In this document: positions 1 to 64,000 of the stretch, piece by piece
How the letters are laid out: each line of letters begins with the position of its first letter
Numbering within the stretch: position 1 is the stretch's first letter
Origin: Actinomycetes bacterium
Lineage (GTDB): Bacteria > Actinomycetota > Actinomycetes > Nanopelagicales > Nanopelagicaceae
Direction: 5' to 3'
Assembly (NCBI GenBank): GCA_043776875.1
Contig: JAYVQU010000039.1
Coordinates: 29,239 to 93,238 of the forward strand
DNA: 64,000 bases
Translations under genes and position numbers: made by a program
The notes under the pieces: generated by a model
What the model saw: only the letters and a program-made list of their open reading frames with translations
Told to the model about the DNA's origin: nothing
Databases searched by the model: none

Positions 1-90
1 GGCTTCCTGGTTGAGGTGGAAAGCGTGGGAAATGTGATCCGAACGGCGCTAAAACTGGCCAGATAGTGGTTTTGGATGTGCATTTACCCC

Positions 91-107
91 TGTGGATAAA
101 TTATAAT
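91..107 (+). promoter_or_regulatory. Putative sigA promoter: -10 TATAAT (102-107) preceded by a consensus DnaA box (TGTGGATAA, 91-99)
   Basis: Both motifs read directly. TGTGGATAA is the reverse complement of TTATCCACA. SD AAAGGA at 142-147 precedes the GTG at 154. Confidence 0.5.
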
Positions 108-153
108 ATACTCATCGCTTCAGCGGATTCGCTGGAAAAACCAAAGGACAATT

Positions 154-1866
154 GTGGCTGTATTTAGTGCGCGCAAAAACAAGGTGAAGCCCAAAGCTTC
201 TGCAACTAAGAGTATGGCAAAGAAGGCTCCTGCAAAAAACTCCGCGGTTGTTAAAAAAACTACCCCAGTAAAGCGGGCAGCAACAAAAAAGGCAGTAGCA
301 GTTAAGAAAGCAGCAGTTAAGAAAGCAGCGCCCGTTAAAAAGGCGGTAGCAAAGAAGGCGGTAGCAAAAAAAGCTGCACCTGCAAAGAAAATAGAACTTA
401 AAAAAGATTTAACTGCCAGAGATGTTCAGAAAATAGTTGATACAAAGAACGCAGTCCTGCGCCAAAATGAAGTTCTCGCTGAATTAGAAACACGCGGAGT
501 AACATCGATCAACCGCATTCCTAAAAAAGTCGATAAGGATTTAGTTGATGAAGCTCGCGCGCTTGCCAAAGAAGTGCCAACTATGGTTGAAAAACTTCGC
601 AAGAGCGGACTTGGTTCACCCTCACGTGTTTTGAAAAAAGCCCAGTACGAGTTAATTGTACCTAAACCAAAGCTAATAAAAAATGAAGCGCCCCAGGTTG
701 ATGCAAAGACCGGGAAAGCGGTAGTCACCAAAATTGATGGGGAAGATGTCGAACTAGAAGAAGTTGAATTAGAAGATGTTGAAACCCTAATCAAGGAAGT
801 TGTCGAAATTATTGACAGCGAGAGCGAAGATAAGGGCAATCAACCACGTGTTGTAGATCTTGCAGATGAGACAACTCAGGGTAAAGAAGAGGATGCATTT
901 ACCTTAAAGGCATCAGAAGAAGATGATGCCCCAGTACAAACCGTTATGACTGCGGGTGCTACTGCTGATCCAGTAAAGGATTACTTAAAGCAGATTGGCC
1001 GGGTTGCATTATTGAACGCAGAACTCGAAGTTGAGCTTGCAACACGCGTAGAAGTTGGCCTTTTTGCGGAAGAAAAATTGAAGCATGAAAAGAAGTTGGA
1101 AAAGAAGTTTAAGCGCGAGCTTGAATGGTTAGTTGAAGATGGAAAGCGTGCTAAAAATCACTTACTGGAAGCAAACCTTCGTCTGGTTGTATCTCTTGCA
1201 AAGCGTTACACCGGTCGTGGAATGTTGTTCTTGGACTTAATTCAAGAAGGTAACCTGGGACTTATCCGCGCAGTTGAAAAATTTGACTACACAAAGGGTT
1301 ACAAGTTTTCTACTTATGCAACCTGGTGGATTCGCCAAGCGATTACACGTGCGATGGCTGACCAGGCTCGCACAATCCGTATCCCTGTTCATATGGTTGA
1401 AGTTATTAACAAGTTGGCACGTGTACAACGTCAGATGTTACAAGACCTTGGTCGGGAACCGACTCCAGAAGAGTTAGCTAAAGAGCTTGATATGACCCCA
1501 GAAAAAGTGGTGGAAGTTCAAAAGTATGGGCGTGAGCCAATTTCACTTCACACACCACTTGGTGAAGAAGGAGATTCTGAATTTGGTGATTTGATTGAAG
1601 ACTCAGAAGCAGTTGTTCCAGCAGATGCAGTCTCATTTACATTGTTGCAAGAGCAGTTGCACTCAGTGCTGGACACTTTGTCAGATCGCGAAGCCGGTGT
1701 AGTTGCAATGCGATTTGGTTTAACTGATGGACAGCCAAAGACACTTGATGAGATCGGAAAAGTTTACGGCGTTACTCGTGAACGTATTCGTCAGATCGAA
1801 TCAAAGACAATGTCAAAGCTTCGTCACCCATCACGTAGCCAAGTGTTGCGCGATTATCTGGATTAA
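154..1866 (+). CDS. sigA: Principal RNA polymerase sigma factor (SigA/HrdB/RpoD) with long Lys/Ala-rich N-terminus
   Basis: Region 1.2 [11 protein letters not shown]; region 2 [47 protein letters not shown]; region 4 [11 protein letters not shown]. Confidence 0.97.
298..369 (+). repeat. Two pairs of 15-bp tandem repeats encoding AVKKA/KAVAK units in the SigA N-terminus
   Basis: GCAGTTAAGAAAGCA x2 (298-327); AAGGCGGTAGCAAA(G/A) x2 (340-369). Confidence 0.9.
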
Positions 1867-1883
1867 AAGATTCGGGGACAAGG

Positions 1884-2075
1884 TTGAGCGACAACGCAAA
1901 AGTCTTTATTAACCCGGTGAGTGGCTCAATTCGCATTACTGGGGTGATTGACATTGTTGATTCGCAAGGCAATGTCACACAGACAATTGAAAACCCAAAG
2001 TTTTGCGGCTGTGGCCACTCACAAGAAAAGCCCTTCTGCGACGGATCACATAAGGGCTTGCTTGAAGAAAAGTAG
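1884..2075 (+). CDS. CDGSH iron-sulfur domain protein (63 aa)
   Basis: CGCGHSQEKPFCDGSH matches the CDGSH consensus C-x-C-x2-S-x3-P-x-C-D-G-S-H. Confidence 0.9.
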   Translation: MSDNAKVFINPVSGSIRITGVIDIVDSQGNVTQTIENPKFCGCGHSQEKPFCDGSHKGLLEEK

Positions 2076-2077
2076 GA

Positions 2078-2290
2078 TCAGTTTTTAACTTCAATTAGCT
2101 TTTCTGATTCATCCTGAATCTTTGCGGCAATAGTCTTGAGCTTTTCCGCATATTCTTTACCGTGGTGAGCACAAAACATCAGTTCGCCACCATTGAGAAG
2201 TACTGCTCGGACATAAGCTTGGGCGCCGCAACGATCGCAACGATCAAGGGCGTTAAGAGGTACTGTTCCAAGCAACAACTGTTCGGTCAT
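2078..2290 (-). CDS. Small conserved actinobacterial CxxC...CxxH protein (DUF7455-like)
   Basis: DRCDRCGAQAY...FCAHH; SD GGAGAGG before ATG; usual position between sigA and parE. Confidence 0.8.
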   Translation of the reverse strand: MTEQLLLGTVPLNALDRCDRCGAQAYVRAVLLNGGELMFCAHHGKEYAEKLKTIAAKIQDESEKLIEVKN

Positions 2291-2506
2291 ATCCCTCTCC
2301 GTTTCCGTGTCTTCTGAGTCTATCTGTCTATCTGAGTACTTCTATGGAACAGGAAACCACAGTTATTTATTCCCCGCTCGTTGTATTAAAAGAATTTTGC
2401 TTAATTAAGATTGAGTTAGTGCTGAGAATCATGATTTTCCACTATCTGAGATAAATTCGGCGCGCTTCCCTCAGATTTGGGGGTGAGGCGGTTAATCTTT
2501 CGCCCC

Positions 2507-4588
2507 ATGGCTGAAAAAGATGTAACTGCGAGCACTTTGCAAGATAGCTATACCGCGAAGGACCTAGCTGTACTCGAAGGCTTAGATGCAGTTCGCAAAC
2601 GTCCAGGTATGTATGTAGGTTCTACCGATTCACGTGGTCTGATGCACTGCCTATGGGAGATCATCGATAACTCAGTGGACGAGTCCTTGGCCGGACACTG
2701 TAAGAAAATTGAAATTAATCTGGAATCAGATGGGTCAGTTGAAGTTCATGATGATGGCCGCGGTATTCCAGTAGATAAAGAGCCAAAGACCGGTTTAACG
2801 GGTGTGGAAGTTGTGCTCACCAAATTGCACGCAGGCGGAAAGTTTGGTGGCGGCTCATACGCAGCCTCTGGCGGCTTACATGGTGTTGGTGCATCAGTTG
2901 TAAATGCACTTGCTTCCCGGCTTGATGTTGAAGTCGATCGCGATGGCAAGATTTATTGGATGTCATTTCAGCGCGGAACCGCTGGAATTTTTGATGGCGA
3001 AGGACCAAAAGCGCCTTTTGAAGCAAAATCAGGGTTGCGCATAATTGGAAAGATTTCTGCCAAAGTCACTGGAACACGCATTAAGTGGTGGAGTGATCGG
3101 CAGATCTTTTTAAAAGAGGCCGAACTTGATTTGGTAGATGTTTACGATCGCGCCCGACAAACTTCATACCTGGTGCCAGGATTAACCCTGATTGTTACTG
3201 ACAATCGAAGTAAAACTAAGACCACCGAAACCTTCTTCCATAAGAGCGGAATTACTGAGTACTGCAATTTTTTGCAACCAGATGAAGCCGTTGGCGATGT
3301 TATTCGTATTTACGGAACCGGCCATTATCAAGAAACGGTCCCGGTTCTTGATGACAAGGGCCATCTGGTCTCTACCGAAGTAGAGCGCGATATGGAGGTA
3401 GATATCGCGATGAAATGGGGCAATGGCTTTGAGACCACCCAGCGCTCCTTCGTTAACATAATTGCCACACCAAAGGGTGGAACACATGTGCTTGGTTTCG
3501 AACGTGCCTTAATTAAGGTTGTTAATGAGGCGCTTCGATCTACTAGGACGTTGGCCAACAAAGAGGCAGATGTAATTAAGGATGATGTAGTTGAAGGCCT
3601 GACAGCGGTGGTAACAGTTCGCATGTCTGAGCCACAGTTTGAAGGCCAGACAAAAGAAGTTCTAGGAACGGCTGCCGCAACTCGCATTGTTTCGGCAGTG
3701 GTTGCCGAAAAATTGAAGGAGTATTTCAACACTACTAAGCGAATCGATAAAGCGAATGGCCGTCTTGTCCTAGAAAAGATCGCAGCAGCATCGCGCACCC
3801 GCATTAGTGCGCGCGCCCACAAGGACCTGCAACGTCGTAAAAACGCACTGGAATCATCTTCGCTTCCTACAAAGCTCTCAGATTGCCGTTCAGAGGATGT
3901 AACGCGCACCGAGTTATTTATCGTAGAAGGCGATTCTGCACTAGGTACTACCAAGGCCGCACGCAATAGCGAGTTCCAAGCAATTTTGCCGATCCGTGGA
4001 AAGATTTTGAATGTGCAAAAGGCATCCCTTTCCCAGATGCTAGAAGATAAAGAGTGCGGATCAATCATTCAAGTAATTGGCGCAGGTTCTGGAAAATCCT
4101 TTGATTTAGCTGAAGCCCGGTATGGCCGCATAATCTTGATGTCAGATGCTGATGTCGACGGTGCCCACATTCGCTGTTTGTTGTTAACGCTTATGTATCG
4201 TTACATGCGACCTTTAATTGATTCAGGTCGGGTATTTGCGGCTATTCCACCGCTACACCGGATTGAAGTAATGGGTGGGGCTGGCAAGAAGGGCGATTAC
4301 ATTTATACCTACTCTGATGATGAAATGAAGAAGCTCACCGCTGATTTAAAGCAGCGCGGCAAGCGTTGGAAAGAGCCAATTCAGCGCTACAAAGGTCTTG
4401 GTGAAATGGATGCTGATCAGCTGCGTGAAACCACAATGGATCCAAATGCACGCACTTTGCGTCGCATCACGGTCTCGGATGCAACCGCAGCCGAAGCAAT
4501 GTTTGAGTTATTGATGGGGAGCGATGTTGCCCCGCGGAAAGAGTTTATTGCTAACGCTGAAATCGATCGCACGCATATCGACCTTTAA
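2507..4588 (+). CDS. parE: Type IIA topoisomerase B subunit (actinobacterial topo IV-like ParE/GyrB paralogue)
   Basis: GHKL motifs EIIDNSVDE, DDGRGIP, GGLHGVGASVVN; TOPRIM EGDSA, PIRGK, DADVDG; YKGLGEM. Start set to ATG 2507. ParE versus GyrB inferred from locus context. Confidence 0.88.
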   Translation: MAEKDVTASTLQDSYTAKDLAVLEGLDAVRKRPGMYVGSTDSRGLMHCLWEIIDNSVDESLAGHCKKIEINLESDGSVEVHDDGRGIPVDKEPKTGLTGVEVVLTKLHAGGKFGGGSYAASGGLHGVGASVVNALASRLDVEVDRDGKIYWMSFQRGTAGIFDGEGPKAPFEAKSGLRIIGKISAKVTGTRIKWWSDRQIFLKEAELDLVDVYDRARQTSYLVPGLTLIVTDNRSKTKTTETFFHKSGITEYCNFLQPDEAVGDVIRIYGTGHYQETVPVLDDKGHLVSTEVERDMEVDIAMKWGNGFETTQRSFVNIIATPKGGTHVLGFERALIKVVNEALRSTRTLANKEADVIKDDVVEGLTAVVTVRMSEPQFEGQTKEVLGTAAATRIVSAVVAEKLKEYFNTTKRIDKANGRLVLEKIAAASRTRISARAHKDLQRRKNALESSSLPTKLSDCRSEDVTRTELFIVEGDSALGTTKAARNSEFQAILPIRGKILNVQKASLSQMLEDKECGSIIQVIGAGSGKSFDLAEARYGRIILMSDADVDGAHIRCLLLTLMYRYMRPLIDSGRVFAAIPPLHRIEVMGGAGKKGDYIYTYSDDEMKKLTADLKQRGKRWKEPIQRYKGLGEMDADQLRETTMDPNARTLRRITVSDATAAEAMFELLMGSDVAPRKEFIANAEIDRTHIDL

Positions 4589-4608
4589 CCAGACTGGCAA
4601 ATAGCAAG

Positions 4609-6207
4609 CTAGTCGATTGCAACTAAGTCCAAGTACTCATCCTTCCAAAAATCCTCATCGCCATCTGGCAACAAGATAACTCGCTCTGGCTTTAACGCTT
4701 GCACCGCGCCCTCATCATGCGAAACCATGATCACTGAACCTTGATACTCAGCTAAAGCGCCAAGAATCTGCGCACGAGATGCCGGGTCTAAGTTGTTAGT
4801 TGGTTCATCCAGCAGCAAAACATTTGCGGCAGAAACAACCAATACAGCAAGTGCTAAACGGGTTCGCTCGCCACCGGATAATACCTTTACTGGCTTATGA
4901 ACATCATCGCCGACAAACAAAAATGATCCCAAAGTATTTCGAGCTTCAGGTTCGCGAAGATCTGGGGTAGCCGACATCATGTTTTCCAAAACCGAACGTT
5001 CGAAATCAAGTGATTCGTGTTCTTGGGCGTAGTAACCAATTTTTAAACCATGGCCATGTTCAACTTTTCCGGTATCTGATTCAAGTTCACCGGCAAGGAT
5101 TCGAAGCAGGGTCGTTTTGCCGGCACCATTGAGTCCCAGAATTACCACCCGTGAACCTTTATCGATAACGCAGGAAACATCGGTAAAGATTTCCAGCGAA
5201 CCATAGTTCTTAGAAAGCTCTTCCCCAGATAGTGGCGTCTTTCCACATGGAGCTGGGGTAGGAAAGCGAAGTTTTGCAACTTTGTCGGCAATTCGAACAT
5301 CATCTAGGCCACTACGAAGCTTTTCTGCACGACGCAACATACCTTGTGCCGCGGTCGCCTTAGATGCCTTCGCCCGCATCTTCTCGCCCTGCTTTTGTAA
5401 AATCTCGGCGCGTTTTTCCGCGTTAGCCCGCTCTTTCTTGCGGCGATGCTCATCTTGCTCGCGCTGCAACAGATATGCTTTCCACCCTAAGTTGTAGACA
5501 TCAATAACATTGCGATTGGCATCAAGGTAAAACACCTTGTTTACGACAGTTTCAATTAATTTAACATCGTGAGAAATAATTACTAAGCCACCAGAATGTT
5601 TGGATAAGAATTCGCGCAGCCAAATGACGGAGTCTGCATCCAAGTGGTTTGTTGGCTCATCTAGCAGTAAAGTTTCGGCGCCACTAAATAGAATCCGGGC
5701 AAGCTCGATGCGGCGACGTTGCCCGCCAGAAAGAGTCGATAGTTCATTTGCAAAAACCGCCTCGGATACTCCAAGCGAGGTAGCTATTGCCTCGGCTTCA
5801 GCAGTTGCTGCGTACCCACCAGCAGCTGAAAACTCGGCCTCAACCCGGGTGTAGCGATCCATCGCCTTTTCTAACGCCTCATCTTGGGCAGTTGCCATTT
5901 CTTCCTCAACAGAGCGCATCCGAGCTGCAATCTGATCTAAATCACGAGCGGACAAAATTCGATCAATCACGGTGCCGGGTTCATCTCCAGTACGAGGATC
6001 TTGTGGAAGATAGCCAATTTTTCCGGTGCGATTTACTACACCACCGGCTGGCATCGTTTCACCTGCTAAAACTTTGGCCAGAGTTGATTTTCCAGCACCA
6101 TTGCGGCCCACAAAACCGATGCGATCACCGTTATTGATGCGAACAGTGACGCCTTTAACTAAAAGCCGGGGACCGGCTCTTAGTTCTAGTGCTTGCGTAG
6201 AAATCAC
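4609..6207 (-). CDS. ABC-F family ATPase (ribosome-associated, two NBDs, no TM segments)
   Basis: Two Walker A (GRNGAGKS, GLNGAGKT), two LSGG signatures, two LLDEPTN motifs, charged linker. Confidence 0.93.
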   Translation of the reverse strand: MISTQALELRAGPRLLVKGVTVRINNGDRIGFVGRNGAGKSTLAKVLAGETMPAGGVVNRTGKIGYLPQDPRTGDEPGTVIDRILSARDLDQIAARMRSVEEEMATAQDEALEKAMDRYTRVEAEFSAAGGYAATAEAEAIATSLGVSEAVFANELSTLSGGQRRRIELARILFSGAETLLLDEPTNHLDADSVIWLREFLSKHSGGLVIISHDVKLIETVVNKVFYLDANRNVIDVYNLGWKAYLLQREQDEHRRKKERANAEKRAEILQKQGEKMRAKASKATAAQGMLRRAEKLRSGLDDVRIADKVAKLRFPTPAPCGKTPLSGEELSKNYGSLEIFTDVSCVIDKGSRVVILGLNGAGKTTLLRILAGELESDTGKVEHGHGLKIGYYAQEHESLDFERSVLENMMSATPDLREPEARNTLGSFLFVGDDVHKPVKVLSGGERTRLALAVLVVSAANVLLLDEPTNNLDPASRAQILGALAEYQGSVIMVSHDEGAVQALKPERVILLPDGDEDFWKDEYLDLVAID

Positions 6208-6228
6208 AGTTAAGTCTAGCTAGTTGGA

Positions 6229-7761
6229 TTAAGCAGCACCAATTCGGGTACGACGAGGTGCAGCAAATGACTTACCAACCGTAGTTAGTTCAGCAGATAC
6301 CTGCGTTTTAATCGCCTCTTCACTCTTGAGTAGTTTTGTTAACTCAGCGATCAAACTTACGAGTTCCTTTTGCTCGCTTTCAAGTTCAATCTTGCTCATC
6401 TTAGTCAAACGGCGAAGCGGCATATCCAAGATATAAGTTGCTTGTTCCTCATTTAATGTTAACTCCTTAATCAACTTGTCTTTAGCTTGCGCTGTGTCAT
6501 CACTTCCGCGAATTATCTTGATAACCTTATCGATATTTATAATTGCTTTTAATAATCCATCCACCAAGCCAAGACGTGCTTGTGCTCTGGCTTTGCGAAA
6601 CTCAGAACGTCGGCGCACAACTTCAATGCGGTGATCGATAAATACTTTAAGTAACTCTTTCAAACCAAGTGTTTGTGGCCTGCCCTTAACTAAAGCAACA
6701 GCATTGATAGCAAATGTATCCTCCATTGGAGTCAATGCATATAGTTTTTCAAGAACCTCTTCTGGTTCAAAGCCATTTTTGATTTCAATAACAACATTTG
6801 TGCCGGTTTGGCCATCGGTTAAGTCAATGATGTCGCTGATGCCTTGAATCTTCTTGTTTTTCACTAAGGCTGCAATTCGCTCGACCACCTTTTCTGGTCC
6901 AATTGTGAACGGAAGTTCTTTAATGATTATTCCCATCTTGCGGGAGGTAACTTTTCCAATTTCAACAGTTGCACGAACCTTAAATGATCCCTTGCCAGTT
7001 GCATAAGCCTCGCGGACTCCATCTAGTCCAACTATTTCTCCACCTGTTGGAAAATCTGGACCTGGCATAAATTTCATCAACTGCTTAACAGTCGCAGTTG
7101 GGTTCGCAATTAAGAACTTTGTGGCGGCTATAACTTCGGCCAAATTATGCGGAGCCATATTTGTGGCCATTCCAACTGCAATTCCGGAACCACCATTAAC
7201 AAGCAGGTTTGGATATGCCGCAGGTAAAACAATTGGCTCCGAAAGTTGACCATCATAGTTGGGACCAAAATCAACGGTGTCTTCATCGGATTCTGCGACC
7301 ATTGACATTGCAGCTGGGGCTAACCGGGCTTCGGTGTAGCGCATAGCAGCCGGACCCGCATCTAAAGAACCGAAGTTTCCGTGACCATCAATTAATGGCA
7401 ACCCCATTGAAAAACTTTGCGCCATACGAACAAGTGCGTCATAAATCGCACCATCACCGTGTGGGTGCAACTTACCCATAACTTCACCGACAACACGCGC
7501 ACTCTTTACATGTCCACGTTCTGGACGCAAACCCATATCGGCCATCTGATGAAGGATGCGACGGTGAACTGGTTTTAAGCCATCGCGAGCATCAGGTAAA
7601 GCACGTGAATAAATCACTGAGTATGCATATTCAAGAAAAGATTCAGAAACCTCTTTGGAAACATCGATGTCAACGATCTTTCCCGGATATTCACCAGGTT
7701 TTGGGCCGGCTGGTTTCTTACCTTTAGTCGCAGTTTTTGCGGGAGTCTTCGCAGTTGCCAT
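6229..7761 (-). CDS. parC: Type IIA topoisomerase A subunit (ParC/GyrA-like), breakage-reunion domain only, no C-terminal pinwheel
   Basis: RALPDARDGLKPVHRR, GKLHPHGD, catalytic AAMRYTEARL, NGGSGIAVGMAT; ends at APRRTRIGAA, 510 aa. Confidence 0.88.
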   Translation of the reverse strand: MATAKTPAKTATKGKKPAGPKPGEYPGKIVDIDVSKEVSESFLEYAYSVIYSRALPDARDGLKPVHRRILHQMADMGLRPERGHVKSARVVGEVMGKLHPHGDGAIYDALVRMAQSFSMGLPLIDGHGNFGSLDAGPAAMRYTEARLAPAAMSMVAESDEDTVDFGPNYDGQLSEPIVLPAAYPNLLVNGGSGIAVGMATNMAPHNLAEVIAATKFLIANPTATVKQLMKFMPGPDFPTGGEIVGLDGVREAYATGKGSFKVRATVEIGKVTSRKMGIIIKELPFTIGPEKVVERIAALVKNKKIQGISDIIDLTDGQTGTNVVIEIKNGFEPEEVLEKLYALTPMEDTFAINAVALVKGRPQTLGLKELLKVFIDHRIEVVRRRSEFRKARAQARLGLVDGLLKAIINIDKVIKIIRGSDDTAQAKDKLIKELTLNEEQATYILDMPLRRLTKMSKIELESEQKELVSLIAELTKLLKSEEAIKTQVSAELTTVGKSFAAPRRTRIGAA

Positions 7762-7786
7762 GAGCGCATTCTGCCAAGAGAGTTGA

Positions 7787-8668
7787 TTAATTCAGGGGAG
7801 GGCGCGCCCCAACGGATGAAACACACTTAGCAGCAAGGGCTGCACCTGCAGTTAGGGCTTGCGTTAAATCATTTGTTTCTAGCCACTTAGGAATAAAACC
7901 TGCCGCAAATGAATCACCAGCCCCAGTTGTATCGACCACATTTGTTGTGACCGCCGAAACCTTTGCCGAGACCCCATCCTTAATGGCCATGGCACCTTTG
8001 GAACCTAATTTAATAACCACAAGTGGTACGAACTTTAACAAATTATGTTCAGCGGTTTCCACATCGGCGGCGCCGCCAAGATATAAAGCCTCTTCACTAT
8101 TTAATAAGATGCCATCCATCAGTGCGACCCATGATAAAACTTCATCCCTAGATACGATCTTCATCGCACCCGTAGTGGTTGGATCAAAAAAGATTGGTTT
8201 TCCGGACACTTTGATCTTCTTAATCATTGCTAAAACTGCATCACGGCTGCGGAAATCAAGGAGTGCATATCCACTGATGTAGACACCATCGATGTCATCA
8301 AGTGGTGGAAGATCGCTAGCCTCTAAATCGGCATTTGCCCCATTATCTGGAAACATCGTGCGCTCACCATTTGCATCAACGAGGATAACAACTACGCCAG
8401 TTGGCCGACCGGAGTGCATCAAATTTAAATGCGCTACACCGTATTTATCGAGGTCAGAGATAAGTGCAAAGCCAACTGGATCGTTGCCGGTGCGAGCAAC
8501 CAAATGGGCTTTTGAGTTTGTGCGAGTAATCCAGGTTGCTACGTTGGCTGCTTGCCCACCCGGATGGCTGGAAATTTTACTTGCAGTATCATTGCCGTAA
8601 TTAATTGGTTCCTTTAGTTGGGAAATGACATCGAGGGCTAAATCGCCAATGCACAGGATCTTTTTCAT
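7787..8668 (-). CDS. PfkB-family kinase, probable pseudouridine kinase
   Basis: PGGQAANVA, GNDPVG, NSEEA, VDTTGAGDSFAAG. Start overlaps the psuG stop. Substrate inferred from the neighbour. Confidence 0.8.
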   Translation of the reverse strand: MKKILCIGDLALDVISQLKEPINYGNDTASKISSHPGGQAANVATWITRTNSKAHLVARTGNDPVGFALISDLDKYGVAHLNLMHSGRPTGVVVILVDANGERTMFPDNGANADLEASDLPPLDDIDGVYISGYALLDFRSRDAVLAMIKKIKVSGKPIFFDPTTTGAMKIVSRDEVLSWVALMDGILLNSEEALYLGGAADVETAEHNLLKFVPLVVIKLGSKGAMAIKDGVSAKVSAVTTNVVDTTGAGDSFAAGFIPKWLETNDLTQALTAGAALAAKCVSSVGARPPLN

Positions 8669-9567
8669 AGTAGCGCAACCGCAATCTCTGTCGCCAAGGC
8701 GCAGTTTGATTTTATGATTTCAGTATTTATAATTAGCGATTCACCCTTGGATGCGATGTGAAAATACTCCAATAAATAAGGCGTAACAGCCTTGCCTGTA
8801 ATTCCATCTCGCTTTGCACTCGCCAAGCCACTTGTCAAAATTTCATCGTGGCGCGCCTTCGGCATCTCTTTTACTACCGGATTTGCAACTATTAATGATT
8901 TTAATTGAGTGGCAACGGCGGTACGCGCTTTAATGATTGCGGCAATATCTGCTGCATTTTCAACTCGATGTTCGATCGTGAATCCAGAATCGGTCAGGTA
9001 AAAACCTGGGAAAGCGTTGGTCCTATAACCGACTAGTCCAATAGCCAATGTTTCTAACCGTTCCAGAGTTGCGTGAACATCCAAAATTGACTTTACCCCT
9101 GCACACACAACAGTCATATCTAATTGTGATAGTGCGGTCAGATCTGCTGACTCATCGTATGAATCGGATGCACCGCGGTGAACTCCGCCTAAACCACCAG
9201 TAGCAAAAACTTTTATGCCAGCGGTAGCCGCAATGTGAGCGGTAGCCGCAACAGTTGTCGCTGCGCTTTTGCCCTGCGCAACTATTATCGCCAAGTCTCG
9301 AATAGATGCTTTAGCAATGTCATCGCGGTTGGCGATTTCTGCCAGCTCTTGATGTTCCAGGCCGATCAAAATCTTTCCATCTAGCAATGCAATCGTTGCC
9401 GGAATGGCCCCACCAACTCGAACAATGCGCTCACACTCCAGCGCAACCTCAAGATTTGAAGGGCGTGGCAAACCATGGCTAATAATCGTAGATTCAAGAG
9501 CAACTATTGGTTTCCCAGTTTCTAACGCTGCCGCAACTTCACGTGAATACTTGATTGGATTGACCAT
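8665..9567 (-). CDS. psuG: Pseudouridine-5'-phosphate glycosidase
   Basis: VALESTIISHGLP, GGLGGVHRG, SADL, VCAGVKSILD, TPYLL. Start set to ATG 9567, 6 nt after TAGAGT. Confidence 0.93.
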   Translation of the reverse strand: MVNPIKYSREVAAALETGKPIVALESTIISHGLPRPSNLEVALECERIVRVGGAIPATIALLDGKILIGLEHQELAEIANRDDIAKASIRDLAIIVAQGKSAATTVAATAHIAATAGIKVFATGGLGGVHRGASDSYDESADLTALSQLDMTVVCAGVKSILDVHATLERLETLAIGLVGYRTNAFPGFYLTDSGFTIEHRVENAADIAAIIKARTAVATQLKSLIVANPVVKEMPKARHDEILTSGLASAKRDGITGKAVTPYLLEYFHIASKGESLIINTEIIKSNCALATEIAVALL

Positions 9568-9605
9568 GGACAAACTCTAGTACACAGTCGTGGGAAGATA
9601 AGCAG

Positions 9606-10706
9606 GTGCATTTATCCCAAATAACTCCTTCCATCTTTTCATCGCTCGGGCTGGAAAGTGCGGTTGATCACTTAGGAGTTGGGCAATCGCCAATGGGCCG
9701 GGAGCTCCTATTTTTAATTGACGGTTTCGGCTTTGACATCCTAGACAAGTATGCGCAGCAGATGCCAACAATTGCACGGATGTTTAATCACGGAGTAATT
9801 GAAACTGCATTTCCATCAACAACGGCAACATCACTTGCAACTTTAACAACTGGAGTAATGCCCGGTGTGCATGGAATGTTGGGCTACACAGTTCAGGTTC
9901 CGCGTAGCGGTGGTCGATTATTAAATGCATTGAAATGGGATGAACGGGTTGATCCAGAAAACTGGCAACCAGTACAAACTTTGTTCGAGCGGGCAACTCT
10001 TGCCGGGATTAGTGTCAGCCATATCGCTGCTAAGAGATATGAGAACTCTGGCTTTACCCGCGCGGTTTTTCGTGGTGCCAATTACAAGAGCGCAAATGTA
10101 GTTGCTGATTTAGTAAATGAAACAAGAACTGCACTTCAAAAGACCCCATCTTTTGTTTATCTCTATGTAAATGATTTAGATTCTTCCGGCCATTCCGATG
10201 GGGTAGGCAGCGATAAATGGTTAACCGCGTTGGCAATGATTGATCAATTGGTTTTACAGTTAATGAAGGATGTCCCTAAGGGGACTAGAGTTTGGATCAC
10301 ATCAGATCACGGAATGATCAATGTGGAAGAGAAAGTCATAATTGGACAAGGCAACGCCTTGCTAGAAGGGGTCAGTGTAATTGCAGGTGAGCCACGAGCA
10401 CGACATATTTACTTGCATACCGATACTCCATCAGCTCGAGGTGATGTTGCATCTTTGTGGCAAGAGTATTTGGCAGACCGAGCATTGGTTTTGACCCGCG
10501 AGCAAGCAATATCTAGCAATCTTTTTGGTACCGAAATCACTGCTGATGCACTTGATCGAATGGGTGAGGTGATTGCAATTGCTCGTGGTGGAGTTGTTTT
10601 ACTAGATCCGCAACGCGCCGTCAAAGAAAGCGCAATGGTGGGTCACCACGGCGGTGATAGCGAGATTGAATCTCAAGTTGGATTATTAACAACTACCTTG
10701 AGTTGA
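9606..10706 (+). CDS. Alkaline phosphatase superfamily / nucleotide pyrophosphatase-phosphodiesterase
   Basis: LIDGFG, FPSTTATSL (catalytic Thr), DSSGH, ITSDHG, GHHG metal ligands. Confidence 0.88.
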   Translation: MHLSQITPSIFSSLGLESAVDHLGVGQSPMGRELLFLIDGFGFDILDKYAQQMPTIARMFNHGVIETAFPSTTATSLATLTTGVMPGVHGMLGYTVQVPRSGGRLLNALKWDERVDPENWQPVQTLFERATLAGISVSHIAAKRYENSGFTRAVFRGANYKSANVVADLVNETRTALQKTPSFVYLYVNDLDSSGHSDGVGSDKWLTALAMIDQLVLQLMKDVPKGTRVWITSDHGMINVEEKVIIGQGNALLEGVSVIAGEPRARHIYLHTDTPSARGDVASLWQEYLADRALVLTREQAISSNLFGTEITADALDRMGEVIAIARGGVVLLDPQRAVKESAMVGHHGGDSEIESQVGLLTTTLS

Positions 10707-10722
10707 ATAGTTGTTGTTACTT

Positions 10723-11544
10723 CTACTCCTCGGGTTTAATCCCAAACATAATTTCATCCCAACTTGGAACCTTTGCGCGAGCCGTAATGCCATCCCGGGC
10801 TGCTTCATCATCTGGCTCTTCCCGAATAATGGCAAGGCGTGGTACTTGTGGTGCAACTATTTTAGATTCAACTTCTGGTTCCTCTTTTCGGGATTCGCTA
10901 TAAACATTAATAATACGTCGTCCTGAAGGATGAGTTGACTCGATTGGTACTAACCCAGCAGTTGGCAGCTGGCGAGGTGCAGGTTCATCACCCATCATCC
11001 AGCGTGCATTTTCATCCATTGCGGTAATTGTGCGAAGCAGAGAATCAAAACACCATTGCGCAATTCCAACACCGCTGCTATTTGGATAGTGCAGTTTGAT
11101 GGTCCAGCTCCCATCCTCTAACCGCCATGTGTCCCATGACAGCTCTGCCGAATCTATGTTGCGTGGTGCCAGCCGTGAAATTACAACTGCGAGCAAACTC
11201 ACGGCATCACGACCACCTTCTTTACGTACCGCGATCTGTTGTGCTTGATCAATGATGTAGATGCGTTCAGATAGAATCGGTCCCGCGAAACGTTCGATCT
11301 TTTCAAAAGAAATATTGTTATCACGAGTTATCTGTTCGGTGGTTTGCCCGGCACGAAGTAAACGTTGAATCTCTTTGATTGACACAGTTGCTTCATGACT
11401 TTGCGGAACGACAACTAAACGCTGTTGATTTACCGTTGCTCGCAGAGTGTCGCTGACTCGAACTGTGTATGCAGTGCCTTCGTTATCCTGCAATAAAAGA
11501 TACAGACCATCCTCGGTCTTTCCATTTAGGCGTAACTCACTCAC
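10723..11544 (-). CDS. sepH: Septation protein SepH (DUF3071)
   Basis: N-terminal SELRL...IKEIQRLLRAG...ERFAGPILSER; C-terminal RAKVPSWDEIMFG. Start set to GTG 11544, 7 nt after TACTCT. Confidence 0.88.
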   Translation of the reverse strand: MSELRLNGKTEDGLYLLLQDNEGTAYTVRVSDTLRATVNQQRLVVVPQSHEATVSIKEIQRLLRAGQTTEQITRDNNISFEKIERFAGPILSERIYIIDQAQQIAVRKEGGRDAVSLLAVVISRLAPRNIDSAELSWDTWRLEDGSWTIKLHYPNSSGVGIAQWCFDSLLRTITAMDENARWMMGDEPAPRQLPTAGLVPIESTHPSGRRIINVYSESRKEEPEVESKIVAPQVPRLAIIREEPDDEAARDGITARAKVPSWDEIMFGIKPEE

Positions 11545-12778
11545 GAGCACGAGAGTAGCCGATGAGGGCCTTATATGTACTGAAGTAAGGCAGTGTGGCT
11601 GCACATGCCGCGATCATGAAACCGAGTGGGACCCAATATGCAAATTCGGAACCAAAGCGGTCGATGAGTTGCCCAGCTAAAGCAGTAGCGAGGGCGCCTC
11701 CAATTGGCATTCCAGCGATAACCCAAGTCAAGGTTTCGGTGATTTGAGCCGGGGGCACGGCGCTTTCTGCCACCGCATAAGCATTAATCAACAGTGGAGC
11801 GATGACCAAGCCGTTAAAGAAGAGGGCAACGCCAAGCCAGAAAATTGAATGCACAAACAGCATGGGAATCGAAAGCAAAGTAAGTAGAGACAAGAAAATC
11901 AAAAATCTGGTAGCGCTAGTTAGCTTCCATTTAATAACGCCGTTGATAATTGCAGCTACTGCACTTCCACCAGCCCAAATTGCTAACAAGACTCCTATTT
12001 TATCTGCTTGGCCCCTACTTTGCGAAAAAGCCACGGTCACAATGGTGATCGAACCAAAGAATCCACCTAACAATGTCACTGGAAGTACCACGGCTTGCAC
12101 CTGCTTTTTCCGGATGACCGCAGGATGCGGGTCAATGATCCGCTTAGGAGATGCCGGCGGCTCGGTAGATTTCTGCATTACAAGAAGCGGAACGCCGATA
12201 GCCACGAAGGCAATGCCGACAATGATTCCAGCAGCTGGAGCAATCGATGTTGCACATACGGTAGCGATGATCGGGCCCAGGATGAAAACAACCTCATCCA
12301 TCAAAGCTTCAAATGAGTAAGCGGTATTTACGATGTGCCGATCTCTTCCAGCTTCTGCCGTTGAAGTTTTGTCGGGGCTAAGAATGTGCAGCCAACGTCG
12401 ACGCACTAAGCCACCGGTATTTACTGAAAAACTTTCCGCAAAAATTATTGAAGCAAACCAGCTCCAGGTTGGAGCTTCCTGTAAAACTAAGAAGGTAAAC
12501 AGTGAAAGTCCAGCAATTTTGGCTGGAATAACTCTAACTAACATGGCACTTTGCCCCATACGATCTGCAACGCGAGACCAATGTGGAGTTGCCAGCGCCA
12601 TAACGACTGAAGTCGTTGCACTCACTGCACCAGCTAAAGCGTATGAATCGCTGACCGAAACAACTATGAAAACAAGTGCAAGTGAATCCATTGCAATAGG
12701 CATGCGGGCAATAACACCGGGAATTGAAAATTTTAGGGTTCCGGGTATACGAAACAAGGTTTGGTAAGCCGAGAACAT
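11537..12778 (-). CDS. MFS transporter
   Basis: About 12 hydrophobic segments; PHWSRVADRMGQ (motif A-like); DEVVFILGP. Confidence 0.9.
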   Translation of the reverse strand: MFSAYQTLFRIPGTLKFSIPGVIARMPIAMDSLALVFIVVSVSDSYALAGAVSATTSVVMALATPHWSRVADRMGQSAMLVRVIPAKIAGLSLFTFLVLQEAPTWSWFASIIFAESFSVNTGGLVRRRWLHILSPDKTSTAEAGRDRHIVNTAYSFEALMDEVVFILGPIIATVCATSIAPAAGIIVGIAFVAIGVPLLVMQKSTEPPASPKRIIDPHPAVIRKKQVQAVVLPVTLLGGFFGSITIVTVAFSQSRGQADKIGVLLAIWAGGSAVAAIINGVIKWKLTSATRFLIFLSLLTLLSIPMLFVHSIFWLGVALFFNGLVIAPLLINAYAVAESAVPPAQITETLTWVIAGMPIGGALATALAGQLIDRFGSEFAYWVPLGFMIAACAATLPYFSTYKALIGYSRARE

Positions 12779-12812
12779 AGGTCGGAGTCTACTCCGCGGC
12801 TACACTGCAACC

Positions 12813-13577
12813 ATGACTGATACCGGCCAATTACTTGAACTCGCGCTTAAGATTGCACGACAAGCAGGAGATCTATTGGTAGATCGCCCTGCATCATGGG
12901 ATCTGACCATAAAATCCACGGCAATTGATATTGCAACTCAAATGGATCTTGCCAGCGAAAAATTTATAGTTGATGCGATTTTGGCAGTGCGTCCTGATGA
13001 TGGAATTATCGGCGAGGAAGGTGCTGCCAGGGAAAGTAAGAGTGGTGTTACCTGGGTGATTGATCCAGTTGATGGAACCGTAAATTATTTTTACGGACTC
13101 CCTGGTTGGTCGATCAGCATCGCAGTTAAGGATAAAGATGGAACTCTGGTAGGTGTGGTGCACTCGCCAACAGTTCATTCGACCTGGCATGCAGCAAAGG
13201 GTGGGGGAGCATTCCTCAACAATGTAAAGATCGCCTGCAACGAGCCGGTCGAATTAGATCGTGCGCTGTTGTCCTCGGGCTTTGCTTATAATGTAAGGGA
13301 TCGAGTGGAACAGCTAAAGATTGTCAATATGTTGTTGCCCCATATTCGAGACCTTCGACGCATCGGTTCAGCGGCTGCAGATATTTGTCATGTGGCTACC
13401 GGCCTAGTTGATGGATACTTTGAGACCAGTTTAAATGAGTGGGATCTAGCCGCAGCTCAACTGATTGCGCAAGAGGCGGGGGCAATTGTTAGCACCCGCC
13501 CATGGCATGGGCTCAACCTCACCCTGGCCGCAGGTCCGCACCTGTATCAGGTGCTCAACGCTCAAATTCCCGAATAA
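12813..13577 (+). CDS. suhB: Inositol monophosphatase family protein
   Basis: GEEG, WVIDPVDGTVNY, GSAAADIC, WDLAAA. Confidence 0.9.
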   Translation: MTDTGQLLELALKIARQAGDLLVDRPASWDLTIKSTAIDIATQMDLASEKFIVDAILAVRPDDGIIGEEGAARESKSGVTWVIDPVDGTVNYFYGLPGWSISIAVKDKDGTLVGVVHSPTVHSTWHAAKGGGAFLNNVKIACNEPVELDRALLSSGFAYNVRDRVEQLKIVNMLLPHIRDLRRIGSAAADICHVATGLVDGYFETSLNEWDLAAAQLIAQEAGAIVSTRPWHGLNLTLAAGPHLYQVLNAQIPE

Positions 13578-13684
13578 GAGGCAATCTCACTCCCGATTTA
13601 CGCTTACGAGCCTCGCTATGGCACAATACGCATTCTGCACCGCCAAAGCGCGTGCTTAATTGAAATCACAAAAGGATCGCACAT

Positions 13685-14188
13685 ATGAACACTCTTGACG
13701 CCGTAGATGCAGCATCGCTGCGCAAAGACATCCCTCAGTTTCGCGCCGGCGATGAGCTCAAGATCCATGTTCGGGTAATCGAAGGCAGCAAGAGCCGACT
13801 TCAGATTTTCCAGGGAATCGTTATTCGTCGCCAAGGCGATGGCGTTCGCGAAACTTTTACAATCCGTAAAGTTTCTTATGGCGTAGGTGTTGAGCGTACC
13901 TTCCCAGTCCACACCCCAGTTATTGAAAAAATCGAACTAGTGAAGAAGGGCGAAGTTCGTCGCGCCAAGCTTTACTACCTACGCGATCTTCGCGGTAAGG
14001 CGGCAAAGATTCGCGAAAAGCGCGATGGCATTGAAGGTTACGGTGATGGAATTCTTTCAACTCCAATACCAGCGGCAATTGTTGTGTCCGAGCCAACAGT
14101 TAACGAAGCTGTGTCCGAGGTTCCAGCGCAAGTTGAAACTGCAGATGTCGTGGTTGAAACTGAAGCACCTGCTCCAAAAGCTGAGTAA
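13685..14188 (+). CDS. rplS: 50S ribosomal protein L19 with acidic C-terminal extension
   Basis: [40 protein letters not shown]. Confidence 0.97.
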
Positions 14189-14196
14189 CTTCTTAA

Positions 14197-14850
14197 ATGC
14201 GCAGTAAGGGATCGCTCGTTAAGGAGCTCCCAGTCTTAGTAGTTGTTGCACTTGTTGTTTCGCTACTTATCAAAACTTTTTTAGTTCAGTTTTTCTATAT
14301 TCCTTCGGGATCGATGGAAAACACCTTGCAAATTAAGGATCGGGTAGCAGTTAACAAGGTTCCATTTATTTCAAAGAATATAAACCGTGGTGATGTCGTT
14401 GTTTTTCGTGACCCAAATAATTGGTTGCCGGAAAATATTGATTACTCTACAAACAAGTATGTTGCAAAAGCCAAGAGCCTGCTTGTCACGGTTGGAGTTT
14501 TACCCAATCCGGCAAAGCAGTATTTGGTCAAACGTGTAGTTGGTGTGGCTGGTGATCGAATTGTTTGTTGCACCAAAAATAAAAAACTTTCAATTAATGG
14601 TGTTGAAGTGAGTGAACCATATATTTATGCTGGGAATGAGCCATCTGAAATGAAGTTTGATGTCACTGTTCCCATGGGCAAGTTGTGGGTAATGGGTGAT
14701 CACCGTGGGGCAAGTGCTGATTCACGTTACCACCAAGAGGACATCAACAATGGTTTTGTCCCGCTCAGCAAGGTGGCTGGACGTGTAGTTGCGGTTATCT
14801 GGCCGTTCAAGCACATTACCTACATTCCAAAAATAGACGTGCTCAAGTAA
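14197..14850 (+). CDS. lepB: Signal peptidase I
   Basis: N-terminal TM; IPSGSMENTL (Ser); VKRVVG (Lys); GDHRGASADSR. Confidence 0.95.
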   Translation: MRSKGSLVKELPVLVVVALVVSLLIKTFLVQFFYIPSGSMENTLQIKDRVAVNKVPFISKNINRGDVVVFRDPNNWLPENIDYSTNKYVAKAKSLLVTVGVLPNPAKQYLVKRVVGVAGDRIVCCTKNKKLSINGVEVSEPYIYAGNEPSEMKFDVTVPMGKLWVMGDHRGASADSRYHQEDINNGFVPLSKVAGRVVAVIWPFKHITYIPKIDVLK

Positions 14851-14857
14851 GCTTCTT

Positions 14858-15466
14858 ATGAAGGTGATCGAGCAACTGCTTTTCAACGCAGGAATTGCTC
14901 CGATCGCCGGCGTCGATGAGGCGGGTCGCGGTGCTTGTGCCGGGCCGTTAGTCATTGCTTGCGTAATTCTGCGAGATCCTTTTGCACCAGAACTTTCACC
15001 TGTGCGTGATTCGAAAGAGATTGCCGAAAATAAACGTGATGCTGTGTTTGACTTGATTTACTCGAATTCCGAGTCAGTCAGTGTTGTCATTGTTCCAGCC
15101 GCACAAGTTGATGCTCGTGGCGTCCATGCCGCAAATCTTGACGGAATGCGTCGTGCTGTTCAGGGATTAAGTATTGAACCAGCGTATGTATTAACTGATG
15201 GGTATGCAATTGCAGGTTTGGGTCTGCCAAACCTTGCCGTTTGGAAAGGCGACCAAGTCGTACTCTCAATAAGTGCTGCATCAATTATCGCCAAAGTCAC
15301 TCGAGATCGCATCATGCGCGAAATGGATACCCGGTTTCCACAGTATGGATTTGCCGGCCACAAGGGGTATATCACCGCTGCTCATGCAAAAGCCTTAATT
15401 GAACATGGACCATGCGTTGAACATAGAACTTCATTTTCCAATGTGGCTGCACTAATCCACAAGTAA
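14858..15466 (+). CDS. rnhB: Ribonuclease HII
   Basis: AGVDEAGRG, DSK, LTDG, ISAASIIAKVTRD, HKGY. Confidence 0.95.
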   Translation: MKVIEQLLFNAGIAPIAGVDEAGRGACAGPLVIACVILRDPFAPELSPVRDSKEIAENKRDAVFDLIYSNSESVSVVIVPAAQVDARGVHAANLDGMRRAVQGLSIEPAYVLTDGYAIAGLGLPNLAVWKGDQVVLSISAASIIAKVTRDRIMREMDTRFPQYGFAGHKGYITAAHAKALIEHGPCVEHRTSFSNVAALIHK

Positions 15467-15514
15467 ATCACCTCAAGAAATAGCACCACCTGTGGGTACC
15501 TATCGTTCCCAACC

Positions 15515-15895
15515 ATGCAGAGTAAATCTAAAGATAATCAATCCAACATTCGAACCGGCGCTTTTGGTGAACAAGCGGTTAGGCAATTTCTAATTAATAA
15601 CAATTTAGAAATCGTTGATTGTAATTGGCGGGTGCGCGAAGGTGAGATAGATATAGTTGCCCGCAATCCTTCTGGGATTTTTTCCTTTATTGAGGTCAAG
15701 ACCCGTCGCTCAATCGCCTTTGGCCATCCTTTTGAGGCGATAAATAAGGAAAAGGCCTATCGCATGCAGCGATTGGCACTGGCATGGCTGGCCACCCATG
15801 GCTGTTTTGGGTGTGATTATCAAATTGATGCGGCAGCGGTTTTGGTCGCAGTTGATGGCTCACACACAATTGAGTATCGGAGCAACTTATTATGA
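15515..15895 (+). CDS. YraN family (UPF0102) PD-(D/E)XK nuclease-like protein
   Basis: GAFGE...NWRVREGEIDIVA...FIEVKTR; usual position before comM. Confidence 0.88.
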   Translation: MQSKSKDNQSNIRTGAFGEQAVRQFLINNNLEIVDCNWRVREGEIDIVARNPSGIFSFIEVKTRRSIAFGHPFEAINKEKAYRMQRLALAWLATHGCFGCDYQIDAAAVLVAVDGSHTIEYRSNLL

Positions 15896-17412
15896 GTTTA
15901 GCCCAGACCCATTCAGTTGCAATACTTGGCTTAGCTGGTCATGTGGTAACGGTCGAGGCAGATATTGCAGATGGCTTACCAGGCTATGCCTTACTGGGAT
16001 TACCCGATGCAGCTTTGTCTGAATCTCGCGATCGGGTGCGCAGTGCAATTGTTAACTGTGGGGAAATTTGGCCAAATCGCAAAGTTACGGTTTCACTTTC
16101 ACCTGCTTGGTTACCAAAGAGCGGACCTAGTTTTGATCTAGCTATCTGCATTGCATTGCTATCTGCCCATGAAACTATTCCAAAGGAGCGAATTGAGAAG
16201 CTAGTCTTCCTGGGCGAACTTTCACTTGCTGGTCGTTTACGTTCAGTTCGTGGAGTTTTACCCGCTCTAATGGCGGCCTATAAATCTGGCGTAACTACTG
16301 CGATAGTTCCAGCAGCAAATGCAAGAGAAGCACAGTTGATGCAAGCAATGACAATTATTCCGATGGAGCATTTAAAGCAGGTACTTCGATGGCTACGGAC
16401 CGGCGAGCGAGACATCGTGCAAGAAATTGATTTGCAATGGGAACAAAGTGATGACCGATTGGACTTTGCCGATGTTGCCGGACAACCAGCAGCTCGTTTA
16501 GCAGCAGAAATCGCCGCAGTGGGCGGGCATCACATTATTTTGATTGGGCCACCAGGTGCTGGTAAAACCATGATCGCCGAAAGAATTCCTACGATTATGC
16601 CTGCGTTATCAATTCCACAAGCACTAGAAGTAACAGCGGTGCATTCCGTAGCTGGAACGCTAACTCAACGTTCCCCATTGTCATTACTTGCCCCTATTGT
16701 TTCTCCCCATCACACGACAACTCGAGTTGCCATGGTGGGCGGTGGTACGCACTCGATAAAGCCGGGTGCTTGCTCATTGGCCCATTACGGTGTCTTGTTC
16801 ATTGATGAAGCACCGGAATGTGGCCCAGGTGTTCTAGATTCATTGCGACAACCGTTGGAATCAGGCACCATAACTATTGCCCGAAGTATTGGCAACCTTA
16901 CTTTTCCAGCGCAATTCCTATTGGTTTTAGCTGCTAATCCGTGCCCTTGTGGCAAGTTCACTGGGCGCGGGCGCAATTGCACCTGCTCCTCGCAGCAAGT
17001 GCGCCGGTACTTAGGAAAATTATCTGGCCCATTAATGGATCGAATTGATTTACGGGTGCAGGTTGAGCCGGTTGGTCGGGTAGATATGGCAAAGCGTGAA
17101 CTAGGCGAGAGCAGCGCGGTTATCCGGGAACGCGTTATCAAGGCACGCGCAATTGCTGCACATCGTTTTGCTGGAATGAGTTGGAATGTAAACTCGCAGA
17201 TTCCAGCTCGCGCGCTTCGAACATTGTTTGCGCCAGAACGCGCCGCAATGAATTTTCTACATGATGAGTTAGACAAAGAACAAATAACAGCGCGCGGCCT
17301 ACACAAAATTATTCGAACATCGTGGAGCTTTGCCGATATACATGAAAATAAGGTGCCAACTATGGATGATGTTTTAGCGGCGCATTTGCTGCGCGGAAAA
17401 ATTGAAGCATGA
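15892..17412 (+). CDS. comM: YifB/ComM Mg-chelatase-like AAA+ helicase
   Basis: LPDAALSESRDRV, Walker A GPPGAGKT, Walker B LFIDE, ANPCPCG...CTC, MDRIDL. Confidence 0.93.
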   Translation: MSLAQTHSVAILGLAGHVVTVEADIADGLPGYALLGLPDAALSESRDRVRSAIVNCGEIWPNRKVTVSLSPAWLPKSGPSFDLAICIALLSAHETIPKERIEKLVFLGELSLAGRLRSVRGVLPALMAAYKSGVTTAIVPAANAREAQLMQAMTIIPMEHLKQVLRWLRTGERDIVQEIDLQWEQSDDRLDFADVAGQPAARLAAEIAAVGGHHIILIGPPGAGKTMIAERIPTIMPALSIPQALEVTAVHSVAGTLTQRSPLSLLAPIVSPHHTTTRVAMVGGGTHSIKPGACSLAHYGVLFIDEAPECGPGVLDSLRQPLESGTITIARSIGNLTFPAQFLLVLAANPCPCGKFTGRGRNCTCSSQQVRRYLGKLSGPLMDRIDLRVQVEPVGRVDMAKRELGESSAVIRERVIKARAIAAHRFAGMSWNVNSQIPARALRTLFAPERAAMNFLHDELDKEQITARGLHKIIRTSWSFADIHENKVPTMDDVLAAHLLRGKIEA

Positions 17413-18269
17413 GTGAACTACTTGCACGAGCTGCCTTATTTAGCGCAGTTGAAGGTGGGCACACCTTTTGGTCGCGGGAAATCCATGATTTTGGTGCATT
17501 GCATGTGTATCAGAAACTGATGAATGCCGGATATGACTCGATCAAATATGAAAAATTGATATCTGAATTGAGAGAAATGCAGGGGGATCAGGTAATTGAA
17601 AAAGTTGTCCAATGTGGAGCTCGCTTACTGACCCCACTAGATGATGATTGGCCAGTACAGGTAAATGATTTAGCCAACCCGCCTATAGCTTTGATTGTTA
17701 AGGGAAATACCAGTACTTTGAATATCTCCTCCCTAGCAATAGTGGGAACTCGTAATCCAACAAGTTATGGCGCGCGAATCGCTGGTGATTTTGCTGCTGG
17801 CTTTGTCGATCGCGAATGGGCGGTAATTAGCGGTGGTGCATATGGAATTGATTCATATGCGCATAAGGGAGCATTAATTGCTGAAGGAATAACCATTGCA
17901 GTTGTTGCATCTGGAATTGATATTAATTATCCGGCTGGAAACACCCGACTTTTTGCCGAAATATGCGAAAGTGGAGCGATGGTTACCGAGTTCATGCCAG
18001 GGCTTAAGGCCTTACCGAATCGATTTTTAACTCGCAATCGATTAATTGCGGCGCTATCTAGAGCAACCTTAGTTGTAGAAGCCGCCTTTCGCAGTGGTTC
18101 GCTTCGAACAGCCAGAGATGCAGCTGAAATTTTTCGGCCAGTAATGGCAATACCAGGGCCTATCAATTCACCTACAAGCGAAGGGTGTCATCGTTTAATT
18201 GGAGAACGTGCCGCTGAGATAGTTACATCTGTGGCAGATGCGGTGGAGTTTGTTGGCGTTAATCAATGA
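17409..18269 (+). CDS. dprA: DNA-processing protein DprA (no C-terminal winged-helix domain)
   Basis: AIVGTR, SGGAYGID, FLTRNRLIAAL, VVEAAFRSGS, PGPI...SEGC. Confidence 0.93.
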   Translation: MSELLARAALFSAVEGGHTFWSREIHDFGALHVYQKLMNAGYDSIKYEKLISELREMQGDQVIEKVVQCGARLLTPLDDDWPVQVNDLANPPIALIVKGNTSTLNISSLAIVGTRNPTSYGARIAGDFAAGFVDREWAVISGGAYGIDSYAHKGALIAEGITIAVVASGIDINYPAGNTRLFAEICESGAMVTEFMPGLKALPNRFLTRNRLIAALSRATLVVEAAFRSGSLRTARDAAEIFRPVMAIPGPINSPTSEGCHRLIGERAAEIVTSVADAVEFVGVNQ

Positions 18270-18281
18270 GAGAATAGGGTC

Positions 18282-19202
18282 ATGAGTGATTTTCATTCCG
18301 GCTTTGTCGCAATTGTTGGCCGCCCAAATGTTGGGAAGTCAACTCTGATTAATGCGTTAGTTGGCAGCAAGATCGCAATTACATCGCATCACCCAAATAC
18401 CACCCGATCTGCGATTCGTGGAATTGTTCATCGCCCAGATTTTCAAGCAGTGCTAGTCGATACTCCAGGCGTACACAAGCCTAAAACTTTGTTGGGTAAG
18501 CGTTTAAATCAAGTTGTCGACCAAAGTATGGATTCAGTCGATATCGTCATTATGTGTATACCAGCAAATGAAACTTCAGGTGCCGGCGATACCTACATCG
18601 CGCATGAAATCGCTAAGCACCCGAAAGCTAAGAAATTTGCTGTAATTACTAAGACTGATTTATTATCAAAGGAAAAACTGGCCTTGCGTTTACTTGGAAT
18701 TATGGGAATTGCACAAGAATTTATTTGGGATGAAATTATTCCCGTTTCTGCGGCAATTCATGATCAAGTCGATCTATTAAACGAACTAATTGGCAAGAAC
18801 TTGCCGCAGGGACCTCAGTATTACCCAGATGGCACAACAAGTGACCAAGCTATTGAGCAGTTAATCTGTGAGTTTATCCGGGAAGCTGCGCTGCAAGATG
18901 TTCAAGAGGAACTACCTCACTCCATTGTCGTGACAATCGACGAGTTTGGTGAGCGCGAAGAAAAAGGGTCACGCCCTTTTTATGATGTATATGCAACGAT
19001 TCATGTTGAGCGCGATACCCAACGCGCTATTTTACTTGGTCATCAAGGTTCACGACTAAAAGAAATTGGCATCCGTGCTCGCGGGGACATTGAGCACGCA
19101 TTAGCTGCAAAAATATTTCTGGGACTTCACATAAAGGTTTCAAAGGAATGGCAGAAAGATCCAAAACTGCTAGAGCGTTTAGGATTTGGCGAAAAGGGTT
19201 GA
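18282..19202 (+). CDS. era: GTPase Era
   Basis: GRPNVGKS, DTPG, TKTD, KH domain IREAAL...ELPHS. Confidence 0.96.
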   Translation: MSDFHSGFVAIVGRPNVGKSTLINALVGSKIAITSHHPNTTRSAIRGIVHRPDFQAVLVDTPGVHKPKTLLGKRLNQVVDQSMDSVDIVIMCIPANETSGAGDTYIAHEIAKHPKAKKFAVITKTDLLSKEKLALRLLGIMGIAQEFIWDEIIPVSAAIHDQVDLLNELIGKNLPQGPQYYPDGTTSDQAIEQLICEFIREAALQDVQEELPHSIVVTIDEFGEREEKGSRPFYDVYATIHVERDTQRAILLGHQGSRLKEIGIRARGDIEHALAAKIFLGLHIKVSKEWQKDPKLLERLGFGEKG

Positions 19203-20057
19203 CTCTCTTTTTCGGCTGGCCAAATAAGATCCAATTAGCACAAATGGAAGGCCTACAAGAATTCCTATGGTCAGCGGTTCCCGCAAAATAATGACACCCA
19301 ATATAACTGCCACCGCGGTGTTGAGATAGGTAACTAGCGAGCCGCGGGCCGGACCAATTTCGTCCATCAACCTAAAGAAGTAGATAAAGGCCAAAGCGGT
19401 ACTAAATACCCCTAAAGCTAAAAGCGAAAGCAACGAGTTCAGCGAAATTTGGGAAGGCCATTGCACAATTGCAAATGGTGTCCAGAAAATAGTTGTGATG
19501 GCCATCGCTAATCCGTTAATTGCGATTCCATCAACTAATGGCAAGTTACTGGTTATCATAATGACCGCGTAGGAATATCCAAGTGCTGCGAGTACAACCA
19601 TAGCGATTGATTTCGGATCACTATTGCCAAATATACTTTCAATACCAACGACCGCTATCAGTCCGATAAAGCCAATGACAATTCCAAAAATCCGCTTGAA
19701 CTGCCACACTGAATGGTCACCACGTAGAGAGGTAATGATTGTGGCAAATATAGGAACCGTTGAGACCAATATTGCCGCCAGTCCAGAATCAATCTCCTGC
19801 TCTGCGGTGGTAATGAGAATCCATGGGCCAATCATTTCTAGTAATGCATAAAGGGCAACAAATTTGAACCCTAAAACTGCACCTTTAAAAGTTTTTCGAT
19901 ATAGGGCAATTGGGATCAAAATCATGGCACCGATCAATGTTCGTCCAGCCACAACGGTAGCAGGGGGGAAGTCGGCAACAGCAACCTTCATCAGCAAATA
20001 TGGAATTCCCCATAAAATGCCAACGAGAATAAAGTGGAATAGCGATTTTCGCGTCAT
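19179..20057 (-). CDS. DMT/EamA family transporter
   Basis: About 10 TM segments with two EamA repeats; YLNTAVAVILG...EP. Confidence 0.88.
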   Translation of the reverse strand: MTRKSLFHFILVGILWGIPYLLMKVAVADFPPATVVAGRTLIGAMILIPIALYRKTFKGAVLGFKFVALYALLEMIGPWILITTAEQEIDSGLAAILVSTVPIFATIITSLRGDHSVWQFKRIFGIVIGFIGLIAVVGIESIFGNSDPKSIAMVVLAALGYSYAVIMITSNLPLVDGIAINGLAMAITTIFWTPFAIVQWPSQISLNSLLSLLALGVFSTALAFIYFFRLMDEIGPARGSLVTYLNTAVAVILGVIILREPLTIGILVGLPFVLIGSYLASRKRESTLFAKS

Positions 20058-21218
20058 TTAGCTAATCACGCGACGGTACAGATCAATAGTAAGGGCGGCA
20101 ACACCATCCCAGCCGAAAAGTTTTTGGGCACGCGCCCGTCCGGCGGCACCGTATTTTTTAAGAAGTTCAGGTTGTGCCATCAGACGAGTAATAGCTTCGG
20201 TAAGCGCTTTTTCAAATGGAGCCGCGGCACCGTTGTAATCTACTAGTTCGCCTGATTGGCTATCGGCAACAACTTCAGGTATTCCACCAACTCGGGAAGC
20301 CAGGACTGCCGTTTCACAACTCATCGCCTCTAAGTTAACGATTCCCAAAGGCTCATAAATTGAAGGACAGATAAATAGTTGCGCCTGGGTCAACATTGCA
20401 GTTAATTTTTCAGTCGGCAATATATCTTTGATCCACCACACGTTGCGTCTTGTACCTTGTAAATCTGAAATTAGTTGCGCAACCTCATTTCCGATTCCTG
20501 CCTCATCGGGACTGCCAGCTGCAAGGACTAATCCATACTCGGAAGGGACATCTTTCCAAGCTCGCAAAAGATGGGCCAAACCTTTTTGACGGGTGATTCG
20601 CCCAACGAAGATTGCATATGGTCCACTTATTCCAAAACTTTCAGGTACGGATGAATCGTGATTTGGTGCAAACTTTTTTGTATCTACGCCATTTCGAATA
20701 GTTACAACCTTTGCTGGATCAACACCAGGGTAGGCGTTTAGTACATCAGCGCGCATACCATCGCTAACGGCGATGATTGCTGCAGCAGCTTCAAAGGAAG
20801 TTTTTTCGGCCCAGGAAGAGATCTGGTATCCGCCACCTAGTTGTTCTGCTTTCCAGGGGCGAAGCGGTTCTAGGGAATGCGCGCTGACAATGTGGGGTAT
20901 TGCGTACTGCAGGGAAGCAACATGTCCGGCCATATTTGCATACCAAGTATGAGAATGAACTAGATCGACATTTCCAAGATGAGCTGCAATGTCAAGGTCG
21001 GTTACTAATGCCTGCAATGCCGGGTTTGCATCCGTGAATTCAGAAGGAGTTGAGTACCCAAAAGCATCTTCGCGTTTTCCGCCGAAACAGTGAACATCAA
21101 CATGGATATCCTTGATTGCGCGAAGGGCTTGCGTTAATTCAAGAACATGCACACCGGCGCCACCATAAATAGCCGGTGGCCACTCTTTGGTAACCATCCC
21201 CACATGTAACTTCGTCAT
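20058..21218 (-). CDS. glgA: Actinobacterial GT4 glycogen synthase / alpha-maltose-1-phosphate synthase (GlgA/GlgM)
   Basis: TKEWPPAIYGGAGVHV, HSHTWYA, FVGRITRQKG, YEPLGIVNLEAM; divergent from glgC. Confidence 0.92.
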   Translation of the reverse strand: MTKLHVGMVTKEWPPAIYGGAGVHVLELTQALRAIKDIHVDVHCFGGKREDAFGYSTPSEFTDANPALQALVTDLDIAAHLGNVDLVHSHTWYANMAGHVASLQYAIPHIVSAHSLEPLRPWKAEQLGGGYQISSWAEKTSFEAAAAIIAVSDGMRADVLNAYPGVDPAKVVTIRNGVDTKKFAPNHDSSVPESFGISGPYAIFVGRITRQKGLAHLLRAWKDVPSEYGLVLAAGSPDEAGIGNEVAQLISDLQGTRRNVWWIKDILPTEKLTAMLTQAQLFICPSIYEPLGIVNLEAMSCETAVLASRVGGIPEVVADSQSGELVDYNGAAAPFEKALTEAITRLMAQPELLKKYGAAGRARAQKLFGWDGVAALTIDLYRRVIS

Positions 21219-21253
21219 GTTTTGTTAAATCCTCTTCCTAGCCTAAGGGTGGA

Positions 21254-21263
21254 AGGCTATCGT
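21254..21263. promoter_or_regulatory. Putative bidirectional promoter for glgA/glgC (overlapping -10 boxes)
   Basis: Plus TATCGT (21258-63) lies 6 nt before the glgC ATG; minus TAGCCT (21254-59) shares its TA. Confidence 0.5.
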
Positions 21264-21269
21264 TAAGCC

Positions 21270-22493
21270 ATGTCCAAACTGCAACTTCCACTAAGCATCG
21301 TTCTTGCTGGTGGCGAGGGTAAGCGTCTTATGCCAATGACAGCAGATCGAGCCAAGCCGGCGGTTCCTTTTGGTGGCTCATACCGCTTGGTTGATTTTGT
21401 GCTTTCAAATCTGGCAAATGCAAATATGCTCAAGATTGCGGTACTCACACAATACAAGTCGCACTCACTTGATCGCCACATTACGCAAACCTGGCGAATG
21501 TCATCTTTGCTTGGAAATTACATAACACCGGTCCCAGCACAACAGCGTTTGGGGCCACGTTGGTATACAGGTAGTGCTGATGCAATTTTACAAAACTTTA
21601 ATTTGATTCATGATGAGGATCCAAATCATGTTTTAGTTTTTGGTGCAGATCACGTGTATCGGATGGATCCGGGTCAGATGTTTGAACAGCATGTTGAAAC
21701 TGGCGCAGATATAACAGTTGCCGCGATCCGCATGCCGCGATCGGAAGCGCACGATTTTGGCGTAATTGAGTTAGCCGAGGACGGAATCACCATTAAGGCA
21801 TTCCATGAAAAGCCTGCCGACCCTCCTGCAATGCCGGGTCATCCGGATTTGTGTTTGGTTTCTATGGGTAACTACATTTTTAAGCGTAATGCGATGGAAG
21901 AATCGCTCATTATTGATGCAAAAGATCTCGAGTCACGTCATGACTTAGGTGGAGATATCATCCCTTATCTAACAAAGATGGGTGCGGCAAAGGTGTACGA
22001 CTTTGCAAACAACATTGTTCCCGGGGCAACTGATCGCGATAGAGGTTATTGGCGCGATGTAGGTTCGATTGATGCTTACTACGATGCACATATGGATTTA
22101 GTTTCAGTACACCCAATATTTAATTTATATAATCGCCAGTGGCCACTTTTAACAAACCCGCCTTCATTGCCTCCTGCCAAATTCAGCGAGGGCGGAACCG
22201 CACATGATTCAATTGTGGCAGCAGGGTCGATCGTGGCTGGCGGAATTTTGCACGGGTCTGTTATTTCATACGATGTTGCGGTTGCCAAGGCCGCCATCGT
22301 TGAAGGTTCGGTATTAATGCCTTCAGTACGCATTGGCGAGCGAGCAATAGTCCGACACGCTATTTTAGATAAAAATGTAGTTGTTGAACCAGGAGCGCAG
22401 ATTGGTGTTGATCTTGAACGTGATCGCCAGCGTTTTACGGTCAGCGATGGCGGGGTAGTCGTAGTGGGCAAAGGTGTAGTAGTTAAACCGTAA
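21270..22493 (+). CDS. glgC: Glucose-1-phosphate adenylyltransferase
   Basis: [31 protein letters not shown]-terminal beta-helix. Confidence 0.96.
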
Positions 22494-23897
22494 TTACCAG
22501 TTCTGGGTATTGCGCTTTAATTCTCGATACCTTTGCATAACAATTGGAGTTGCAACCGCATTGTGATGCTCGATTCTTCCCAAATCCCAAGCAGGCATTT
22601 CGCCAAGCAATGCCCAAGCTGCTTGCTTAGCTGCACCATTGGCCACATATTCACCAGCAGGAGGCACCAATACCTCGCGACCAAACAACGCACTAGCAAT
22701 TAGTGGTACCGCTGGATTTTTTGCTGCACCACCAATTAGAAAAATTCTATTTACGTTTACTCCGAGTGCAACCAAGGCATCCACGGCATCGGCAAGTCCG
22801 GCCAACATTCCCTCAACCATTGCCCGCGCGATATCTGCTGGGTTTGAATTATTCAAGTTCATGCCAGCAAAGACGCCGGTTGCGGTGGGTCGATTAGGGG
22901 TACGTTCGCCTTCAAAGTACGGCAGTAGCGTTAAACCATTTGCACCCGGTTTGGCTGATAGTGCGAGTTGGGCAACGCCATCGTGAGACTTTCCAAGAAT
23001 TCTGCCAGCAGCATCCAAAATGCGGGCGGCATTTAAAGTGCACACCAGTGGAAGATAGCGCCCAGTGGCATCAGCAAAACCGGCAACTGTCCCACTTGCA
23101 TCATGTGTTGGAGTATCAGAAACTGCAAAAGCTGTTCCACTAGTTCCGAGTGAAACTATCACATCACCTGGTTGAGCTTGTAGACCAAGGGCGGCGCCAG
23201 CGTTGTCGCCAGCACCGGCCGCAATAGCAACTCCAGCTTGCGTGGTGCCTCCGAATTCTGCCGGCCCAACGATTCGGGGAAGGATTAGCTCTTGATCATG
23301 TCGGAGCGCCAAGCGAACAATATCCTCGCGGTAGTGCGAAGTGCTTGGATCAAAATAGCCGGTACCTGAGGCATCGCTGCGATCGGTAAATAGTTTCGAA
23401 AAATCTTCGCCACCTTGCAACTGCCAAGAAAGCCAATCGTGTGGCAACGCGACCGATGCCACCTTTAATGCATTTTCTGGTTCGTGATCTGCCAGCCATC
23501 GAAGCTTAGCAGCGGTAAAGGAGGCAACTAACTTCGAACCAACTTTGCGTGCCATTTGGGCAGCGCCACCTACTTCGTAGTTGAGATCATCGGCTGCTTT
23601 GGCAGAGCGGGTGTCATTCCATAAAAGAGCTTTCCGAATTACGCAACCTTGGCTATCTAATGCAACCATTCCATGTTGTTGCCCGGCAATTGAGATAGCT
23701 TCGACATCGGCCAGACCACCAGCTTCGATGATTGCGGTATTTAATCCGTGCAACCAATGGGATGGATCGACTTCGGTGCCGTCGGGGTGAGCCGCACGTG
23801 CCTGCCGCACTAATTCCCCGGTATTGGCATCTCGAATAACAATCTTTACTGACTGGGTCGATGAATCCACGCCGGCGATGAGTTGTCGATTATTCAT
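22494..23897 (-). CDS. xylB: Xylulokinase (FGGY family)
   Basis: AGVDSSTQS, GQQHGMV, LWNDTR, TDRSDASGT, GDNAGAALG, LPYFEGERTP. Confidence 0.88.
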   Translation of the reverse strand: MNNRQLIAGVDSSTQSVKIVIRDANTGELVRQARAAHPDGTEVDPSHWLHGLNTAIIEAGGLADVEAISIAGQQHGMVALDSQGCVIRKALLWNDTRSAKAADDLNYEVGGAAQMARKVGSKLVASFTAAKLRWLADHEPENALKVASVALPHDWLSWQLQGGEDFSKLFTDRSDASGTGYFDPSTSHYREDIVRLALRHDQELILPRIVGPAEFGGTTQAGVAIAAGAGDNAGAALGLQAQPGDVIVSLGTSGTAFAVSDTPTHDASGTVAGFADATGRYLPLVCTLNAARILDAAGRILGKSHDGVAQLALSAKPGANGLTLLPYFEGERTPNRPTATGVFAGMNLNNSNPADIARAMVEGMLAGLADAVDALVALGVNVNRIFLIGGAAKNPAVPLIASALFGREVLVPPAGEYVANGAAKQAAWALLGEMPAWDLGRIEHHNAVATPIVMQRYRELKRNTQNW

Positions 23898-23903
23898 GGC
23901 ACA

Positions 23904-23931
23904 AGGCTAGACTGTGCCAGTCAACGTTGAC
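23904..23931. promoter_or_regulatory. Putative bidirectional xylB/pfkA promoter plus 12-bp palindrome
   Basis: Minus TAGCCT (23904-09) lies 6 nt before the xylB ATG; plus TAGACT (23908-13); palindrome GTCAACGTTGAC at 23920-31. Confidence 0.45.
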
Positions 23932-23992
23932 CACAGGTGGCGGGAAATTTTTAGCGCCATTTAATCAAATGAATGAAATTGTGGGAGTTAAA

Positions 23993-25018
23993 ATGCGTAT
24001 TGGTGTCCTCACTGGCGGCGGCGATTGCCCTGGTCTAAATGCAGTTATTCGTGCCGTAGTTCGCAAGGGTGTCAAAGAGTATGGTCATGAGTTTGTTGGA
24101 TTCCGTGATGGCTGGAAGGGACCGTTAGATGGTCTAACCATGCCGTTAAATATTGAGACAACCCGCGGGATTTTGCCGCGTGGTGGAACCATTCTTGGTT
24201 CATCTCGCACAAACCCATTCAAGATTGAAGGCGGCGTAGAGCGAATCAAGGAAAACTTGGAAAAAGCTGGAATCGATGCCTTAATTGCAATCGGTGGCGA
24301 AGACACACTAGGTGTTGCGACAAAGTTAGATGCACTCGGTGTCAAGGTTATTGGTGTTCCGAAGACTATAGACAACGATTTGAATAACACTGATTACACT
24401 TTTGGTTTCGATACTGCGGTAAACATTGCCGTTGAAGCAATAGATCGTTTACACACAACTGCCGAATCACACCACCGGGCATTGATCGTTGAAGTTATGG
24501 GTCGGCACGCCGGATGGATTGCACTGCACTCAGGCCTTGCGGGTGGGGCTGCTTGCATCTTGATTCCAGAGCAGAAATTCTCAGTAGCCCAAGTCTGCGA
24601 ATGGGTGGAGTCACGCTTTAAATCACACTATTCGCCAATCATTGTGATCGCCGAAGGTGCAATTCCCCAAGATGGAGATTTAGTGACTAAGGACCAGAGC
24701 CTTGACTCCTTTGGTCATGTAAAACTTTCTGGAATTGGCGATTGGCTGGCGGGTCAAATTGAGGCCAGAACCGGTAAGGAAGCCCGTACCTCGGTACTAG
24801 GTCACATCCAACGTGGTGGAACCCCATCCGCATTTGACCGCGTTCTTGCTACCCGATTTGGTTTACATGCGATAACGGCTGCCCATGAAGGTGACTGGGG
24901 CAAGATGGTTGCACTTCACGGCACCAATATCGCTCGAGTTCCATTGGCATCTGCAACCGAGAAGCTAAAAACTGTTCCGCTTGCGTTATACCAGGAGTCA
25001 GAGATCTTCTTCGGATAA
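23993..25018 (+). CDS. pfkA: 6-phosphofructokinase (group III type)
   Basis: LTGGGDCPGLNA, GGEDT, PKTIDND, EVMGRHAG, LGHIQRGG. Start set to ATG 23993 after SD GGGAG. Confidence 0.94.
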   Translation: MRIGVLTGGGDCPGLNAVIRAVVRKGVKEYGHEFVGFRDGWKGPLDGLTMPLNIETTRGILPRGGTILGSSRTNPFKIEGGVERIKENLEKAGIDALIAIGGEDTLGVATKLDALGVKVIGVPKTIDNDLNNTDYTFGFDTAVNIAVEAIDRLHTTAESHHRALIVEVMGRHAGWIALHSGLAGGAACILIPEQKFSVAQVCEWVESRFKSHYSPIIVIAEGAIPQDGDLVTKDQSLDSFGHVKLSGIGDWLAGQIEARTGKEARTSVLGHIQRGGTPSAFDRVLATRFGLHAITAAHEGDWGKMVALHGTNIARVPLASATEKLKTVPLALYQESEIFFG

Positions 25019-25059
25019 TTGCAACGCGCGATTAGCTACGAACTCTCTAGACTTTTGTG

Positions 25060-26406
25060 ATGAGCACAAACTTAGACACCTTGTTTACACCTGGACTGGT
25101 GGCTGCCCAGCAACCGCAGTGGCCAGATGGAGCAGAAGGTGCCCAAGTGAAAGCTGCGGTCGCCGAACTCAAAGCACTTCCACCCCTGGTTTTTGCGGGT
25201 GAATGTGATGAGTTGAAGGCTCGAATTGCTTTGGCCGCAGATGGAAAAGCATTTTGGTTACAAGGAGGAGATTGCGCCGAAACTTTTGCTGCTGCCACTG
25301 CGGATTCAATTCGAAATCGTATTAAAACGATTTTGCAGATGGCTGCTGTTTTGCAGTACTACTCGAGCCTGCCAGTTATCAAGGTTGGTCGGATGGCAGG
25401 ACAGTTTGCTAAGCCACGTTCTAGTGATTTTGAAACTCGTGGAGATGTAACGCTTCCGGCATATCGCGGTGATGCCGTCAACGATATTGAATTCACAGAA
25501 AGTTCTCGAACACCAGACCCACATCGTCTGGTTCGGGTATACAACACATCTGCGGCGACGCTTAACTTGGTTCGGGCATTTACCCAAGGTGGTTTTGCAG
25601 ATCTTCGTCAGGTGCACGAATGGAACAAAGGCTTTATTCGTGATTCAAAGGTTGGCGACCGGTATGAACAAATGGCCAACGAAATTGGCCGTGCCCTGTC
25701 CTTTATGAAATCTGCGGGGGTAGACCCAGAAAGTTTTAAGTCGGTAGATTTCTATGCCAGTCATGAGGCGCTAATCATGGAGTACGAGAAAGCTTTAACC
25801 CGGATCGACTCACGTACAGGTGACGCTTACGATGTATCAGCTCATTTTGTTTGGATCGGTGAGCGCACCCGTCAGTTAGCTGGTGCACATGTTGATTTCG
25901 CAGCTAAAGTTCGTAACCCAATTGGAATCAAACTTGGACCCAAGACAACTGTCACAGATGCATTGGCGCTTATTGACAAGTTAGATCCGAACCGGGAACC
26001 AGGTCGTATTACCTTTATTACGCGCATGGGTGCCGGTAAAGTCCGTGAGCTGCTGCCAGCACTTGTTGATGGGGTTACCAAATCTGGTGCCAAGGTTTTG
26101 TGGGTATGTGATCCAATGCATGGAAATACTTATGAAGCTCCAACCGGTTACAAGACACGCAGCTTTGATGATGTTATGGATGAGGTAAAGGGATTCTTTG
26201 AGGTGCACAAAGCACTGGGCACGCACCCTGGTGGGGTGCATATTGAACTTACCGGCGATGATGTGACCGAGTGCGTGGGCGGGGGAGAAGAGATTTCACA
26301 CGAGGATCTAGCAACTCGTTATGAGACTGCCTGCGATCCGCGCTTAAATCATGCGCAATCACTTGAACTTGCATTTTTAGTTGCTGAAATGTTGCGTGAT
26401 CGCTAA
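25060..26406 (+). CDS. aroG: Class II DAHP synthase
   Basis: LQGGDCAE, GRMAGQFAKPRS, WIGERTRQ, CDPMHGNT, YETACDPRLN. Start set to ATG 25060, 6 nt after TAGACT. Confidence 0.95.
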   Translation: MSTNLDTLFTPGLVAAQQPQWPDGAEGAQVKAAVAELKALPPLVFAGECDELKARIALAADGKAFWLQGGDCAETFAAATADSIRNRIKTILQMAAVLQYYSSLPVIKVGRMAGQFAKPRSSDFETRGDVTLPAYRGDAVNDIEFTESSRTPDPHRLVRVYNTSAATLNLVRAFTQGGFADLRQVHEWNKGFIRDSKVGDRYEQMANEIGRALSFMKSAGVDPESFKSVDFYASHEALIMEYEKALTRIDSRTGDAYDVSAHFVWIGERTRQLAGAHVDFAAKVRNPIGIKLGPKTTVTDALALIDKLDPNREPGRITFITRMGAGKVRELLPALVDGVTKSGAKVLWVCDPMHGNTYEAPTGYKTRSFDDVMDEVKGFFEVHKALGTHPGGVHIELTGDDVTECVGGGEEISHEDLATRYETACDPRLNHAQSLELAFLVAEMLRDR

Positions 26407-26415
26407 CTTTGTCCT

Positions 26416-26889
26416 GTGCCATTTTTAGTAACTTCTCATAAAACTCCGATCGGCACCCTAAACCTATTGGCAGATGATCAGATTCTGATTGGAGCAAACC
26501 TTTCCACCATTGCAGCTTTCAAAGCTGGCGCTGATGTCAAGGTAGTTAAGTCAATTCCAGTTATTTCCGATTTGGTTCAGGAATACTTTGCTGGAGATTT
26601 GACCGCGCTCAATGGAATCCATGTTCGACAAGTAGGAGCTACATTTTCGCAGGCAGCTTGGAAAGCGATGCGTAAAGTTGCGGCGGGAAAGACATGGACA
26701 TACTCAGATTTAGCCGAAAAAGCGGGATCACCTGCTGCGGTGCGGGCCGCCGGAACTGCCTGCGCAAATAATGCGATTATGTTAGTAGTTCCATGCCACC
26801 GGATAGTTAAAACTGGTGGAGCACTTGGCAATTATGCCTATGGTGTTGAAAAGAAGCGTTGGTTGTTAAGCCACGAGGGCTTTCTTTAG
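26416..26889 (+). CDS. ogt: Methylated-DNA-protein-cysteine methyltransferase
   Basis: AVRAAGTAC, VPCHR active site, GNYAYG..KKRWLL..E. Confidence 0.93.
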   Translation: MPFLVTSHKTPIGTLNLLADDQILIGANLSTIAAFKAGADVKVVKSIPVISDLVQEYFAGDLTALNGIHVRQVGATFSQAAWKAMRKVAAGKTWTYSDLAEKAGSPAAVRAAGTACANNAIMLVVPCHRIVKTGGALGNYAYGVEKKRWLLSHEGFL

Positions 26890-27900
26890 AATTTCAATTG
26901 CTTGGGAACATTGCACATCATCAAAATCTAAATGAGTCACAAGACGTGCATACTTTGGTCCAAGTGCGCTAATCAATAAACCTGCATCTTTGCAACGCGT
27001 AGCTAATTCGGCTGCGGTAATTGGTAGGGCGGAAAGATCGAGGCCAACAATATTAGTTGCAACAGTTACTGGATCAATGAAGGAAGAGTCAATAGCTGCA
27101 ATTGCAACAGCTAACTCCTTGGCGCGACGATGATCTTGGGCTAGCAATCCCATGTTGTTATCTAATGCGTAATGAGCACCAGCAGCCAATAATCCGACTT
27201 GACGCATGCCAGCCCCATAACGCTTTCGCCAAACCCGTGCTTTACTTACCCGCTCCTTAGTTGAAAGCATAATCGAACCAACTGGTGCGCCTAAACCTTT
27301 TGAGAAACAGACGCTAATAGTGTCAAAGTACCGTCCGTATTCGGCAAAGGAGACACCTGATGCAACATGAGCATTCCAAATTCTGGCACCATCTAAATGC
27401 AAGGCTAAACCTAATTCATCAGCGCCTTTCCGCAGGGCTGCAATTTCAGTAATTGGCTGCACCGTTCCACCACCAAAGTTGTGGGTGTTTTCAACAGCGA
27501 TTGCGGTAGTTGAAACTAAGTATGGACCGCTATTTGGTCGGGCCAGCTCAAGCGCAGCCGCTGCCTTTAGTAATCCATTTTTAGCTGGAAAAGTACGGGT
27601 GGTAATGCCACTAAAAACAGCTGCCGCACCAAGTTCGGCGCGGACAATATGACTATTGGTTTCAGCAATTAACTCTTCACCTGGGGCAACTAACATGCGG
27701 ATAGCTAATTGATTGGCAAGAGATCCAGTTGGTGAAAATAAACCAGCTTCTTTACCAAACATGGCGGCAACGCGCTCTTCTAGCGAGTTGACTGTTGGAT
27801 CATCGCTGTAAACATCATCACCCACTGGCGCAGCTGCGATTGCATCACGCATGCCTTGAGATGGTCGAGTTACCGTGTCGCTGCGAAGATCAATTGCCAT
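26866..27900 (-). CDS. ltaE: Low-specificity L-threonine aldolase
   Basis: DLRSDTVT, VGDDVY..DPTV, HLDGARIWNA, CFSKGLGAPVGS (PLP lysine). Confidence 0.93.
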   Translation of the reverse strand: MAIDLRSDTVTRPSQGMRDAIAAAPVGDDVYSDDPTVNSLEERVAAMFGKEAGLFSPTGSLANQLAIRMLVAPGEELIAETNSHIVRAELGAAAVFSGITTRTFPAKNGLLKAAAALELARPNSGPYLVSTTAIAVENTHNFGGGTVQPITEIAALRKGADELGLALHLDGARIWNAHVASGVSFAEYGRYFDTISVCFSKGLGAPVGSIMLSTKERVSKARVWRKRYGAGMRQVGLLAAGAHYALDNNMGLLAQDHRRAKELAVAIAAIDSSFIDPVTVATNIVGLDLSALPITAAELATRCKDAGLLISALGPKYARLVTHLDFDDVQCSQAIEILKKALVA

Positions 27901-27909
27901 GTCGGAAGC

Positions 27910-28773
27910 CTACTTCTGTTCCTTGAGGACGATCAAATACATAGCAATTATCACCAAGACCCCGCCCAGGGCGATTTGTAGAGTTAGGCTTTCGCCACCA
28001 AAAAGAATTGCAAATAGCGCGGCAAAGACTACTTCCATAGTCAAAATTACTGCGACCTTGGTAGCGCTCATGTGTGCCTGCGACCAGGTTTGAACAATAA
28101 AGGCAATTGCCGTTGCAAAAACTGCAGTGAATACAACCACGGCCCAGACGCCAGTGTCAGGTGGTAGTAAATAGCCTCCTGGTATAGATGCGATGCCCGA
28201 CAAAACTGCACATACCGTTAATTGAACGATGGTCATTGCATATGCATCTCGGCCAGCTGACCACTTACTGAGGGCGATGATGTGAGCTCCAAATAAGAAG
28301 GCACTTGCAAGCACAAACATTTCTCCGATTCCAACTGAGAAGCCATGGATAGAAAGCAGTCCGAGCCCCACGGTTGCGATGCCGATGCAAAACCAAATGA
28401 ACTTGGTGATTTTCTCCTTTAAAATAAGTGCAGCCAATAAGGGAGTTACTACAACATAGAGACCTGTGATGAATCCGGTGATAGCCGCGCCGGTTCGCTC
28501 AAGTCCTAAAGTTTGAAATATGTAACCCAAACCTAAGAAAATACCGGCCAATCCAGCACGCTGAAGCAGCTCTCTCTTAAATTGCTTAATCACTTGTGGG
28601 CGAAGCAGCAACATCACTATTACAGCGCCTGAAAATCGAGTAAAGAGAAAGTTATTGACGCTTTGCCGCTCGATTGCATCCTTCATGACCACAAAGGAGA
28701 GGCCCCATGCCGCTGAAACTAAAAGAAGTGCCCAAGGTGCAAGTTTTAACTGCAGTTGATGTGGAACCGGCAT
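27910..28773 (-). CDS. DMT/EamA family transporter
   Basis: WGLSF, TGLYVV.TP, EVVFAA; about 10 TM segments. Confidence 0.88.
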   Translation of the reverse strand: MPVPHQLQLKLAPWALLLVSAAWGLSFVVMKDAIERQSVNNFLFTRFSGAVIVMLLLRPQVIKQFKRELLQRAGLAGIFLGLGYIFQTLGLERTGAAITGFITGLYVVVTPLLAALILKEKITKFIWFCIGIATVGLGLLSIHGFSVGIGEMFVLASAFLFGAHIIALSKWSAGRDAYAMTIVQLTVCAVLSGIASIPGGYLLPPDTGVWAVVVFTAVFATAIAFIVQTWSQAHMSATKVAVILTMEVVFAALFAILFGGESLTLQIALGGVLVIIAMYLIVLKEQK

Positions 28774-29636
28774 TACCCGCGCAACTTTTTTAAAAGTGCA
28801 ACCTCTTTGGCATGTTCAGGTTCCATGCCAGGGGTTTCGAGAATGAGTGGGGCGTTTGCAACTGCTGGATGAGCTAACAACTCTTTGAAGGGATCGATAC
28901 CGATGTGGCCGGCACCGATGTTTTGGTGACGATCTTTCAGGGCGCCGCAGAGATCCATCGAGTCATTTGCATGAACAAGCTGGAAACGCTCGATTCCGGC
29001 AACTTCAACCAACAGGTCAATCGTTGCGCTCATGCCACCTTTAACAGATATGTCATCTCCGGCCGCAAACACATGGCAGGTGTCAAGACAGATTCCAACC
29101 TTTGGGTGATATTCCAGGGCTCTCAAATACATCTCCAGATCATCTAACTTCTTGACCAATGATTGGCCCTGGCCAGCAGTTGGTTCAAGCAAAAGAAATG
29201 GCGCATCATCACTTAGCGCATTCAAAATTGGCATCATTCCTTCATGGATCTGCTGCCAAGCTTTTTCAACATGAGCAGCATCAACTGCCGACCCGGTATG
29301 AATAACTACACCCAGCGCACCGATTTCGGCTCCGCGTTTGAGTGAGTACTGGGTGGAGGCTAAAGAGTTTTCATATGTGGCAAGTGTTGGCGAGCCCAAA
29401 TTAATAAGGAAGGGTGCATGTACATAGGTCTCAATATCTAGTTCAGCAGCCCTGATCTTAAAAGCTTCATCTAAATCGGGCTTTGCTTCCGACATCGCCC
29501 ATGTTCTAGGATTAGATGCGAAGACCTGTATCGCCTCAGCGCCGATTTCTAGGGCGTAACCAATTGATCGCTTTGCCATTCCACCAGTTGTGGGTGTGTG
29601 GGCACCGATGCGAGGTTTTTTGAATGTCGTAGGCAT
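28773..29636 (-). CDS. nfo: Endonuclease IV
   Basis: QVFASNPR, HAPFLINL, VIHTGS, LLEPTAGQG, CLDTCH, HANDS, DRHQNIG, ILETP. Confidence 0.95.
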   Translation of the reverse strand: MPTTFKKPRIGAHTPTTGGMAKRSIGYALEIGAEAIQVFASNPRTWAMSEAKPDLDEAFKIRAAELDIETYVHAPFLINLGSPTLATYENSLASTQYSLKRGAEIGALGVVIHTGSAVDAAHVEKAWQQIHEGMMPILNALSDDAPFLLLEPTAGQGQSLVKKLDDLEMYLRALEYHPKVGICLDTCHVFAAGDDISVKGGMSATIDLLVEVAGIERFQLVHANDSMDLCGALKDRHQNIGAGHIGIDPFKELLAHPAVANAPLILETPGMEPEHAKEVALLKKLRG

Positions 29637-29640
29637 TAGC

Positions 29641-31539
29641 TTACCCTACGGTAATCGTCACCAAGCTGCCACGTTTGACCATTGTGTTTGCTGCTGGTGA
29701 AACTCTTTTGACAACCGCTATCTTACTATTTCCAATTGTTACGACTCTTACCTTAAGCCCAAGGGACTCAAGCATCTCTTTACCAGCGATTGCTTCCATC
29801 GCGATAATAGTTTGTGGAATATATGTATAGCGAGATCCCCTTGAAATCAAAATAAAAACACTTCCACCCTTATTTGCAGTTGTACCACCGGTTGGTGCTT
29901 GCGAAATTACAGCAAGTTCTGGAACCACTTCGCTAAATGCATACCCGGTTTCAACATTAAACCCAGCTTGAGTCAATTCATTGAGGGCTTGTTCACCGCT
30001 TAGACCTAGATAAGAAACAAGCGCAACTTGTTCAATTCCCTTTGAAACAATTAGATCAACCTTTGCGGCTCGTTTCACAGATGAGCCAGCAGCAGGGGAG
30101 GTTGCAATCACAAATCCTTTTAGAATTTGCGCGTCAAATACTTCGTTAAGTTTGCCAATCACCAGTGGATATTTTGAAAGGGCAGATTGAGCCGCGTCAG
30201 GTGTTAAGCCAGTTGTAGTTGGAATTTTGTATCTTTCTGGCCCCTTTGAGATTATTAAATTAACGCTTCCGCTTACTTCCACCTTTCCACCCCCAGGTGG
30301 CTGCGATTCAATGACTTTTCCCTTTGGAATCTCTTCATCAAATCTGCTTTCAATAACTGCTGCAGTTAAACCCAAAGGCGCAAAGATCGAAATGGCTTCA
30401 TTGTAAGTACCGCCTACCGTGGATGGAACAACAACTTGTGAACCTGGACCTACTAATGTCCACCAGCCACCAACCCCGAGTGCAACTGCAAGAATCAAAG
30501 CAACCTTGCGGTTTCTGCGCACCCGCTTGCTTGCTTTCCGTTTCTTTTCTTCTCGTCGTTTAATTTCGCGCGTTGACTCTCTTAGTACGAATTCATCTAC
30601 CTTGACTGGTACCTCCTTAATTTTTTTATGAGCCTTTTCCCGGATTGGTTCAACTGGCAAATCCAAACCAAGATCCATTTGGTTCTTCTTTGGATCTAAA
30701 TTGATTTGAATCTGCTGCAATTTTTCTAGAAACTCACCAGCTGACCTTGGTCGGGAATCGGGATTTCTCGCCGTGGCACTAGCAATTAACTCATCTAATG
30801 ATTGTGGGATCTCTTTGCGTTTGCTTCTCAGGCGCGGAATTTCTTCATTGACATGCATGTATGCAATTTGAATTGGCGAGTCCGCTTCAAATGGCTTTTG
30901 GCCAGTAAACATTTCATAGGCAACAATTCCTACGGCATAAACGTCGCTACGCGAATCAGCAATTCCTCGCTGAACCTGTTCGGGGGATAGGTAAGACACA
31001 CTTCCCAAGATCACACTTGATTCGGCGGTCATTGATGAACCGATGAGCGCGCCTCGAGCAAGTCCAAAGTCTGCGACCTTGATTCGACCATCATGTGATA
31101 TCAAAATATTCTCTGGTTTGATATCTCTATGCACAATTCCCAATGCATGTGCTGCTGCCAGTGCACTAAGAATTGGTGTTAAGTAATTGATTGCATCTTT
31201 TATTTCAAACCTGCCGCGTTCCTTCAAATATTGACGTAAAGTATGACCTTCAATGAGTTCCATCACCAAGAAGACGGCCGGAATCCCATTTTGATTCCAG
31301 CCCTGATCTTGTACCGCCACGATGTTTGGGTGCGAAAGTGCAGCAGCAGCTTTTGCCTCACAAATAAACCGAGAAACAAAGACCTCATCTTGGGCAAGAT
31401 GAGGATGCATAATTTTGACCGCAACTTTACGATCTAGGCGGATATCAAGGCCTTCATAAATCGATGCCATGCCTCCATTGGCCATCTGACGCAGTAATTG
31501 GTAGCGCCCATCAATGAGTTCACCGGACAGATCGGACAT
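29641..31539 (-). CDS. PASTA-domain Ser/Thr protein kinase (Stk1/PknB/PknL type)
   Basis: GGMASIY, VAVK, HRDIKPEN, DFG, YLSPE; TM segment; several PASTA repeats. Start set to ATG 31539, 6 nt after TAAAAT. Confidence 0.94.
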   Translation of the reverse strand: MSDLSGELIDGRYQLLRQMANGGMASIYEGLDIRLDRKVAVKIMHPHLAQDEVFVSRFICEAKAAAALSHPNIVAVQDQGWNQNGIPAVFLVMELIEGHTLRQYLKERGRFEIKDAINYLTPILSALAAAHALGIVHRDIKPENILISHDGRIKVADFGLARGALIGSSMTAESSVILGSVSYLSPEQVQRGIADSRSDVYAVGIVAYEMFTGQKPFEADSPIQIAYMHVNEEIPRLRSKRKEIPQSLDELIASATARNPDSRPRSAGEFLEKLQQIQINLDPKKNQMDLGLDLPVEPIREKAHKKIKEVPVKVDEFVLRESTREIKRREEKKRKASKRVRRNRKVALILAVALGVGGWWTLVGPGSQVVVPSTVGGTYNEAISIFAPLGLTAAVIESRFDEEIPKGKVIESQPPGGGKVEVSGSVNLIISKGPERYKIPTTTGLTPDAAQSALSKYPLVIGKLNEVFDAQILKGFVIATSPAAGSSVKRAAKVDLIVSKGIEQVALVSYLGLSGEQALNELTQAGFNVETGYAFSEVVPELAVISQAPTGGTTANKGGSVFILISRGSRYTYIPQTIIAMEAIAGKEMLESLGLKVRVVTIGNSKIAVVKRVSPAANTMVKRGSLVTITVG

Positions 31540-31555
31540 ATGCAAATTTTACGGA

Positions 31556-31576
31556 GTGCACCTGTTGCAGGTGCAC
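31556..31576. terminator. GC-rich 9-bp hairpin, possible terminator of the riboswitch-kinase transcript or an operator on the kinase promoter
   Basis: GTGCACCTG-TTG-CAGGTGCAC is a perfect inverted repeat. There is no clear U-tract. Confidence 0.4.
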
Positions 31577-31594
31577 AGGGCGCGCCCAAACTCG

Positions 31595-32086
31595 TTATGA
31601 AGTGATTTTATACCCGCAATTTTCGCGGGTTTCATCATTTCGAAAGTGGATAGCTTGATCGATTTGCCATTGCCGCATTAGCTTCGCCAAATGTCCACCA
31701 TCTCGAGCTAGCACCCGTTGCAAACCTATTTCCGGCTCAACATCTAACCAATAAGTTGTTGCACCGGCTGCTCTAACAATACGCTGGGCCGCACCAACAC
31801 CTTCCAGAATGAGAACATCAGTTGGTGTTATTACCTGCCTTTGATCAAAGATCATGCTGTTCCAATTAAATTTCTGGACAGTGAACTCTCTTTTTTCTTT
31901 ATGGGCCGCTAGTATCCTTTTGAGAATTTGCGTCAAATCATCACTGAGCGCATCATCCCAGCCACTGTACAACTCATCCATATGAATGAGTTGTACAGTG
32001 GAAAAGCGGGAAAACTGCGCAGCAAACTTTGCTGCCAGGGTGGTCTTGCCGGCGCCGGCGGGACCATCAATAGCTAAGAGAATCAC
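31595..32086 (-). CDS. Uridine-kinase-like P-loop kinase; 5' end possibly frameshifted
   Basis: AIDGPAGAGKTT, HMDELY, ILEGVG, LQRVLARDG. An in-frame TAA lies just above TTG 32104; first GTG at 32086. Confidence 0.8.
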   Translation of the reverse strand: MILLAIDGPAGAGKTTLAAKFAAQFSRFSTVQLIHMDELYSGWDDALSDDLTQILKRILAAHKEKREFTVQKFNWNSMIFDQRQVITPTDVLILEGVGAAQRIVRAAGATTYWLDVEPEIGLQRVLARDGGHLAKLMRQWQIDQAIHFRNDETRENCGYKITS

Positions 32087-32132
32087 GCCAGCGTTTCCAA
32101 CCAATTAAGGCCGTAAACAAAGTTGTTGACAT
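32067..32132 (-). CDS. 21-aa ORF MSTTLFTALIGWKRWRDSLSY directly behind the riboswitch SD (leader peptide or frameshifted kinase N-terminus)
   Basis: AAAGGA-AATCATT-ATG at 32132; TGA at 32069-67; overlaps the kinase GTG out of frame. Confidence 0.45.
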   Translation of the reverse strand: MSTTLFTALIGWKRWRDSLSY

Positions 32133-32140
32133 AATGATTT

Positions 32141-32220
32141 CCTTTCCGCATCCGCATTACCGAATGGGTCAATCGGTCGGTCTGGATTTCAGACCCTCTC
32201 AGCCGTGGTGGCTCCCGTAA
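32141..32220 (-). ncRNA. TPP (THI-box)-like riboswitch, variant in P4/P5
   Basis: Minus strand reads CGGGAGC-CACCACGG-CTGAGA-GGGTCTGAAATCCAGACC-GACCG-ATTGACC-CATTCG-GTAATG-CGGATG-CGGAAAGG. P2, P3, CUGAGA, P3a and the L5 TAATG loop are present; the J4/5 UGA is absent. Confidence 0.75.
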
Positions 32221-32225
32221 CTAGT

Positions 32226-32235
32226 AGAGTAGCGT
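32226..32235. promoter_or_regulatory. Putative bidirectional promoter for riboswitch and crtYc
   Basis: Plus TAGCGT (32230-35) lies 6 nt before the crtYc GTG; minus TACTCT (32226-31) places a TSS at the aptamer 5' end. Confidence 0.55.
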
Positions 32236-32241
32236 TATCCC

Positions 32242-32568
32242 GTGCTCAAGTTTAGTTATTTGGCAATGATTGTCTTCACAATTGTTGGATCATTCTGGCT
32301 AGAATTGTTTTTAAAAGTTAAGGTAATCCAGCGGTACCGGCGTGCTTTTAAGGCAATCTTTCCGGTTTCCTTGATTTTCATTGCCTGGGATGCCTACGCA
32401 ATCAAAAGTGGGCATTGGCGCTTCGATGAGGCGCAAATTTTAGGAATCTACGGTCCATTTTCTATTCCGCTTGAGGAGTATCTATTTTTCACGGTTGTAC
32501 CCCTCGCCGCAATTATGACAATAGAAGCGGTTAGTGCAGTTAAAAAGCATTGGCGGATATACAAGTGA
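32242..32568 (+). CDS. crtYc: Heterodimeric lycopene cyclase subunit (CrtYc-like)
   Basis: Membrane protein with FIAWD.YAI..GHW.F and IPLEEYLFF. Confidence 0.85.
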   Translation: MLKFSYLAMIVFTIVGSFWLELFLKVKVIQRYRRAFKAIFPVSLIFIAWDAYAIKSGHWRFDEAQILGIYGPFSIPLEEYLFFTVVPLAAIMTIEAVSAVKKHWRIYK

Positions 32569-32867
32569 GATACACACAGTTGGCAATAGCTGCGGTTTTG
32601 ATTGCAATGACTGTTGACTTATTCGTTGTTAGGACGGCGTTACTTAAACGCAAAGTGTTCTGGAGTACATACGCGATCATAGTTGGATTTCAATTGCTCA
32701 CAAATTGGTGGCTCACCTCGCGCAACATTGTCATTTACCGCCCAGATGTAATCATTGGTCTAAGAATTGCTTCGGCCCCGGTAGAAGATTTGCTGTTTGG
32801 TTTTGCCCTGGTCTTAGGCGTGCTAGTTAATTGGATACGGCTAGGCGCTTCAGATAAGCAGCGCTAG
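32565..32867 (+). CDS. crtYd: Heterodimeric lycopene cyclase subunit (CrtYd-like)
   Basis: FQLLTNWWLT, APVEDLLFGF; GTGA overlap with the crtYc stop. Confidence 0.85.
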   Translation: MRYTQLAIAAVLIAMTVDLFVVRTALLKRKVFWSTYAIIVGFQLLTNWWLTSRNIVIYRPDVIIGLRIASAPVEDLLFGFALVLGVLVNWIRLGASDKQR

Positions 32868-33729
32868 CCACCCGAATTCGACGGGAAGTTGAAGTTTTTG
32901 CTCGCTTGTTGAAAATATCGTAATTGATCTTTTCTACCTCATCAACGATTCCACAATACAAAATACTCGCCGCCTGGATACATGGACGACTAGTCGGCTC
33001 TAGCATTTTAATTCCAGGAGCAGCTTCAGCCTGTAATCTTCTAACGCGCGCTATCTGAAACTTTAGCGCTTCGACAATTTCAGGAGTTCGTACTCGCGCT
33101 TCCAGCATTTCGCGCGTTACGCCAAATTGCGCAAGCTCTTTGATCGGCAAGTAGACGCGACCTCGGTCAAGATCTTCATTTACATCGCGGACAAAATTGG
33201 CTAACTGAAATGCGATACCTAATTTCTTAGCAGCTACAAAGGCATCATTGTGCAACGGTCCAAGTATGGGCACCATTTCAAGACCAATAACTGCAGCCGA
33301 TCCATGCACATATTCCAATAAATCTTCGTAGCTTTCATACGCCTGAATTGTTAGGTCCATTCTCATCGAATGCAGGAATGCGGCAAAGTGTTCATGTGGG
33401 ATAGCAAATCGGTTGACAGTATCTATTAGCGCCCGGCCAACGGCATCTTCACTAACTCCACGCTGGAGGTCTGACAAAACTTTGCTGCCCCAAGTATCTA
33501 AAACTTCGGTCTTTTCTGCCACCGTAAATTCAGAAGCCAAGTCATCTACGATTTCATCGGCATAGCGGGCAAAACCATACAAGGCATGAACAAAGGGCCG
33601 CTTTGCTTTGGGTAGTAAGAGTGTTGCTAGAAAATATGTTTTCCCATGCAAAGCATTGAGTCGTTTGCACTCTTGGTAAGATGCGCGAAGTTCTGGATCG
33701 GTTATGCCGGCTGCGGTAAGTTCATCCAC
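32827..33729 (-). CDS. crtB: Phytoene synthase
   Basis: YGFARYADEIVD, SMRMDL, AFQLANFVRDVNED..RGRVYLP. Confidence 0.95.
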   Translation of the reverse strand: MDELTAAGITDPELRASYQECKRLNALHGKTYFLATLLLPKAKRPFVHALYGFARYADEIVDDLASEFTVAEKTEVLDTWGSKVLSDLQRGVSEDAVGRALIDTVNRFAIPHEHFAAFLHSMRMDLTIQAYESYEDLLEYVHGSAAVIGLEMVPILGPLHNDAFVAAKKLGIAFQLANFVRDVNEDLDRGRVYLPIKELAQFGVTREMLEARVRTPEIVEALKFQIARVRRLQAEAAPGIKMLEPTSRPCIQAASILYCGIVDEVEKINYDIFNKRAKTSTSRRIRVASAAYLKRLAVSN

Positions 33730-35214
33730 CTACTTCACCGGACCCACTATGCGTTCGGCGGCTAATCGTCCGGAAATCAAGACCATCGGTACGCCTACGC
33801 CAGGTTGAGTTCCAGAACCAGCGAAGACGACGTTTTCGATTCCGGCTGCCATGTTGCGTGGTCTAAATGGACCAGTCTGGAAAAATGTGTGAGCGCTAGC
33901 AAATGGCGCACCAGCTTCCATGCCTTGTGCTTGCCAATCAAGCGGAGTGGTGAGAACTTCAGTCTCGATCGCATCACCAAAACCGGTGTAGCCACGTTGT
34001 TCGAGAGTTTCAACCATGTGGTCCCGAAAAGGTTTCCCTTGCTTGGTCCAATCAATATCGGCAGTTAAATTTGGGGTTGGGAAAAGCACATAGTATGAAT
34101 GTTTTCCAGCAGGCGCTAATGATGGGTCATCCTTTGATGGCAGCGTCACCAATATGCTTGGATCACTCATTAACTTCTTCTTGGTTATGAGTTCAGCAAA
34201 AATGCTATTCCAGGATTTACCAAAGTGAATGTTATGGTGGGCGGCAAAATCATATTGTCTCGATGATCCGACCAGCATAGTTACGCACGATGGTGAATAA
34301 TTTAGTCGTTTGACCGATTTCGGTGTTTTGCCTAATAGATCGCGCCAAGCTACTGGTAAATCTGGATTTAAAATAACGGCATCACATTCGATTCGCTTAC
34401 CATCTTGCGTCAATACCGCTTTTGCTCGACCGTTTACCACATCAACTTTAGAAACAGTAGTGCTGTACTTAAACTCCACCCCATGCTTTTGGGCAGCGGC
34501 AGCCATTGCTCGCGGAACTGCATGCATTCCACCCTTGGGAAAGAAAACCCCGTTTACTGAATCCATGTATGCAATGACGGCATATATTGCTAAAGCTTGC
34601 TGTGGGCTTACGCCGGCATACATAGCTTGGAATGAATAGACTTTCTGTAGTCGAGGATCCTTCATGAACTGATTAACTTTTGGAGACAACCGTCGAAAGC
34701 CGCCCAGGGCAATTAGCCGGGCCAGGTTTGGTGTCAATAGATTCAAGGGAGAGTCGATATTTCTATCGATGAAATCATTCATTTCATACTTGTATAACTT
34801 CGTTACAAAATCGACGTACTTTGCGTAACCAGCGGCTTCTGCCGGACTAATTTTGTCAGCGATCTCAGCTTCCATTTGCGCAGTGTTGGCATGCACATCA
34901 ATTTGAGATCCATCGTCGTAAAATGCGCGATACAACGGCGAAACCGGCATGAGTTCTAGCCAATCCTTCATATCCTCACCAACACTGTTGAAGGCGTCCT
35001 GGATGAGTGAAGGCATAGTCAAAACTGATGGGCCGGTGTCAAAGGAATAGCCATCTTTCTTAAGTACTCCATTTCGTCCACCAGGAACTGATTCGCGTTC
35101 AACTACGGTAACTTTGCGGCCAGCTCCTGCCAACCGTAACGCGGCGCTCAAACCAGCTAATCCGGCACCAACTATTACAACATGGTCAGTTGGCCCCTTT
35201 ACGCGTGCCGGCAT
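33730..35214 (-). CDS. crtI: Phytoene desaturase
   Basis: VGAGLAGL, FDTGPSVLTMP, FPKGGM, FAGSGTQPGVGVPMVLISG. Confidence 0.94.
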   Translation of the reverse strand: MPARVKGPTDHVVIVGAGLAGLSAALRLAGAGRKVTVVERESVPGGRNGVLKKDGYSFDTGPSVLTMPSLIQDAFNSVGEDMKDWLELMPVSPLYRAFYDDGSQIDVHANTAQMEAEIADKISPAEAAGYAKYVDFVTKLYKYEMNDFIDRNIDSPLNLLTPNLARLIALGGFRRLSPKVNQFMKDPRLQKVYSFQAMYAGVSPQQALAIYAVIAYMDSVNGVFFPKGGMHAVPRAMAAAAQKHGVEFKYSTTVSKVDVVNGRAKAVLTQDGKRIECDAVILNPDLPVAWRDLLGKTPKSVKRLNYSPSCVTMLVGSSRQYDFAAHHNIHFGKSWNSIFAELITKKKLMSDPSILVTLPSKDDPSLAPAGKHSYYVLFPTPNLTADIDWTKQGKPFRDHMVETLEQRGYTGFGDAIETEVLTTPLDWQAQGMEAGAPFASAHTFFQTGPFRPRNMAAGIENVVFAGSGTQPGVGVPMVLISGRLAAERIVGPVK

Positions 35215-36290
35215 TATGTGCTCCGCTGCGTTGCGATGTTTGCAAGTTCAACTAGTAATTCTTTTCCATCATTTGAAATGTAAGGTGATGCAAGCGCGGC
35301 AAGAGATTGTTGCGTTAATTTTTCAATCATCGCTTCCAGTTTTGCCTTGGCCCCGGTCTCGGTGATGATTTGCTGAAGCATTGCAATACCATTCGAATCC
35401 AAATCAGCTTTCCCAAAGTGCGCTTTGCTTGCTTGGCATTGGGCATCGGTTTGCTGCTCGCGCGAGAGCGCAATTAAAACCGTTTTCTTACCTTCTCGTA
35501 AATCATCTCCGGCGGGCTTGCCGGTAACTGATGGATCTCCAAAAACTCCTAACAAATCATCGCGCAACTGAAATGCCTCGCCAAGTGGCAGACCGTAAGC
35601 AGATAGTGCCTGGAAAATTTCGCTTTTTGGCGATTGTGCAATTGCTGCGCCAAGATGCAAGGGGCGCTCAATGGTGTATTTGCCTGACTTGTAGCGAGCA
35701 ATCTTCATGGAACGTTCGGTACTTGTACTTTTTCGAGTTTGTTCATGAATATCTAAAAACTGACCTGCCATTAATTCAACCCGCATTTCGTTGTAGTACG
35801 GGAACATCCGCGTTAATTTCTCACTAGTTAAACCGGAAGAGTTGAGCATTTTATCGCACCACACCAATGCTAAGTCGCCAAGTAGGACCGCGGCTGATAA
35901 ACCATATTGCGGGGCAAAGCCAGCTAATTGATCTTGCACATGGATGGATTCAAAGTGGCGATGGATTGAAGGTTTTCCACGACGAGTATCAGATCCATCC
36001 ATCAAATCATCATGAATTAATGCGCATGCTTGTAGCAACTCAAGACAAGCCATTGCACGTACTTCTGGTTTGCCAAGAGTTCCTTGTGCGGCAATTAATC
36101 CAGCATATGCAAACAATGGGCGAAGACGTTTTCCAGTATCCATCAAAAAAGAGTTAAGCGAATCACATACTGGGGCTAAATCAGCGGAAATCTCTTTCAG
36201 ATAAGCACTTTCGCGGTTGAGAAATATGCTCAACTCTTCCTCTATGGCAGAGCGAACACTGATTAACTCCGACTTTGGCGCCAAACTCAC
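35214..36290 (-). CDS. crtE: Polyprenyl (GGPP) diphosphate synthase
   Basis: GKRLRP, LIHDDLMD..DTRRG, GQFLD, FQLRDDLLG, DDLREGK. Confidence 0.9.
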   Translation of the reverse strand: MSLAPKSELISVRSAIEEELSIFLNRESAYLKEISADLAPVCDSLNSFLMDTGKRLRPLFAYAGLIAAQGTLGKPEVRAMACLELLQACALIHDDLMDGSDTRRGKPSIHRHFESIHVQDQLAGFAPQYGLSAAVLLGDLALVWCDKMLNSSGLTSEKLTRMFPYYNEMRVELMAGQFLDIHEQTRKSTSTERSMKIARYKSGKYTIERPLHLGAAIAQSPKSEIFQALSAYGLPLGEAFQLRDDLLGVFGDPSVTGKPAGDDLREGKKTVLIALSREQQTDAQCQASKAHFGKADLDSNGIAMLQQIITETGAKAKLEAMIEKLTQQSLAALASPYISNDGKELLVELANIATQRST

Positions 36291-36312
36291 GTGGTAACGG
36301 TACCCTCACTCT
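36291..36312. promoter_or_regulatory. 22-bp intergenic bidirectional leaderless promoter (crtE/metF)
   Basis: Minus TACCGT (36297-302) and plus TACCCT (36301-306) share the TA; each lies 6 nt from its GTG start. Confidence 0.6.
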
Positions 36313-37167
36313 GTGGCAGTGCGCACTTCGTATTCATTTGAGTTCTTTCCTCCTAAGGATGTTGCGGGGGAAGAGCGGCTGTGGAATGCCATTGAAGGAC
36401 TCAGATCAATCGCCCCAGATTTCGTTTCTGTTACCTACGGCGCAGGTGGCTCTACCCGAGATAGCTCAATTAGGATTGCAGGTGACATTAAGCATCGAAC
36501 CGGAATTTCAACAATTGCCCACCTCACCTGTGTTGGCTCTACCCGAGATGAGTTGATAGAAATTCTTCAAAGTTACAAGGATGCTCAGATTAAGAGCATC
36601 TTGGCCCTTCGTGGAGATCCAGTTGGTGGTCCAAGTTCGCCATGGACACCAACTCTCGATGGATTAAATCATGCAGATGAATTAGTCCAACTGGCGGCAG
36701 ATTTTGGCGGTTTTACTATTGGAGTTGCGGCATTTCCAGATGGACACCCAGCATCCGGTGGCGATTTTGAAGGAGATATTGATGTGTTAATTAGAAAGGA
36801 AGAGCTCGGCGCTACTTTTGCAACAACCCAATTCTTTTTTAATGTGGATCAATATCAGAGACTGGTAGATCGCTTAGTTGCTCGTGGATCTTCACTTTCA
36901 ATCATTCCTGGAATTTTGCCAGTTACTAATGTGAAGTTACTGCATCGAATGGCAGAACTTGGCGGAACACCGATTCCTCCTGATATGGCCGATGCTTTCT
37001 CAAAAGTTGAGTCAGATCCACAAGCAGTTCGCCAACTTGGAGTCGAAATTGCCACCACATTGTGTCGGCAACTTTTAGCCGTTGGGGCACCAGGGCTGCA
37101 CTTCTATACCATGAACAGTTCTACGGCTACCCAAGAAATTTACCGAAAGCTTAATAATGTTAAGTAA
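36313..37167 (+). CDS. metF: Methylenetetrahydrofolate reductase
   Basis: SFEFFPPK, SVTYGAGGS, AHLTC, LALRGD, TQFFF, LHFYTMN. Confidence 0.96.
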   Translation: MAVRTSYSFEFFPPKDVAGEERLWNAIEGLRSIAPDFVSVTYGAGGSTRDSSIRIAGDIKHRTGISTIAHLTCVGSTRDELIEILQSYKDAQIKSILALRGDPVGGPSSPWTPTLDGLNHADELVQLAADFGGFTIGVAAFPDGHPASGGDFEGDIDVLIRKEELGATFATTQFFFNVDQYQRLVDRLVARGSSLSIIPGILPVTNVKLLHRMAELGGTPIPPDMADAFSKVESDPQAVRQLGVEIATTLCRQLLAVGAPGLHFYTMNSSTATQEIYRKLNNVK

Positions 37168-37780
37168 GCAAGAGTTCAAAGCTAAGTGGAGCGCACTGCA
37201 TAGCGATGCCAAGACTGAAGGTATCGTCGGAGCTTGGCTCAACATCTCATACCGCTTTGGTTTGATTTGTACTTTACTTCGAATCTCACCTAACGTATTA
37301 ACTTTATTGGGCCTACTTGGCGCAGTGGCCACCGCCATCACTTCGCAATCAGTATTGGCAATTTTCTTTTTAATTTTCTCATTATTTTGCGATGGTATCG
37401 ATGGAAGTGTCGCAATATTCCAGCATAGGGAGAGTGATTGGGGCGCAACTCTTGATTCGGTAGTTGATCGAATTAGCGAAGCCTTTTGGTTCTACGCGTT
37501 GTATGCAATTGGGGTTTCGGCATGGATTCCAATCACATTGTGGAGCATTGCCGCTTTCCAAGAGTATGCACGTGCGAAATTAACTTCTTTAAGAGTAAGC
37601 GATTTAGGTTTTGTTACCCCGGCAGAACGTCCCATGCGCGCTAGTTTCCTTTTTTTAGCTTTGATTATGAATCAGCTTAATTTTCCAGGAATAACATGGT
37701 TATCAATTGCATTTCTGGCTGTGCAGATTTACAGTTTTGTCAGTGTCGTGAGTTTTGCTCGTACCCAATTGCTTCGGTAA
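37157..37780 (+). CDS. CDP-alcohol phosphatidyltransferase family protein
   Basis: PNVLTL, DGIDG.VA...G..LDSVVDR signature. Confidence 0.9.
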   Translation: MLSKQEFKAKWSALHSDAKTEGIVGAWLNISYRFGLICTLLRISPNVLTLLGLLGAVATAITSQSVLAIFFLIFSLFCDGIDGSVAIFQHRESDWGATLDSVVDRISEAFWFYALYAIGVSAWIPITLWSIAAFQEYARAKLTSLRVSDLGFVTPAERPMRASFLFLALIMNQLNFPGITWLSIAFLAVQIYSFVSVVSFARTQLLR

Positions 37781-39236
37781 CTAAATCTCCACTGATTCCA
37801 ACAAGGGGTAAGCCGCCGCCAGGATGTGCTGATCCGCCCACTAAATACAAATCTTTGATCGGGGAACGGTTCTTAGCTCTCATAAATGCAGCCTTAGCGC
37901 CATTACTTGAACTCCCATAAATTGCACCACCTGGTGCATTCACTTGCAATTGAAGATCTGCTGGCGTCCGAATGGTCAGTGACTCCAATCTCGCTCTAAT
38001 GCTGATGCCGCGCGTTTCAATTTGATCGATGATGCGGTTGGCGTACTCATTTGCAATATCGCTATCACTCCAATTAAAAGTGCCATGTGTTGGGGCATTA
38101 ACTAATACAAACCAACCTTCTAAGTATTCATCTTTACTCATGGCATCATCATTAGGTGCACAGATGTAAATCGTTGGCGCTTCAACTGGCTTGCCCTCAC
38201 TAAAAATTGCATCAAATTCGGCATCATAGTTTTCCGGAAACAGCACCGTGTGATGATTCATAGGCTGTGTGGGATCTTTGCGCATCCCAAGTAGCAAGCA
38301 AAAGCCGGCAACTGATGCATCAGCTTTAGCGATATTGGCACGCGCTCTTTTTAAAAGACGGGTATTGCCCTTAATTAAACTGTTGTAGACCAATGATGCA
38401 TCAGCATTTGCGACCACTGCATCAGATTGAATTACTGATCCATCGGCCAAAACAACGCCAGTCGCCTTTTTGTCCGCTACTTGGATCATGGCAACAGCAG
38501 AATTTAAGTGGAAAGTGACTCCCACCTCAACTGCACGCTGGTGAACAGTTTTCGCAAGATTTCCTAGCCCGCCTTTTACATGCCAGGCACCAAAGCTTTC
38601 TTCGACAAAAGCAATGGTCGAAAGCACAGCGGGAGCTTTTCGTGGATCGGAGCCACTATAGGTTGCATATCGATCCATGATGTAGCGAAGGCGCCAATCC
38701 TTTAATGTTTCATCGGCATGCGCGCGTAAAGATTTCCAAGGGGCAATGATTATCATGTCACGTAAAAAGGTTTTGCGCTTCAATAAGGAAAGCGGAGATT
38801 TAAGTTCTGACTCAATAAATGGCTCACGACTCACATCCCACATCAATTCAGCACGATGCATGATCTGATCCCACTGTGCCGCACTTTCTTCGCCAAAACT
38901 ATTTGCTATTGCACCGAGTGTTTCTTTGCGCGAAAGATTGACAAATTTCACATTGGTTCCGTCAGTGAATCGGTAGTCAAAAGATGGATTGACCGGCTCA
39001 ATTGGACATACAAAACCCATGGGCTTGCCGGTTCGTTGGAAGAAATCTCGATAAACTGCGGGTAATGTTAAAAGTGAGGGACCGGTATCAAATGCGACTT
39101 TTCCGATCCATTCGGTTCGACATTTACCACCAATTTGATCTGAAGCTTCATAAACAACCACTTCATGTCCACCTCGTGCTAAACGTGCAGCCGCGGTCAT
39201 CCCACCCATTCCTGCCCCGATCACAACGATCTTCAT
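37740..39236 (-). CDS. crtD: Second CrtI-family desaturase (CrtD-like hydroxycarotenoid 3',4'-desaturase)
   Basis: IGAGMGG, FDTGPSLLTLP, LVGGSAHPGGGLPLV. ATGA overlap with the GT2 stop. CrtD role inferred from the cruF context. Confidence 0.72.
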   Translation of the reverse strand: MKIVVIGAGMGGMTAAARLARGGHEVVVYEASDQIGGKCRTEWIGKVAFDTGPSLLTLPAVYRDFFQRTGKPMGFVCPIEPVNPSFDYRFTDGTNVKFVNLSRKETLGAIANSFGEESAAQWDQIMHRAELMWDVSREPFIESELKSPLSLLKRKTFLRDMIIIAPWKSLRAHADETLKDWRLRYIMDRYATYSGSDPRKAPAVLSTIAFVEESFGAWHVKGGLGNLAKTVHQRAVEVGVTFHLNSAVAMIQVADKKATGVVLADGSVIQSDAVVANADASLVYNSLIKGNTRLLKRARANIAKADASVAGFCLLLGMRKDPTQPMNHHTVLFPENYDAEFDAIFSEGKPVEAPTIYICAPNDDAMSKDEYLEGWFVLVNAPTHGTFNWSDSDIANEYANRIIDQIETRGISIRARLESLTIRTPADLQLQVNAPGGAIYGSSSNGAKAAFMRAKNRSPIKDLYLVGGSAHPGGGLPLVGISGDLVTEAIGYEQNSRH

Positions 39237-40297
39237 AAGGCGCGCCCCTTCCAGGTGACTGTGCTTTGTACTGAGTATGAATGAATGATTAGATAGATCA
39301 AAGCCATCACAGATAATGGATGAATCAGGCAATCAATAATTCGGCCGTGACTCTTGATTGCGCTAAGCATCCGAGTTGCAACAATTAAGAAAAACCCTAG
39401 CCATCCGTATGGATCACCCAATAGACCTAGAATCAATGGCGCTATGCTGGAAAGAAAAAGAAATGTGATAACCAAGATTGTGCCAAAGATTGATCCGAAA
39501 GCTTTACTAAGTGATTTCCCATAGCCGGCTTGAATTTCATCCCACGATGAGTACATACGACACTGTGCGATAGCGGCACCATTTATTACGGTTCCAAGTG
39601 AGCCACTGCTAATTAAGGCACGCGCCAAAAAAACATCATCTAAGACTGCGTGCTTGATCGAGTTATACCCACCAATCTTTGCTAGAGCTGCACGACGGAC
39701 AACAAAGAATTGTCCATTTGCTACCGCTAGCGATGTTCGGGCAGAGCCTTCGGCAAATCGCAGTGGAACCGTACTCAGCCAGGACCATTGAAGCAACGGC
39801 TGAATAAGGCGCTCACCAAAGGTAACCGCTAACTGGCGAGGATAGGGTGAAATAAAATCAAATCTACCGGCCACCAAACTCGTAATTGCGCTATTAATTG
39901 CATCCTTACTTAGACGAACATCCGCATCCAATGACACAATAAACTCTTCCGTTGAATTTTCAAATAACTGCTGCAAAGCCCAGGTCTTGCCAATCCAACC
40001 AGGTGCAAGTTCGGCACCCTTTAGTATGGTAAATCGTTGGTCACCTGCAATAAATTGTTGAAGTAGTTGAAAAGTCTCATCCTCAGAGTTGTCATCAAGC
40101 AGGTAAAAATGTAGATCACCTTTTTGACCAGAAAGGGTTGCTATCAAGTGTTCCACATTGTCGGCTTCATTTCGCAGCGGCAGAATTACGCCAACTGACT
40201 GACTTAATTGCGCGCTCATGATGGGTGTACGAAGCAGAAAGAAGTTGCCAGTTGCTATGACTAGCAAGACAAGAGGAAGTAAATAGACCAAAGACAT
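39233..40297 (-). CDS. GT2 glycosyltransferase, carotenoid glycosyltransferase-like (CruC/CrtQ type)
   Basis: LPLRNEA, GWIGKTWAL, DAD, ANGQF, DDV.LAR; N- and C-terminal TM segments. Confidence 0.82.
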   Translation of the reverse strand: MSLVYLLPLVLLVIATGNFFLLRTPIMSAQLSQSVGVILPLRNEADNVEHLIATLSGQKGDLHFYLLDDNSEDETFQLLQQFIAGDQRFTILKGAELAPGWIGKTWALQQLFENSTEEFIVSLDADVRLSKDAINSAITSLVAGRFDFISPYPRQLAVTFGERLIQPLLQWSWLSTVPLRFAEGSARTSLAVANGQFFVVRRAALAKIGGYNSIKHAVLDDVFLARALISSGSLGTVINGAAIAQCRMYSSWDEIQAGYGKSLSKAFGSIFGTILVITFLFLSSIAPLILGLLGDPYGWLGFFLIVATRMLSAIKSHGRIIDCLIHPLSVMALIYLIIHSYSVQSTVTWKGRAL

Positions 40298-40303
40298 AAA
40301 GTT

Positions 40304-41107
40304 TTACGGTCTTCCGATCCATCGATTGAAAAAGTAAGGCGCCAGGAGAACTCCCATAACTAGTCCAGCAAATAAGGCGATTCCTGGACGGTTGAAGAAA
40401 AAAAGATTTCCGATGGTTCCTGAAAATAAAGTCCAAAACAAAAGTATGTCCACCGCAATCAACGAACCACCATCTTTGCGACGATCACGCGGGGTAGCAA
40501 AGTGTAAAATAGTTATTAGTGCCATTCCAGATAACAACCAACCGAAAGCATTTGAGGCTGGGATTTCAGATTGAAATGGAACATGTGAACCTTTAACCAC
40601 CCAAGTCCAGTGACCAGCAGAAACCATTAGTGGATCAAGAAATAAATCCCACGCCATCATAAGCGCAGCTCCATAAAGGAAGACCCAAGATTTCGCTATT
40701 CGCCGGGCAGCCACTAAACAGGGATGCGCGATCATGACCCAAGCAAATGGAACTACTAACGGAACATCAAAGATTTTTGGTCCCAAAGTATCTGAGTAAG
40801 TGTATTCACCAAATGGCCAACTAGTTGTTACGCCAAGTTGTTCTATGAAATATCCAAATAGCAAAGCTATGCCAAGCAAACTCCAACCATAGCGCGCACC
40901 GTAAGCTGCAACTCCATGAAGAAACATGGCGATGGCAGCGGTATAAACTGAGACAATAGTGACGAATAGCAAGACACTTCCAGTTACCAACGGATACAAA
41001 ATCTGCATAAAAATACTTAGTCCAAGAAAAATTGACATGATCGCCACTAATTCAGGTGACGCTCCGCCGCGTTGCCTGCGTCGCGGTGTGTAATGGCGGA
41101 TGGACAT
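40304..41107 (-). CDS. cruF: Carotenoid 1,2-hydratase CruF (DUF422) family
   Basis: EQLGVTT.WPFG.Y.Y...LGP, VPLVVPFAW, WDLFLDP, NAFGW. Confidence 0.85.
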   Translation of the reverse strand: MSIRHYTPRRRQRGGASPELVAIMSIFLGLSIFMQILYPLVTGSVLLFVTIVSVYTAAIAMFLHGVAAYGARYGWSLLGIALLFGYFIEQLGVTTSWPFGEYTYSDTLGPKIFDVPLVVPFAWVMIAHPCLVAARRIAKSWVFLYGAALMMAWDLFLDPLMVSAGHWTWVVKGSHVPFQSEIPASNAFGWLLSGMALITILHFATPRDRRKDGGSLIAVDILLFWTLFSGTIGNLFFFNRPGIALFAGLVMGVLLAPYFFNRWIGRP

Positions 41108-41136
41108 AGGTGTAAGTCTGCCCTATAAACCTTTAC

Positions 41137-41790
41137 TTACTTAATTAAACCCCGCAGACCTACTACAGCAAATCGCGCAAATAACTCTTCCGAGTACCAG
41201 TTATAACTGGCAGTGTCAGCGATTGCTTTTTGATGTGCGGCGCCGCGGTAAGCGAACTCCTTTACGGCAGAGGCTGATTCCCATAATGAAAAAGTACCCT
41301 GAAGACCTATTGGTGCTTCCCCAATTCCAATCGCGGCAATTAATCCTTGAGCTGATTTCAATGAAAGTGTCACCGGTGGTACCGATCTCCAAAAGCGAAG
41401 GTTGTGGTTCCATTTGATTCGAGCACGAGTAATTGCTACCACCTGACCACTCCAATCCTTCACCGAAGGGAAAAATGGTTGCTCGCCAGCCCATTGTCCG
41501 TGTGAAGAAATCGGAGATAGTACTGCCCGAAACTCAGTCACTGAATTCTTGCGCCAACTTTTGATAACACTAGATGTATCAAAGTCAGCAATGTCAGCTA
41601 CGGCTGCGATTAACCCCCAACGAAGCGGATTAGCATCATTTGGCGTGAATGTTTCGCCTTTACCCGTTCCCAAAGATTTATAGAAGGCAACGTTTTTATC
41701 TAGGGAAAGTTGCAAACGATTTGATCCCATTGCATACATTGCAAATGGAATTCGGGAAGGTTTTATTGTCCAAAAGTAGGCAACGATCAT
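41137..41790 (-). CDS. crtA: CrtA-like (spheroidene monooxygenase family) carotenoid oxygenase
   Basis: FYKSLGTG.G, IGIGEAPIGLQGTFSLW, FAYR..AHQ.AI, YSEELFARF. Confidence 0.85.
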   Translation of the reverse strand: MIVAYFWTIKPSRIPFAMYAMGSNRLQLSLDKNVAFYKSLGTGKGETFTPNDANPLRWGLIAAVADIADFDTSSVIKSWRKNSVTEFRAVLSPISSHGQWAGEQPFFPSVKDWSGQVVAITRARIKWNHNLRFWRSVPPVTLSLKSAQGLIAAIGIGEAPIGLQGTFSLWESASAVKEFAYRGAAHQKAIADTASYNWYSEELFARFAVVGLRGLIK

Positions 41791-42275
41791 TTATCTCCTA
41801 CCATCATTGGCATAGCGCCGGTGCACGCAATCAACTCTAAAAATGAGGTTGGGTACACCGCATGTGGGTGACCGGCCGCTGCCCAGACAACTTGATAATC
41901 ATTTAGCACCTCATCTATAACTATAGTTGCAGGGCAGACCCAACCAATCGGTGCAACTCCACCAATTGAAAAACCTGATTTGTCCTTTACATAGTTAGCA
42001 TCCACCCGACCAAGTTTTTCAATTCCTAAATTCTTGGCAACTAGGTCGGTATCTACTCGATGCCGGCCACTAGTAATAATCAAAAGCGGCTCTTCATCTG
42101 GAAGTTTGAAAATAAGGGATGAAGCAATCTGGCCAACTTCGACACCAAGAGCGCAAGCAGCTGCTTGGGCGGTGCCGGCGCTCTCGGAAAGTACATGGAT
42201 TTCACCTTGGATGCCATGAGCTAGCAGTGCGGCCAAAACCCGCTTGACCGCTGCTTTTTCCGTTACGCCTTCCAT
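41787..42275 (-). CDS. YbaK/EbsC (aminoacyl-tRNA deacylase-like) protein
   Basis: TAQAAA.ALG..VGQI..SLIF, GFSIGGVAP, WAAAGHP. Confidence 0.9.
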   Translation of the reverse strand: MEGVTEKAAVKRVLAALLAHGIQGEIHVLSESAGTAQAAACALGVEVGQIASSLIFKLPDEEPLLIITSGRHRVDTDLVAKNLGIEKLGRVDANYVKDKSGFSIGGVAPIGWVCPATIVIDEVLNDYQVVWAAAGHPHAVYPTSFLELIACTGAMPMMVGDK

Positions 42276-42457
42276 CTCTCCACTTTAATGCGCACAAGGA
42301 GTAAGTGAAACGCGATTCCGATTGCCATTCCCCAAATAAGGTCAATTGCCAATGGCAGCGCAACTATCGCAACTGTTATTCCTGCAATTAAATCTGCAGT
42401 TATCTCTTTCTGGGTTCTGGAAAACTCATTTAGGCGTGGCCAAAATGAGAAGAACAT
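42263..42457 (-). pseudogene. Internally deleted SulP-family anion permease remnant (64-aa in-frame mini-ORF)
   Basis: SulP TM1 DLIAGITVAIVALPLAI is joined directly to DLIWGMAIGIAF, which resembles the last SulP TM. A -10 TACAAT lies 5 nt before the ATG. Confidence 0.72.
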
Positions 42458-42535
42458 GCTCAATTGTATGGCTTCATATCGCGCTGTGTCAGTTACCGTT
42501 GCCACCCTATGGCAATCGACTTGTATATATTAGGG

Positions 42536-43723
42536 ATGCGAGCCCGCAATGCTTTGTGGGCTTCATTTTTCATACTTGGTTTTTTGGGCCTGGCATGGAT
42601 CCCACGTATTCCTGAAATAAAGGATGCATTGGGATTAAGTGATGGTCAATTTGGATTGGTGTTGCTAGCAAGTGTCGTTGGAGCTATTCCAGGTGCACAA
42701 ATAGCTGGACGTGTGGTTCACATGCATTCATCAAAATTGGTTGTGCAGATAGCGGGTATCTTGCTTCCCTTTGGTGTCTTTGTAGTTGGCATGGCAGAGA
42801 GCGTTCAAATACTCTTACTTGGGTTATTCATTTGTGGTTTTAATGTTGCCTTTATGGATATTGCAATTAATGGTCAAGCTGTTGAAATTGAAAAACATAC
42901 TAAAGGTCGGTGGATGTCGAGCTTTCACGGGTTGTGGAGTGTCGGAGCTTTCGCCGCCACTCTAGTTGGTGGAGTAGTAGCTAACTTTCTCACCCCAAGA
43001 GAGAATTTAATTGCGATAGCGGTGTTTGGATTATTTGCCTTTCCAGTTACGGCACATTTTTTGCTATCCGCCGACCATGACGGACACTTAGGCGAGCCTG
43101 GTGAGAAATCAGCAGGCAAGGTTGCATTACTTGGAAAAGAATCCTTGATCTTGTGGGCACTTGGAATTGGCTTGATGTGTTCCTTAATCCCCGAAGGTGG
43201 CGCATACGAATGGAGTGGCATTTTGTTGCAAGACCATATGGGCATCGGTAAAGGCTTAAATGCAGCTGCCGCCACAACCTTTTCGCTAGCGATGATTGCT
43301 AGTCGGCTATTGGGTGATCGGGCTTTTGAAAAGTGGGGGCATGTAAACACCGTTAAGTACGGTGGCTTCTTTGGTGGAAGTTTATGGGGAATTGGTTTAC
43401 TAATTGGAATACCTTTAGCTAAATCTCAACCAACTGCGGGTTTAATTGTTGTTTGCTTAGGTTTTGCGGCGGCAGGTTTTGGAATGGGACCATTTTTTCC
43501 AGCTTTTAACTTAGCGGCAGCATCTATTCCAGGTGTAGCACCTTCAGTGGGATTGGCTCGAGTTGGCATAATCGCAATTGCGGCTTACTTTGGTGGGCCA
43601 ACAATTATTGGTTTAATCGCAGAAATAACTTCTTTGCCGGTTGCATTTGCTTTCCCAGTACTGCTCTATCTGGTGGTGGGGATTCAATCTCGATACCTAA
43701 AGGTGCGAGCGATCAGGCTATAG
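42536..43723 (+). CDS. MFS transporter (YbjJ-like); start uncertain (42509 or 42536)
   Basis: WIPRIPEIK..LGLS, MDIAINGQA..IE, SSFHGLWS.G, RLLGD; about 12 TM segments. Confidence 0.88.
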   Translation: MRARNALWASFFILGFLGLAWIPRIPEIKDALGLSDGQFGLVLLASVVGAIPGAQIAGRVVHMHSSKLVVQIAGILLPFGVFVVGMAESVQILLLGLFICGFNVAFMDIAINGQAVEIEKHTKGRWMSSFHGLWSVGAFAATLVGGVVANFLTPRENLIAIAVFGLFAFPVTAHFLLSADHDGHLGEPGEKSAGKVALLGKESLILWALGIGLMCSLIPEGGAYEWSGILLQDHMGIGKGLNAAAATTFSLAMIASRLLGDRAFEKWGHVNTVKYGGFFGGSLWGIGLLIGIPLAKSQPTAGLIVVCLGFAAAGFGMGPFFPAFNLAAASIPGVAPSVGLARVGIIAIAAYFGGPTIIGLIAEITSLPVAFAFPVLLYLVVGIQSRYLKVRAIRL

Positions 43724-44459
43724 CCCAAGTTTCGATGAGGGTAAAGAGGGCAATTAAATAAAGAAGTGTGGCAAAGGCTTTGCGCAAGAGCGCGGGGTCA
43801 ACCTGTCCGCTTCTTATGGATGCGATCCGAGCAACTACTACTGCTGCTATTGCCATCGAAACTGGAACCGCCCAATTCACTAAGTGCCAGTTTTGGAAAT
43901 GCCCAAAGAATGCTGTAATTGAATTGAGGAAAATTATTGCTAGTGATGTTCCAGCAGCTTTGCTGGGCGTATTCTTAAAGAAGAGAACTAGCACGGGGAT
44001 CGCAAGAAAACCGCCACCAATTCCAAATAATCCAGTCATGGATCCGATTACCAAAGAGATTACTACTAACCAAAAAACTGGAATCTTCTTTTCGCTTCCC
44101 AAAATAGGCTTGATTAACATAGCGGTACCGGCGGTAAGCATTACTATTGAAAAACCCGTAATGATTACATTGTCGCTAAGTTTATGCGCGACTAATGATC
44201 CACCTAGGTTTGTCACTAGTCCCAGACTCCAGATAACCAAGGCCTCTTTTATCAGCACATCACCGGTTCTTAATTTTGGCAATAAACCTGAAACTGCGGC
44301 GAGTAAAACAACTGCCAGGGCGGCAGTTGTCGCAGCTTGCGGAGTGAAGTTGAAGATGTACAAGAGGATTGGTACCGAGAGCATTGCACCGCCAGCGCCG
44401 ATGAAACCAAGGACTGCGCCAATGAAGGCACCAGCAATTAGCCCAGCGATAATTTCCAT
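43713..44459 (-). CDS. TauE/SafE family sulfite/organosulfonate exporter
   Basis: Duplicated GFIGAGGAMLSVP / GLFGIGGGFLAIP repeats, AAGTSL. Start set to ATG 44459, 6 nt after CATTAT. Confidence 0.88.
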   Translation of the reverse strand: MEIIAGLIAGAFIGAVLGFIGAGGAMLSVPILLYIFNFTPQAATTAALAVVLLAAVSGLLPKLRTGDVLIKEALVIWSLGLVTNLGGSLVAHKLSDNVIITGFSIVMLTAGTAMLIKPILGSEKKIPVFWLVVISLVIGSMTGLFGIGGGFLAIPVLVLFFKNTPSKAAGTSLAIIFLNSITAFFGHFQNWHLVNWAVPVSMAIAAVVVARIASIRSGQVDPALLRKAFATLLYLIALFTLIETWAIA

Positions 44460-44534
44460 GTTGCAATAATGACGCAAAACGCCCGCCAGTAATTAACTGA
44501 CGGACTCCTTTAGTAGTTGCGGGAAGGTACAAGG

Positions 44535-44566
44535 GTAATAGTAGTTGAATCTTCAACTACTATTAC
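44535..44566. repeat. Perfect 15-2-15 inverted repeat
   Basis: GTAATAGTAGTTGAA-TC-TTCAACTACTATTAC, with a third TAGTAGTTG half-site at 44511-44519. Confidence 0.92.
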
Positions 44567-44586
44567 AGTACGACACGCCTGTGGGC

Positions 44587-44632
44587 TTGCCATTTGTCGG
44601 TAGCGGGGGCTATTTTTCGAACATCTGTTCGG
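44587..44632 (+). promoter_or_regulatory. Promoter with LexA (SOS) box for DUF6504-dnaE2-dinB
   Basis: TTGCCA-N18-TATTTT followed immediately by TCGAAC-ATCT-GTTCGG (44617-32), matching actinobacterial TCGAAC-N4-GTTCGA with one mismatch. Confidence 0.8.
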
Positions 44633-44663
44633 ATACCCACAGCTTTGGAAGGTGCCCCTGAAA

Positions 44664-44945
44664 ATGTCAGCCCCGCAGGTCAACTCGCCCGTCGATGTCA
44701 CTACCGATGGGCCAACAACCCCGATTGAATTCACCTTTAAGGGAAAGCGTTTTCGCATTCATGCGGTGCTCACTAGATGGTGTGAAGCAGGTGGTTGGTG
44801 GAATCGCATTGGCGATGGCAAGTACCGTCCGGATGACCAAGCGTGTGCGGTGTGGCGGGTAGAGGCTGCACCTATTGGCGCGCTAACAACCTTTGAACTC
44901 GAATGTGACGAGCTAACAGGTCAATGGATTATTCGGAACGTATGA
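44664..44945 (+). CDS. DUF6504-like small protein (possible stand-alone ImuB C-terminal-like domain)
   Basis: P..F.FKG.RF.I..V..RW...GGWW...VWRVEA pattern; its stop overlaps the dnaE2 ATG. Confidence 0.75.
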   Translation: MSAPQVNSPVDVTTDGPTTPIEFTFKGKRFRIHAVLTRWCEAGGWWNRIGDGKYRPDDQACAVWRVEAAPIGALTTFELECDELTGQWIIRNV

Positions 44946-47900
44946 GTTTTATTCATCTCAATGTTGCCAGTGCATACTCATTGAAATACGGAACCACCCA
45001 ACCTATGGATTTAGTACAACGCGCAGCCCAGTTTGAAATGCCTGCGTTAGCGCTAACAGATCGCGATGGCTTGGCTGGTGCTATCCGTTTTACGCAAAGT
45101 TGTGTTGATCATGGCATCGCCCCGATTATCGGAGTCAACTGTGCAATTGATCTTGCCAATGCAAAAGGGCGCATTACATTGCTGGCCCATAGCGACGGGG
45201 GATGGCGCTCGCTGTGTAGGTTAATGACATCACTGTCAATGACAAGTGATACTCGCACACCAGTTCTGACCTTAGATTTTCTGCAACGCTTCAGCAGGTA
45301 CAGCACCAATGTGTATGCAATGCATGGCCCGGAATCACCGATGAGTAGTGCAATCCAAGATCACCGTTTTGACCAAGCCCTATCTATTTTTAATCAAACT
45401 CGAGATTTATTTGCAAATAATGCAGTTGAGTGTGTTTCACATTTGGTTGCTGGCAAAGGTTCGCGATCCACCGAGCATGCAGCCCGATCCTTAATCTTTG
45501 CACGTGATAATGATATTGATGCTGTTATCACTAACGCGGTTCGCATGCGCGATCGCGCCGATGGTCCAGTTGCCGATGTCTTAGATTGCACTCGCCAGCT
45601 AGTGCCACTACATGCTCGCCATATTGAACGCCGCAACGCTGAAGGTTTTTTTAAAACTAGTAATGAAATGATTTCGTTAGCTGCTGAAATTGCGCGAGCT
45701 GCCGGAGAGCGAACTCCGCGTGCATTGTTAAAGACAACTCGGGAATGGGCAGAACGCGCTTTGCTATCACCGCAACGAGATATTGGTTTAGGGGGAGCGC
45801 ATTTACCTGAACCTCAAGTAGTTGGTGCTGAAAATGCCCAAGAAATGCGGGCCTTATTGCGCAGTCGCAGCGAAGCCGGGATTAACTGGAGGTACAGCAA
45901 CAGCAGCACAATTGCCCAGGCACGTGAGCGTTTAGATGATGAATTAGCAACTGTTGCAACACTTGGTTACGAATCATACTTTTTAACTGTTGCAGATATC
46001 GTCAGCATGGCAGGTGCTGCAGATATTCGCGTTGCAGCACGTGGTAGCGGTGCAGGTTCGTTGATTTGTCACTTACTCGGAATCTCAGGCGTCGATCCCA
46101 TGCAACATGGGTTACTAATGGAACGGTTTTGTTCGCCATTGCGTAAAGCATTACCAGATATTGATATCGATGTTGAATCAGCTAGGCGGCTTGAAATTTA
46201 TGACATGGTCTTTAAACGCTATGGTGATAAGAATTGGGATTCACCAAGCAACCAATCTCGTTGCGCCGTTGTTGCAATGGTTGACACATACCGAGCCCGC
46301 CATGCAATTCGAGATGCGGGTGCAGCCCTGGGTTTACCTGGCATGGAGATCGACCTGCTTGCTAAATCCATGCCACATGTTCGTGCTCGTGACATCTCCA
46401 AAACTTTAGCATCCTTACCTGAACTTCAAAAACTAAATGTTTCAGCCCCTCTTATGGCAGCAACAATTGAGATGGCGCAACGCCTCGATGGCCTGCCACG
46501 ACATTTAGCAATGCATCCTTGCGCAATTGTTTTATCCGATGGAGGTTTTTTAGATCGAGCACCATTAATGGTGAGTGCTGGCAGATACCCCATGGTTGCC
46601 TTTGATAAAGATGATGTAGAAGCCGTTGGCCTACTAAAGCTTGATGTATTAGGTGTGCGAATGCAATCGACAATCGCTTATTCGGTTAGAGAGATTGAAC
46701 GTGTGCATAAAGAAAAAGTTGATATCGATTCGGTACCACTTGATGATCAGGCAACGTACAAGTTAATTCAGTCAACTCGTACCCTAGGAATATTCCAAGT
46801 AGAAAGCCCCGGACAACGCGAGTTAGTTGGCAAACTGGCCCCAGCTAACTTCACCGATTTAATTATCGACATCTCCTTGTTTAGACCAGGTCCGGTTAAA
46901 AGCGACATGATCACGCCATTTCTTAAGGCACGTCATGGATGGAGCCCAGCGCCGATAATTCACCCTGATTTATCTAAGATTTTGGCCTATACCGAAGGCG
47001 TTGTCGTCTTCCATGAACAAGTTATTGCGATCATTGCAACGATAACTGGAGTATCGCTGGCGACAGCTGATGAAAAGCGTAGATCCTTAGGGGAGAAGAT
47101 CGGGCAGCAAGAAGTTTGTGATTGGTTTTTTCCTGCCGCAACCGCAAAGGGATATGAGTTGCCGATCATTAATAAAATTTGGGATGTACTGCGCGCTTTC
47201 GCCTCCTTTGGTTTTTGTAAAGCGCATGCTGCAGCTTTTGCCCTACCTACCTACCAATCAGCATGGCTTAAAACCCACTATCCAGCCGCATTTCTTGCCG
47301 GGGTATTAACCCATGACCCTGGCATGTATCCCAAACGTTTAATTGTTGATGAAGCACGGCAAATGGGAATCACTATTGCACCTATCGATGCCAACGCATC
47401 AGATTCTGTTTATCGAGTCGAGGATCACGGAAATGCAATTCGCATCGCACTATCAACAGTTAACCGAATTAGCGATGCCGAAGTCAGGTCCATTATTGCC
47501 GCTCGCCCATATCTTGATTTAGCAGATTTTGTTCGACGCTCAGGAGCTAGTACACCGATCACTGAAAGTATGATTCTTACCGGCGCATTTGATTCGCTGC
47601 ACATCAATGTCAACCGTCGCGATCTATTGTTGCACTTTTCTGATCTACAAAAGTCTGCTAGCGCTTCGGTATCTGGGGCACAGATGAATTTGGGGTTTGA
47701 TCCACCAGCAATCATTAGTAGCGGATTACCTGCCATGAGTAATGCCGAAAGTGTTCGGCATGAAGTAGATCGGCTCGGTATTGATATGTCTCGGCACATG
47801 ATTGAGTTTTATGGAACATTTCTAAATGCAATAGGTGCTGTTCGTTCTAGTGATCTTTTAAAGCAGCGCTCTCAATCATCGGTGTTGGTTGCAGGGGTTA

Positions 47901-48169
47901 AAGTTGCAATGCAGACACCACCAGTGCGCTCTGGCAAAAGAGTTATCTTTTTAACACTTGATGATGGTTACGGGTGTAGTGATTCAACCTTCTTCACCGA
48001 TGTGCAAGGCGACTATGCCAATGTTTTGTATGCAACATCTTTACTACTGGTTAGGGGAGTAACCCGCCGTACCGGCGCCAGGGGCATATCTATTAGAGCC
48101 ACTGGCGCGTGGGATCTGCGTGCTGCCTGCGAAAGTTGGAGCGCCAAACAAAGTACGCTCGCAATATGA
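44942..48169 (+). CDS. dnaE2: Error-prone DNA polymerase III alpha subunit (DnaE2 type)
   Basis: Degenerate PHP domain, RGSGAGS, catalytic PDIDID, KLDVLG, FCKAHAAAF, OB-fold. SOS box upstream. Confidence 0.92.
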   Translation: MSFIHLNVASAYSLKYGTTQPMDLVQRAAQFEMPALALTDRDGLAGAIRFTQSCVDHGIAPIIGVNCAIDLANAKGRITLLAHSDGGWRSLCRLMTSLSMTSDTRTPVLTLDFLQRFSRYSTNVYAMHGPESPMSSAIQDHRFDQALSIFNQTRDLFANNAVECVSHLVAGKGSRSTEHAARSLIFARDNDIDAVITNAVRMRDRADGPVADVLDCTRQLVPLHARHIERRNAEGFFKTSNEMISLAAEIARAAGERTPRALLKTTREWAERALLSPQRDIGLGGAHLPEPQVVGAENAQEMRALLRSRSEAGINWRYSNSSTIAQARERLDDELATVATLGYESYFLTVADIVSMAGAADIRVAARGSGAGSLICHLLGISGVDPMQHGLLMERFCSPLRKALPDIDIDVESARRLEIYDMVFKRYGDKNWDSPSNQSRCAVVAMVDTYRARHAIRDAGAALGLPGMEIDLLAKSMPHVRARDISKTLASLPELQKLNVSAPLMAATIEMAQRLDGLPRHLAMHPCAIVLSDGGFLDRAPLMVSAGRYPMVAFDKDDVEAVGLLKLDVLGVRMQSTIAYSVREIERVHKEKVDIDSVPLDDQATYKLIQSTRTLGIFQVESPGQRELVGKLAPANFTDLIIDISLFRPGPVKSDMITPFLKARHGWSPAPIIHPDLSKILAYTEGVVVFHEQVIAIIATITGVSLATADEKRRSLGEKIGQQEVCDWFFPAATAKGYELPIINKIWDVLRAFASFGFCKAHAAAFALPTYQSAWLKTHYPAAFLAGVLTHDPGMYPKRLIVDEARQMGITIAPIDANASDSVYRVEDHGNAIRIALSTVNRISDAEVRSIIAARPYLDLADFVRRSGASTPITESMILTGAFDSLHINVNRRDLLLHFSDLQKSASASVSGAQMNLGFDPPAIISSGLPAMSNAESVRHEVDRLGIDMSRHMIEFYGTFLNAIGAVRSSDLLKQRSQSSVLVAGVKVAMQTPPVRSGKRVIFLTLDDGYGCSDSTFFTDVQGDYANVLYATSLLLVRGVTRRTGARGISIRATGAWDLRAACESWSAKQSTLAI

Positions 48170-49359
48170 GGTCGATTGATGGACCAACACAGGCGACGAT
48201 TCTCCATGTTGATATGGATGCTTTCTTTGCCTCAGTTGCCGAACGCGACAACCCCGAATTAAAAGGCAAAGCAGTTGTGATTGGCATGGGAGCACGTGGC
48301 GTAGTTTCTGCTGCCAATTATGAAGCACGTAAATTTGGTATTCACTCTGCAATGCCGGTGGGTCAAGCTCGACGGTTAGCACCCCATGCAATCTTTTTGC
48401 CGGTTGATATGGCTAGGTATCAAGAGGTATCTGCCCACATCATGGCGATATTTGAAAGCTTCACTCCAAATGTTGAACCCATCTCGGTAGATGAAGCTTT
48501 TTTGGATGTGACGGGTGCCAAGAAATTACTGGGAACTGGACGTGAAATTGCAACTGCTATTCGTGCCAAGGTTGAAGCCCAAGAAGGTATTACCTGTTCA
48601 GTTGGAATCGCTCCATCAAAGTTCATCGCAAAGCTGGCATCAACACATTGCAAGCCAAATGGAATGTTGGAAATTAAATTAGATTGCATTCTAGAGTTTT
48701 TGCACCCACTTCCAATTTCAGCAATGTGGGGAGTAGGTCCAAAAACAGGTGAAGTATTAGAACGTTTGGGATTAAGAACTATTGGAGATATAGCCAATCT
48801 GCCCCGCACGACATTAATTCGTGCAGTAGGTGAGGCAGTAGGTGCAACATTGCACGAACTTTCCTGGGGTCGTGATTATCGAGATGTTGCTCCGCAAGAT
48901 GCTGAAAAAAGTATTAGTGCAGCCGAAACTTTTCCAACTGATCTAGATAACCCGGAGGAGATTTTGCGTGAGTATTTAAGGTTGTGTGAACGTGTAGCAG
49001 CGCGACTTCGAGATAAAGGATTGTTTGCAAAGACAATTAGCATCAAGGTTCGCTTTAATGATTTTTCAACAATTAATAGGTCCAAAACTTTGCCGTTACC
49101 CATTGATAGCACCCACGATGTGTATGAGATTGTGAAAGGGCTTTACCAAGGGCTGCGAATTGATCGGGCAAGGTTGCGTTTAGTAGGGGTCTCGCTCGAG
49201 AATTTAAGTGAGGGAGCGCCTGTTCAAATGATCCTTGGGGAACGGGAGAAAAGCTGGCGCGAGGCTGAGTGGGCGATGGATAAGGCCCACGAGCGCTTTG
49301 GGCAGGGTTCGGTCCGGCCGGCCCGATTGGTTAAGCCAATTAAGAAAGGAGAGGAGTAG
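48166..49359 (+). CDS. dinB: DNA polymerase IV (Y family, catalytic residues intact)
   Basis: HVDMDAFFAS, YEARKFG, SVDEAFLD, KPNG, RLVGV; ATGA overlap with dnaE2. Confidence 0.95.
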   Translation: MRSIDGPTQATILHVDMDAFFASVAERDNPELKGKAVVIGMGARGVVSAANYEARKFGIHSAMPVGQARRLAPHAIFLPVDMARYQEVSAHIMAIFESFTPNVEPISVDEAFLDVTGAKKLLGTGREIATAIRAKVEAQEGITCSVGIAPSKFIAKLASTHCKPNGMLEIKLDCILEFLHPLPISAMWGVGPKTGEVLERLGLRTIGDIANLPRTTLIRAVGEAVGATLHELSWGRDYRDVAPQDAEKSISAAETFPTDLDNPEEILREYLRLCERVAARLRDKGLFAKTISIKVRFNDFSTINRSKTLPLPIDSTHDVYEIVKGLYQGLRIDRARLRLVGVSLENLSEGAPVQMILGEREKSWREAEWAMDKAHERFGQGSVRPARLVKPIKKGEE

Positions 49360-49391
49360 CGAGCACGGGCAAAATGTTCTATTGTGAGCAA

Positions 49392-49751
49392 GTGCCATTA
49401 TCAGATCGGGAAAAGCGCCTGCTAGATGAGATGGAGGCTGCCCTGCTAACCGAGGATCCTCAGCTAGTTTCGACACTTTCCGCCTCACCAAACTCCCCAT
49501 CAAAAAATCGAGTGCTTACCGGCGTAGCTCTGCTTCTGCTGGGTCTGGCTACCTTGTTGGGCGCGGTGATCGCCCAAGTAGCGCCGGTCGGGATTCTTGG
49601 TTTTCTAATCGCATTAGCTGGGGTGATCAGCGTGATTTCTGCCTACTCCGCTGGCTCAAACCCTAAGTTGCGCGGGCCAAAGCAGGCTAAATCACGCTCA
49701 AAACTCAGTGATCGCATGGAAAAGCGTTGGGAAGATCGCAATAACCAATAG
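49392..49751 (+). CDS. DUF3040 membrane protein
   Basis: PLSDREKRLLDEMEAAL..EDP, two TM segments, DRMEKRWEDR; usual position before mraZ. Confidence 0.88.
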   Translation: MPLSDREKRLLDEMEAALLTEDPQLVSTLSASPNSPSKNRVLTGVALLLLGLATLLGAVIAQVAPVGILGFLIALAGVISVISAYSAGSNPKLRGPKQAKSRSKLSDRMEKRWEDRNNQ

Positions 49752-49770
49752 GTAATAAGCTCTCAGATTT

Positions 49771-49796
49771 AGCCCCTCCGTTGTGAGGGGCTTTTT
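49771..49796 (+). terminator. Intrinsic terminator
   Basis: AGCCCCTC-CGTTGT-GAGGGGCT-TTTT. Confidence 0.85.
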
Positions 49797-49819
49797 CATC
49801 TCCCAATTTTCACCGAAAG

Positions 49820-49897
49820 AGTGGGGAGAGGTGGGGCCAATGGCGATAAAAATGGGGAGAGGTGGTTGAAAAAGGGGAAAAGTGGAGTAAAGTGGAG
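49820..49897 (+). promoter_or_regulatory. Array of MraZ-box-like (G/A)TGG(G/A)G direct repeats, about 10-bp period
   Basis: TGG cores at 49822, 49832, 49841, 49853, 49863, (AGG 49873), 49883 and 49893, upstream of mraZ. Confidence 0.75.
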
Positions 49898-49962
49898 AAT
49901 TAAGCGAGCGGTCAAGCTGGCAAGTGAACCGGGGACAACTTTTGGGGAAGGGGCCGCTGATA

Positions 49963-50394
49963 ATGTTTCTAGGCACCCACGAGCCGCGTCTTGATGACAA
50001 AGGTCGCTTAATCCTTCCGGCAAAATTTCGAGATGAACTTGCGGCAGGTTTAGTAATTACCAAAGGACAAGAACGTTGTCTATTTGTCTTTCCGGCACAA
50101 GAATTTTCAGAAATTACGCAAACGCTAAAACAAGCGCCAGTCACTGCAAAATCAGCACGTGATTACAGCCGTGTGATGTTTGCTGGCGCGCACGATGAAA
50201 TTCCTGATCGCCAAGGACGGGTAACAATTCCGCAAGCACTTCGAACATATGCAGGTTTAGCAAAAGATTGCGTTGTTATTGGTGCAAATACGCGGGTTGA
50301 AATTTGGAACGCAACTTCTTGGAATGAATATTTAATTGATCAAGAAAAGAGTTTTGCAGAAGTTTCTGAGGAGGTCTTCCCAGGTTTGTTCTAA
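49963..50394 (+). CDS. mraZ: Division/cell wall cluster transcriptional repressor MraZ
   Basis: [33 protein letters not shown]. Confidence 0.96.
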
Positions 50395-50497
50395 CTCTCA
50401 TTTGTGGCCACTGCCGACCCTTCGAAAGTAGCGACACCTCTTCCCCGGTGGCGTTATAACTTCAGATCCGTCGGCCGGCAGTGACCAGAGATGAGAG
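50395..50497 (+). ncRNA. mraW RNA motif (long hairpin with CUUCCCC loop)
   Basis: Stems CTCTCAT/ATGAGAG, CACTGCCG/CGGCAGTG and CACC/GGTG close the loop TCTTCCCC; located between mraZ and rsmH as known for this actinobacterial motif. Confidence 0.82.
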
Positions 50498-50571
50498 CAG
50501 AAAGGGATCTTAAGTAGGGCAACAACAACGGCTAGTAAGCCGCTACAGCTAGTGAGTAAAGGGGGGAAGAG

Positions 50572-51525
50572 ATGCCAGGCACAACCGAGCACATATCTGT
50601 AATGCGCGACCGATGCATTGAACTACTTTCTCCTGCGATTATTGCAGCTAGTCATCCGGTAGTTGTTGATGCCACATTAGGTCTTGGCGGACACACCGAA
50701 GCTCTGTTACAAAAATTTCCACACCTGACAGTCATTGGCATTGATCGCGACCCTGATGCGATTGCCAAAGCAACGGCTCGACTTGCTCCTTACGGTGATC
50801 GTTTAAAGATCGCCCATAAAACCTTTGCTGCAATCGGCGATGTTGTAAAAAGTTTTGGGATTAGAAAAATTGATGGCGCATTATTTGATCTTGGTGTCTC
50901 GTCGATGCAACTTGATCAACCCGAACGTGGCTTTTCTTATTCGCAAGATGCACCACTAGATATGCGAATGGATCAAACTCAATCGCTGACTGCTGGAGAA
51001 ATCGTTAACACATACCAGCCAGGACAATTAGTTCGGATTTTACGCACATACGGGGAAGAAAAATTTGCTACCCGGATCGTCGAATCTATAGTGAAAGCGC
51101 GTGCGATCGCACCTTTGGATTCAACTGCCCAATTGGCAGCCCTGGTTAAGGAAGCCATCCCGGCGGCAACTCGTCGCACTGGTGGCAATCCGGCAAAGCG
51201 CACATTCCAAGCACTTCGTATTGAAACCAATGATGAACTTGGAGCAGTTACCCGGGCTTTGCCAGTTGCCCTTGAATTGCTCAACGTCGGCGCTCGCCTG
51301 GTTGTTATGTCATTCCAATCATTAGAGGACCGCATCGTCAAGGGAGTATTCGTCTCCGCTAGTACTTCAGGTACGCCTCGTGAACTACCTGTCGAACTTC
51401 CTGAGTTCGCAGCAAAATTTTCATTGGTATTTCGCGGAAGTCAAACTCCAAGTGAGTCAGAAATTGACGAGAACTCACGTTCTCAATCAGTTCGACTTCG
51501 TGCCATAGAAAGAGTGGCCGCATAA
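50572..51525 (+). CDS. rsmH: 16S rRNA C1402 N4-methyltransferase
   Basis: HISVM, DATLGLGGH, DLGVSSMQLD..ERGFS, RTFQALRI, SFQSLEDR. Confidence 0.96.
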   Translation: MPGTTEHISVMRDRCIELLSPAIIAASHPVVVDATLGLGGHTEALLQKFPHLTVIGIDRDPDAIAKATARLAPYGDRLKIAHKTFAAIGDVVKSFGIRKIDGALFDLGVSSMQLDQPERGFSYSQDAPLDMRMDQTQSLTAGEIVNTYQPGQLVRILRTYGEEKFATRIVESIVKARAIAPLDSTAQLAALVKEAIPAATRRTGGNPAKRTFQALRIETNDELGAVTRALPVALELLNVGARLVVMSFQSLEDRIVKGVFVSASTSGTPRELPVELPEFAAKFSLVFRGSQTPSESEIDENSRSQSVRLRAIERVAA

Positions 51526-51929
51526 TGGCAATGACTGCCCTTGCGCCGGCACTCACTCGCTCAAAGAAAATTCTCTCGGAAAAGTCTTCGCAAGTAGCAC
51601 TTAAACTTGTACCAGATCATTCAGATGGGAAACAAGCAGATCGAAAGTTCTTTGCAACATTTGCAACAACTGTTTGTGTTATTGGCCTCATGTTTCTTCT
51701 CCTGGTCAATACTTTGCTGGCACAGGATGCTTTTGAACTATCTAATTTAAAGCTGCAAGCAAAGCTTGTAAGTGATCAACAGGAGGCGATCGCGCGCCAA
51801 ATTGACAATATCTCTTCTCCTGAATCTCTGGCCAAAGCTGCATCCGATCTTGGCATGAAGCCAGCAGAAACCCCAACTTTTTTAGCTTTAGCTAAAATTA
51901 TTCAAGAGCCTTCGGTCAAAAATGGGTAA
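51525..51929 (+). CDS. ftsL: Cell division protein FtsL-like
   Basis: Single TM segment followed by coiled coil and SPESLAKAASDLGM; between rsmH and ftsI. Confidence 0.75.
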   Translation: MAMTALAPALTRSKKILSEKSSQVALKLVPDHSDGKQADRKFFATFATTVCVIGLMFLLLVNTLLAQDAFELSNLKLQAKLVSDQQEAIARQIDNISSPESLAKAASDLGMKPAETPTFLALAKIIQEPSVKNG

Positions 51930-53721
51930 TTTTTCATTGGCACGTAATCGAATCAGATTATTGATTTTATTCATGGCGTTCATTATGTTCATGTTTGGGG
52001 TTCGCTTAGTGCAGGTTCAAGCACTGCAAGCAAATGACTATCGGTCAAAAGCTTTCAATGAAATGGAAAAGGTTAAGACGCTTCAGGCACCTCGAGGAGA
52101 TATCACAGATATCAATGGTGTTGCATTTGCGCGAAGCGTTGCTGCAACTAGCATTGTGGTAGACCAAACACAGATCACCGATCCAGCGAAGGTTGCAGCT
52201 TTTGTAGCGCCAATTCTTGGCATGAAAGTTGTGGATGTGGTGACTGCGATTACGGGTATACGTAAGTGGAGCTTAGTTGCACGTAATGCTAAGCCTGCGA
52301 CCTGGTTGAAGTTAACTGCTGCAATAGACGCGTACAATTCACCATTAAAAGCAATGAGCCCAGCGCGAATCATTGGCTTTTTTCCAGAACGTAGCTATGT
52401 TCGCGAGTATCCATCTGGCGAGTTAATTGCCTCCCTCATTGGATTTGTTAACCGTGAAGGCAATGGTGCAACCGGACTTGAATCTAGTCTGAATTCAATT
52501 ATCTCGGGCACCAACGGTAAGTATTCATATGCAAACGGATACCAGGCTGAAATTCCAGGATCTCAATCTGAAATTACCCCAGCTCAGGTGGGTACATCGA
52601 TTCGGCTAACAGTTGATCGTGACATTCAGTGGGTAGCAGCTATGGCAATTGCTGATGCAGTTAAGTCATCAAATGCTATTAGTGGAACCGTAATTGTAAT
52701 AGATCCTAAAACCGGGCACATCTTGGCCCACGCCACCGCACCTACCTTTGATCCGAACGACACCTCAAAAGTTTCCTTATTTGCGATGCGCAATCCATCA
52801 GTCCTGGATGTGTATGAGCCTGGATCAACTGGCAAGGTTATGACTTTAGCCGCGGCCATTGAAGAGAGAAAAATTGTCCCAGAAACAGTTTTTACCGTTC
52901 CTTATGCATTGAAGCGTTCCATCAAAACATTTCGCGATCATGAGCCACATCCAACTCAGCGATTAACCGCATCCGGAATTTTGGCAGTTTCAAGTAATAC
53001 CGGATCAATTAAAATCGGCGAGTTGCTCTCAAATGACACCTTGTATAATTATCTAACTAAGTTTGGAATTGGCACAAAAACGGGTTCGGGTTTACCTGGT
53101 GAATCAAACGGAATTTTGCCAAAGGTAGCCAAGTGGTCTGGAACAACGGCACCGACAGTGGCTTTTGGTCAGGGCTATTCACTCACCACTATGCAAGCTA
53201 CAGCTGTTTTTGCAACGATTGCAAATGATGGCGTCCGGGTATCACCTACTGTAATTGCCGGAACAAGTGATTCGAGTGGAAACTACACACCGGCAAAAGC
53301 TGGGGAAAGTATTCAAGTTATCAGTGCAGATACAGCGCAAAAGATGCGAACCATGATGGAAAGTGTGGTTTCGGCAAGCGGAACAGCACCAACAGCTGCA
53401 ATTGCCGGATATCGAATTGCTGGTAAGACCGGAACCGCACAACGTTTCGATGACAAGTGTGGTTGTTACCGTGGATATACCGCTTCATTTATTGGTTTTG
53501 CCCCGGCAGATAAGCCGGCCTATGTCGTAAGCGTTACTATTCAAGATCCAAAGGGACTGCACTGGGGTGGCACACTTGGTGGGCCGGTTTTTAAAAAGGT
53601 AATGTCTTTTGTACTGCAGTCAAAGGGAATTGCTCCAACTGGAACCAAAATAGTTCCAGTTGCACTTACTGAAAAGCAGTTAATTGCGGAAAAGAAGGTG
53701 GCAAGTGGCAAGACCAATTGA
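51922..53721 (+). CDS. ftsI: Class B penicillin-binding protein FtsI
   Basis: N-terminal TM, PRGDI.D, YEPGSTGK (SxxK), SSN, KTGTA. Confidence 0.93.
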   Translation: MGNFSLARNRIRLLILFMAFIMFMFGVRLVQVQALQANDYRSKAFNEMEKVKTLQAPRGDITDINGVAFARSVAATSIVVDQTQITDPAKVAAFVAPILGMKVVDVVTAITGIRKWSLVARNAKPATWLKLTAAIDAYNSPLKAMSPARIIGFFPERSYVREYPSGELIASLIGFVNREGNGATGLESSLNSIISGTNGKYSYANGYQAEIPGSQSEITPAQVGTSIRLTVDRDIQWVAAMAIADAVKSSNAISGTVIVIDPKTGHILAHATAPTFDPNDTSKVSLFAMRNPSVLDVYEPGSTGKVMTLAAAIEERKIVPETVFTVPYALKRSIKTFRDHEPHPTQRLTASGILAVSSNTGSIKIGELLSNDTLYNYLTKFGIGTKTGSGLPGESNGILPKVAKWSGTTAPTVAFGQGYSLTTMQATAVFATIANDGVRVSPTVIAGTSDSSGNYTPAKAGESIQVISADTAQKMRTMMESVVSASGTAPTAAIAGYRIAGKTGTAQRFDDKCGCYRGYTASFIGFAPADKPAYVVSVTIQDPKGLHWGGTLGGPVFKKVMSFVLQSKGIAPTGTKIVPVALTEKQLIAEKKVASGKTN

Positions 53722-55189
53722 GGAGATTAAGCGGACGGTCGAATCAATTGCAGCCATAGTGAATGCAACATTTCAGGGTGAGGCTTCAGTTGTTGTAAGC
53801 GGTTTGTCGCAATCTAGTGTGCAAGTGCAACCAGGAGATCTCTTTATTGCTTTGCCTGGCGATAAATTTCACGGCGCAGATTTTGCAGCTGATGCAATTT
53901 CAAAAGGGGCGGTTGCAGTTCTGACTGATCTAGCTGGAGCCACAAAGATCCAGGGCATCCCACTGATTATTTGCAGTAATCCACGGCGAGCTGCCGGTGT
54001 AATAAGTGCCTGGTTTTATAACGAACCAATGCGAGATCTTTATAGTGTCGGAGTAACAGGCACAAATGGCAAAACAACGGTAACAACGTTGTTGCACCAG
54101 ATTATGACTGGTGCAGGACGCGAAAGTGGATTAATTGGAACAGTAGAGACTCGTATCGGTTCAGAAGTTTTAGCAAGCAAGAGGACTACCCCAGAAAGCA
54201 GCGATTTACAAGCATTATCAGCGGTAATGCGGGAGCGGCATTTGCGAAATTTAATCATGGAAGTTTCAAGTCATGCGATTGCGCTCGAACGAATTCGGGG
54301 AAGCCATTTTGCAGTTGTTGGTTTTACAAATTTGTCGCAAGATCATTTGGATTTTCATAAAACAATGGATGAATATTTCGCAGTAAAGTCGAGGCTATTT
54401 ACCTTTGAATTTGCTGACCTTGCCGTAATTAATATTGATGATAGTTACGGGCTCAAATTAGCCGCTCAGACCGAACTGCCTGTAATGAGCGTTTCACGTC
54501 ATGACCACAATGCAACTTGGCACTATGTGGATATCGCGCGTGACTATGTTGGTGCGCATGTTGCAATCCGGGGTAGTGGTGGAATTTTGATTGAGGGCAA
54601 AGTTCATCTGCATGGGGGATACAATTTCGACAACTTACTGATGGCAGTTGCAATCGCCACCGAAAGCGGAATCGATCCGATTGATATTGCTGTCTTATTG
54701 CCACGCTTAAGTGGAGCGCTCGGTCGGTTGGAATCAATTCGGTTGGGACAAAATTTCACAGCCCTTGTTGATTATGCGCACTCACCTGATGCGGTTGCAC
54801 GAGTTTTAGAAACTGCACATGAGATTACCGATGGGCGAGTAATTGCCGTGCTGGGCTGTGGTGGCGACAGAGATGCTGCGAAGCGAGCACTCATGGGTAA
54901 AGCCCTGCATGATGGGGCAGATGTTGCATTTTTTACCAGCGACAATCCGCGATCTGAAAATCCAGAAGCAATATTGGTTCAAATGACCTTAGGTCTAGCT
55001 ATTGTGGGACCAAGTGCGGTTATTGCAGATCGAGCTAGCGCAATACGTGCTGCGGTCAATGCCGCCCAAGATGGTGATCTGGTCGTAGTTCTTGGCAAGG
55101 GGCATGAAAAAGGTCAGGAAATTGATGGAGTCCTGCATCCATTTGATGATCGCATCGAATTAGCTCGAGCAATCGAGGATAAGAAGTGA
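53705..55189 (+). CDS. murE: UDP-MurNAc-dipeptide:meso-DAP ligase
   Basis: GVTGTNGKTT, MEVSSH, DYAH, DNPR (DAP-specific), GKGHE. Start set to GTG 53705. Confidence 0.95.
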   Translation: MARPIEEIKRTVESIAAIVNATFQGEASVVVSGLSQSSVQVQPGDLFIALPGDKFHGADFAADAISKGAVAVLTDLAGATKIQGIPLIICSNPRRAAGVISAWFYNEPMRDLYSVGVTGTNGKTTVTTLLHQIMTGAGRESGLIGTVETRIGSEVLASKRTTPESSDLQALSAVMRERHLRNLIMEVSSHAIALERIRGSHFAVVGFTNLSQDHLDFHKTMDEYFAVKSRLFTFEFADLAVINIDDSYGLKLAAQTELPVMSVSRHDHNATWHYVDIARDYVGAHVAIRGSGGILIEGKVHLHGGYNFDNLLMAVAIATESGIDPIDIAVLLPRLSGALGRLESIRLGQNFTALVDYAHSPDAVARVLETAHEITDGRVIAVLGCGGDRDAAKRALMGKALHDGADVAFFTSDNPRSENPEAILVQMTLGLAIVGPSAVIADRASAIRAAVNAAQDGDLVVVLGKGHEKGQEIDGVLHPFDDRIELARAIEDKK

Positions 55190-56556
55190 TCACGTTAACC
55201 GCTGGCGAAATCGCGCTTCTACTTGGTGGGGATATTTATTGTGATAGAGATTTATTGGTTTCCAAGGCCCCGGTATTTGATTCTCGGTTAGCCACGCCTG
55301 GATCTATTTTCTTGGCACTTAAGGGCGAAAAAGTTGATGGGCATGATTTTGTGGCAGTTGCTTATCGCGCTGGTGCAATGTTTTCACTGACAACACATCG
55401 TATCGATGGCCCCTGCATTGTGGTTGATGACGTGATGGAAGCTTTGTCAGTGCTTGCTACATTTGTGCGCAAGCGACTTAATAATTTGACCGTTATAGGA
55501 ATTACCGGTTCCCAAGGAAAGACAAGTACTAAAGACTTACTTGCTCACATGCTAAGCGCAGTAGGTCCAACCGTTGCTCCAATTGGATCCTTTAACAATA
55601 ATTTAGGTCTGCCTATTACTTTACTTAAATGTGATGAGCGAACCCGCTTTTGCATTTTAGAGATGGGCGCACGTCACAAAGGTGACATTGCGCGTTTATG
55701 TAGGATCGCACAGCCAAATATTGGGGTGGTCCTGACAGTAGGTTCGGCACATGTAGGTGAATTCGGATCCGTGGCTGCAATCGCGGAAACGAAATCAGAA
55801 CTCATTGCCTCGCTCGAAGTAGATGGCATTGCAATTTTAGGCACTTATGACAGTTATACACCAGCAATGTCCAAACTTCACTCGGGTAAAACCATTTACT
55901 TTGGAGACAATCAAGAAGTGCGAGCAGCTGATCTTGAAATTCGCGAAGGATGCCCACATTTTGATTTAGTTACATCTCATGGACGTGAGGCCGTTGGAAT
56001 GCGGGTAGTGGGCGCACATCAGGTTTCGAATGCATTGGCCGTTGCTGCCGTGGGTACCGCCCTGGAACTTCCAATTGAATTAATTGCGAGCTCACTTTCA
56101 ACCGGGGAAATTTCAAGCAAGTGGCGGATGGAGATTCATGATTTACCTGATCTTTTACTTATCAACGATTCCTATAATGCTAACCCAGAGTCAATGTCAG
56201 CGGCGCTGCACTCATTAACACGATTTGCACAGGAGCGAGGCGGGCAGTCATGGGCTTTTCTAGGAAAAATGCATGAGCTCGGCGAGTCCGGACCAGTTCA
56301 ACACCAATCAATTGGCACCCTTGCCCAAGAGATTGGCATTGATCACTTAGTGGCTGTTGCCGCACCCGAGTACGGCGATAGCGATGGGCAGATGCTTACG
56401 CATCATGTGGCCAACTTTGATGATGCACTTTCATTAGCGCAATATTTGTCAGCAGGGGATGTAGTTTTAGTAAAGGCTTCCCGGTCGGAAGGATTTGAAG
56501 TACTTGCACAAAAGTTGGAAAGTTTGTGGTTAGCTAAGGGCGGAGTTGAAAGTTGA
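55186..56556 (+). CDS. murF: UDP-MurNAc-tripeptide:D-Ala-D-Ala ligase
   Basis: GITGSQGKTSTK, SFNN, LEMG, NDSYNANPESM, VKASR. Confidence 0.95.
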   Translation: MITLTAGEIALLLGGDIYCDRDLLVSKAPVFDSRLATPGSIFLALKGEKVDGHDFVAVAYRAGAMFSLTTHRIDGPCIVVDDVMEALSVLATFVRKRLNNLTVIGITGSQGKTSTKDLLAHMLSAVGPTVAPIGSFNNNLGLPITLLKCDERTRFCILEMGARHKGDIARLCRIAQPNIGVVLTVGSAHVGEFGSVAAIAETKSELIASLEVDGIAILGTYDSYTPAMSKLHSGKTIYFGDNQEVRAADLEIREGCPHFDLVTSHGREAVGMRVVGAHQVSNALAVAAVGTALELPIELIASSLSTGEISSKWRMEIHDLPDLLLINDSYNANPESMSAALHSLTRFAQERGGQSWAFLGKMHELGESGPVQHQSIGTLAQEIGIDHLVAVAAPEYGDSDGQMLTHHVANFDDALSLAQYLSAGDVVLVKASRSEGFEVLAQKLESLWLAKGGVES

Positions 56557-57611
56557 GACAGATACTTATCTCGGGTGCATTTGCAATGGTGTTCGCGCTC
56601 TTTGGAACGCCGATATTGATTCGCCTCCTGACCAAAAAGGGCTATGGGCAAATAATACGCGATGATGGTCCAAGTGGCCACCACATTAAGCATGGCACCC
56701 CAACAATGGGTGGAATTATTTTCATTCTTGCCGCGATACTTGGATATCTGTGCGCCCACTTAGTAACTGGAAATCCGGTTACGGCATCAGCCTTGCTAGT
56801 AATTGGATTAGTTCTTGCTTTGGGATTTATTGGTTTTCTAGATGACTGGTTAAAAGTCTCTAAACAAAACTCTCGCGGATTAAAGGGTCGGTATAAACTA
56901 GCTGGACAAGCAATTTCAGCGGGTGTTTTTGGATATCTTGGACTTCAGTTTGTTGACCAAGATTCACTAACTCCGATTTCACAATATCTTTCTGGCGTTC
57001 GCGAGACAAGTATCTATTTAGGATCTGCCTTAGTTGTAATGTGGATTATTTTGATGGTTATGTCAGCAAGTAATGGCGTAAACCTAACGGATGGTTTAGA
57101 TGGTTTAGCAATAGGCGCATCGATTATGACATTTCTGGCTTTCGTGCTCATTGGAGTTTGGGAGTTTGGACAAAGCTGTGCAATTAATGCAGCGACAGGT
57201 TGTTATGCAGTTCGGGATCCACTTGATTTAGCGGTACTTGCGGCCGCATTTGCCGGAGGTTGCACTGGGTTCCTGTGGTGGAACACCGCGCCAGCAAAAA
57301 TAATCATGGGCGACACTGGTTCATTAGCACTTGGTGGCGCGATCGCAGCAATAGCGGCAACTTTGAGAGTGCAGCTACTCCTCATTCCACTTGGAGGGTT
57401 ATTTGTAATAATCACTTTGTCGGTATTATTTCAAACTTTGTATTTCAAAATCAGCGGTGGCAAACGAGTATTTAGAATGGCACCATTGCATCATCACTTT
57501 GAATTGAAGGGATGGGCTGAAATCACAGTTGTAATTCGTTTTTGGATAGTCGCTGGCTTGTCAGTAGCACTTGGATTAGGGCTGTTTTATGCCCAGTGGG
57601 TTGTTAAATAA
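56553..57611 (+). CDS. mraY: Phospho-MurNAc-pentapeptide transferase
   Basis: GTPTMGG, GFLDDW, NGVNLTDGLDGL, MGDTGSL, MAPLHHHFE. Confidence 0.96.
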   Translation: MRQILISGAFAMVFALFGTPILIRLLTKKGYGQIIRDDGPSGHHIKHGTPTMGGIIFILAAILGYLCAHLVTGNPVTASALLVIGLVLALGFIGFLDDWLKVSKQNSRGLKGRYKLAGQAISAGVFGYLGLQFVDQDSLTPISQYLSGVRETSIYLGSALVVMWIILMVMSASNGVNLTDGLDGLAIGASIMTFLAFVLIGVWEFGQSCAINAATGCYAVRDPLDLAVLAAAFAGGCTGFLWWNTAPAKIIMGDTGSLALGGAIAAIAATLRVQLLLIPLGGLFVIITLSVLFQTLYFKISGGKRVFRMAPLHHHFELKGWAEITVVIRFWIVAGLSVALGLGLFYAQWVVK

Positions 57612-57614
57612 TTC

Positions 57615-58994
57615 ATGACTATCGACTTTGCCAATCAACGATTCTTAATTTTGGGAGCAGGTGTAACCGGCTTAGCTGTTGCCCGATCCTTAATTTCGAG
57701 GTCAGGAAAAGTCACCGTTGTAGATGATAATTCGGTAGATGCAATTAGACCTGAGACGGTTGATCTAAAAAACTTTGATGCAGTAGTTATCTCACCAGGT
57801 TGGCGACAAGACCATCCCTTAGTAAAAGCGGCCTTAAACAGTGATCTTGAAATTTTCAATGAGATTGACTTGGCTTGGCAGATACGGTCAGAGGTAGCAC
57901 CGAAACAAAAGTGGTTGGCATTAACTGGCACAAATGGCAAAACGACAACAGTTGAAATGACGGTCAAGATTTTGCAAAAGGCAGGCTTAAAGGTGGTGGC
58001 TTGTGGAAATGTCGGCGACACAGTTATCGATGCGGTAGATCGAGCAGACCCATACGATTATTTAATCTTGGAGCTTTCTAGTTTTCAATTGCACTGGGCT
58101 AAGCAAGCACACTTTGTTAGTGCTGCTATTTTAAATATTGCAGATGACCACCTTGATTGGCATGGCAGTTTTGAATCATATGCGCAGGCAAAGTTTTCTA
58201 TTCTTGAAAATACTGAAATAGGGATCCTAAATGCAGATGACCCGCAAGTCCTTGCTCGTGCTAATCGTTGGCAGGGGCGTAAAGTTTTCTTCTCACTTAA
58301 TACACCTGGACCAGGTGAAATTGGAGTTGTCGAAGATCTCCTGGTGGATCGTGCATTTGTAGCTGACCCGCAACAGGCGAGCATGATCTGTGAACTTGTT
58401 GATGTTAAGCCAACGATTCCACACAACATTTCAAATGCGCTTGCCGCTGCCGCCCTTGCGCGCTCGGTCAACGTCTCCCACGAAATCATTCAAAAGGCGT
58501 TGCAGGAATATCACCCAGGACGCCATCGCATTGAAACGATTTTTGAATCTGACTCCATTTCTTGGGTGGATGATTCAAAGGCGACAAATCCTCATGCGGC
58601 ATCTGCATCTTTGATCTCGCACTTATCAGTTGTCTGGATAGCTGGGGGATTGGCTAAGGGTGCCGATATGCGCGCCCTGATTCAGCGGTGCCAAAAACGA
58701 ATAAAGGCGGTCATCCTCATAGGTACCGACCGAAATTTGATTGAGCAAGCACTGATTGAATTTGCCCCAGAGATTGTGCGCGTAAAGATTGATCCACCTT
58801 CAAATTACATCCGTGGATCAGACTCTAACTCCTTCATGGAGCGGGTAGTTTCGCAAGCTGCAATATTTGCGGTAGCAGGCGACACCGTATTGCTGGCTCC
58901 GGCATGTGCTTCCATGGATCAGTTCATTTCCTATGCCGATCGAGGAGATCGCTTTGCGGCGGCGGTTAATAAGTTGGTCGCACATGAAAATTGA
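57615..58994 (+). CDS. murD: UDP-MurNAc-L-Ala:D-Glu ligase
   Basis: ISPG, LTGTNGKTTT, ELSSFQL, DDSKATN, LAPACASMDQF. Confidence 0.96.
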   Translation: MTIDFANQRFLILGAGVTGLAVARSLISRSGKVTVVDDNSVDAIRPETVDLKNFDAVVISPGWRQDHPLVKAALNSDLEIFNEIDLAWQIRSEVAPKQKWLALTGTNGKTTTVEMTVKILQKAGLKVVACGNVGDTVIDAVDRADPYDYLILELSSFQLHWAKQAHFVSAAILNIADDHLDWHGSFESYAQAKFSILENTEIGILNADDPQVLARANRWQGRKVFFSLNTPGPGEIGVVEDLLVDRAFVADPQQASMICELVDVKPTIPHNISNALAAAALARSVNVSHEIIQKALQEYHPGRHRIETIFESDSISWVDDSKATNPHAASASLISHLSVVWIAGGLAKGADMRALIQRCQKRIKAVILIGTDRNLIEQALIEFAPEIVRVKIDPPSNYIRGSDSNSFMERVVSQAAIFAVAGDTVLLAPACASMDQFISYADRGDRFAAAVNKLVAHEN

Positions 58995-60150
58995 TCAAAA
59001 AGAGAATTTCTTTAATAAACCAGTCAATCTTTACTACATGCTGTTAGGAAGCGCGCTCTCGCTCAGTGTTCTCGGATTGATTATGGTCTTTTCGGCATCT
59101 TCAATTCACTCACTTGAATCAAGAGGCTCCACCTTTGCCATTGTTTTACGTCAATTTATTTTTTTGGTATTCTCAATTCCGATGGCTTGGGTACTCTCAA
59201 GATTGTCACTAACACAATGGAAAGTCATTGCACCTTTTGGCGTATCGGTTTCGGTAATTCTCTTACTTATTGTGCAGGTTATTGGTAAGAGTGTGAATGG
59301 AAACCGAAACTGGATTAGCTTGGGCTTTGTTGATGTTCAGCCGAGCGAGATCGCCAAATTTCTCATGATTTTGTGGGCGGGTTACATACTTGCAAAGCGT
59401 GAGCGAGCTGGGGCAATTCAAAGCAATGTAGTTGCACTGATTGGGCCTGCCTTTTTGCTGTGCATGATCCTTGTCATGGCTGGACGTGACTTAGGGACAG
59501 CATCAGTCTTTGCCTTTATTGTGGCAGGTTTATTGTGGGTGTCTGGCTTACGATTGGGTATTTTTGGAATTGGCCTGGCTGCAGGATTTGCCACACTTGC
59601 TGTTCTCATTCTTACATCACCCTACCGCGTAGAACGCTTTGCCGTCTTTTTAAATCCTTTCGCCGAAGATCAATACAAATTATATGGCTGGCAACCCGCA
59701 CACAGCTTATTGGGCCTGGCAAGTGGTGGCTTGTTTGGTGTCGGCCTTGGTGCCAGCCGACAAAAATGGGGAAATCTTGCGGAAGCACATACCGACTTTA
59801 TCTTTGCTGTAATTGGTGAAGAGTTGGGATTATTTGGAACCCTTACAACCTTGTTGTTATTTATTATTTTCTTATTCGCTATCTTTAAACTTGCGTTGCG
59901 CGCACATGATCCAATGGTCCGATACGTTTGCGCCGGAATTGGATGTTGGATTGCGATTCAAGCTATCCTTAATATTGGTTCTGCCATTAGTGTTTTGCCT
60001 GTGGTTGGCGTGACTTTGCCACTAGTTTCATACGGAGGTTCTGCTTTAGTTGCAACCTACATGGGTATCGGTTTTGTACTGGGTGCAGCTCGTCGAGACC
60101 CAATAATCTATAAAGAGTTGCAAGCAACGGGGAGCAAATGGCTACGATAA
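58984..60150 (+). CDS. ftsW: SEDS family protein FtsW
   Basis: NGNRNWI, QPSEIAK, DLGT, HTDFIFAVIGEE, LPLVSYGGS. Start set to ATG 58984. Confidence 0.95.
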   Translation: MKIDQKENFFNKPVNLYYMLLGSALSLSVLGLIMVFSASSIHSLESRGSTFAIVLRQFIFLVFSIPMAWVLSRLSLTQWKVIAPFGVSVSVILLLIVQVIGKSVNGNRNWISLGFVDVQPSEIAKFLMILWAGYILAKRERAGAIQSNVVALIGPAFLLCMILVMAGRDLGTASVFAFIVAGLLWVSGLRLGIFGIGLAAGFATLAVLILTSPYRVERFAVFLNPFAEDQYKLYGWQPAHSLLGLASGGLFGVGLGASRQKWGNLAEAHTDFIFAVIGEELGLFGTLTTLLLFIIFLFAIFKLALRAHDPMVRYVCAGIGCWIAIQAILNIGSAISVLPVVGVTLPLVSYGGSALVATYMGIGFVLGAARRDPIIYKELQATGSKWLR

Positions 60151-61214
60151 TTTTTGCAGGGGGCGGAACAGCCGGCCATATAGAGCCAGCGTTAGCCGTT
60201 GCCAGGCAGTGGAAATTAACAAAACCAACTGATAAATGTATCTTTCTTGGCACAATTTCTGGTTTGGAAAATTCATTAGTTCCTGCGGCTGGTTTTGCTC
60301 TTGCTTTGATTCCGAAAGTTAAGATATCGCGCAACCCATCTGGAAGTTGGATACGTATTCCATTCGATTTGATCTCATCGGTGAATGCCTGCCGAAAGGT
60401 AATCAAAGGGGCGGATCTTCTTATCGGATTTGGTGGTTATGTCAGCGCTCCGGCATATATCGCCGCAAAAATTGCTAGCGTCCCAATTCTTATTCATGAA
60501 GCCAACGCAAAGCCAGGTTGGGCAAATCGTTTAGGGTCAATATTTACCAAGCATTTAGCAGTAGCCCACCAGGTCGAATCGGGCCGATTTTCGAAAGCAT
60601 TATTGACCGGGTTGCCATTGCGCTTAGATGTGGTCGCTGCCTTCGAGGAAGCAAAAAATGATTGGAGTAAAGCTCGTCGGGAAGCTAAAGTTCGACTGGG
60701 ATTTAGTGAGGTTTCGCCACTTATTTTTATTTTGGGAGGCTCCCAAGGCTCGGTCGCGCTAAATCAAGTTTTGCAATCCAGTGTTGAATATTTGAATAAA
60801 CAGGGATATTCGGTACTTCACTCTGTAGGTCGATCAAATCTCTTGCCAGCATCGACTGGACAGTACAAACCAGTGCCCTATGTGGATGCGATGGCAGATG
60901 CCTACTTGGCAGCTGATTTGATTATTGGGCGAAGTGGGGCGGTTACCTGCAGCGAATTTCGCGCCCTCGGTCGCTACGCTCTTTTCGTGCCGCTACCTAT
61001 TGGAAATGGTGAACAATTTGTCAACGCAGCCAGTCTGGTCCAGGATGGGCGGGCAAAAGTTGTTGATCAGAGATTCTTTACTTCAGAGTTTCTGAAAACA
61101 AATTTGGCTGGATTACTAAAGGATTCTGCGCAAACTCCAATTGCTGGAAATGGCCAGGATTTAATGGCGACGCAAAAGATTGCGGCATTAGCTGCATTTG
61201 CGATGAGCTCATGA
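60138..61214 (+). CDS. murG: Lipid II GlcNAc transferase
   Basis: GGGTAGHI, GFGGYVS, HEANA, GGSQG, RSGA, EQFVNA. Confidence 0.96.
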   Translation: MATIIFAGGGTAGHIEPALAVARQWKLTKPTDKCIFLGTISGLENSLVPAAGFALALIPKVKISRNPSGSWIRIPFDLISSVNACRKVIKGADLLIGFGGYVSAPAYIAAKIASVPILIHEANAKPGWANRLGSIFTKHLAVAHQVESGRFSKALLTGLPLRLDVVAAFEEAKNDWSKARREAKVRLGFSEVSPLIFILGGSQGSVALNQVLQSSVEYLNKQGYSVLHSVGRSNLLPASTGQYKPVPYVDAMADAYLAADLIIGRSGAVTCSEFRALGRYALFVPLPIGNGEQFVNAASLVQDGRAKVVDQRFFTSEFLKTNLAGLLKDSAQTPIAGNGQDLMATQKIAALAAFAMSS

Positions 61215-62596
61215 AGCCAACACTTGCATCACTCGTTGGCAAGCGTCTTCATTTCATCGGAATTGGCGGCGCCGGCATGAGTGGTTTGGCTCGCATCGCA
61301 CTGTCTCATGGGATTATTGTGAGCGGTTCAGACACCAAGGATTCTTCAGTACTTGTTGCACTTTCAGCGCTAGGTGCCTCGATTACCACCTTACATGAAG
61401 CAGATAATGTTGATGGAGCAGATCTGGTCGTCTTCTCAAATGCAATCTCTGCCACAAATGTAGAACGAGTTCGCGCCCAGGAATTAAATCTGCCAATACT
61501 TACTCGCGCGAGAACACTTTCGGTTTTGATGTCAGAATCTAAGAGCATTGCAGTTGCCGGTACCCACGGAAAGACAACTACTTCTTCGATGTTGGCAGTC
61601 GCATTACAATCATGTTCGGCAGATCCGTCTTTTGCAATTGGTGGAAATATCACCGCCTCCGGATCCAATGCCCATCACGGTACAGGCAAAATCTTCGTTG
61701 CCGAGGCCGATGAATCGGATGGATCCTTTATTGAATACCATCCATTTGCGGCAATTGTTACAAATATTGAACATGATCATGTGGATTTCTTCGCAACTCC
61801 AGAATCTGTGGCACAAGCTTTTGCGGATTTTGCTGCAACCATTCAAGAAAATGGATTTTTAACTTATTGTGCTGATGATGTAGGCGCGCAAAGACTTGCA
61901 GCTGTTGTGGCAAAAATTGAGCTTGTTTCTTATGGAACTTCGGAATCTTCGCACTTACATATTGATCACATTGAACTACTTGCCATGGGTTCACGTGCGC
62001 GCGCTATTTGGCACGGAAAGAGTGTTGGCTACATCGAACTTCAAGTTCCTGGACACCACAATTTATTAAACGCAGCAGCGGTGCTTGCTACCGGCTTAAA
62101 GTTGGGCTTTCCGGCATCCCAATTACTTACTGGCCTAAGTGTTTTCAGAGGAACTGGACGTCGCTTTGAACTTATGGGAACTGTGCATGGAGTTCGCGTG
62201 ATCGATGATTACGGTCATCACCCCACTGAAATTCAAGTAACGCTAGCTGCGGCAAGACGACTGGCAGGCGAAGGTCGCCTAATTGTCATCTTCCAGCCCC
62301 ACCGTTTCTCCCGAACTCAGGCATTTGCTGCGGGATTTTCTAAAGCGTTAGATAAAGCCGATCGCGTATTCGTTTTAGAAATTTATGCAGCAAGTGAAAA
62401 ACCTTTGGCAGGCGTTACTTCCAAATTGATTACTTCGCAGATGGCAAGAGGAATGTATACGCCTAATTTTGTTGAGGTTACAGATTTAGTTGTCGCAATG
62501 GCACAACCAGGAGATGTAATTATGACGCTAGGTGCCGGAGATGTAAGTTCGCTTGCGCCAATTATCATAGATGGCCTGAATCGACGTTTTGCTTAA
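61211..62596 (+). CDS. murC: UDP-MurNAc:L-Ala ligase
   Basis: IGIGGAGMSG, AGTHGKTTT, EADESD, DDYGHHPTEI, FQPHR, LGAGD. Confidence 0.96.
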   Translation: MKPTLASLVGKRLHFIGIGGAGMSGLARIALSHGIIVSGSDTKDSSVLVALSALGASITTLHEADNVDGADLVVFSNAISATNVERVRAQELNLPILTRARTLSVLMSESKSIAVAGTHGKTTTSSMLAVALQSCSADPSFAIGGNITASGSNAHHGTGKIFVAEADESDGSFIEYHPFAAIVTNIEHDHVDFFATPESVAQAFADFAATIQENGFLTYCADDVGAQRLAAVVAKIELVSYGTSESSHLHIDHIELLAMGSRARAIWHGKSVGYIELQVPGHHNLLNAAAVLATGLKLGFPASQLLTGLSVFRGTGRRFELMGTVHGVRVIDDYGHHPTEIQVTLAAARRLAGEGRLIVIFQPHRFSRTQAFAAGFSKALDKADRVFVLEIYAASEKPLAGVTSKLITSQMARGMYTPNFVEVTDLVVAMAQPGDVIMTLGAGDVSSLAPIIIDGLNRRFA

Positions 62597-62599
62597 ATT

Positions 62600-63238
62600 A
62601 TGAGACGTAAAATTTTTCTTTTAATCTCGGCAATTGTATTGGTGTTGGCAACCTATATTCTGGGCTACTCCACCTTTTTTACGGTAAGCGGCGTTGAAAT
62701 TATTGGATCTCGAACAACTTTGAATCCAGGTGTTGTTCCAGGGCAAAAACTTGCCCGAGTGGAGCCAAATGTAATTGCCGCAAAGTTTGAAACACTCAAT
62801 TGGGTAGAAAATGCAAAGGTTTCTCGTAACTGGATTAGCGGCAAGGTCACAATTGAATTAGTGGAAAGGACCCCGGTGGCAATTTTTAATAATCAAGTCA
62901 TCGATGCTTCTGGAAAGAGTTTTGTGCTCCAAGGCCCGGCGCCGCCCCAGCTAGTTCAAATACAAGCAGGTGGGATAGAGGCTGCGGTGATGGCAGTTGA
63001 ATTTATTGCCGTCTTACCCGCCGATCTAAAGCGGTCGCTGAAGATTCTCAAAGTTAGTAGCACTAATGCTCTAGTTCTCAAAGTCGAAGCTGGCTCACGG
63101 AAATTAGAAATACGGTGGGGTACCAACACTGAGAACGAGTTGAAATTGAAGGTCTATCAAGCACTCATTGCTCTTTCGGAAAATGCGACAATCGAGCGAA
63201 TTGATGTATCTGCTCCACATGCACCAATTGTTAAATAA
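62600..63238 (+). CDS. ftsQ: Cell division protein FtsQ/DivIB (compact)
   Basis: N-terminal TM, POTRA-like segment, IELVERTPVA, IDVSAPHAP; between murC and ftsZ. Confidence 0.85.
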   Translation: MRRKIFLLISAIVLVLATYILGYSTFFTVSGVEIIGSRTTLNPGVVPGQKLARVEPNVIAAKFETLNWVENAKVSRNWISGKVTIELVERTPVAIFNNQVIDASGKSFVLQGPAPPQLVQIQAGGIEAAVMAVEFIAVLPADLKRSLKILKVSSTNALVLKVEAGSRKLEIRWGTNTENELKLKVYQALIALSENATIERIDVSAPHAPIVK

Positions 63239-63354
63239 AATTTCAAAAATTGAGAAAAAATTTGAGTGGCACGACACGTTAAACAATTCATGTCGGTGTT
63301 TGATAATCGCCCCTGCGCGCTTTAAGTTCGGCTCATCGAAAAGTAATGAATTAT

Positions 63355-63379
63355 AAGGCTCAACTAGAGGTTTATGGTT
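63355..63379 (+). promoter_or_regulatory. Candidate FtsR-type regulatory site upstream of ftsZ
   Basis: AAGGCTCAACTAGAGGTTTATGGTT just before SD AAGGAGG. It resembles, from memory, the conserved actinobacterial ftsZ upstream motif. Confidence 0.45.
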
Positions 63380-63395
63380 CATAAGGAGGAATAAA

Positions 63396-64000
63396 GTGGC
63401 TTCACCACAAAATTATTTAGCGGTCATCAAAGTTGTTGGCATTGGTGGCGGTGGAGTTAACGCAATCAATCGAATGATCGATGTCGGTTTAAAAGGCGTT
63501 GAGTTCATTGCGATCAATACAGATGCACAACATTTATTAATGAGCGATGCGGATGTAAAACTAGATATCGGTCGCAAGACAACACGAGGTCTTGGTGCCG
63601 GCATGGATCCCGAAAAAGGTCGCGAAGCAGCACTTGATCATGTAGATGATATCGAAGAAATATTGCGCGGTGCTGACATGGTATTTGTTACCGCAGGTGA
63701 AGGTGGTGGAACCGGAACTGGCGCAGCTCCAGTGGTTGCAAAAATTGCCAAAGAAATCGGAGCGCTGACAATTGGTGTGGTAACTCGGCCATTCTCTTTT
63801 GAGGCAAAGCTTCGCGCAACACAAGCCGACGTTGGTATCGAAGCCTTACGTGCAGAAGTGGATACCTTGATTGTTATTCCAAATGATCGCCTACTTGCAA
63901 TCTCAGATCGACAGATCACTTTGGCCGATGCCTTTAAAAGCGCAGACCAAGTTTTACTCTCTGGCGTTCAGGGAATTACCGAAATAATTACCCAGCCTGG
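63396..64000 (+). CDS. ftsZ: Cell division protein FtsZ (truncated by window end; missing from ORF track)
   Basis: GTG at 63396 after AAGGAGG; translates [26 protein letters not shown]...NTDAQ...GLGAG...GEGGGTGTG. Confidence 0.97.

What the first reader, a model, noticed from the sequence alone, without database searches (positions are those of the whole stretch)
6229..7761. Type IIA topoisomerase A subunit lacking the entire C-terminal beta-pinwheel
The 510-aa protein has an intact active site (RYTEARL) and ends at APRRTRIGAA-stop. The RRT motif marks the end of the breakage-reunion domain in GyrA/ParC, where about 300 aa of CTD normally follow. Only 21 nt separate the stop from the next gene's start, so no frameshifted CTD is hiding there. 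Without a CTD it cannot wrap DNA like gyrase and would lack the topo IV crossing-geometry sensor. It would be a naturally minimal relaxase/decatenase, closer in architecture to phage-type topo II.
Basis: partly seen in the sequence, partly recalled or inferred. Interest (0 to 1): 0.62.

Follow-up and report, generated by a model that had tools for sequence, protein, structure and literature searches.

The report
Naturally tail-less topoisomerase IV subunit
Most genera of the abundant freshwater actinobacterial family Nanopelagicaceae, including Candidatus Planktophila, carry a working topoisomerase IV A subunit (ParC) that lost its whole DNA-guiding C-terminal domain once, long ago; the same kind of loss is already on record for Chlamydia.

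Summary

**What is there**
- The 510-aa protein has one Pfam domain, the complete breakage-reunion domain, with Arg141-Tyr142 intact.
- It stops five residues after PRRT. 21 nt then separate it from an ABC-F gene.

**It is not an artefact**
- All 79 Planktophila loci that contain the 3' end stop at the same place.
- Dozens of single-contig genomes have a 505-600 aa open frame.
- 13 sampled genera with the short form make one clade (100/100 support).
- Two basal genera of the family, and the sampled orthologues in the rest of the class, keep an 820-880 aa protein.
- dN/dS is 0.03.

**No CTD elsewhere**
- The only beta-pinwheel in this 99.98%-complete genome belongs to canonical GyrA, which has the GyrA box.
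- The CTDs of full-length orthologues are detectable and lack a GyrA box, so the ancestor was ParC-type.

**How it most likely works**
With the intact ParE 2 kb away, it probably forms a minimal ATP-dependent decatenase/relaxase without chirality sensing.

**Novelty**
A 2021 review already states that Chlamydia Topo IV has no CTD. This is a new member of a known kind: well supported but only moderately surprising. A possible compensating gain of positive charge is suggestive only.

The parts
6229..7761 (-). parC-short: type IIA topoisomerase A subunit, 510 aa. It has the breakage-reunion domain only (WHD, tower, coiled coil/C-gate) and no beta-pinwheel CTD.
   Evidence: dN/dS is 0.029 over 53 Planktophila genes.
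7678..7761 (-). N-terminal Lys/Pro-rich tail, MATAKTPAKTATKGKKPAGPKPGEYPGK (aa 1-28, 7 Lys). It is longer and more basic than in full-length orthologues. It may add DNA affinity; this is inference.
   Evidence: Tails compared. Tail dN/dS is 0.06. Coordinates checked.
7336..7341 (-). Codons of Arg141-Tyr142, the catalytic pair of the DNA-cleavage site (RYTE).
   Evidence: Invariant in all 19 aligned orthologues.
6229..6258 (-). The protein's end at the NTD/CTD boundary: PRRT (aa 502-505), then RIGAA, then the TAA stop (6229-6231).
   Evidence: All 79 Planktophila loci that contain the end stop 5 aa after R(R/K)T. The other genera stop 3-12 aa after it.
6208..6228 (.). 21-nt spacer between the parC-short stop and the start of the ABC-F gene. 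It leaves no room for a hidden CTD.
   Evidence: tblastn with four orthologous CTDs finds nothing better than E~0.05 in the window or in the short-clade loci whose results could be read; the printout was cut in the middle.
2477..4588 (+). parE: the partner B subunit. The ORF is 703 aa; the likely ATG start is at 2507. It has the GHKL ATPase, transducer, TOPRIM and C-terminal domains, with the catalytic motifs present.
   Evidence: Pfam and NCBIfam. Motifs EIIDNSVDE, DDGRGIP, GGLHGVG, QTK, EGDSA and DADVDG are seen. The sigA-parE / parC-pfkB-psuG synteny is conserved, in full or in part, in 16 of the 18 fetched loci.

Best explanation
This is the actinobacterial topoisomerase IV A subunit (ParC) of Candidatus Planktophila (acI-A, Nanopelagicaceae). 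The roughly 320-residue beta-pinwheel C-terminal domain was removed once, in the common ancestor of most genera of the family.

What remains is a complete breakage-reunion domain with the catalytic Arg-Tyr pair. It has been kept under strong purifying selection.

The mechanism below is inferred. Two copies pair with two copies of the intact ParE encoded about 2 kb away. The resulting ParC2ParE2 enzyme passes one duplex through a transient double-strand break in another, using ATP. Its jobs would be to unlink replicated chromosomes and relax supercoils. Without the CTD it should bind DNA more weakly, be less processive, and have no preference for positive over negative crossings. In effect it is a natural equivalent of the engineered GyrA59/ParC-deltaCTD enzymes. 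Negative supercoiling is left to the separate canonical gyrase (gyrB-gyrA on another contig).

A longer, Lys-rich N-terminal tail and a less acidic core may partly make up for the lost DNA-binding surface. This is tentative.
For: **Shown here**
- Domain content and boundary.
- Catalytic motifs are invariant.
- Orthology to ParC: conserved synteny sigA-parE / parC-pfkB-psuG and 60-72% identity to 820-880 aa orthologues.
- The CTDs of those orthologues score 53-73 bits on PF03989 but lack a GyrA box.
- The genome's own GyrA (836 aa) has six blades and QRRGGRG.
- The genome holds exactly two A and two B subunit genes.
- There is no other CTD in a 99.98%-complete genome. The single weak hit lies in a 218-aa ORF beside a gene that looks, by eye only, like a 2-oxoacid:ferredoxin oxidoreductase subunit.
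- One loss: 13 short genera form a clade with 100/100 support and one state change.
- The loss is present in dozens of single-contig genomes.
- None of the ~130 listed orthologues outside the family, from a sample of 301 genomes of the class, is CTD-less.
- dN/dS is 0.029, and the stop position is identical in 79 loci.

**From the literature**
- Removing the CTDs of gyrase or Topo IV gives simple ATP-dependent relaxases without chirality preference and with lower DNA affinity (PMC8216471).

**Suggestive**
- Core net charge is -1.2 in the short clade against -8.2 in full-length forms, while ParE is unchanged.
- Four of the five clade-fixed substitutions are to Lys.
Against: - The activity profile is extrapolated from engineered deletions in other species.
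- The charge argument rests on a single evolutionary event. One full-length basal genus (g31) already has a core charge of -2. The CTDs that were lost are net acidic overall.
- A non-homologous partner that replaces the CTD cannot be excluded by sequence searches.
Confidence: 0.8

Rival explanations
1. The short gene is an assembly artefact, a sequencing error or a recent pseudogene of a normal ~820-aa parC.
For: The window comes from a 57-contig draft genome. Distant relatives have 820-880 aa orthologues.
Against: The same stop position occurs in 79 independent Planktophila assemblies and in dozens of single-contig genomes. The short form is shared by 13 sampled genera that make one clade. 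dN/dS is 0.029. No CTD remnant lies downstream.
Confidence: 0.01
2. The CTD is supplied in trans. Either a split-off CTD gene exists elsewhere in the genome, or an unrelated DNA-binding partner has taken over its role.
For: Split topoisomerase genes exist in nature; from my own knowledge, phage T4 topo II is encoded by three genes. Sequence searches cannot detect a non-homologous replacement.
Against: Six-frame PF03989 and orthologous-CTD searches of the 99.98%-complete genome find only the canonical GyrA pinwheel. The positive control works: the orthologous CTDs score 53-73 bits. No new gene is consistently linked to parC-short. The ABC-F neighbour was found next to parC in only two of the 13 sampled short-form genera.
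Confidence: 0.08
3. The truncated protein no longer acts as a classical Topo IV. It might pair with GyrB or form mixed complexes with GyrA, or serve a non-catalytic DNA-binding or regulatory role.
For: Loss of a major domain often goes with a change of function. The clade-specific Lys substitutions and the new N-terminal tail show some remodelling.
Against: All catalytic and gate motifs of both ParC-short and ParE are intact and conserved. The core is exactly 477 aa, without indels, in all 19 orthologues. The parE-parC linkage is kept in 15 of the 18 fetched loci. Selection is as strong as expected for an essential enzyme.
Confidence: 0.05

Closest known systems
Chlamydia topoisomerase IV ParC (no CTD), as stated in Hirsch & Klostermeier 2021, PMC8216471
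   Same: It is a cellular, chromosomally encoded Topo IV A subunit with zero beta-pinwheel blades. It sits in a small genome that also has a normal gyrase.
   Different: It belongs to a different phylum, so the loss was independent. Here the loss can be dated inside one family, with full-length sister genera still alive for comparison. The host is a free-living, cultivable planktonic bacterium.
Engineered CTD deletions: E. coli GyrA59 + GyrB, and ParC-deltaCTD + ParE (discussed in PMC8216471)
   Same: The end point is the same, right after the RRT motif. The PDB constructs of 480-525 aa align with residues 28-507. The engineered enzymes are ATP-dependent relaxases/decatenases without chirality preference and with lower DNA affinity.
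   Different: They are laboratory constructs, whereas this protein is natural and has had a long time to adapt. It has a Lys-rich N-terminal tail and a core that is about +7 less acidic.
Full-length actinobacterial ParC, ~820-880 aa, NCBIfam NF004044 subfamily
   Same: It is orthologous: 60-72% identity over the core and the same synteny. The window protein scores above the NF004044 cut-off, 713.9 against 654.
   Different: About 320 C-terminal residues carrying PF03989 blades are missing.
Phage T4-type topoisomerase II (gp39/gp60/gp52) and mobile-element type IIA enzymes
   Same: The A-type subunit has no beta-pinwheel (my own knowledge for T4 gp52). A comparable 499-aa CTD-less A subunit on a 215-kb, apparently mobile-element-like contig turned up here.
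   Different: The window protein is not phage-derived. It is a vertically inherited ParC orthologue, only 45% identical to the mobile-element protein, and sits in a conserved chromosomal context.

Membership tests
Type IIA topoisomerase A subunit (GyrA/ParC superfamily, Pfam PF00521) | A complete DNA_topoisoIV breakage-reunion domain | tested here: met
   PF00521 covers residues 53-492 and profile positions 1-431 of 432, E 1.4e-150. Alignment to PDB GyrA/ParC N-terminal domains covers 28-507.
Type IIA topoisomerase A subunit (GyrA/ParC superfamily, Pfam PF00521) | Catalytic Arg-Tyr (RYTE) and conserved WHD motifs | tested here: met
   R141, Y142, HPHGD and RDGLKPV(H/Q)RR are invariant in 19 orthologues.
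Type IIA topoisomerase A subunit (GyrA/ParC superfamily, Pfam PF00521) | A cognate B subunit with ATPase and TOPRIM domains | tested here: met
   parE at 2477-4588 has HATPase_c, DNA_gyraseB, Toprim and DNA_gyraseB_C. Its motifs are intact. The linkage is conserved.
Actinobacterial topoisomerase IV ParC (orthologous group; NCBIfam NF004044) | Orthology by score, synteny and phylogeny | tested here: met
   NF004044 scores 713.9 bits against a cut-off of 654. Synteny is shared with full-length orthologues. The protein nests inside the ParC tree of the family.
Actinobacterial topoisomerase IV ParC (orthologous group; NCBIfam NF004044) | A C-terminal beta-pinwheel (PF03989 blades) without a GyrA box | tested here: not met
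   The protein has no PF03989 hit. Orthologous CTDs score 53-73 bits and have no GyrA box. The protein is therefore an orthologue with a derived, reduced architecture.
Actinobacterial topoisomerase IV ParC (orthologous group; NCBIfam NF004044) | ATP-dependent decatenation/relaxation activity | not testable with these tools
   This needs purified ParC-short plus ParE.
DNA gyrase GyrA (TIGR01063 / NF004043 equivalogs) | A score above the equivalog cut-off, plus a six-bladed CTD with a GyrA box | tested here: not met
   TIGR01063 scores 647 against a cut-off of 877, and NF004043 scores 667 against 902. There is no CTD. The true GyrA (836 aa, QRRGGRG) is on another contig.
Naturally CTD-less Topo IV (the Chlamydia precedent) | A cellular ParC with zero blades and no trans-encoded CTD | tested here: met
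   for this genome. The precedent itself is taken from PMC8216471 and was not re-examined here.

The most novel reading that the evidence does not exclude
The CTD loss was followed by adaptive remodelling. A Lys/Pro-rich N-terminal tail and about seven extra positive charges per core protomer would restore DNA capture. The Nanopelagicaceae enzyme would then be a compensated minimal bacterial type IIA topoisomerase, with its ancestral full-length form still living in sister genera. That would give a natural before-and-after pair for asking what the ParC CTD is really needed for in vivo.
Probability: 0.25. Interest if true: 0.5.

Novelty: new member of a known kind. Interest (0 to 1): 0.36.

Why it matters
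The ParC CTD is regarded as the element that gives Topo IV its substrate discrimination and processivity.

This case shows a free-living and very abundant bacterial lineage that has done without it since before the split of at least 13 sampled genera. So the domain is dispensable for a cellular decatenase outside obligate intracellular bacteria.

Full-length orthologues survive in two basal genera of the same family. Cultured, closed-genome strains also exist. The lineage therefore offers a clean natural comparison for biochemistry on chirality sensing, processivity and DNA affinity.

It also matters for annotation. These proteins are labelled only as 'DNA gyrase/topoisomerase IV subunit A' or 'DNA gyrase subunit A'.

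Tried and rejected
- **Split CTD gene.** PF03989 and an orthologous ParC CTD were searched in six frames over the whole genome. Only the GyrA pinwheel was found. The 18-bit hit on contig C1 is a chance match in a 218-aa ORF next to a gene that looks, by eye only, like a 2-oxoacid:ferredoxin oxidoreductase subunit.
- **CTD relics.** tblastn with four CTDs, word size 2, gave nothing better than E about 0.05 downstream of the stop in the window or in the short-clade loci whose results could be read; the printout was cut in the middle. In the two earliest-branching short genera the space between parC and parE holds an unrelated ~420-aa ORF that I did not characterise.
- **Misassembly.** Rejected.
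- **Compensating changes in ParE.** Only a 2-residue C-terminal deletion and four point differences are clade-specific, and net charge is unchanged.
- **GC drift as the cause of the charge shift.** Short genera at 53-55% GC still have core charges of -1 and -2. The two full-length basal genera, at about 54% GC, have -8/-9 (g23) and -2 (g31). GC drift is therefore neither excluded nor sufficient.
- **Structure prediction.** Not run. The fold is not in doubt given E 1e-144 end-to-end matches to solved structures. Without DNA-complex coordinates the Lys substitutions could not be mapped.
- **TopoNM of M. smegmatis.** Considered as a relative, but its domain architecture could not be verified from the one review that was read.
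- **Earlier notes of this scan.** None concerned this locus.
- **Literature.** Searches for Nanopelagicales, Planktophila or Nanopelagicus together with topoisomerase found no report of this feature in the held library.

Full report
**1. The observation**

- The ORF lies at 6229..7761 on the minus strand. It encodes 510 aa with an ATG start and a TAA stop.
- Pfam finds a single domain, DNA_topoisoIV (PF00521), over residues 53-492 and profile positions 1-431 of 432. No DNA_gyraseA_C blade is found.
- NCBIfam models for GyrA and ParC, which are 735-800 positions long, are matched only over their first ~477-481 positions. The protein still passes the cut-off of the subfamily model NF004044, 'DNA topoisomerase (ATP-hydrolyzing)', with 713.9 bits against 654. 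It fails the GyrA and ParC equivalog cut-offs.
- Against the PDB it aligns from residue 28 to 507 with the N-terminal GyrA/ParC constructs that crystallographers cut out (480-525 aa, best E 1e-144). Those constructs also end right after the RRT motif.
- The catalytic pair is Arg141-Tyr142, at 7336-7341. The protein ends ...APRRT-RIGAA-stop. 21 nt then separate it from the GTG start of an ABC-F ATPase gene.

**2. Context and organism**

- On the plus strand upstream lie a principal sigma factor (154-1866) and a 703-aa GyrB/ParE-type B subunit (2477-4588). The B subunit has all four Pfam domains. Its ATPase and TOPRIM motifs are intact.
- On the minus strand, parC-short is preceded by a PfkB kinase gene and a gene with the Pfam Indigoidine_A domain. 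I read that one as a pseudouridine-5'-phosphate glycosidase and call it psuG.
- Record titles of near-identical loci name Candidatus Planktophila, of the Nanopelagicaceae. I know this group as the freshwater acI-A lineage. Several of these records are complete chromosomes.
- The window's genome is 1.8 Mb and 99.98% complete. It holds exactly two A-subunit genes and two B-subunit genes. One pair is gyrB next to an 836-aa gyrA with six PF03989 blades and a GyrA box (QRRGGRG). The other is the parE/parC-short pair in this window.

**3. It is not an artefact, and no CTD is hidden elsewhere**

- All 79 related Planktophila loci that contain the 3' end stop five residues after R(R/K)T. The 53 full-length gene copies that were extracted all use TAA.
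- In genome scans, every orthologue in the genus has an open frame of about 505-600 aa. These include dozens of single-contig genomes.
- A six-frame scan of the whole genome with PF03989 finds only the GyrA blades, plus one 18-bit chance hit. That hit lies in a 218-aa ORF next to a gene that looks, by eye only, like a 2-oxoacid:ferredoxin oxidoreductase subunit.
- The positive control works. The C-terminal 317-322 residues of four full-length orthologues score 53-73 bits on PF03989. One of them, used as a query against the window's genome, again finds only the GyrA CTD.
- tblastn with these CTDs finds no relic in the window or in the short-clade loci whose results could be read; the printout was cut in the middle.

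**4. Evolutionary history**

- The synteny sigA-parE / parC-pfkB-psuG, or part of it, is seen in 16 of the 18 fetched loci, in short and full-length lineages alike. This establishes orthology.
- Within the family, most sampled genera have the short form. Two genera keep 819-823 aa proteins; their genomes are 1.6-2.1 Mb and the fetched loci have ~54% GC.
- A maximum-likelihood tree of ParC core plus ParE puts the 13 short genera in one clade with 100/100 support. The two full-length genera branch below it. One change of state is enough.
- In a sample of 301 genomes of the class, 217 have an orthologue. About 130 orthologues from outside the family were listed, and none is CTD-less. The two shortest open frames are 608 aa (at a contig end) and 693 aa. 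Further matches were not listed.
- Among the 150 nearest 50%-identity clusters of 1.8 billion proteins, only the protein's own cluster and one other bacterial protein (P0118) are genuinely CTD-less.
- Within Planktophila, dN/dS is 0.029 overall. It is 0.02-0.03 in the WHD, tower and coiled coil, 0.06 in the N-terminal tail, and 0.14 in the last 15 residues.
- The core from IVDIDV to PRRT is exactly 477 residues in 18 of the 19 orthologues, short and long alike, and 479 in one outgroup.

The CTD was therefore excised cleanly, once, long ago. The remainder has been kept as a working enzyme.

**5. What it was and how it most likely works**

- The CTDs of the full-length orthologues lack a GyrA box. 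The ancestor was therefore a Topo IV-type enzyme, not a DNA-wrapping one.
- The review PMC8216471 summarises the experiments on CTD removal. [quoted passage not shown] DNA affinity also falls.
- By inference, ParC-short2-ParE2 is an ATP-dependent decatenase/relaxase with reduced processivity and no chirality sensing. It works alongside a canonical gyrase.
- The activity itself is not shown here.

**6. A possible compensation (tentative)**

- In the short clade the N-terminal tail is 16-28 residues long with 2-8 lysines. In full-length orthologues it is 7-18 residues with little net charge.
- The 477-aa core has a mean net charge of -1.2 in the short clade (range -5 to +4). In full-length orthologues the mean is -8.2 (range -12 to -2). 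ParE shows no such shift.
- Four of the five substitutions that are fixed in the short clade and absent from full-length forms are to Lys: positions 226, 230, 270 and 415.
- Against this: it is one evolutionary event, one basal full-length genus is already at -2, and GC drift towards Lys cannot be fully separated.

I treat it as a hypothesis, not a finding.

**7. Comparison with what is known**

[quoted passage not shown] A naturally CTD-less cellular ParC is therefore a known kind.
- No paper in the held library links Nanopelagicales, Planktophila or Nanopelagicus with this feature.
- Public annotations call the protein only 'DNA gyrase/topoisomerase IV subunit A' or 'DNA gyrase subunit A'.
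- This is a second, independent instance in a free-living lineage, and the loss can be placed inside one family.

**8. Verdict**

- It is a new member of a known kind, of moderate interest.
- Its main use would be as a natural experiment on what the ParC CTD is needed for.

Noticed in passing
L118:6001-9482 (ENA ERZ27237206 contig k141_25050, 215,833 bp): A second, unrelated CTD-less A subunit: P0118, 499 aa, 45% identical, ending ...PRKTAIGAPAA. Its 3' end overlaps the start of a 661-aa GyrB-like gene. The pair sits beside a DnaE-type polymerase, DUF932, DnaJ and an AAA_10 (conjugation-type) ATPase. This looks like a large plasmid, ICE or phage-like element that carries its own minimal type IIA topoisomerase.
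   Followed up: partly
window 7447-7449 (codon 105 of parC-short; motif HPHGDGAIYD): By my own knowledge of the motif, the position equivalent to E. coli GyrA Ser83 is Gly in the window. It is Gly in 77 of 80 related Planktophila loci and Ser in 3. This is natural variation at the classical quinolone-contact residue.
   Followed up: partly
window 4609-6207 (-): An ABC-F (duplicated ATPase) gene lies between parE and parC-short. It was found there only in this genus and one other of the sampled genera. In several other short-form genera parE and parC converge tail to tail, 12-56 bp apart.
   Followed up: partly
window 7787-9573 (-): A PfkB kinase gene and a gene with the Pfam Indigoidine_A domain sit directly upstream of parC. 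I read them as a pseudouridine-catabolism pair (psuK/psuG). The pair, or part of it, lies next to parC in 13 of the 18 fetched loci, including two outside the family. The 25-nt gap suggests possible co-transcription with parC.
   Followed up: no
other genomes of the class: Many ParC orthologues and nearest-cluster representatives are 1,000-2,100 aa, and their match to the query is split at residue ~135-141, just before the catalytic Tyr. This fits inteins inserted at the active site, as known for GyrA (NCBIfam NF038098). I did not examine them.
   Followed up: no
G057, G085, G098 (one genus of the family) and G011: Three genomes of one genus show one in-frame TAA inside the match. I guess that the match there runs upstream of the true start into the N-terminal tail region, but I did not check. 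One MAG (G011) has parC-short split at a TGA. These are likely alignment overrun and MAG error respectively.
   Followed up: no

What the first reader, a model, noticed from the sequence alone, without database searches (positions are those of the whole stretch)
31595..32104. Uridine-kinase-like orphan under thiamine-type control: candidate vitamin B1 salvage kinase
The only gene behind the riboswitch is a 160-170-aa P-loop kinase (DGPAGAGKTT, HMDELY, LEGVG) of the uridine-kinase/PRK fold, with no thi biosynthesis or ECF transporter genes. Uridine-kinase-fold proteins phosphorylate other vitamin nucleosides (nicotinamide riboside kinase, type I pantothenate kinase), so a thiamine, HMP or HET kinase is plausible for a probable B1 auxotroph. 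From memory, thiamine genes occupy the slot next to this PASTA kinase in other actinobacteria; that needs verification.
Basis: inference. Interest (0 to 1): 0.62.

Follow-up and report, generated by a model that had tools for sequence, protein, structure and literature searches.

The report
Candidate P-loop thiamine kinase, transporter partner deleted
A small uridine-kinase-fold enzyme behind a vitamin-B1-type riboswitch in a freshwater acI actinobacterium is the best candidate for the missing enzyme that turns imported thiamine into thiamine monophosphate, and it stands alone here only because its usual transporter partner gene was deleted in frame.

Summary
Window 31595-32086(-) encodes an intact 163-aa P-loop kinase of the uridine-kinase/PRK/PanK-I fold. 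A conserved, covariation-supported but sub-threshold TPP-like riboswitch lies upstream at 32146-32218(-).

The kinase is not a true orphan. In every relative examined except one metagenomic locus, the riboswitch is followed by a PnuT-like transporter gene whose end overlaps the kinase start. Here about 510 bp of pnuT were deleted in frame. A 21-codon relic ORF remains and keeps the ribosome-binding site, the start codon and the overlap with the kinase start.

The genome and 16 relatives have ThiL. They lack ThiE, thiamine pyrophosphokinase and a credible ThiK. Fifteen of those relatives have a single Rfam TPP-like hit, always before pnuT-kinase; a custom model finds the element in the sixteenth.

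The most likely function is ATP-dependent phosphorylation of thiamine to TMP, which traps imported vitamin for ThiL. This is inferred and not assayed. HMP or HET kinase roles are unlikely because ThiD, ThiM and ThiE are absent. Homologues in high-GC actinobacteria show no thiamine context, so the prediction is secure only for the riboswitch-linked clade. Databases name the family "uridine kinase family protein" or hypothetical.

The parts
31595..32086 (-). P-loop kinase CDS (GTG start, 163 aa plus stop; the longest ORF starts at TTG 32104). Walker A is DGPAGAGKTT. Other family motifs are H-M-D-E-L-Y-x-G-W, F-N-W, L-E-G-V-G and R-V-L-A-R-D-G.
32067..32132 (-). Relic mini-ORF MSTTLFTALIGWKRWRDSLSY*. 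It consists of the first ~8 and last ~13 codons of pnuT fused in frame, and it overlaps the kinase GTG by 20 nt, as the intact pnuT does in relatives.
32139..32144 (-). Shine-Dalgarno AAGGAA of the former pnuT start, directly 3' of the aptamer and 6 nt before ATG 32132.
   Evidence: conserved GGAAAGGAA-N6-7-ATG in the closest relatives
32146..32218 (-). TPP-like riboswitch aptamer core. It has P2, a short P3, CUGAGA, a P3a hairpin, and a continuous 8-bp P4/P5 helix with a 1-nt 3' bulge and a GUAAUG loop.
32226..32231 (-). Candidate -10 box TACTCT (TAnnnT; TAGAGT or TAAAGT in relatives). It lies about 8 nt before the aptamer and leaves little room for a P1 stem. Inference only.
   Evidence: reading of alignments; not called by the sigma-70 scan
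31556..31576 (-). Perfect 9-bp hairpin (GTGCACCTG-TTG-CAGGTGCAC) between the kinase stop and the PASTA kinase start. Role unknown.
   Evidence: sequence; not called as a terminator
29641..31545 (-). Downstream PASTA Ser/Thr kinase (PknB-like); a conserved neighbour of the operon in relatives.
32242..32867 (+). Divergent lycopene cyclase pair (crtYc/crtYd-like) bounding the riboswitch on the other side.

Best explanation
The gene encodes a thiamine kinase of the P-loop uridine-kinase/PRK fold (ATP + thiamine -> TMP + ADP). In acI actinobacteria, which cannot make thiamine, it is co-translated with the facilitator PnuT. It traps imported thiamine as TMP, and ThiL then converts TMP to TPP. The operon is held under translational control by a TPP-type riboswitch variant whose 3' end abuts the ribosome-binding site. 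In this genome pnuT was removed by an in-frame deletion. This genome also carries a ThiB/ThiP-type ABC importer with its own TPP element. The 21-codon relic ORF keeps the riboswitch-controlled start and the 20-nt overlap, so the kinase probably remains riboswitch-regulated by translational coupling. Shown: the anatomy, the conservation, the fold and the gene inventory. Inferred: the substrate, the product, the coupling mechanism and the riboswitch ligand.
For: (1) Operon: 10 of 10 genome loci and 14 of 14 complete same-genus genomes carry riboswitch - pnu (PF04973, 118-122 bits) - kinase with a 20-nt overlap. Two genomes of another family (f60) and 14 of 15 low-GC metagenome loci have pnu immediately upstream of the kinase.
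(2) Regulon: in 15 of 16 relatives the only RF00059-like hit in the genome is the one before pnuT-kinase. The 16th has it by my model R1 at 53.7 bits.
(3) Metabolic gap: ThiL is present in the window's genome (203 bits, above cut-off) and in 16 of 16 relatives. ThiE is absent from all 17. Canonical TPK is over cut-off in 0 of 301 Actinomycetia. ThiK-type is absent or 43 bits or less in the 16. ThiC/D/G/H/M/S are not found in the window's genome.
(4) PnuT transports thiamine and does not bind TMP or TPP, and Pnu genes are typically paired with trapping kinases (PMC5749112). THI element plus PnuT in acI has already been noted (PMC5301498).
(5) The kinase is kept without PnuT in two lineages, here and in L063. 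It retains every family-wide residue that is at least 90% conserved, and dN/dS is 0.16-0.40.
(6) It is a small-molecule kinase fold: UCK2/PRK/PanK, TMq 0.7-0.79.
Against: There is no biochemical evidence. The riboswitch is a non-canonical variant (29-40 bits, no J4/5 internal loop) whose ligand is untested. The specificity of this Pnu clade is inferred only from the riboswitch. Homologues in high-GC actinobacteria, with 132 of 301 Actinomycetia genomes holding a family member, show no TPP element or thi neighbours, so the wider family may have another or a broader substrate. The genome has no E. coli-type Udk, so a nucleoside kinase role is not excluded by redundancy. The window's genome also has an APH/choline-kinase-like protein with a weak ThiK match (76 bits against a 299 cut-off). 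dN/dS against the closest relative is 0.40, on few changes.
Confidence: 0.6

Rival explanations
1. It phosphorylates a different Pnu cargo or a thiamine-related compound rather than thiamine itself, for example a pyrimidine or thiazole precursor, a degradation product or analogue, or nicotinamide riboside. The riboswitch variant would then sense that compound.
For: The aptamer lacks the canonical pyrophosphate-sensing internal loop, so its ligand need not be TPP. NCBIfam scores the transporter as PnuC, nicotinamide riboside (62-65 bits, above cut-off 42). Uridine-kinase-fold enzymes act on several vitamin-like substrates (PanK hits).
Against: ThiD, ThiM and ThiE are absent, so HMP-P or HET-P would be dead ends. 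The aptamer keeps the invariant ACGGGAGCC...GGCUGAGA pyrimidine-sensor side of TPP riboswitches. ThiL is retained without any other source of TMP.
Confidence: 0.17
2. It is an ordinary uridine/cytidine (nucleoside) kinase, as databases name it, and its position behind the riboswitch has no bearing on substrate.
For: The best structural matches are UCK2 and Thermus Udk. Sources call homologues 'uridine kinase'. No E. coli-type Udk is found elsewhere in the genome.
Against: Udk models score 31.7-31.9 bits against cut-offs of 220 and 180. BLAST against E. coli Udk aligns only the Walker-B/lid segment at 28%. By reading the sequence, the Udk nucleoside-binding motifs (NYDHP, Y-x-x-x-x-H-x-R, RGR lid) are absent. 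The protein is translationally coupled to a vitamin transporter under the only TPP-like element of the genome.
Confidence: 0.08
3. It makes TPP directly, either as a thiamine pyrophosphokinase or as a TMP kinase redundant with ThiL.
For: Known PnuT partners are usually thiamine pyrophosphokinases (my own knowledge of the family; the colocalisation of pnu genes with kinases is noted in PMC5749112). No TPK exists in these genomes.
Against: By established knowledge of the P-loop kinase class, Udk/PRK/PanK-type enzymes transfer one gamma-phosphate to a hydroxyl and not a pyrophosphoryl group. ThiL is conserved in 17 of 17 genomes, which would be unnecessary if TPP were made in one step.
Confidence: 0.07
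4. In this genome the kinase is a decaying leftover of the destroyed pnuT operon and no longer functions.
For: Its transporter partner is deleted. dN/dS against the nearest relative is 0.40, higher than the 0.16 against a more distant one.
Against: The ORF is intact and all family-wide conserved residues are kept. The deletion is in frame and preserves the SD, the start and the overlap. An independent lineage (L063) also keeps riboswitch plus kinase without pnu. ThiL still needs a TMP source, and a ThiB/ThiP importer is present.
Confidence: 0.05

Closest known systems
PnuT-thiamine pyrophosphokinase and PnuC-NadR uptake-and-trapping modules
   Same: A Pnu-family facilitator gene is directly coupled to a kinase that phosphorylates the imported vitamin. 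It sits under a vitamin-specific control element, with the riboswitch before the transporter.
   Different: The kinase is neither TPK nor an NadR-type RNK domain. It belongs to an uncharacterised Udk/PRK-fold family. The predicted product is TMP, which then needs ThiL. In this window the transporter itself has been deleted.
Uridine-cytidine kinase (Udk/UCK2), PRK and type I pantothenate kinase (Pfam PF00485 superfamily)
   Same: The fold and P-loop are shared, as are the Asp after strand 2, the EG(V/I)G Walker-B-like strand and the R-x-x-x-RD lid.
   Different: Identity is 16-21%. The protein is about 45 residues shorter than Udk. Udk equivalog scores are far below cut-off. The pocket motifs differ (H-x-D-D-x-Y-x-G-W; Y/F-D/N-W).
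NCBIfam NF005115 (PRK06547, 'hypothetical protein'); 'uridine kinase family protein' of Actinomycetota
   Same: It is the best-scoring family (98.3 bits, E 3e-28, full length). The same conserved motifs occur across 129 representatives.
   Different: The score is below the equivalog cut-off of 173. The riboswitch-linked proteins form their own, nearly monophyletic clade, and only they have a thiamine context.
E. coli thiamine kinase ThiK (TIGR02721, APH/choline-kinase fold)
   Same: The proposed reaction is the same (thiamine + ATP -> TMP), feeding ThiL.
   Different: The fold is unrelated. ThiK-type proteins are absent or very weak in the relatives. E. coli thiK is not riboswitch-controlled (my own knowledge).
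TPP riboswitch (THI element, RF00059)
   Same: P2/P3 with CUGAGA, the P4/P5 arm with a UAAUG loop, and a position before a thiamine transporter gene.
   Different: It scores 27-40 bits against a 54.3 gathering score. P3 is short and a P3a hairpin is added. The J4/5 internal loop is replaced by a continuous helix with a 1-nt bulge, 3 nt in L037.

Membership tests
Pfam PF00485 PRK (phosphoribulokinase/uridine kinase family) | Whole-protein score above the gathering cut-off (22 bits) | tested here: met
   27.2 bits, E 4e-6; no single stretch passes on its own
Pfam PF00485 PRK (phosphoribulokinase/uridine kinase family) | Udk/PRK/PanK-type P-loop kinase fold | tested here: met
   AF2 model pLDDT 87.8. 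Foldseek hits UCK2 6n53 (E 1.7e-9, TMq 0.79), PRK 5b3f (TMq 0.79) and PanK 4bfs (TMq 0.76)
Uridine kinase Udk (TIGR00235 / NF004018) | Score above the equivalog cut-off | tested here: not met
   31.7 against 220.3 bits; 31.9 against 180 bits
Uridine kinase Udk (TIGR00235 / NF004018) | Nucleoside-binding motifs (N-Y/F-D-H-P; Y-x-x-x-x-H-x-R; second RGR of the lid) | tested here: not met
   BLASTP against E. coli Udk aligns only residues 86-141 (Walker-B/lid). The motifs are absent on reading the sequence
NCBIfam NF005115 PRK06547 (uncharacterised actinobacterial kinase) | Score above the equivalog cut-off (173 bits) | tested here: not met
   98.3 bits over residues 6-162; best hit, but below cut-off
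Thiamine kinase ThiK (TIGR02721) | APH/choline-kinase-type sequence | tested here: not met
   No ThiK model appears among the 20 NCBIfam hits of the kinase. The fold is P-loop
Thiamine kinase (activity, EC 2.7.1.89) | ATP-dependent formation of TMP from thiamine | not testable with these tools
   Inferred from operon, regulon and pathway gap only
Thiamine pyrophosphokinase TPK (TIGR01378) | TPK catalytic and B1-binding domains | tested here: not met
   No hit in the genome. Over cut-off in 0 of 301 genomes of the class
Pnu transporter - trapping kinase module | Pnu gene adjacent to and co-oriented with the kinase | tested here: not met
   Not met in this window, where only a 21-codon relic remains and there is no pnu anywhere in the genome. 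Met in 16 of 16 relatives' genomes and in 14 of 15 low-GC metagenome loci
Pnu transporter - trapping kinase module | Vitamin-specific regulatory element upstream | tested here: met
   TPP-like element before the operon in all cases
TPP riboswitch RF00059 | Score at or above gathering (54.3 bits) | tested here: not met
   29.4 bits here; 27.6-40 bits in relatives
TPP riboswitch RF00059 | Conserved pyrimidine-sensor side (P2/P3, CUGAGA) supported by covariation | tested here: met
   C-GGAGCC (A and the first G nearly invariant) and GCTGAGAGG are invariant in 25 sequences. P3a and P4/P5 have 10 pairs with compensatory changes, and 0 of 500 shuffles do as well
TPP riboswitch RF00059 | P4/P5 with the J4/5-J5/4 internal loop (pyrophosphate sensor) | tested here: not met
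   Continuous 8-bp helix with a single 3' bulge, 97% paired

The most novel reading that the evidence does not exclude
The actinobacterial 'uridine kinase family protein' group (PRK06547-like) would be a third, structurally unrelated class of thiamine-phosphorylating enzyme, a P-loop thiamine kinase. It would supply the missing salvage step in the most abundant freshwater bacteria, and possibly in the 44% of sampled Actinomycetia genomes that hold a homologue. Its riboswitch, having lost the pyrophosphate pocket, would read thiamine or TMP, the kinase's own substrate or product, rather than TPP.
Probability: 0.3. Interest if true: 0.75.

Novelty: new variant of a known kind. Interest (0 to 1): 0.57.

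Why it matters
acI (Nanopelagicales) are among the most abundant freshwater bacteria and are obligate thiamine auxotrophs. Published reconstructions found a THI element and a putative PnuT but stated that nearly all salvage enzymes are missing (PMC5301498). That leaves no route from imported thiamine to TMP even though ThiL is retained.

A P-loop thiamine kinase would close that gap. It would add a third non-homologous solution for thiamine activation, beside ThiK and TPK. It would also correct the widespread 'uridine kinase' annotation, at least for the riboswitch-linked clade.

The idea is directly testable with one recombinant enzyme and one E. coli complementation. The in-frame relic ORF is a neat natural case of a deletion that keeps translational coupling and riboswitch control for the downstream gene.

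Tried and rejected
- Rfam at gathering threshold over the whole window found nothing. The element appears only in E-value mode.
- The PDB sequence search gave only P-loop-level hits.
- HMP or HET kinase was rejected because ThiD, ThiM and ThiE are absent.
- The APH-like ORF on contig C47 was rejected as the lineage's thiamine kinase. It scores only 76 bits against a 299 cut-off, sits beside a sarcosine-oxidase-like gene, and ThiK-type hits are absent or very weak in the 16 relatives.
- A class-wide TPK-versus-kinase anticorrelation was uninformative. Canonical TPK is absent from all 301 genomes, and only ~40-bit partial hits in ~400-aa ORFs occur.
- A thiamine context for high-GC homologues was not found. 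There is no TPP element within 1.5 kb, and neighbours are heterogeneous: rbpA-secG-tpiA, HisG, FAA hydrolase, MOSC and others.
- MFE folding of the leader gave no significant expression-platform model (z = -1.0).
- The promoter and terminator scan called nothing in the leader.
- ThiQ for the ThiB/ThiP importer could not be assigned.
- Literature searches for this kinase as a thiamine kinase found nothing. One search failed.

Full report
**1. What is at the coordinates**

The ORF 31595..32104(-) exists as described. It carries the Walker A motif DGPAGAGKTT, plus HMDELY and LEGVG. Gene callers and all relatives use the start equivalent to GTG 32086, giving 163 aa.

Pfam places it weakly in PRK/uridine kinase: PF00485 scores 27.2 bits against a cut-off of 22. 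The best NCBIfam model is the uncharacterised NF005115/PRK06547, at 98.3 bits against a cut-off of 173. The Udk equivalogs score about 32 bits against cut-offs of 180-220.

An AlphaFold2 model built on 19 homologues is confident (pLDDT 87.8, pTM 0.84). Foldseek against the PDB returns uridine-cytidine kinases (6n53, TMq 0.79, 16-19% identity), phosphoribulokinases and type I pantothenate kinase. Membership in Udk proper is not.

**2. The riboswitch**

Nothing in the window reaches an Rfam gathering score. In E-value mode, RF00059 (TPP) matches 32128-32228(-) at 29.4 bits, E 9e-4.

Orthologous elements occur at the same place in every relative:
- 9 of 9 genome loci with upstream sequence, at 28.6-38.4 bits;
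- 15 of 16 whole genomes, at 27.6-40 bits;
- the 16th (L037) by eye and by my model R1, at 53.7 bits.

I wrote out a structure by hand and counted it on an alignment of 25 elements (A3). Of the cells, 98.5% are paired. Ten of 21 pairs show changes on both sides. None of 500 shuffles does as well, and pairing collapses to 16-40% when partners are slid.

The P2/P3/CUGAGA side is invariant. P3 is short and a P3a hairpin is present. The P4/P5 arm is a continuous 8-bp helix with a single 3' bulge, instead of the canonical internal loop.

I had seen the feature before reading that note, and I tested it. The ligand is therefore thiamine-type but not established as TPP.

No terminator follows the aptamer. 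Its 3' end runs straight into a Shine-Dalgarno sequence (AAGGAA, 32139-32144) and an ATG at 32132. This fits translational control, which is an inference.

**3. Why the kinase looks like an orphan**

Ten related loci from 'Ca. Planktophila'/acI MAGs share one arrangement. It reads crtE-crtI-crtB-(crtYcd)-riboswitch-pnu-kinase-PASTA kinase-nfo. The pnu gene (191-193 aa) overlaps the kinase start by 20 nt. It is a Pnu-family transporter: PF04973 scores 118-122 bits.

In the window, the ATG behind the riboswitch opens a 21-codon ORF, MSTTLFTALIGWKRWRDSLSY* (32132..32067). Aligned with intact loci, it consists of the first ~8 and last ~13 codons of pnuT, with about 510 bp missing between them. The genome has no other Pnu homologue; the only trace is the 14-residue C-terminal relic.

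A 79%-identical metagenomic relative still has pnuT, so the deletion is recent. The deletion is in frame and preserves the SD, the start codon, the stop and the 20-nt overlap. The kinase has no convincing SD of its own. I therefore infer that it is still expressed by translational coupling to the riboswitch-controlled relic ORF.

**4. Pathway context**

The genome is 1.80 Mb, 46.8% GC and 99.98% complete.
- It has ThiL (203 bits, above cut-off).
- It has no thiamine pyrophosphokinase and no ThiE.
- tblastn with E. coli ThiC, D, G, H, M and S finds nothing.

The 14 complete same-genus genomes and two genomes of a second small-genome family (f60) were checked in the same way.
- ThiL is present in 16 of 16.
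- ThiE is present in 0 of 16.
- ThiK-type is absent in 12 and scores 43 bits or less in the other four.
- Canonical TPK is absent from all 301 sampled genomes of the class.

Each of these genomes has exactly one TPP-like element, and it lies about 1.1 kb upstream of the kinase, before pnuT. The whole thiamine-type regulon of a typical acI cell is therefore pnuT plus this kinase.

PnuT from Shewanella is a thiamine facilitator that binds neither TMP nor TPP. Pnu genes are commonly colocalised with kinases that trap the transported vitamin (PMC5749112). Kang et al. already noted the THI element and the putative PnuT in acI, and they stated that nearly all thiamine synthesis and salvage enzymes are missing (PMC5301498). 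The passages I read do not mention the kinase.

A retained ThiL without ThiE needs a source of TMP. A thiamine kinase is the missing step, and this gene is the only conserved candidate.

**5. The window's genome as a natural experiment**

Its second TPP-like element (contig C5, 42.6 bits) precedes a ThiB-type binding protein (TIGR01254, 235 bits) and a ThiP-like permease. An IS30-like transposase ORF (named from reading the sequence, not scored against a profile) follows at the contig end.

Among 17 genomes, only this one has a ThiB over cut-off. So the one genome that lost PnuT is the one that carries an ABC-type thiamine importer, and it kept the kinase.

The kinase retains every residue that is at least 90% conserved across 129 distant representatives: D7, G8, G11, G13, K14, A18, D37, G42, W43, W75, E95, G96, G98, R124, R128 and D129. 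Its dN/dS is 0.16 against a 79% relative and 0.40 against an 89% relative.

Independently, metagenome locus L063 has the same crt/PASTA-kinase synteny, and its kinase is 41% identical. It carries the riboswitch directly before the kinase, with no pnu gene and no recognisable relic. The riboswitch-kinase pairing is thus more constant than the riboswitch-transporter pairing.

**6. Limits of the inference**

The family is broad. A full scan finds 1123 representative clusters, and 132 of 301 Actinomycetia genomes hold a homologue.

In high-GC members I found no TPP-like element within 1.5 kb, either with Rfam or with my variant model. There is no pnu. Neighbours are unrelated to thiamine: rbpA-secG-tpiA, HisG, FAA hydrolase, MOSC, class-V aminotransferase, histidine phosphatase, or a response-regulator-like gene.

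In a maximum-likelihood tree, 26 riboswitch-linked proteins form one well-supported clade (100/96). The f60-type trio lies nearby. The whole set needs only two changes of state.

The pocket motifs H-x-D-D-x-Y-x-G-W, Y/F-D/N-W and R-x-x-x-R-D-G are shared family-wide. A common substrate is therefore plausible but unproven. Databases call these proteins 'uridine kinase (family protein)', 'cytidylate kinase' or 'hypothetical'. Full-text searches found no paper assigning them to thiamine.

**7. Rivals**
- A generic nucleoside kinase cannot be excluded by redundancy, because no E. coli-type Udk is found. It fits neither the Udk profile scores nor the operon.
- HMP or HET kinase would feed enzymes that do not exist here.
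- A one-step pyrophosphokinase is unlikely for this fold and would make ThiL superfluous.
- The APH-like ORF on C47 matches ThiK at 76 bits against a 299 cut-off, and matches a GntI-like model at 163 bits. ThiK-type hits are absent or very weak in the 16 relatives.
- Decay after loss of pnuT is argued against by the intact motifs and by L063.

**8. Verdict**

The most likely mechanism is an uptake-and-trapping module whose kinase belongs to an unrecognised family, and whose transporter here was swapped and deleted. I put about 0.6 on thiamine kinase activity.

This is a new variant of a known kind of system. It has moderate to good interest because it makes a pathway gap in a dominant freshwater lineage directly testable.

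Noticed in passing
L001:1501-2660 (= G000 contig C5:36145-37304; operon continues to C5:38948, transposase C5:39126-40283): A second, more canonical TPP-like element (42.6 bits) precedes a ThiB-type binding protein and a ThiP-like permease, followed by an IS30-like transposase ORF (named by reading, not profile-tested) at the contig end. ThiB over cut-off occurs in this genome only, among 17 compared. No thiQ could be assigned.
   Followed up: partly
L063:2310-2998: A metagenomic acI-like lineage with the same crt/PASTA-kinase synteny has the variant riboswitch directly before a 194-aa kinase. It has no pnu gene and no relic, so it is an independent riboswitch-kinase-only arrangement.
   Followed up: partly
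window 31556-31576: A perfect 9-bp inverted repeat (GTGCACCTG TTG CAGGTGCAC) lies in the 55-nt gap between the kinase stop and the PASTA kinase start. It is not followed by a clear U-run, so it may be an attenuator or processing site, or nothing.
   Followed up: no
window 32242-32867; compare L003-L007 with L008-L012: The heterodimeric lycopene cyclase pair (crtYc/Yd-like) between crtB and the riboswitch is present in the window and in some relatives. It is absent in others, where crtB is followed directly by the riboswitch. This is a presence/absence polymorphism in the carotenoid cluster.
   Followed up: no
window 32226-32231 and the same column in alignment A1: A conserved TAnnnT box (TACTCT, TAGAGT or TAAAGT) sits about 8 nt before the first aptamer helix. 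The transcript may therefore start almost at P2, and the variant may lack a P1 stem.
   Followed up: no
G000 contig C47:44832-45800(-): An APH/choline-kinase-like ORF (322 aa) beside a sarcosine/dimethylglycine-oxidase-like gene. It matches a GntI-like kinase model (163 bits) and ThiK (76 bits), both far below cut-off. Its substrate is unknown.
   Followed up: partly
protein P0223 (714 aa, from the representative library): One homologue of the kinase is fused N-terminally to a chorismate-binding (TrpE/PabB-like) enzyme: PF00425 at 286 bits and PF04715. It could be a gene-call artefact or a hint of a different role in some lineages.
   Followed up: no
class-level genome sample: 149 of 301 Actinomycetia genomes give only a ~40-bit partial match to positions ~9-58 of the TPK model, inside ORFs of about 400 aa. 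None reaches the cut-off, so canonical thiamine pyrophosphokinase seems to be absent from the class sample.
   Followed up: no
L075:1776-3001: In a low-GC lineage, a 30-33% identical homologue of the kinase overlaps by 4 nt the end of a 205-aa gene that looks, by reading its sequence (not profile-tested), like a winged-helix response regulator, with no riboswitch or pnu. This is a different and unexplained conserved pairing (L076 is similar in sequence).
   Followed up: no

What the first reader, a model, noticed from the sequence alone, without database searches (positions are those of the whole stretch)
32141..32220. TPP-riboswitch variant missing the pyrophosphate-sensing junction: candidate sensor for thiamine or a precursor
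Seen on the minus strand: P2 (CGGG/GACCG), P3, the invariant CUGAGA, an actinobacterial-style P3a hairpin (GGUCUG/CAGACC) and the L5 loop GUAAUG. Established: in TPP aptamers CUGAGA binds the aminopyrimidine and L5 docks on P3, while the J4/5 UGA and J5/4 CG bind the pyrophosphate via Mg2+. Here the canonical ACC-UGAU-P5-loop-P5-CGNA-GG reads ACC-CAUUCG-GUAAUG-CGGAUG-CGGAAAGG. The UGA is gone and replaced by a longer 6-bp stem, which looks maintained rather than decayed. The 3' end (GGAAAGGA) is the SD of the next ORF, and a -10 (TACTCT) puts the TSS at the aptamer 5' end, leaving little or no P1. Inference: a translational riboswitch with shifted specificity (thiamine, TMP or HMP) controlling a kinase.
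Basis: partly seen in the sequence, partly recalled or inferred. Interest (0 to 1): 0.8.

Follow-up and report, generated by a model that had tools for sequence, protein, structure and literature searches.

The report
Thiamine riboswitch variant lacking pyrophosphate pocket
This is a real, conserved relative of the vitamin-B1 (TPP) riboswitch in abundant freshwater actinobacteria. The part that normally reads the pyrophosphate has been replaced by a plain helix. It controls a thiamine uptake-and-trapping operon, and variants of this kind have already been mentioned briefly in the literature.

Summary
On the minus strand, 32146-32218 folds as a TPP-type aptamer. It scores 29.4 bits against RF00059, whose gathering score is 54.3. 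P2, P3, CUGAGA, P3a and the L5 loop GUAAUG are canonical. The J4/5 and J5/4 pyrophosphate pocket is replaced by a continuous helix, CCCAUUCG/CGGAUG(C)GG.

The change is not decay. The same architecture occurs in 16 further genera of Nanopelagicaceae (acI) besides Ca. Planktophila. The positions equivalent to G60 and C77-G78 covary there as Watson-Crick pairs.

In every relative, the element precedes a PnuT-like transporter followed by a 163-aa P-loop kinase. Canonical TPP aptamers in the same family precede thiO, thiC, cytX or a thiamine ABC importer.

This genome has deleted pnuT in frame, leaving a 21-codon ORF still coupled to the kinase. It also carries the ABC importer behind an aptamer that keeps the canonical pocket. 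No P1 is conserved, and a fixed TAnnnT box places the transcript start at P2.

Sampled Planktophila genomes keep ThiL but lack ThiE and TPK, and have no convincing ThiD. The kinase is therefore a candidate thiamine kinase.

Prior work had noted a THI element before acI pnuC-like genes (Kang 2017). McCown et al. 2017 mention P4-P5 variants that bind thiamin about as well as TMP and TPP. The ligand was not testable here.

The parts
32226..32231 (-). -10-like hexamer TACTCT (TAnnnT)
   Evidence: A TAnnnT hexamer ends 7-9 nt upstream of the C of CGGGAG in 66 of 67 distinct related elements, and exactly 8 nt upstream in 56 of them. The generic sigma-70 scan does not call it.
32218..32218 (-). Predicted transcription start (A), which is also the first nucleotide of P2
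   Evidence: The position just before CGGGAG is a purine in 67 of 67 sequences and lies 7 nt after the -10 box.
32146..32218 (-). Variant TPP-type aptamer made of P2, P3, CUGAGA, P3a, J2/4, a continuous P4/5 helix and L5
   Evidence: RF00059 29.4 bits. Model R1 97.1 bits. The minimum-free-energy fold equals the model structure. Covariation is shown.
32197..32202 (-). CUGAGA, the aminopyrimidine-binding J3/2 of TPP aptamers
   Evidence: UGAGA is invariant in 96 of 96 related elements, and so is the G-A of J2/3. The preceding C is invariant in 93 of 93 distinct sequences.
32179..32195 (-). P3a hairpin, GGUCUG-AAAUC-CAGACC
   Evidence: Five of its 6 pairs show compensatory changes, and 98-100% of cells are paired.
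32146..32168 (-). P4/5 helix CCCAUUCG / CGGAUG(C)GG with L5 GUAAUG (32155-32160). It replaces P4, the J4/5 and J5/4 loop, and P5.
   Evidence: Pairs at the positions equivalent to G60 and C77-G78 covary: CG 40, AU 29, GC 11 at one pair, and GU 35, GC 30, AU 28 at the next. Most other genera of the family have a perfect 8-bp helix with no bulge.
32140..32147 (-). Shine-Dalgarno region GGAAAGGA. Its first two G's are the 3' strand of P4.
   Evidence: GGAARGG is conserved in the alignment. A start codon follows 10-15 nt after the aligned element in 65 of 67 distinct sequences. The region is unpaired in the minimum-free-energy fold.
32067..32132 (-). 21-codon ORF (MSTTLFTALIGWKRWRDSLSY*), the in-frame remnant of pnuT
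   Evidence: Aligned with five relatives, it shows a deletion of about 535 bp that keeps the Pnu N- and C-termini and the stop codon that overlaps the kinase start. No Pnu homologue exists elsewhere in this genome.
31595..32086 (-). 163-aa P-loop kinase of the PRK/uridine-kinase fold; candidate thiamine kinase
   Evidence: Pfam PF00485 and NCBIfam PRK06547. Homologues are 163 aa long. The AlphaFold model has pLDDT 89.7, and its best fold matches are uridine-cytidine kinases at TM 0.79.

Best explanation
This is a P1-less member of the TPP-riboswitch class. Its aminopyrimidine-sensing arm (P2, P3 and CUGAGA) and the L5 docking loop are intact. The Mg2+/pyrophosphate pocket (J4/5 UGA and J5/4 CG) has been replaced by ordinary base pairs.

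It is transcribed from a promoter fixed 7 nt upstream, so the RNA starts at P2 and ends in the ribosome-binding site. In Nanopelagicaceae it controls an operon of PnuT, a thiamine facilitator, and a P-loop kinase. The kinase most likely makes TMP, which traps the vitamin, and ThiL then makes TPP.

The most likely mode of action is as follows. Any thiamine-family ligand, whether thiamine, TMP or TPP, binds through its pyrimidine ring with little regard to phosphorylation. This clamps the two helical arms together. The compact fold, which ends inside the Shine-Dalgarno region, then lowers translation initiation of the first ORF. Through the overlapping stop and start codons it also lowers translation of the kinase.

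In this genome pnuT has been deleted in frame. A thiamine ABC importer behind an aptamer that keeps the canonical pocket supplies the vitamin, and the variant switch now governs the kinase alone.

Shown here: the architecture, its conservation, the covariation, the gene association, the deletion and the pathway gaps. Inferred: the ligand range, the OFF direction, the steric mechanism and the kinase substrate.
For: **Architecture and covariation**
- establish the structure and its covariation.
- The family-wide search found a match in 117 of 121 genomes, covering 17 of 17 genera.
- All 32 fetched hits of 60 bits or more, from 16 genera, precede a Pnu gene.

**Canonical aptamers sit before other genes**
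- In the same family, canonical aptamers precede ThiO, ThiC, CytX or a thiamine ABC binding protein.
- In this genome, an aptamer that keeps the canonical pocket precedes the ABC importer.
- Among 125 non-Pnu TPP elements from other Actinomycetes, about 117 keep UG...CG.

**Start, end and coupling**
- No P1.
- Fixed -10 box and a purine at the predicted start.
- No terminator.
- Stop/start overlap with the kinase is kept after the deletion.

**Pathway context**
- ThiL in 16 of 16 genomes; TPK in 0 of 16; ThiE in 0 of 16; no convincing ThiD.
- The kinase is present in 11 of 11 importer-dependent or Pnu-less genomes checked, and absent from 4 of 4 genomes whose TPP elements precede thiO.

**Literature**
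- PnuT works by facilitated diffusion with trapping by kinases (PMC5749112).
- P4-P5 variants bind thiamin about as well as TMP and TPP, and sometimes occur together with canonical ones in one genome (PMC5473149).
- A THI element lies before the acI pnuC-like gene (PMC5301498).
Against: - No binding or expression data exist for this RNA, and the ligand range is borrowed from a one-paragraph 'in preparation' remark that may not cover this subtype.
- The minimum-free-energy fold leaves the Shine-Dalgarno sequence free, and no alternative pairing was found. The switching mechanism is therefore conjecture.
- A few equally zipped aptamers precede thiO (L139), thiC (L135) and cytX (L134, L162, L199) in other actinobacteria. 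The architecture is therefore not exclusive to Pnu and may still respond to TPP.
- The Pnu association rests on only about three independent lineages (families f1, f60 and f52).
- In Pnu-less genera the kinase is translationally coupled to crtB or crtE with no riboswitch, so its link to thiamine is phyletic only.
- Alignment A6 was fitted to the model, which inflates the pairing counts. The MAFFT alignment A2 gives the same picture.
Confidence: 0.55

Rival explanations
1. It is still a TPP-selective riboswitch. The pyrophosphate would be read in another way, for example by Mg2+ bridging to the backbone of the continuous helix or at the variable bulge. In that case the change is neutral structural drift within the class.
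For: Similarly zipped aptamers precede the classic TPP-regulated genes thiO and thiC in other actinobacteria (L139 and L135). TPP is the logical end-product signal for an uptake operon. The rest of the aptamer is canonical.
Against: The positions that contact pyrophosphate and Mg2+ in solved TPP aptamers (G60, C77 and G78; my own knowledge of the E. coli thiM structure) vary freely here as Watson-Crick pairs. The bulge is absent in most genera. This genome keeps the canonical pocket before its ABC importer, and other genomes of the family keep it before thiO, thiC, cytX and the ABC importer. This argues for purposeful differentiation. McCown 2017 reports loss of discrimination for P4-P5 variants.
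Confidence: 0.2
2. It senses a different aminopyrimidine compound, such as HMP or a thiamine breakdown product. A more exotic option is a cytosine nucleoside, with the Pnu protein and the uridine-kinase-like enzyme forming a salvage pair for that compound.
For: Only the pyrimidine pocket is conserved. The kinase's nearest folds are uridine-cytidine kinases, and databases label it uridine kinase. Pnu transporters exist for several substrates, for example PnuX behind FMN riboswitches.
Against: HMP is useless without ThiD and ThiE. ThiL without any source of TMP demands a thiamine kinase. The genome that lost Pnu carries a thiamine ABC importer instead, and in the family Pnu-variant genomes alternate with genomes that have ABC import or de novo synthesis. 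The kinase scores 32 bits against the udk model, whose cut-off is 220.
Confidence: 0.07
3. The RNA does not sense a ligand. It would be a conserved structured leader serving stability or ribosome standby, or, in this genome specifically, a relic left after the pnuT deletion.
For: No alternative pairing or expression platform can be seen, and the secondary structure forms without ligand. The transporter it served is gone here.
Against: The ligand-contacting CUGAGA, J2/3 and L5 are invariant across 17 genera while the helices covary. That is the signature of a working aptamer. The window copy scores 97 bits with no lesion. The deletion preserved the reading frame, the start site and the coupling to the kinase.
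Confidence: 0.08

Closest known systems
TPP riboswitch (THI element, Rfam RF00059)
   Same: It has the P2, P3 and CUGAGA pyrimidine-sensor arm, the optional P3a, J2/4, the L5 UAAU loop, and a thiamine gene context. It is the only Rfam family matched by the aptamer itself.
   Different: It scores 27-46 bits, against a gathering score of 54.3. The J4/5 (UGA) and J5/4 (CG) pyrophosphate pocket is replaced by covarying base pairs. There is no P1, and the transcript appears to start at P2.
TPP-riboswitch variants with a mutated pyrophosphate-binding core, mentioned by McCown et al. 2017 (RNA 23:995) as Roth et al., in preparation
   Same: The mutations lie in P4-P5. A canonical-pocket copy occurs in the same genome (here, before the ABC importer). 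The proposed consequence is the same: thiamin, TMP and TPP are no longer told apart.
   Different: No sequences, gene associations or taxa were published in the text I could read, so I cannot show that the acI type is among them. The exclusive Pnu-kinase context, the fully zipped helix and the absence of P1 are described here.
THI element upstream of pnuC-like (PnuT) genes in acI genomes (Kang et al. 2017, Sci Rep 7:42252)
   Same: This is the same locus type in the same lineage. It was found there with cmsearch and RF00059 and used to rename the transporter PnuT.
   Different: That paper treated it as an ordinary TPP riboswitch. It does not mention the altered P4/P5 or the co-transcribed kinase.
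PnuT-TPK (tnr3) operons behind TPP riboswitches, for example in Bacteroides thetaiotaomicron, and PnuC with the NadR kinase
   Same: A facilitator is paired with a kinase that traps the vitamin, under riboswitch control.
   Different: The trapping enzyme here is a 163-aa P-loop kinase of the PRK/UCK fold. It is not a thiamine pyrophosphokinase, which is absent (0 of 16 genomes), and not ThiK.
HMP-PP riboswitch (thiS motif)
   Same: It is a thiamine-pathway riboswitch that senses something other than TPP.
   Different: Its architecture is unrelated: a tiny aptamer embedded in a terminator. No Rfam match other than TPP falls on the aptamer, and there is no terminator.

Membership tests
TPP riboswitch (RF00059) | Score at or above Rfam's gathering threshold (54.3 bits) | tested here: not met
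   The window scores 29.4 bits. Genus relatives score 27.6-45.7 bits, and 0 of 26 genomes are over the cut-off.
TPP riboswitch (RF00059) | Pyrimidine-sensor arm: P2, J2/3, P3 and invariant CUGAGA | tested here: met
   CGGGAGCC...GGCUGAGAGG is invariant across the related elements.
TPP riboswitch (RF00059) | L5 loop (UAAU) closing P5, used for docking on P3 | tested here: met
   R-UAAUG is invariant in 96 of 96. The docking itself cannot be tested with these tools.
TPP riboswitch (RF00059) | Internal loop J4/5 (U-G-A) and J5/4 (C-G) forming the Mg2+/pyrophosphate pocket | tested here: not met
   It is replaced by an 8-bp helix whose equivalent positions covary as Watson-Crick pairs. About 117 of 125 non-Pnu actinobacterial TPP elements keep the loop.
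TPP riboswitch (RF00059) | P1 helix closing the three-way junction | tested here: not met
   In the canonical register only 27% of cells are paired, and 492 of 500 shuffles do at least as well. The promoter box places the transcript start at P2.
TPP riboswitch (RF00059) | Selective binding of TPP over TMP and thiamine | not testable with these tools
   This needs in-line probing or ITC.
P4-P5-mutated, thiamin-binding TPP variants (McCown et al. 2017) | [quoted passage not shown] | tested here: met
   The description is quoted from PMC5473149.
P4-P5-mutated, thiamin-binding TPP variants (McCown et al. 2017) | Can occur in the same genome as a canonical TPP riboswitch | tested here: met
   This genome has the variant (C39) and a canonical-pocket copy before the thiamine ABC importer (C5). 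The other 25 Planktophila genomes sampled have only the variant.
P4-P5-mutated, thiamin-binding TPP variants (McCown et al. 2017) | Binds thiamin with affinity similar to TMP and TPP | not testable with these tools
HMP-PP riboswitch (thiS motif) | Small aptamer embedded in an intrinsic terminator | tested here: not met
   No terminator-like site in 31500-32500. Only TPP among Rfam families matches the aptamer.
Pnu transporter family (PnuC/PnuT), for the gene that follows the element in relatives | Match to the PnuC family model above its cut-off | tested here: met
   TIGR01528 scores 61.8 and 73.2 bits against a cut-off of 42.45. Thiamine specificity is inferred from context only.
Known thiamine kinases (ThiK, APH fold; TPK) | APH or TPK catalytic domain | tested here: not met
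   The kinase matches PF00485 (PRK) and other P-loop models, with no APH or TPK domain. Its fold is closest to uridine-cytidine kinase. TPK PF04263 is found in 0 of 16 genomes.

The most novel reading that the evidence does not exclude
The acI element represents a distinct riboswitch subclass tuned to the unphosphorylated vitamin, or to the total thiamine pool. It works without P1 or a pyrophosphate pocket. It is paired with a previously unrecognised family of P-loop thiamine kinases. PnuT, this kinase and ThiL would then form a minimal three-gene vitamin-B1 salvage pathway in the most abundant freshwater bacteria.
Probability: 0.35. Interest if true: 0.65.

Novelty: new member of a known kind. 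Interest (0 to 1): 0.5.

Why it matters
**Annotation gap.** Standard Rfam annotation misses these elements, because all score below the gathering threshold. The vitamin-B1 regulon of acI, one of the dominant freshwater bacterial lineages and a thiamine auxotroph, therefore goes unannotated.

**A natural comparison.** The locus gives a clean, abundant, naturally replicated pair for asking how a riboswitch loses or changes discrimination between a vitamin and its phosphorylated cofactor. The variant and the canonical-pocket aptamer sit in the same genome.

**A missing enzyme.** The locus also points to a candidate for the missing thiamine kinase in organisms that have ThiL but lack ThiE, ThiK and TPK.

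**Limits.** The general idea of P4-P5 variants that bind thiamin was already stated by the Breaker laboratory in 2017. The element had also been seen upstream of acI pnuC-like genes. This sharpens and places a known phenomenon rather than discovering a new one.

Tried and rejected
- **Rfam at gathering thresholds:** no match in the whole window.
- **Canonical P1:** tested on 93 distinct sequences and rejected.
- **Sequestering helix or terminator as expression platform:** none found.
- **Generic sigma-70 scan:** it does not call the TACTCT box. Only family-wide positional conservation supports it.
- **Strain-specific decay or sequencing error:** rejected by conservation in 17 genera.
- **Counter-examples of canonical TPP aptamers before Pnu genes:** searched in 401 genomes of the phylum. 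The distant Pnu homologues found carry FMN riboswitches or none.
- **Variant element next to the kinase in Pnu-less genera:** none found with filters off.
- **PDB sequence search with the kinase:** nothing useful.
- **Earlier findings of this scan:** none for this genome.
- **Literature search for a full publication of the Roth et al. variant study:** only the 2017 remark was found in the held library.

Full report
**Observation**

On the minus strand, 32146-32218 reads ACGGGAGCC-ACCAC-GGCUGAGAGGGUCUG-AAAUC-CAGACCGACCG-AUUGA-CCCAUUCG-GUAAUG-CGGAUGCGG. Rfam reports nothing at gathering thresholds. A permissive scan gives RF00059 (TPP) at 32128-32228(-), with 29.4 bits against a gathering score of 54.3 and E 9e-4.

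The cmscan alignment shows a canonical P2, P3, CUGAGA, P3a and L5. It shows deletions exactly at the AU of J4/5 and the CG of J5/4.

RNAfold returns the proposed structure as the minimum-free-energy fold. It includes an 8-bp P4/5 helix with C32148 bulged.

**Is it maintained?**

The downstream P-loop kinase was found in 23 of 24 same-genus genomes. All 20 loci scanned carry the same TPP-like element, at 30.9-45.7 bits and always without the loop. Record titles identify the genus as Candidatus Planktophila, the acI-A lineage of Nanopelagicales.

A MAFFT alignment of 20 elements with a hand-drawn structure gives the following:
- 98.1% of cells are paired.
- 10 pairs show compensatory changes.
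- 0 of 500 shuffles reach the observed values.
- 4 of the 8 P4/5 pairs covary.

A covariance model (R1) found the element in 117 of 121 Nanopelagicaceae genomes, covering 17 of 17 genera. Across 93 distinct sequences, the pairs equivalent to G60 and C77-G78 of canonical aptamers read CG 40, AU 29, GC 11 at one position and GU 35, GC 30, AU 28 at the next. CUGAGA, J2/3 and UAAUG are invariant.

Most other genera have a perfect CCAGUUCG/CGAAUUGG helix with no bulge. So the bulged base is not a conserved ligand contact either.

One caveat applies. The large alignment was fitted to the model, and the sequences are related. The independent MAFFT alignment gives the same answer.

**Gene context**

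In every relative, the element is followed by a membrane protein of about 190-215 aa from the PnuC family (TIGR01528 above its cut-off). Next comes the kinase, whose start overlaps the Pnu stop codon.

Canonical aptamers in the same family (CCUGAUCCGG...CCGGCGUAGGGAG) precede ThiO, ThiC, CytX or a thiamine ABC binding protein.

I also fetched 127 TPP-type elements from a 401-genome sample of the class and added this genome's own canonical-pocket element, making 128. Of these, 125 precede non-Pnu genes (ThiO, ThiC, ThiE, CytX, ABC and others). About 117 of those keep the UG...CG pocket.

The three Pnu-linked elements in that sample (L133, L136, L144) do not keep the pocket. Five non-Pnu exceptions also lack it: three before CytX, one before ThiO and one before ThiC. 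The association with Pnu is therefore strong but not exclusive. It rests on about three independent lineages.

**This genome is special**

Alignment with five relatives shows a deletion of about 535 bp that removes almost all of pnuT. It leaves ATG(32132)-MSTTLFTA|LIGWKRWRDSLSY-TGA(32067). The frame, the riboswitch-adjacent start and the stop/start overlap with the kinase (GTG 32086) are all preserved.

A relative whose kinase is 80% identical still has the Pnu C-terminus. No Pnu homologue exists elsewhere in this genome.

Among 26 Planktophila genomes, this is the only one with a second TPP-like element. That element keeps ACCUGA...CAGGGA and precedes a thiamine ABC importer (TIGR01254, 235 bits). 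The importer plausibly made PnuT dispensable. The kinase remains necessary.

**Pathway logic**

In 16 near-complete Planktophila genomes the counts are as follows:

| Enzyme | Genomes with a match |
|---|---|
| ThiL | 16 of 16 (15 over the cut-off) |
| Thiamine pyrophosphokinase | 0 of 16 |
| ThiE | 0 of 16 over the cut-off |
| ThiD | only weak, partial pfkB-like hits |

TPP can then be made only from TMP, and TMP only from imported thiamine by an unidentified kinase.

The co-transcribed 163-aa protein is the obvious candidate:
- It is a P-loop kinase of the PRK/uridine-kinase family.
- Its model (pLDDT 89.7) is closest to uridine-cytidine kinases, at TM 0.79 and 16-22% identity.
- It is present in 11 of 11 family genomes that lack the Pnu variant and carry ABC-linked or thiC-linked canonical elements, or no detected element.
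- It is absent from 4 of 4 genomes whose TPP elements precede thiO.

In those Pnu-less genera it has no riboswitch and is translationally coupled to crtB or crtE. Its thiamine role therefore remains an inference.

PnuT is experimentally a facilitator that relies on trapping by phosphorylation (PMC5749112).

**Ends of the RNA**

A TAnnnT hexamer ends 7-9 nt before CGGGAG in 66 of 67 distinct sequences. The base just before CGGGAG is always a purine.

The canonical P1 register pairs in only 27% of cells, no better than shuffles.

The 3' strand of P4 runs straight into GGAARGG, and a start codon follows about 10-15 nt later. No terminator is present.

This fits a translational switch. However, the minimum-free-energy fold leaves the Shine-Dalgarno sequence unpaired and offers no alternative helix. 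Steric occlusion by the ligand-clamped fold is therefore my inference, not a result.

**What is already known**

Kang et al. 2017 found a THI element upstream of pnuC-like genes in all acI genomes and proposed that the transporter is PnuT.

McCown et al. 2017 state that a large collection of TPP variants mutated in the pyrophosphate-binding core or P4-P5 bind thiamin about as well as TMP and TPP. They also state that such variants sometimes share a genome with canonical ones, citing a study in preparation. I found no full publication of that study in the held library.

What this analysis adds:
- the exact architecture and its covariation;
- the lack of P1 and the fixed promoter;
- the near-exclusive link to Pnu-kinase operons in acI;
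- the in-frame pnuT deletion;
- the candidate kinase.

**Verdict**

This is a real, conserved variant of the TPP aptamer. It most likely reads the thiamine pool without regard to phosphorylation (probability about 0.55). TPP selectivity (0.2), another aminopyrimidine ligand (0.07) and no ligand at all (0.08) remain open.

Noticed in passing
window 31962-32001: There is a 20+20-nt inverted repeat with no spacer and 95% complementarity inside the kinase coding region (VQLIHMDELYSGW). It drew spurious miRNA-family hits in cmscan. The aligned relatives do not have the palindrome.
   Followed up: partly
own genome contig C5:36145-36254 (L001 1501-1610): This is a second TPP-like aptamer that keeps the canonical pocket (RF00059 42.6 bits, still below the gathering score). 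It lies upstream of a thiamine ABC importer (binding protein plus permease). It was not seen in the other 25 Planktophila genomes sampled.
   Followed up: yes
L134, L162, L199 (CytX); L139 (ThiO); L135 (ThiC): These high-GC actinobacterial TPP elements also lack the UG/CG pocket, yet they precede cytX, thiO or thiC. L142, L143 and L219 keep UG and CG but lack the A/U of J4/5. The cytX cases may be a second group of relaxed-specificity variants.
   Followed up: partly
L334, L339, L341, L343 (other Nanopelagicaceae genera): Where pnuT and the riboswitch are absent, the same kinase follows crtE or crtB directly, with overlapping stop and start codons. The carotenoid cluster, kinase and pknB neighbourhood is syntenic across the family.
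   Followed up: partly
window 32242-36290: This is a carotenoid gene cluster. crtE (35214-36290), crtI (33730-35214) and crtB (32827-33729) are on the minus strand. The split lycopene cyclase pair (32242-32568 and 32550-32867) is on the plus strand. The first cyclase gene starts only 24 nt from the aptamer's predicted 5' end.
   Followed up: no
L321, L323, L324, L326, L329, L331: Distant Pnu homologues in large-genome actinobacteria sit behind full-scoring FMN riboswitches (95-100 bits), consistent with PnuX/RibM riboflavin transporters.
   Followed up: no
L013-L023 upstream flanks: In several Planktophila species the TAA stop codon of crtB lies inside the conserved -10 hexamer of the riboswitch promoter (for example CGC-TAA-AGT). 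Read-through from the crt operon into the leader is therefore possible.
   Followed up: no
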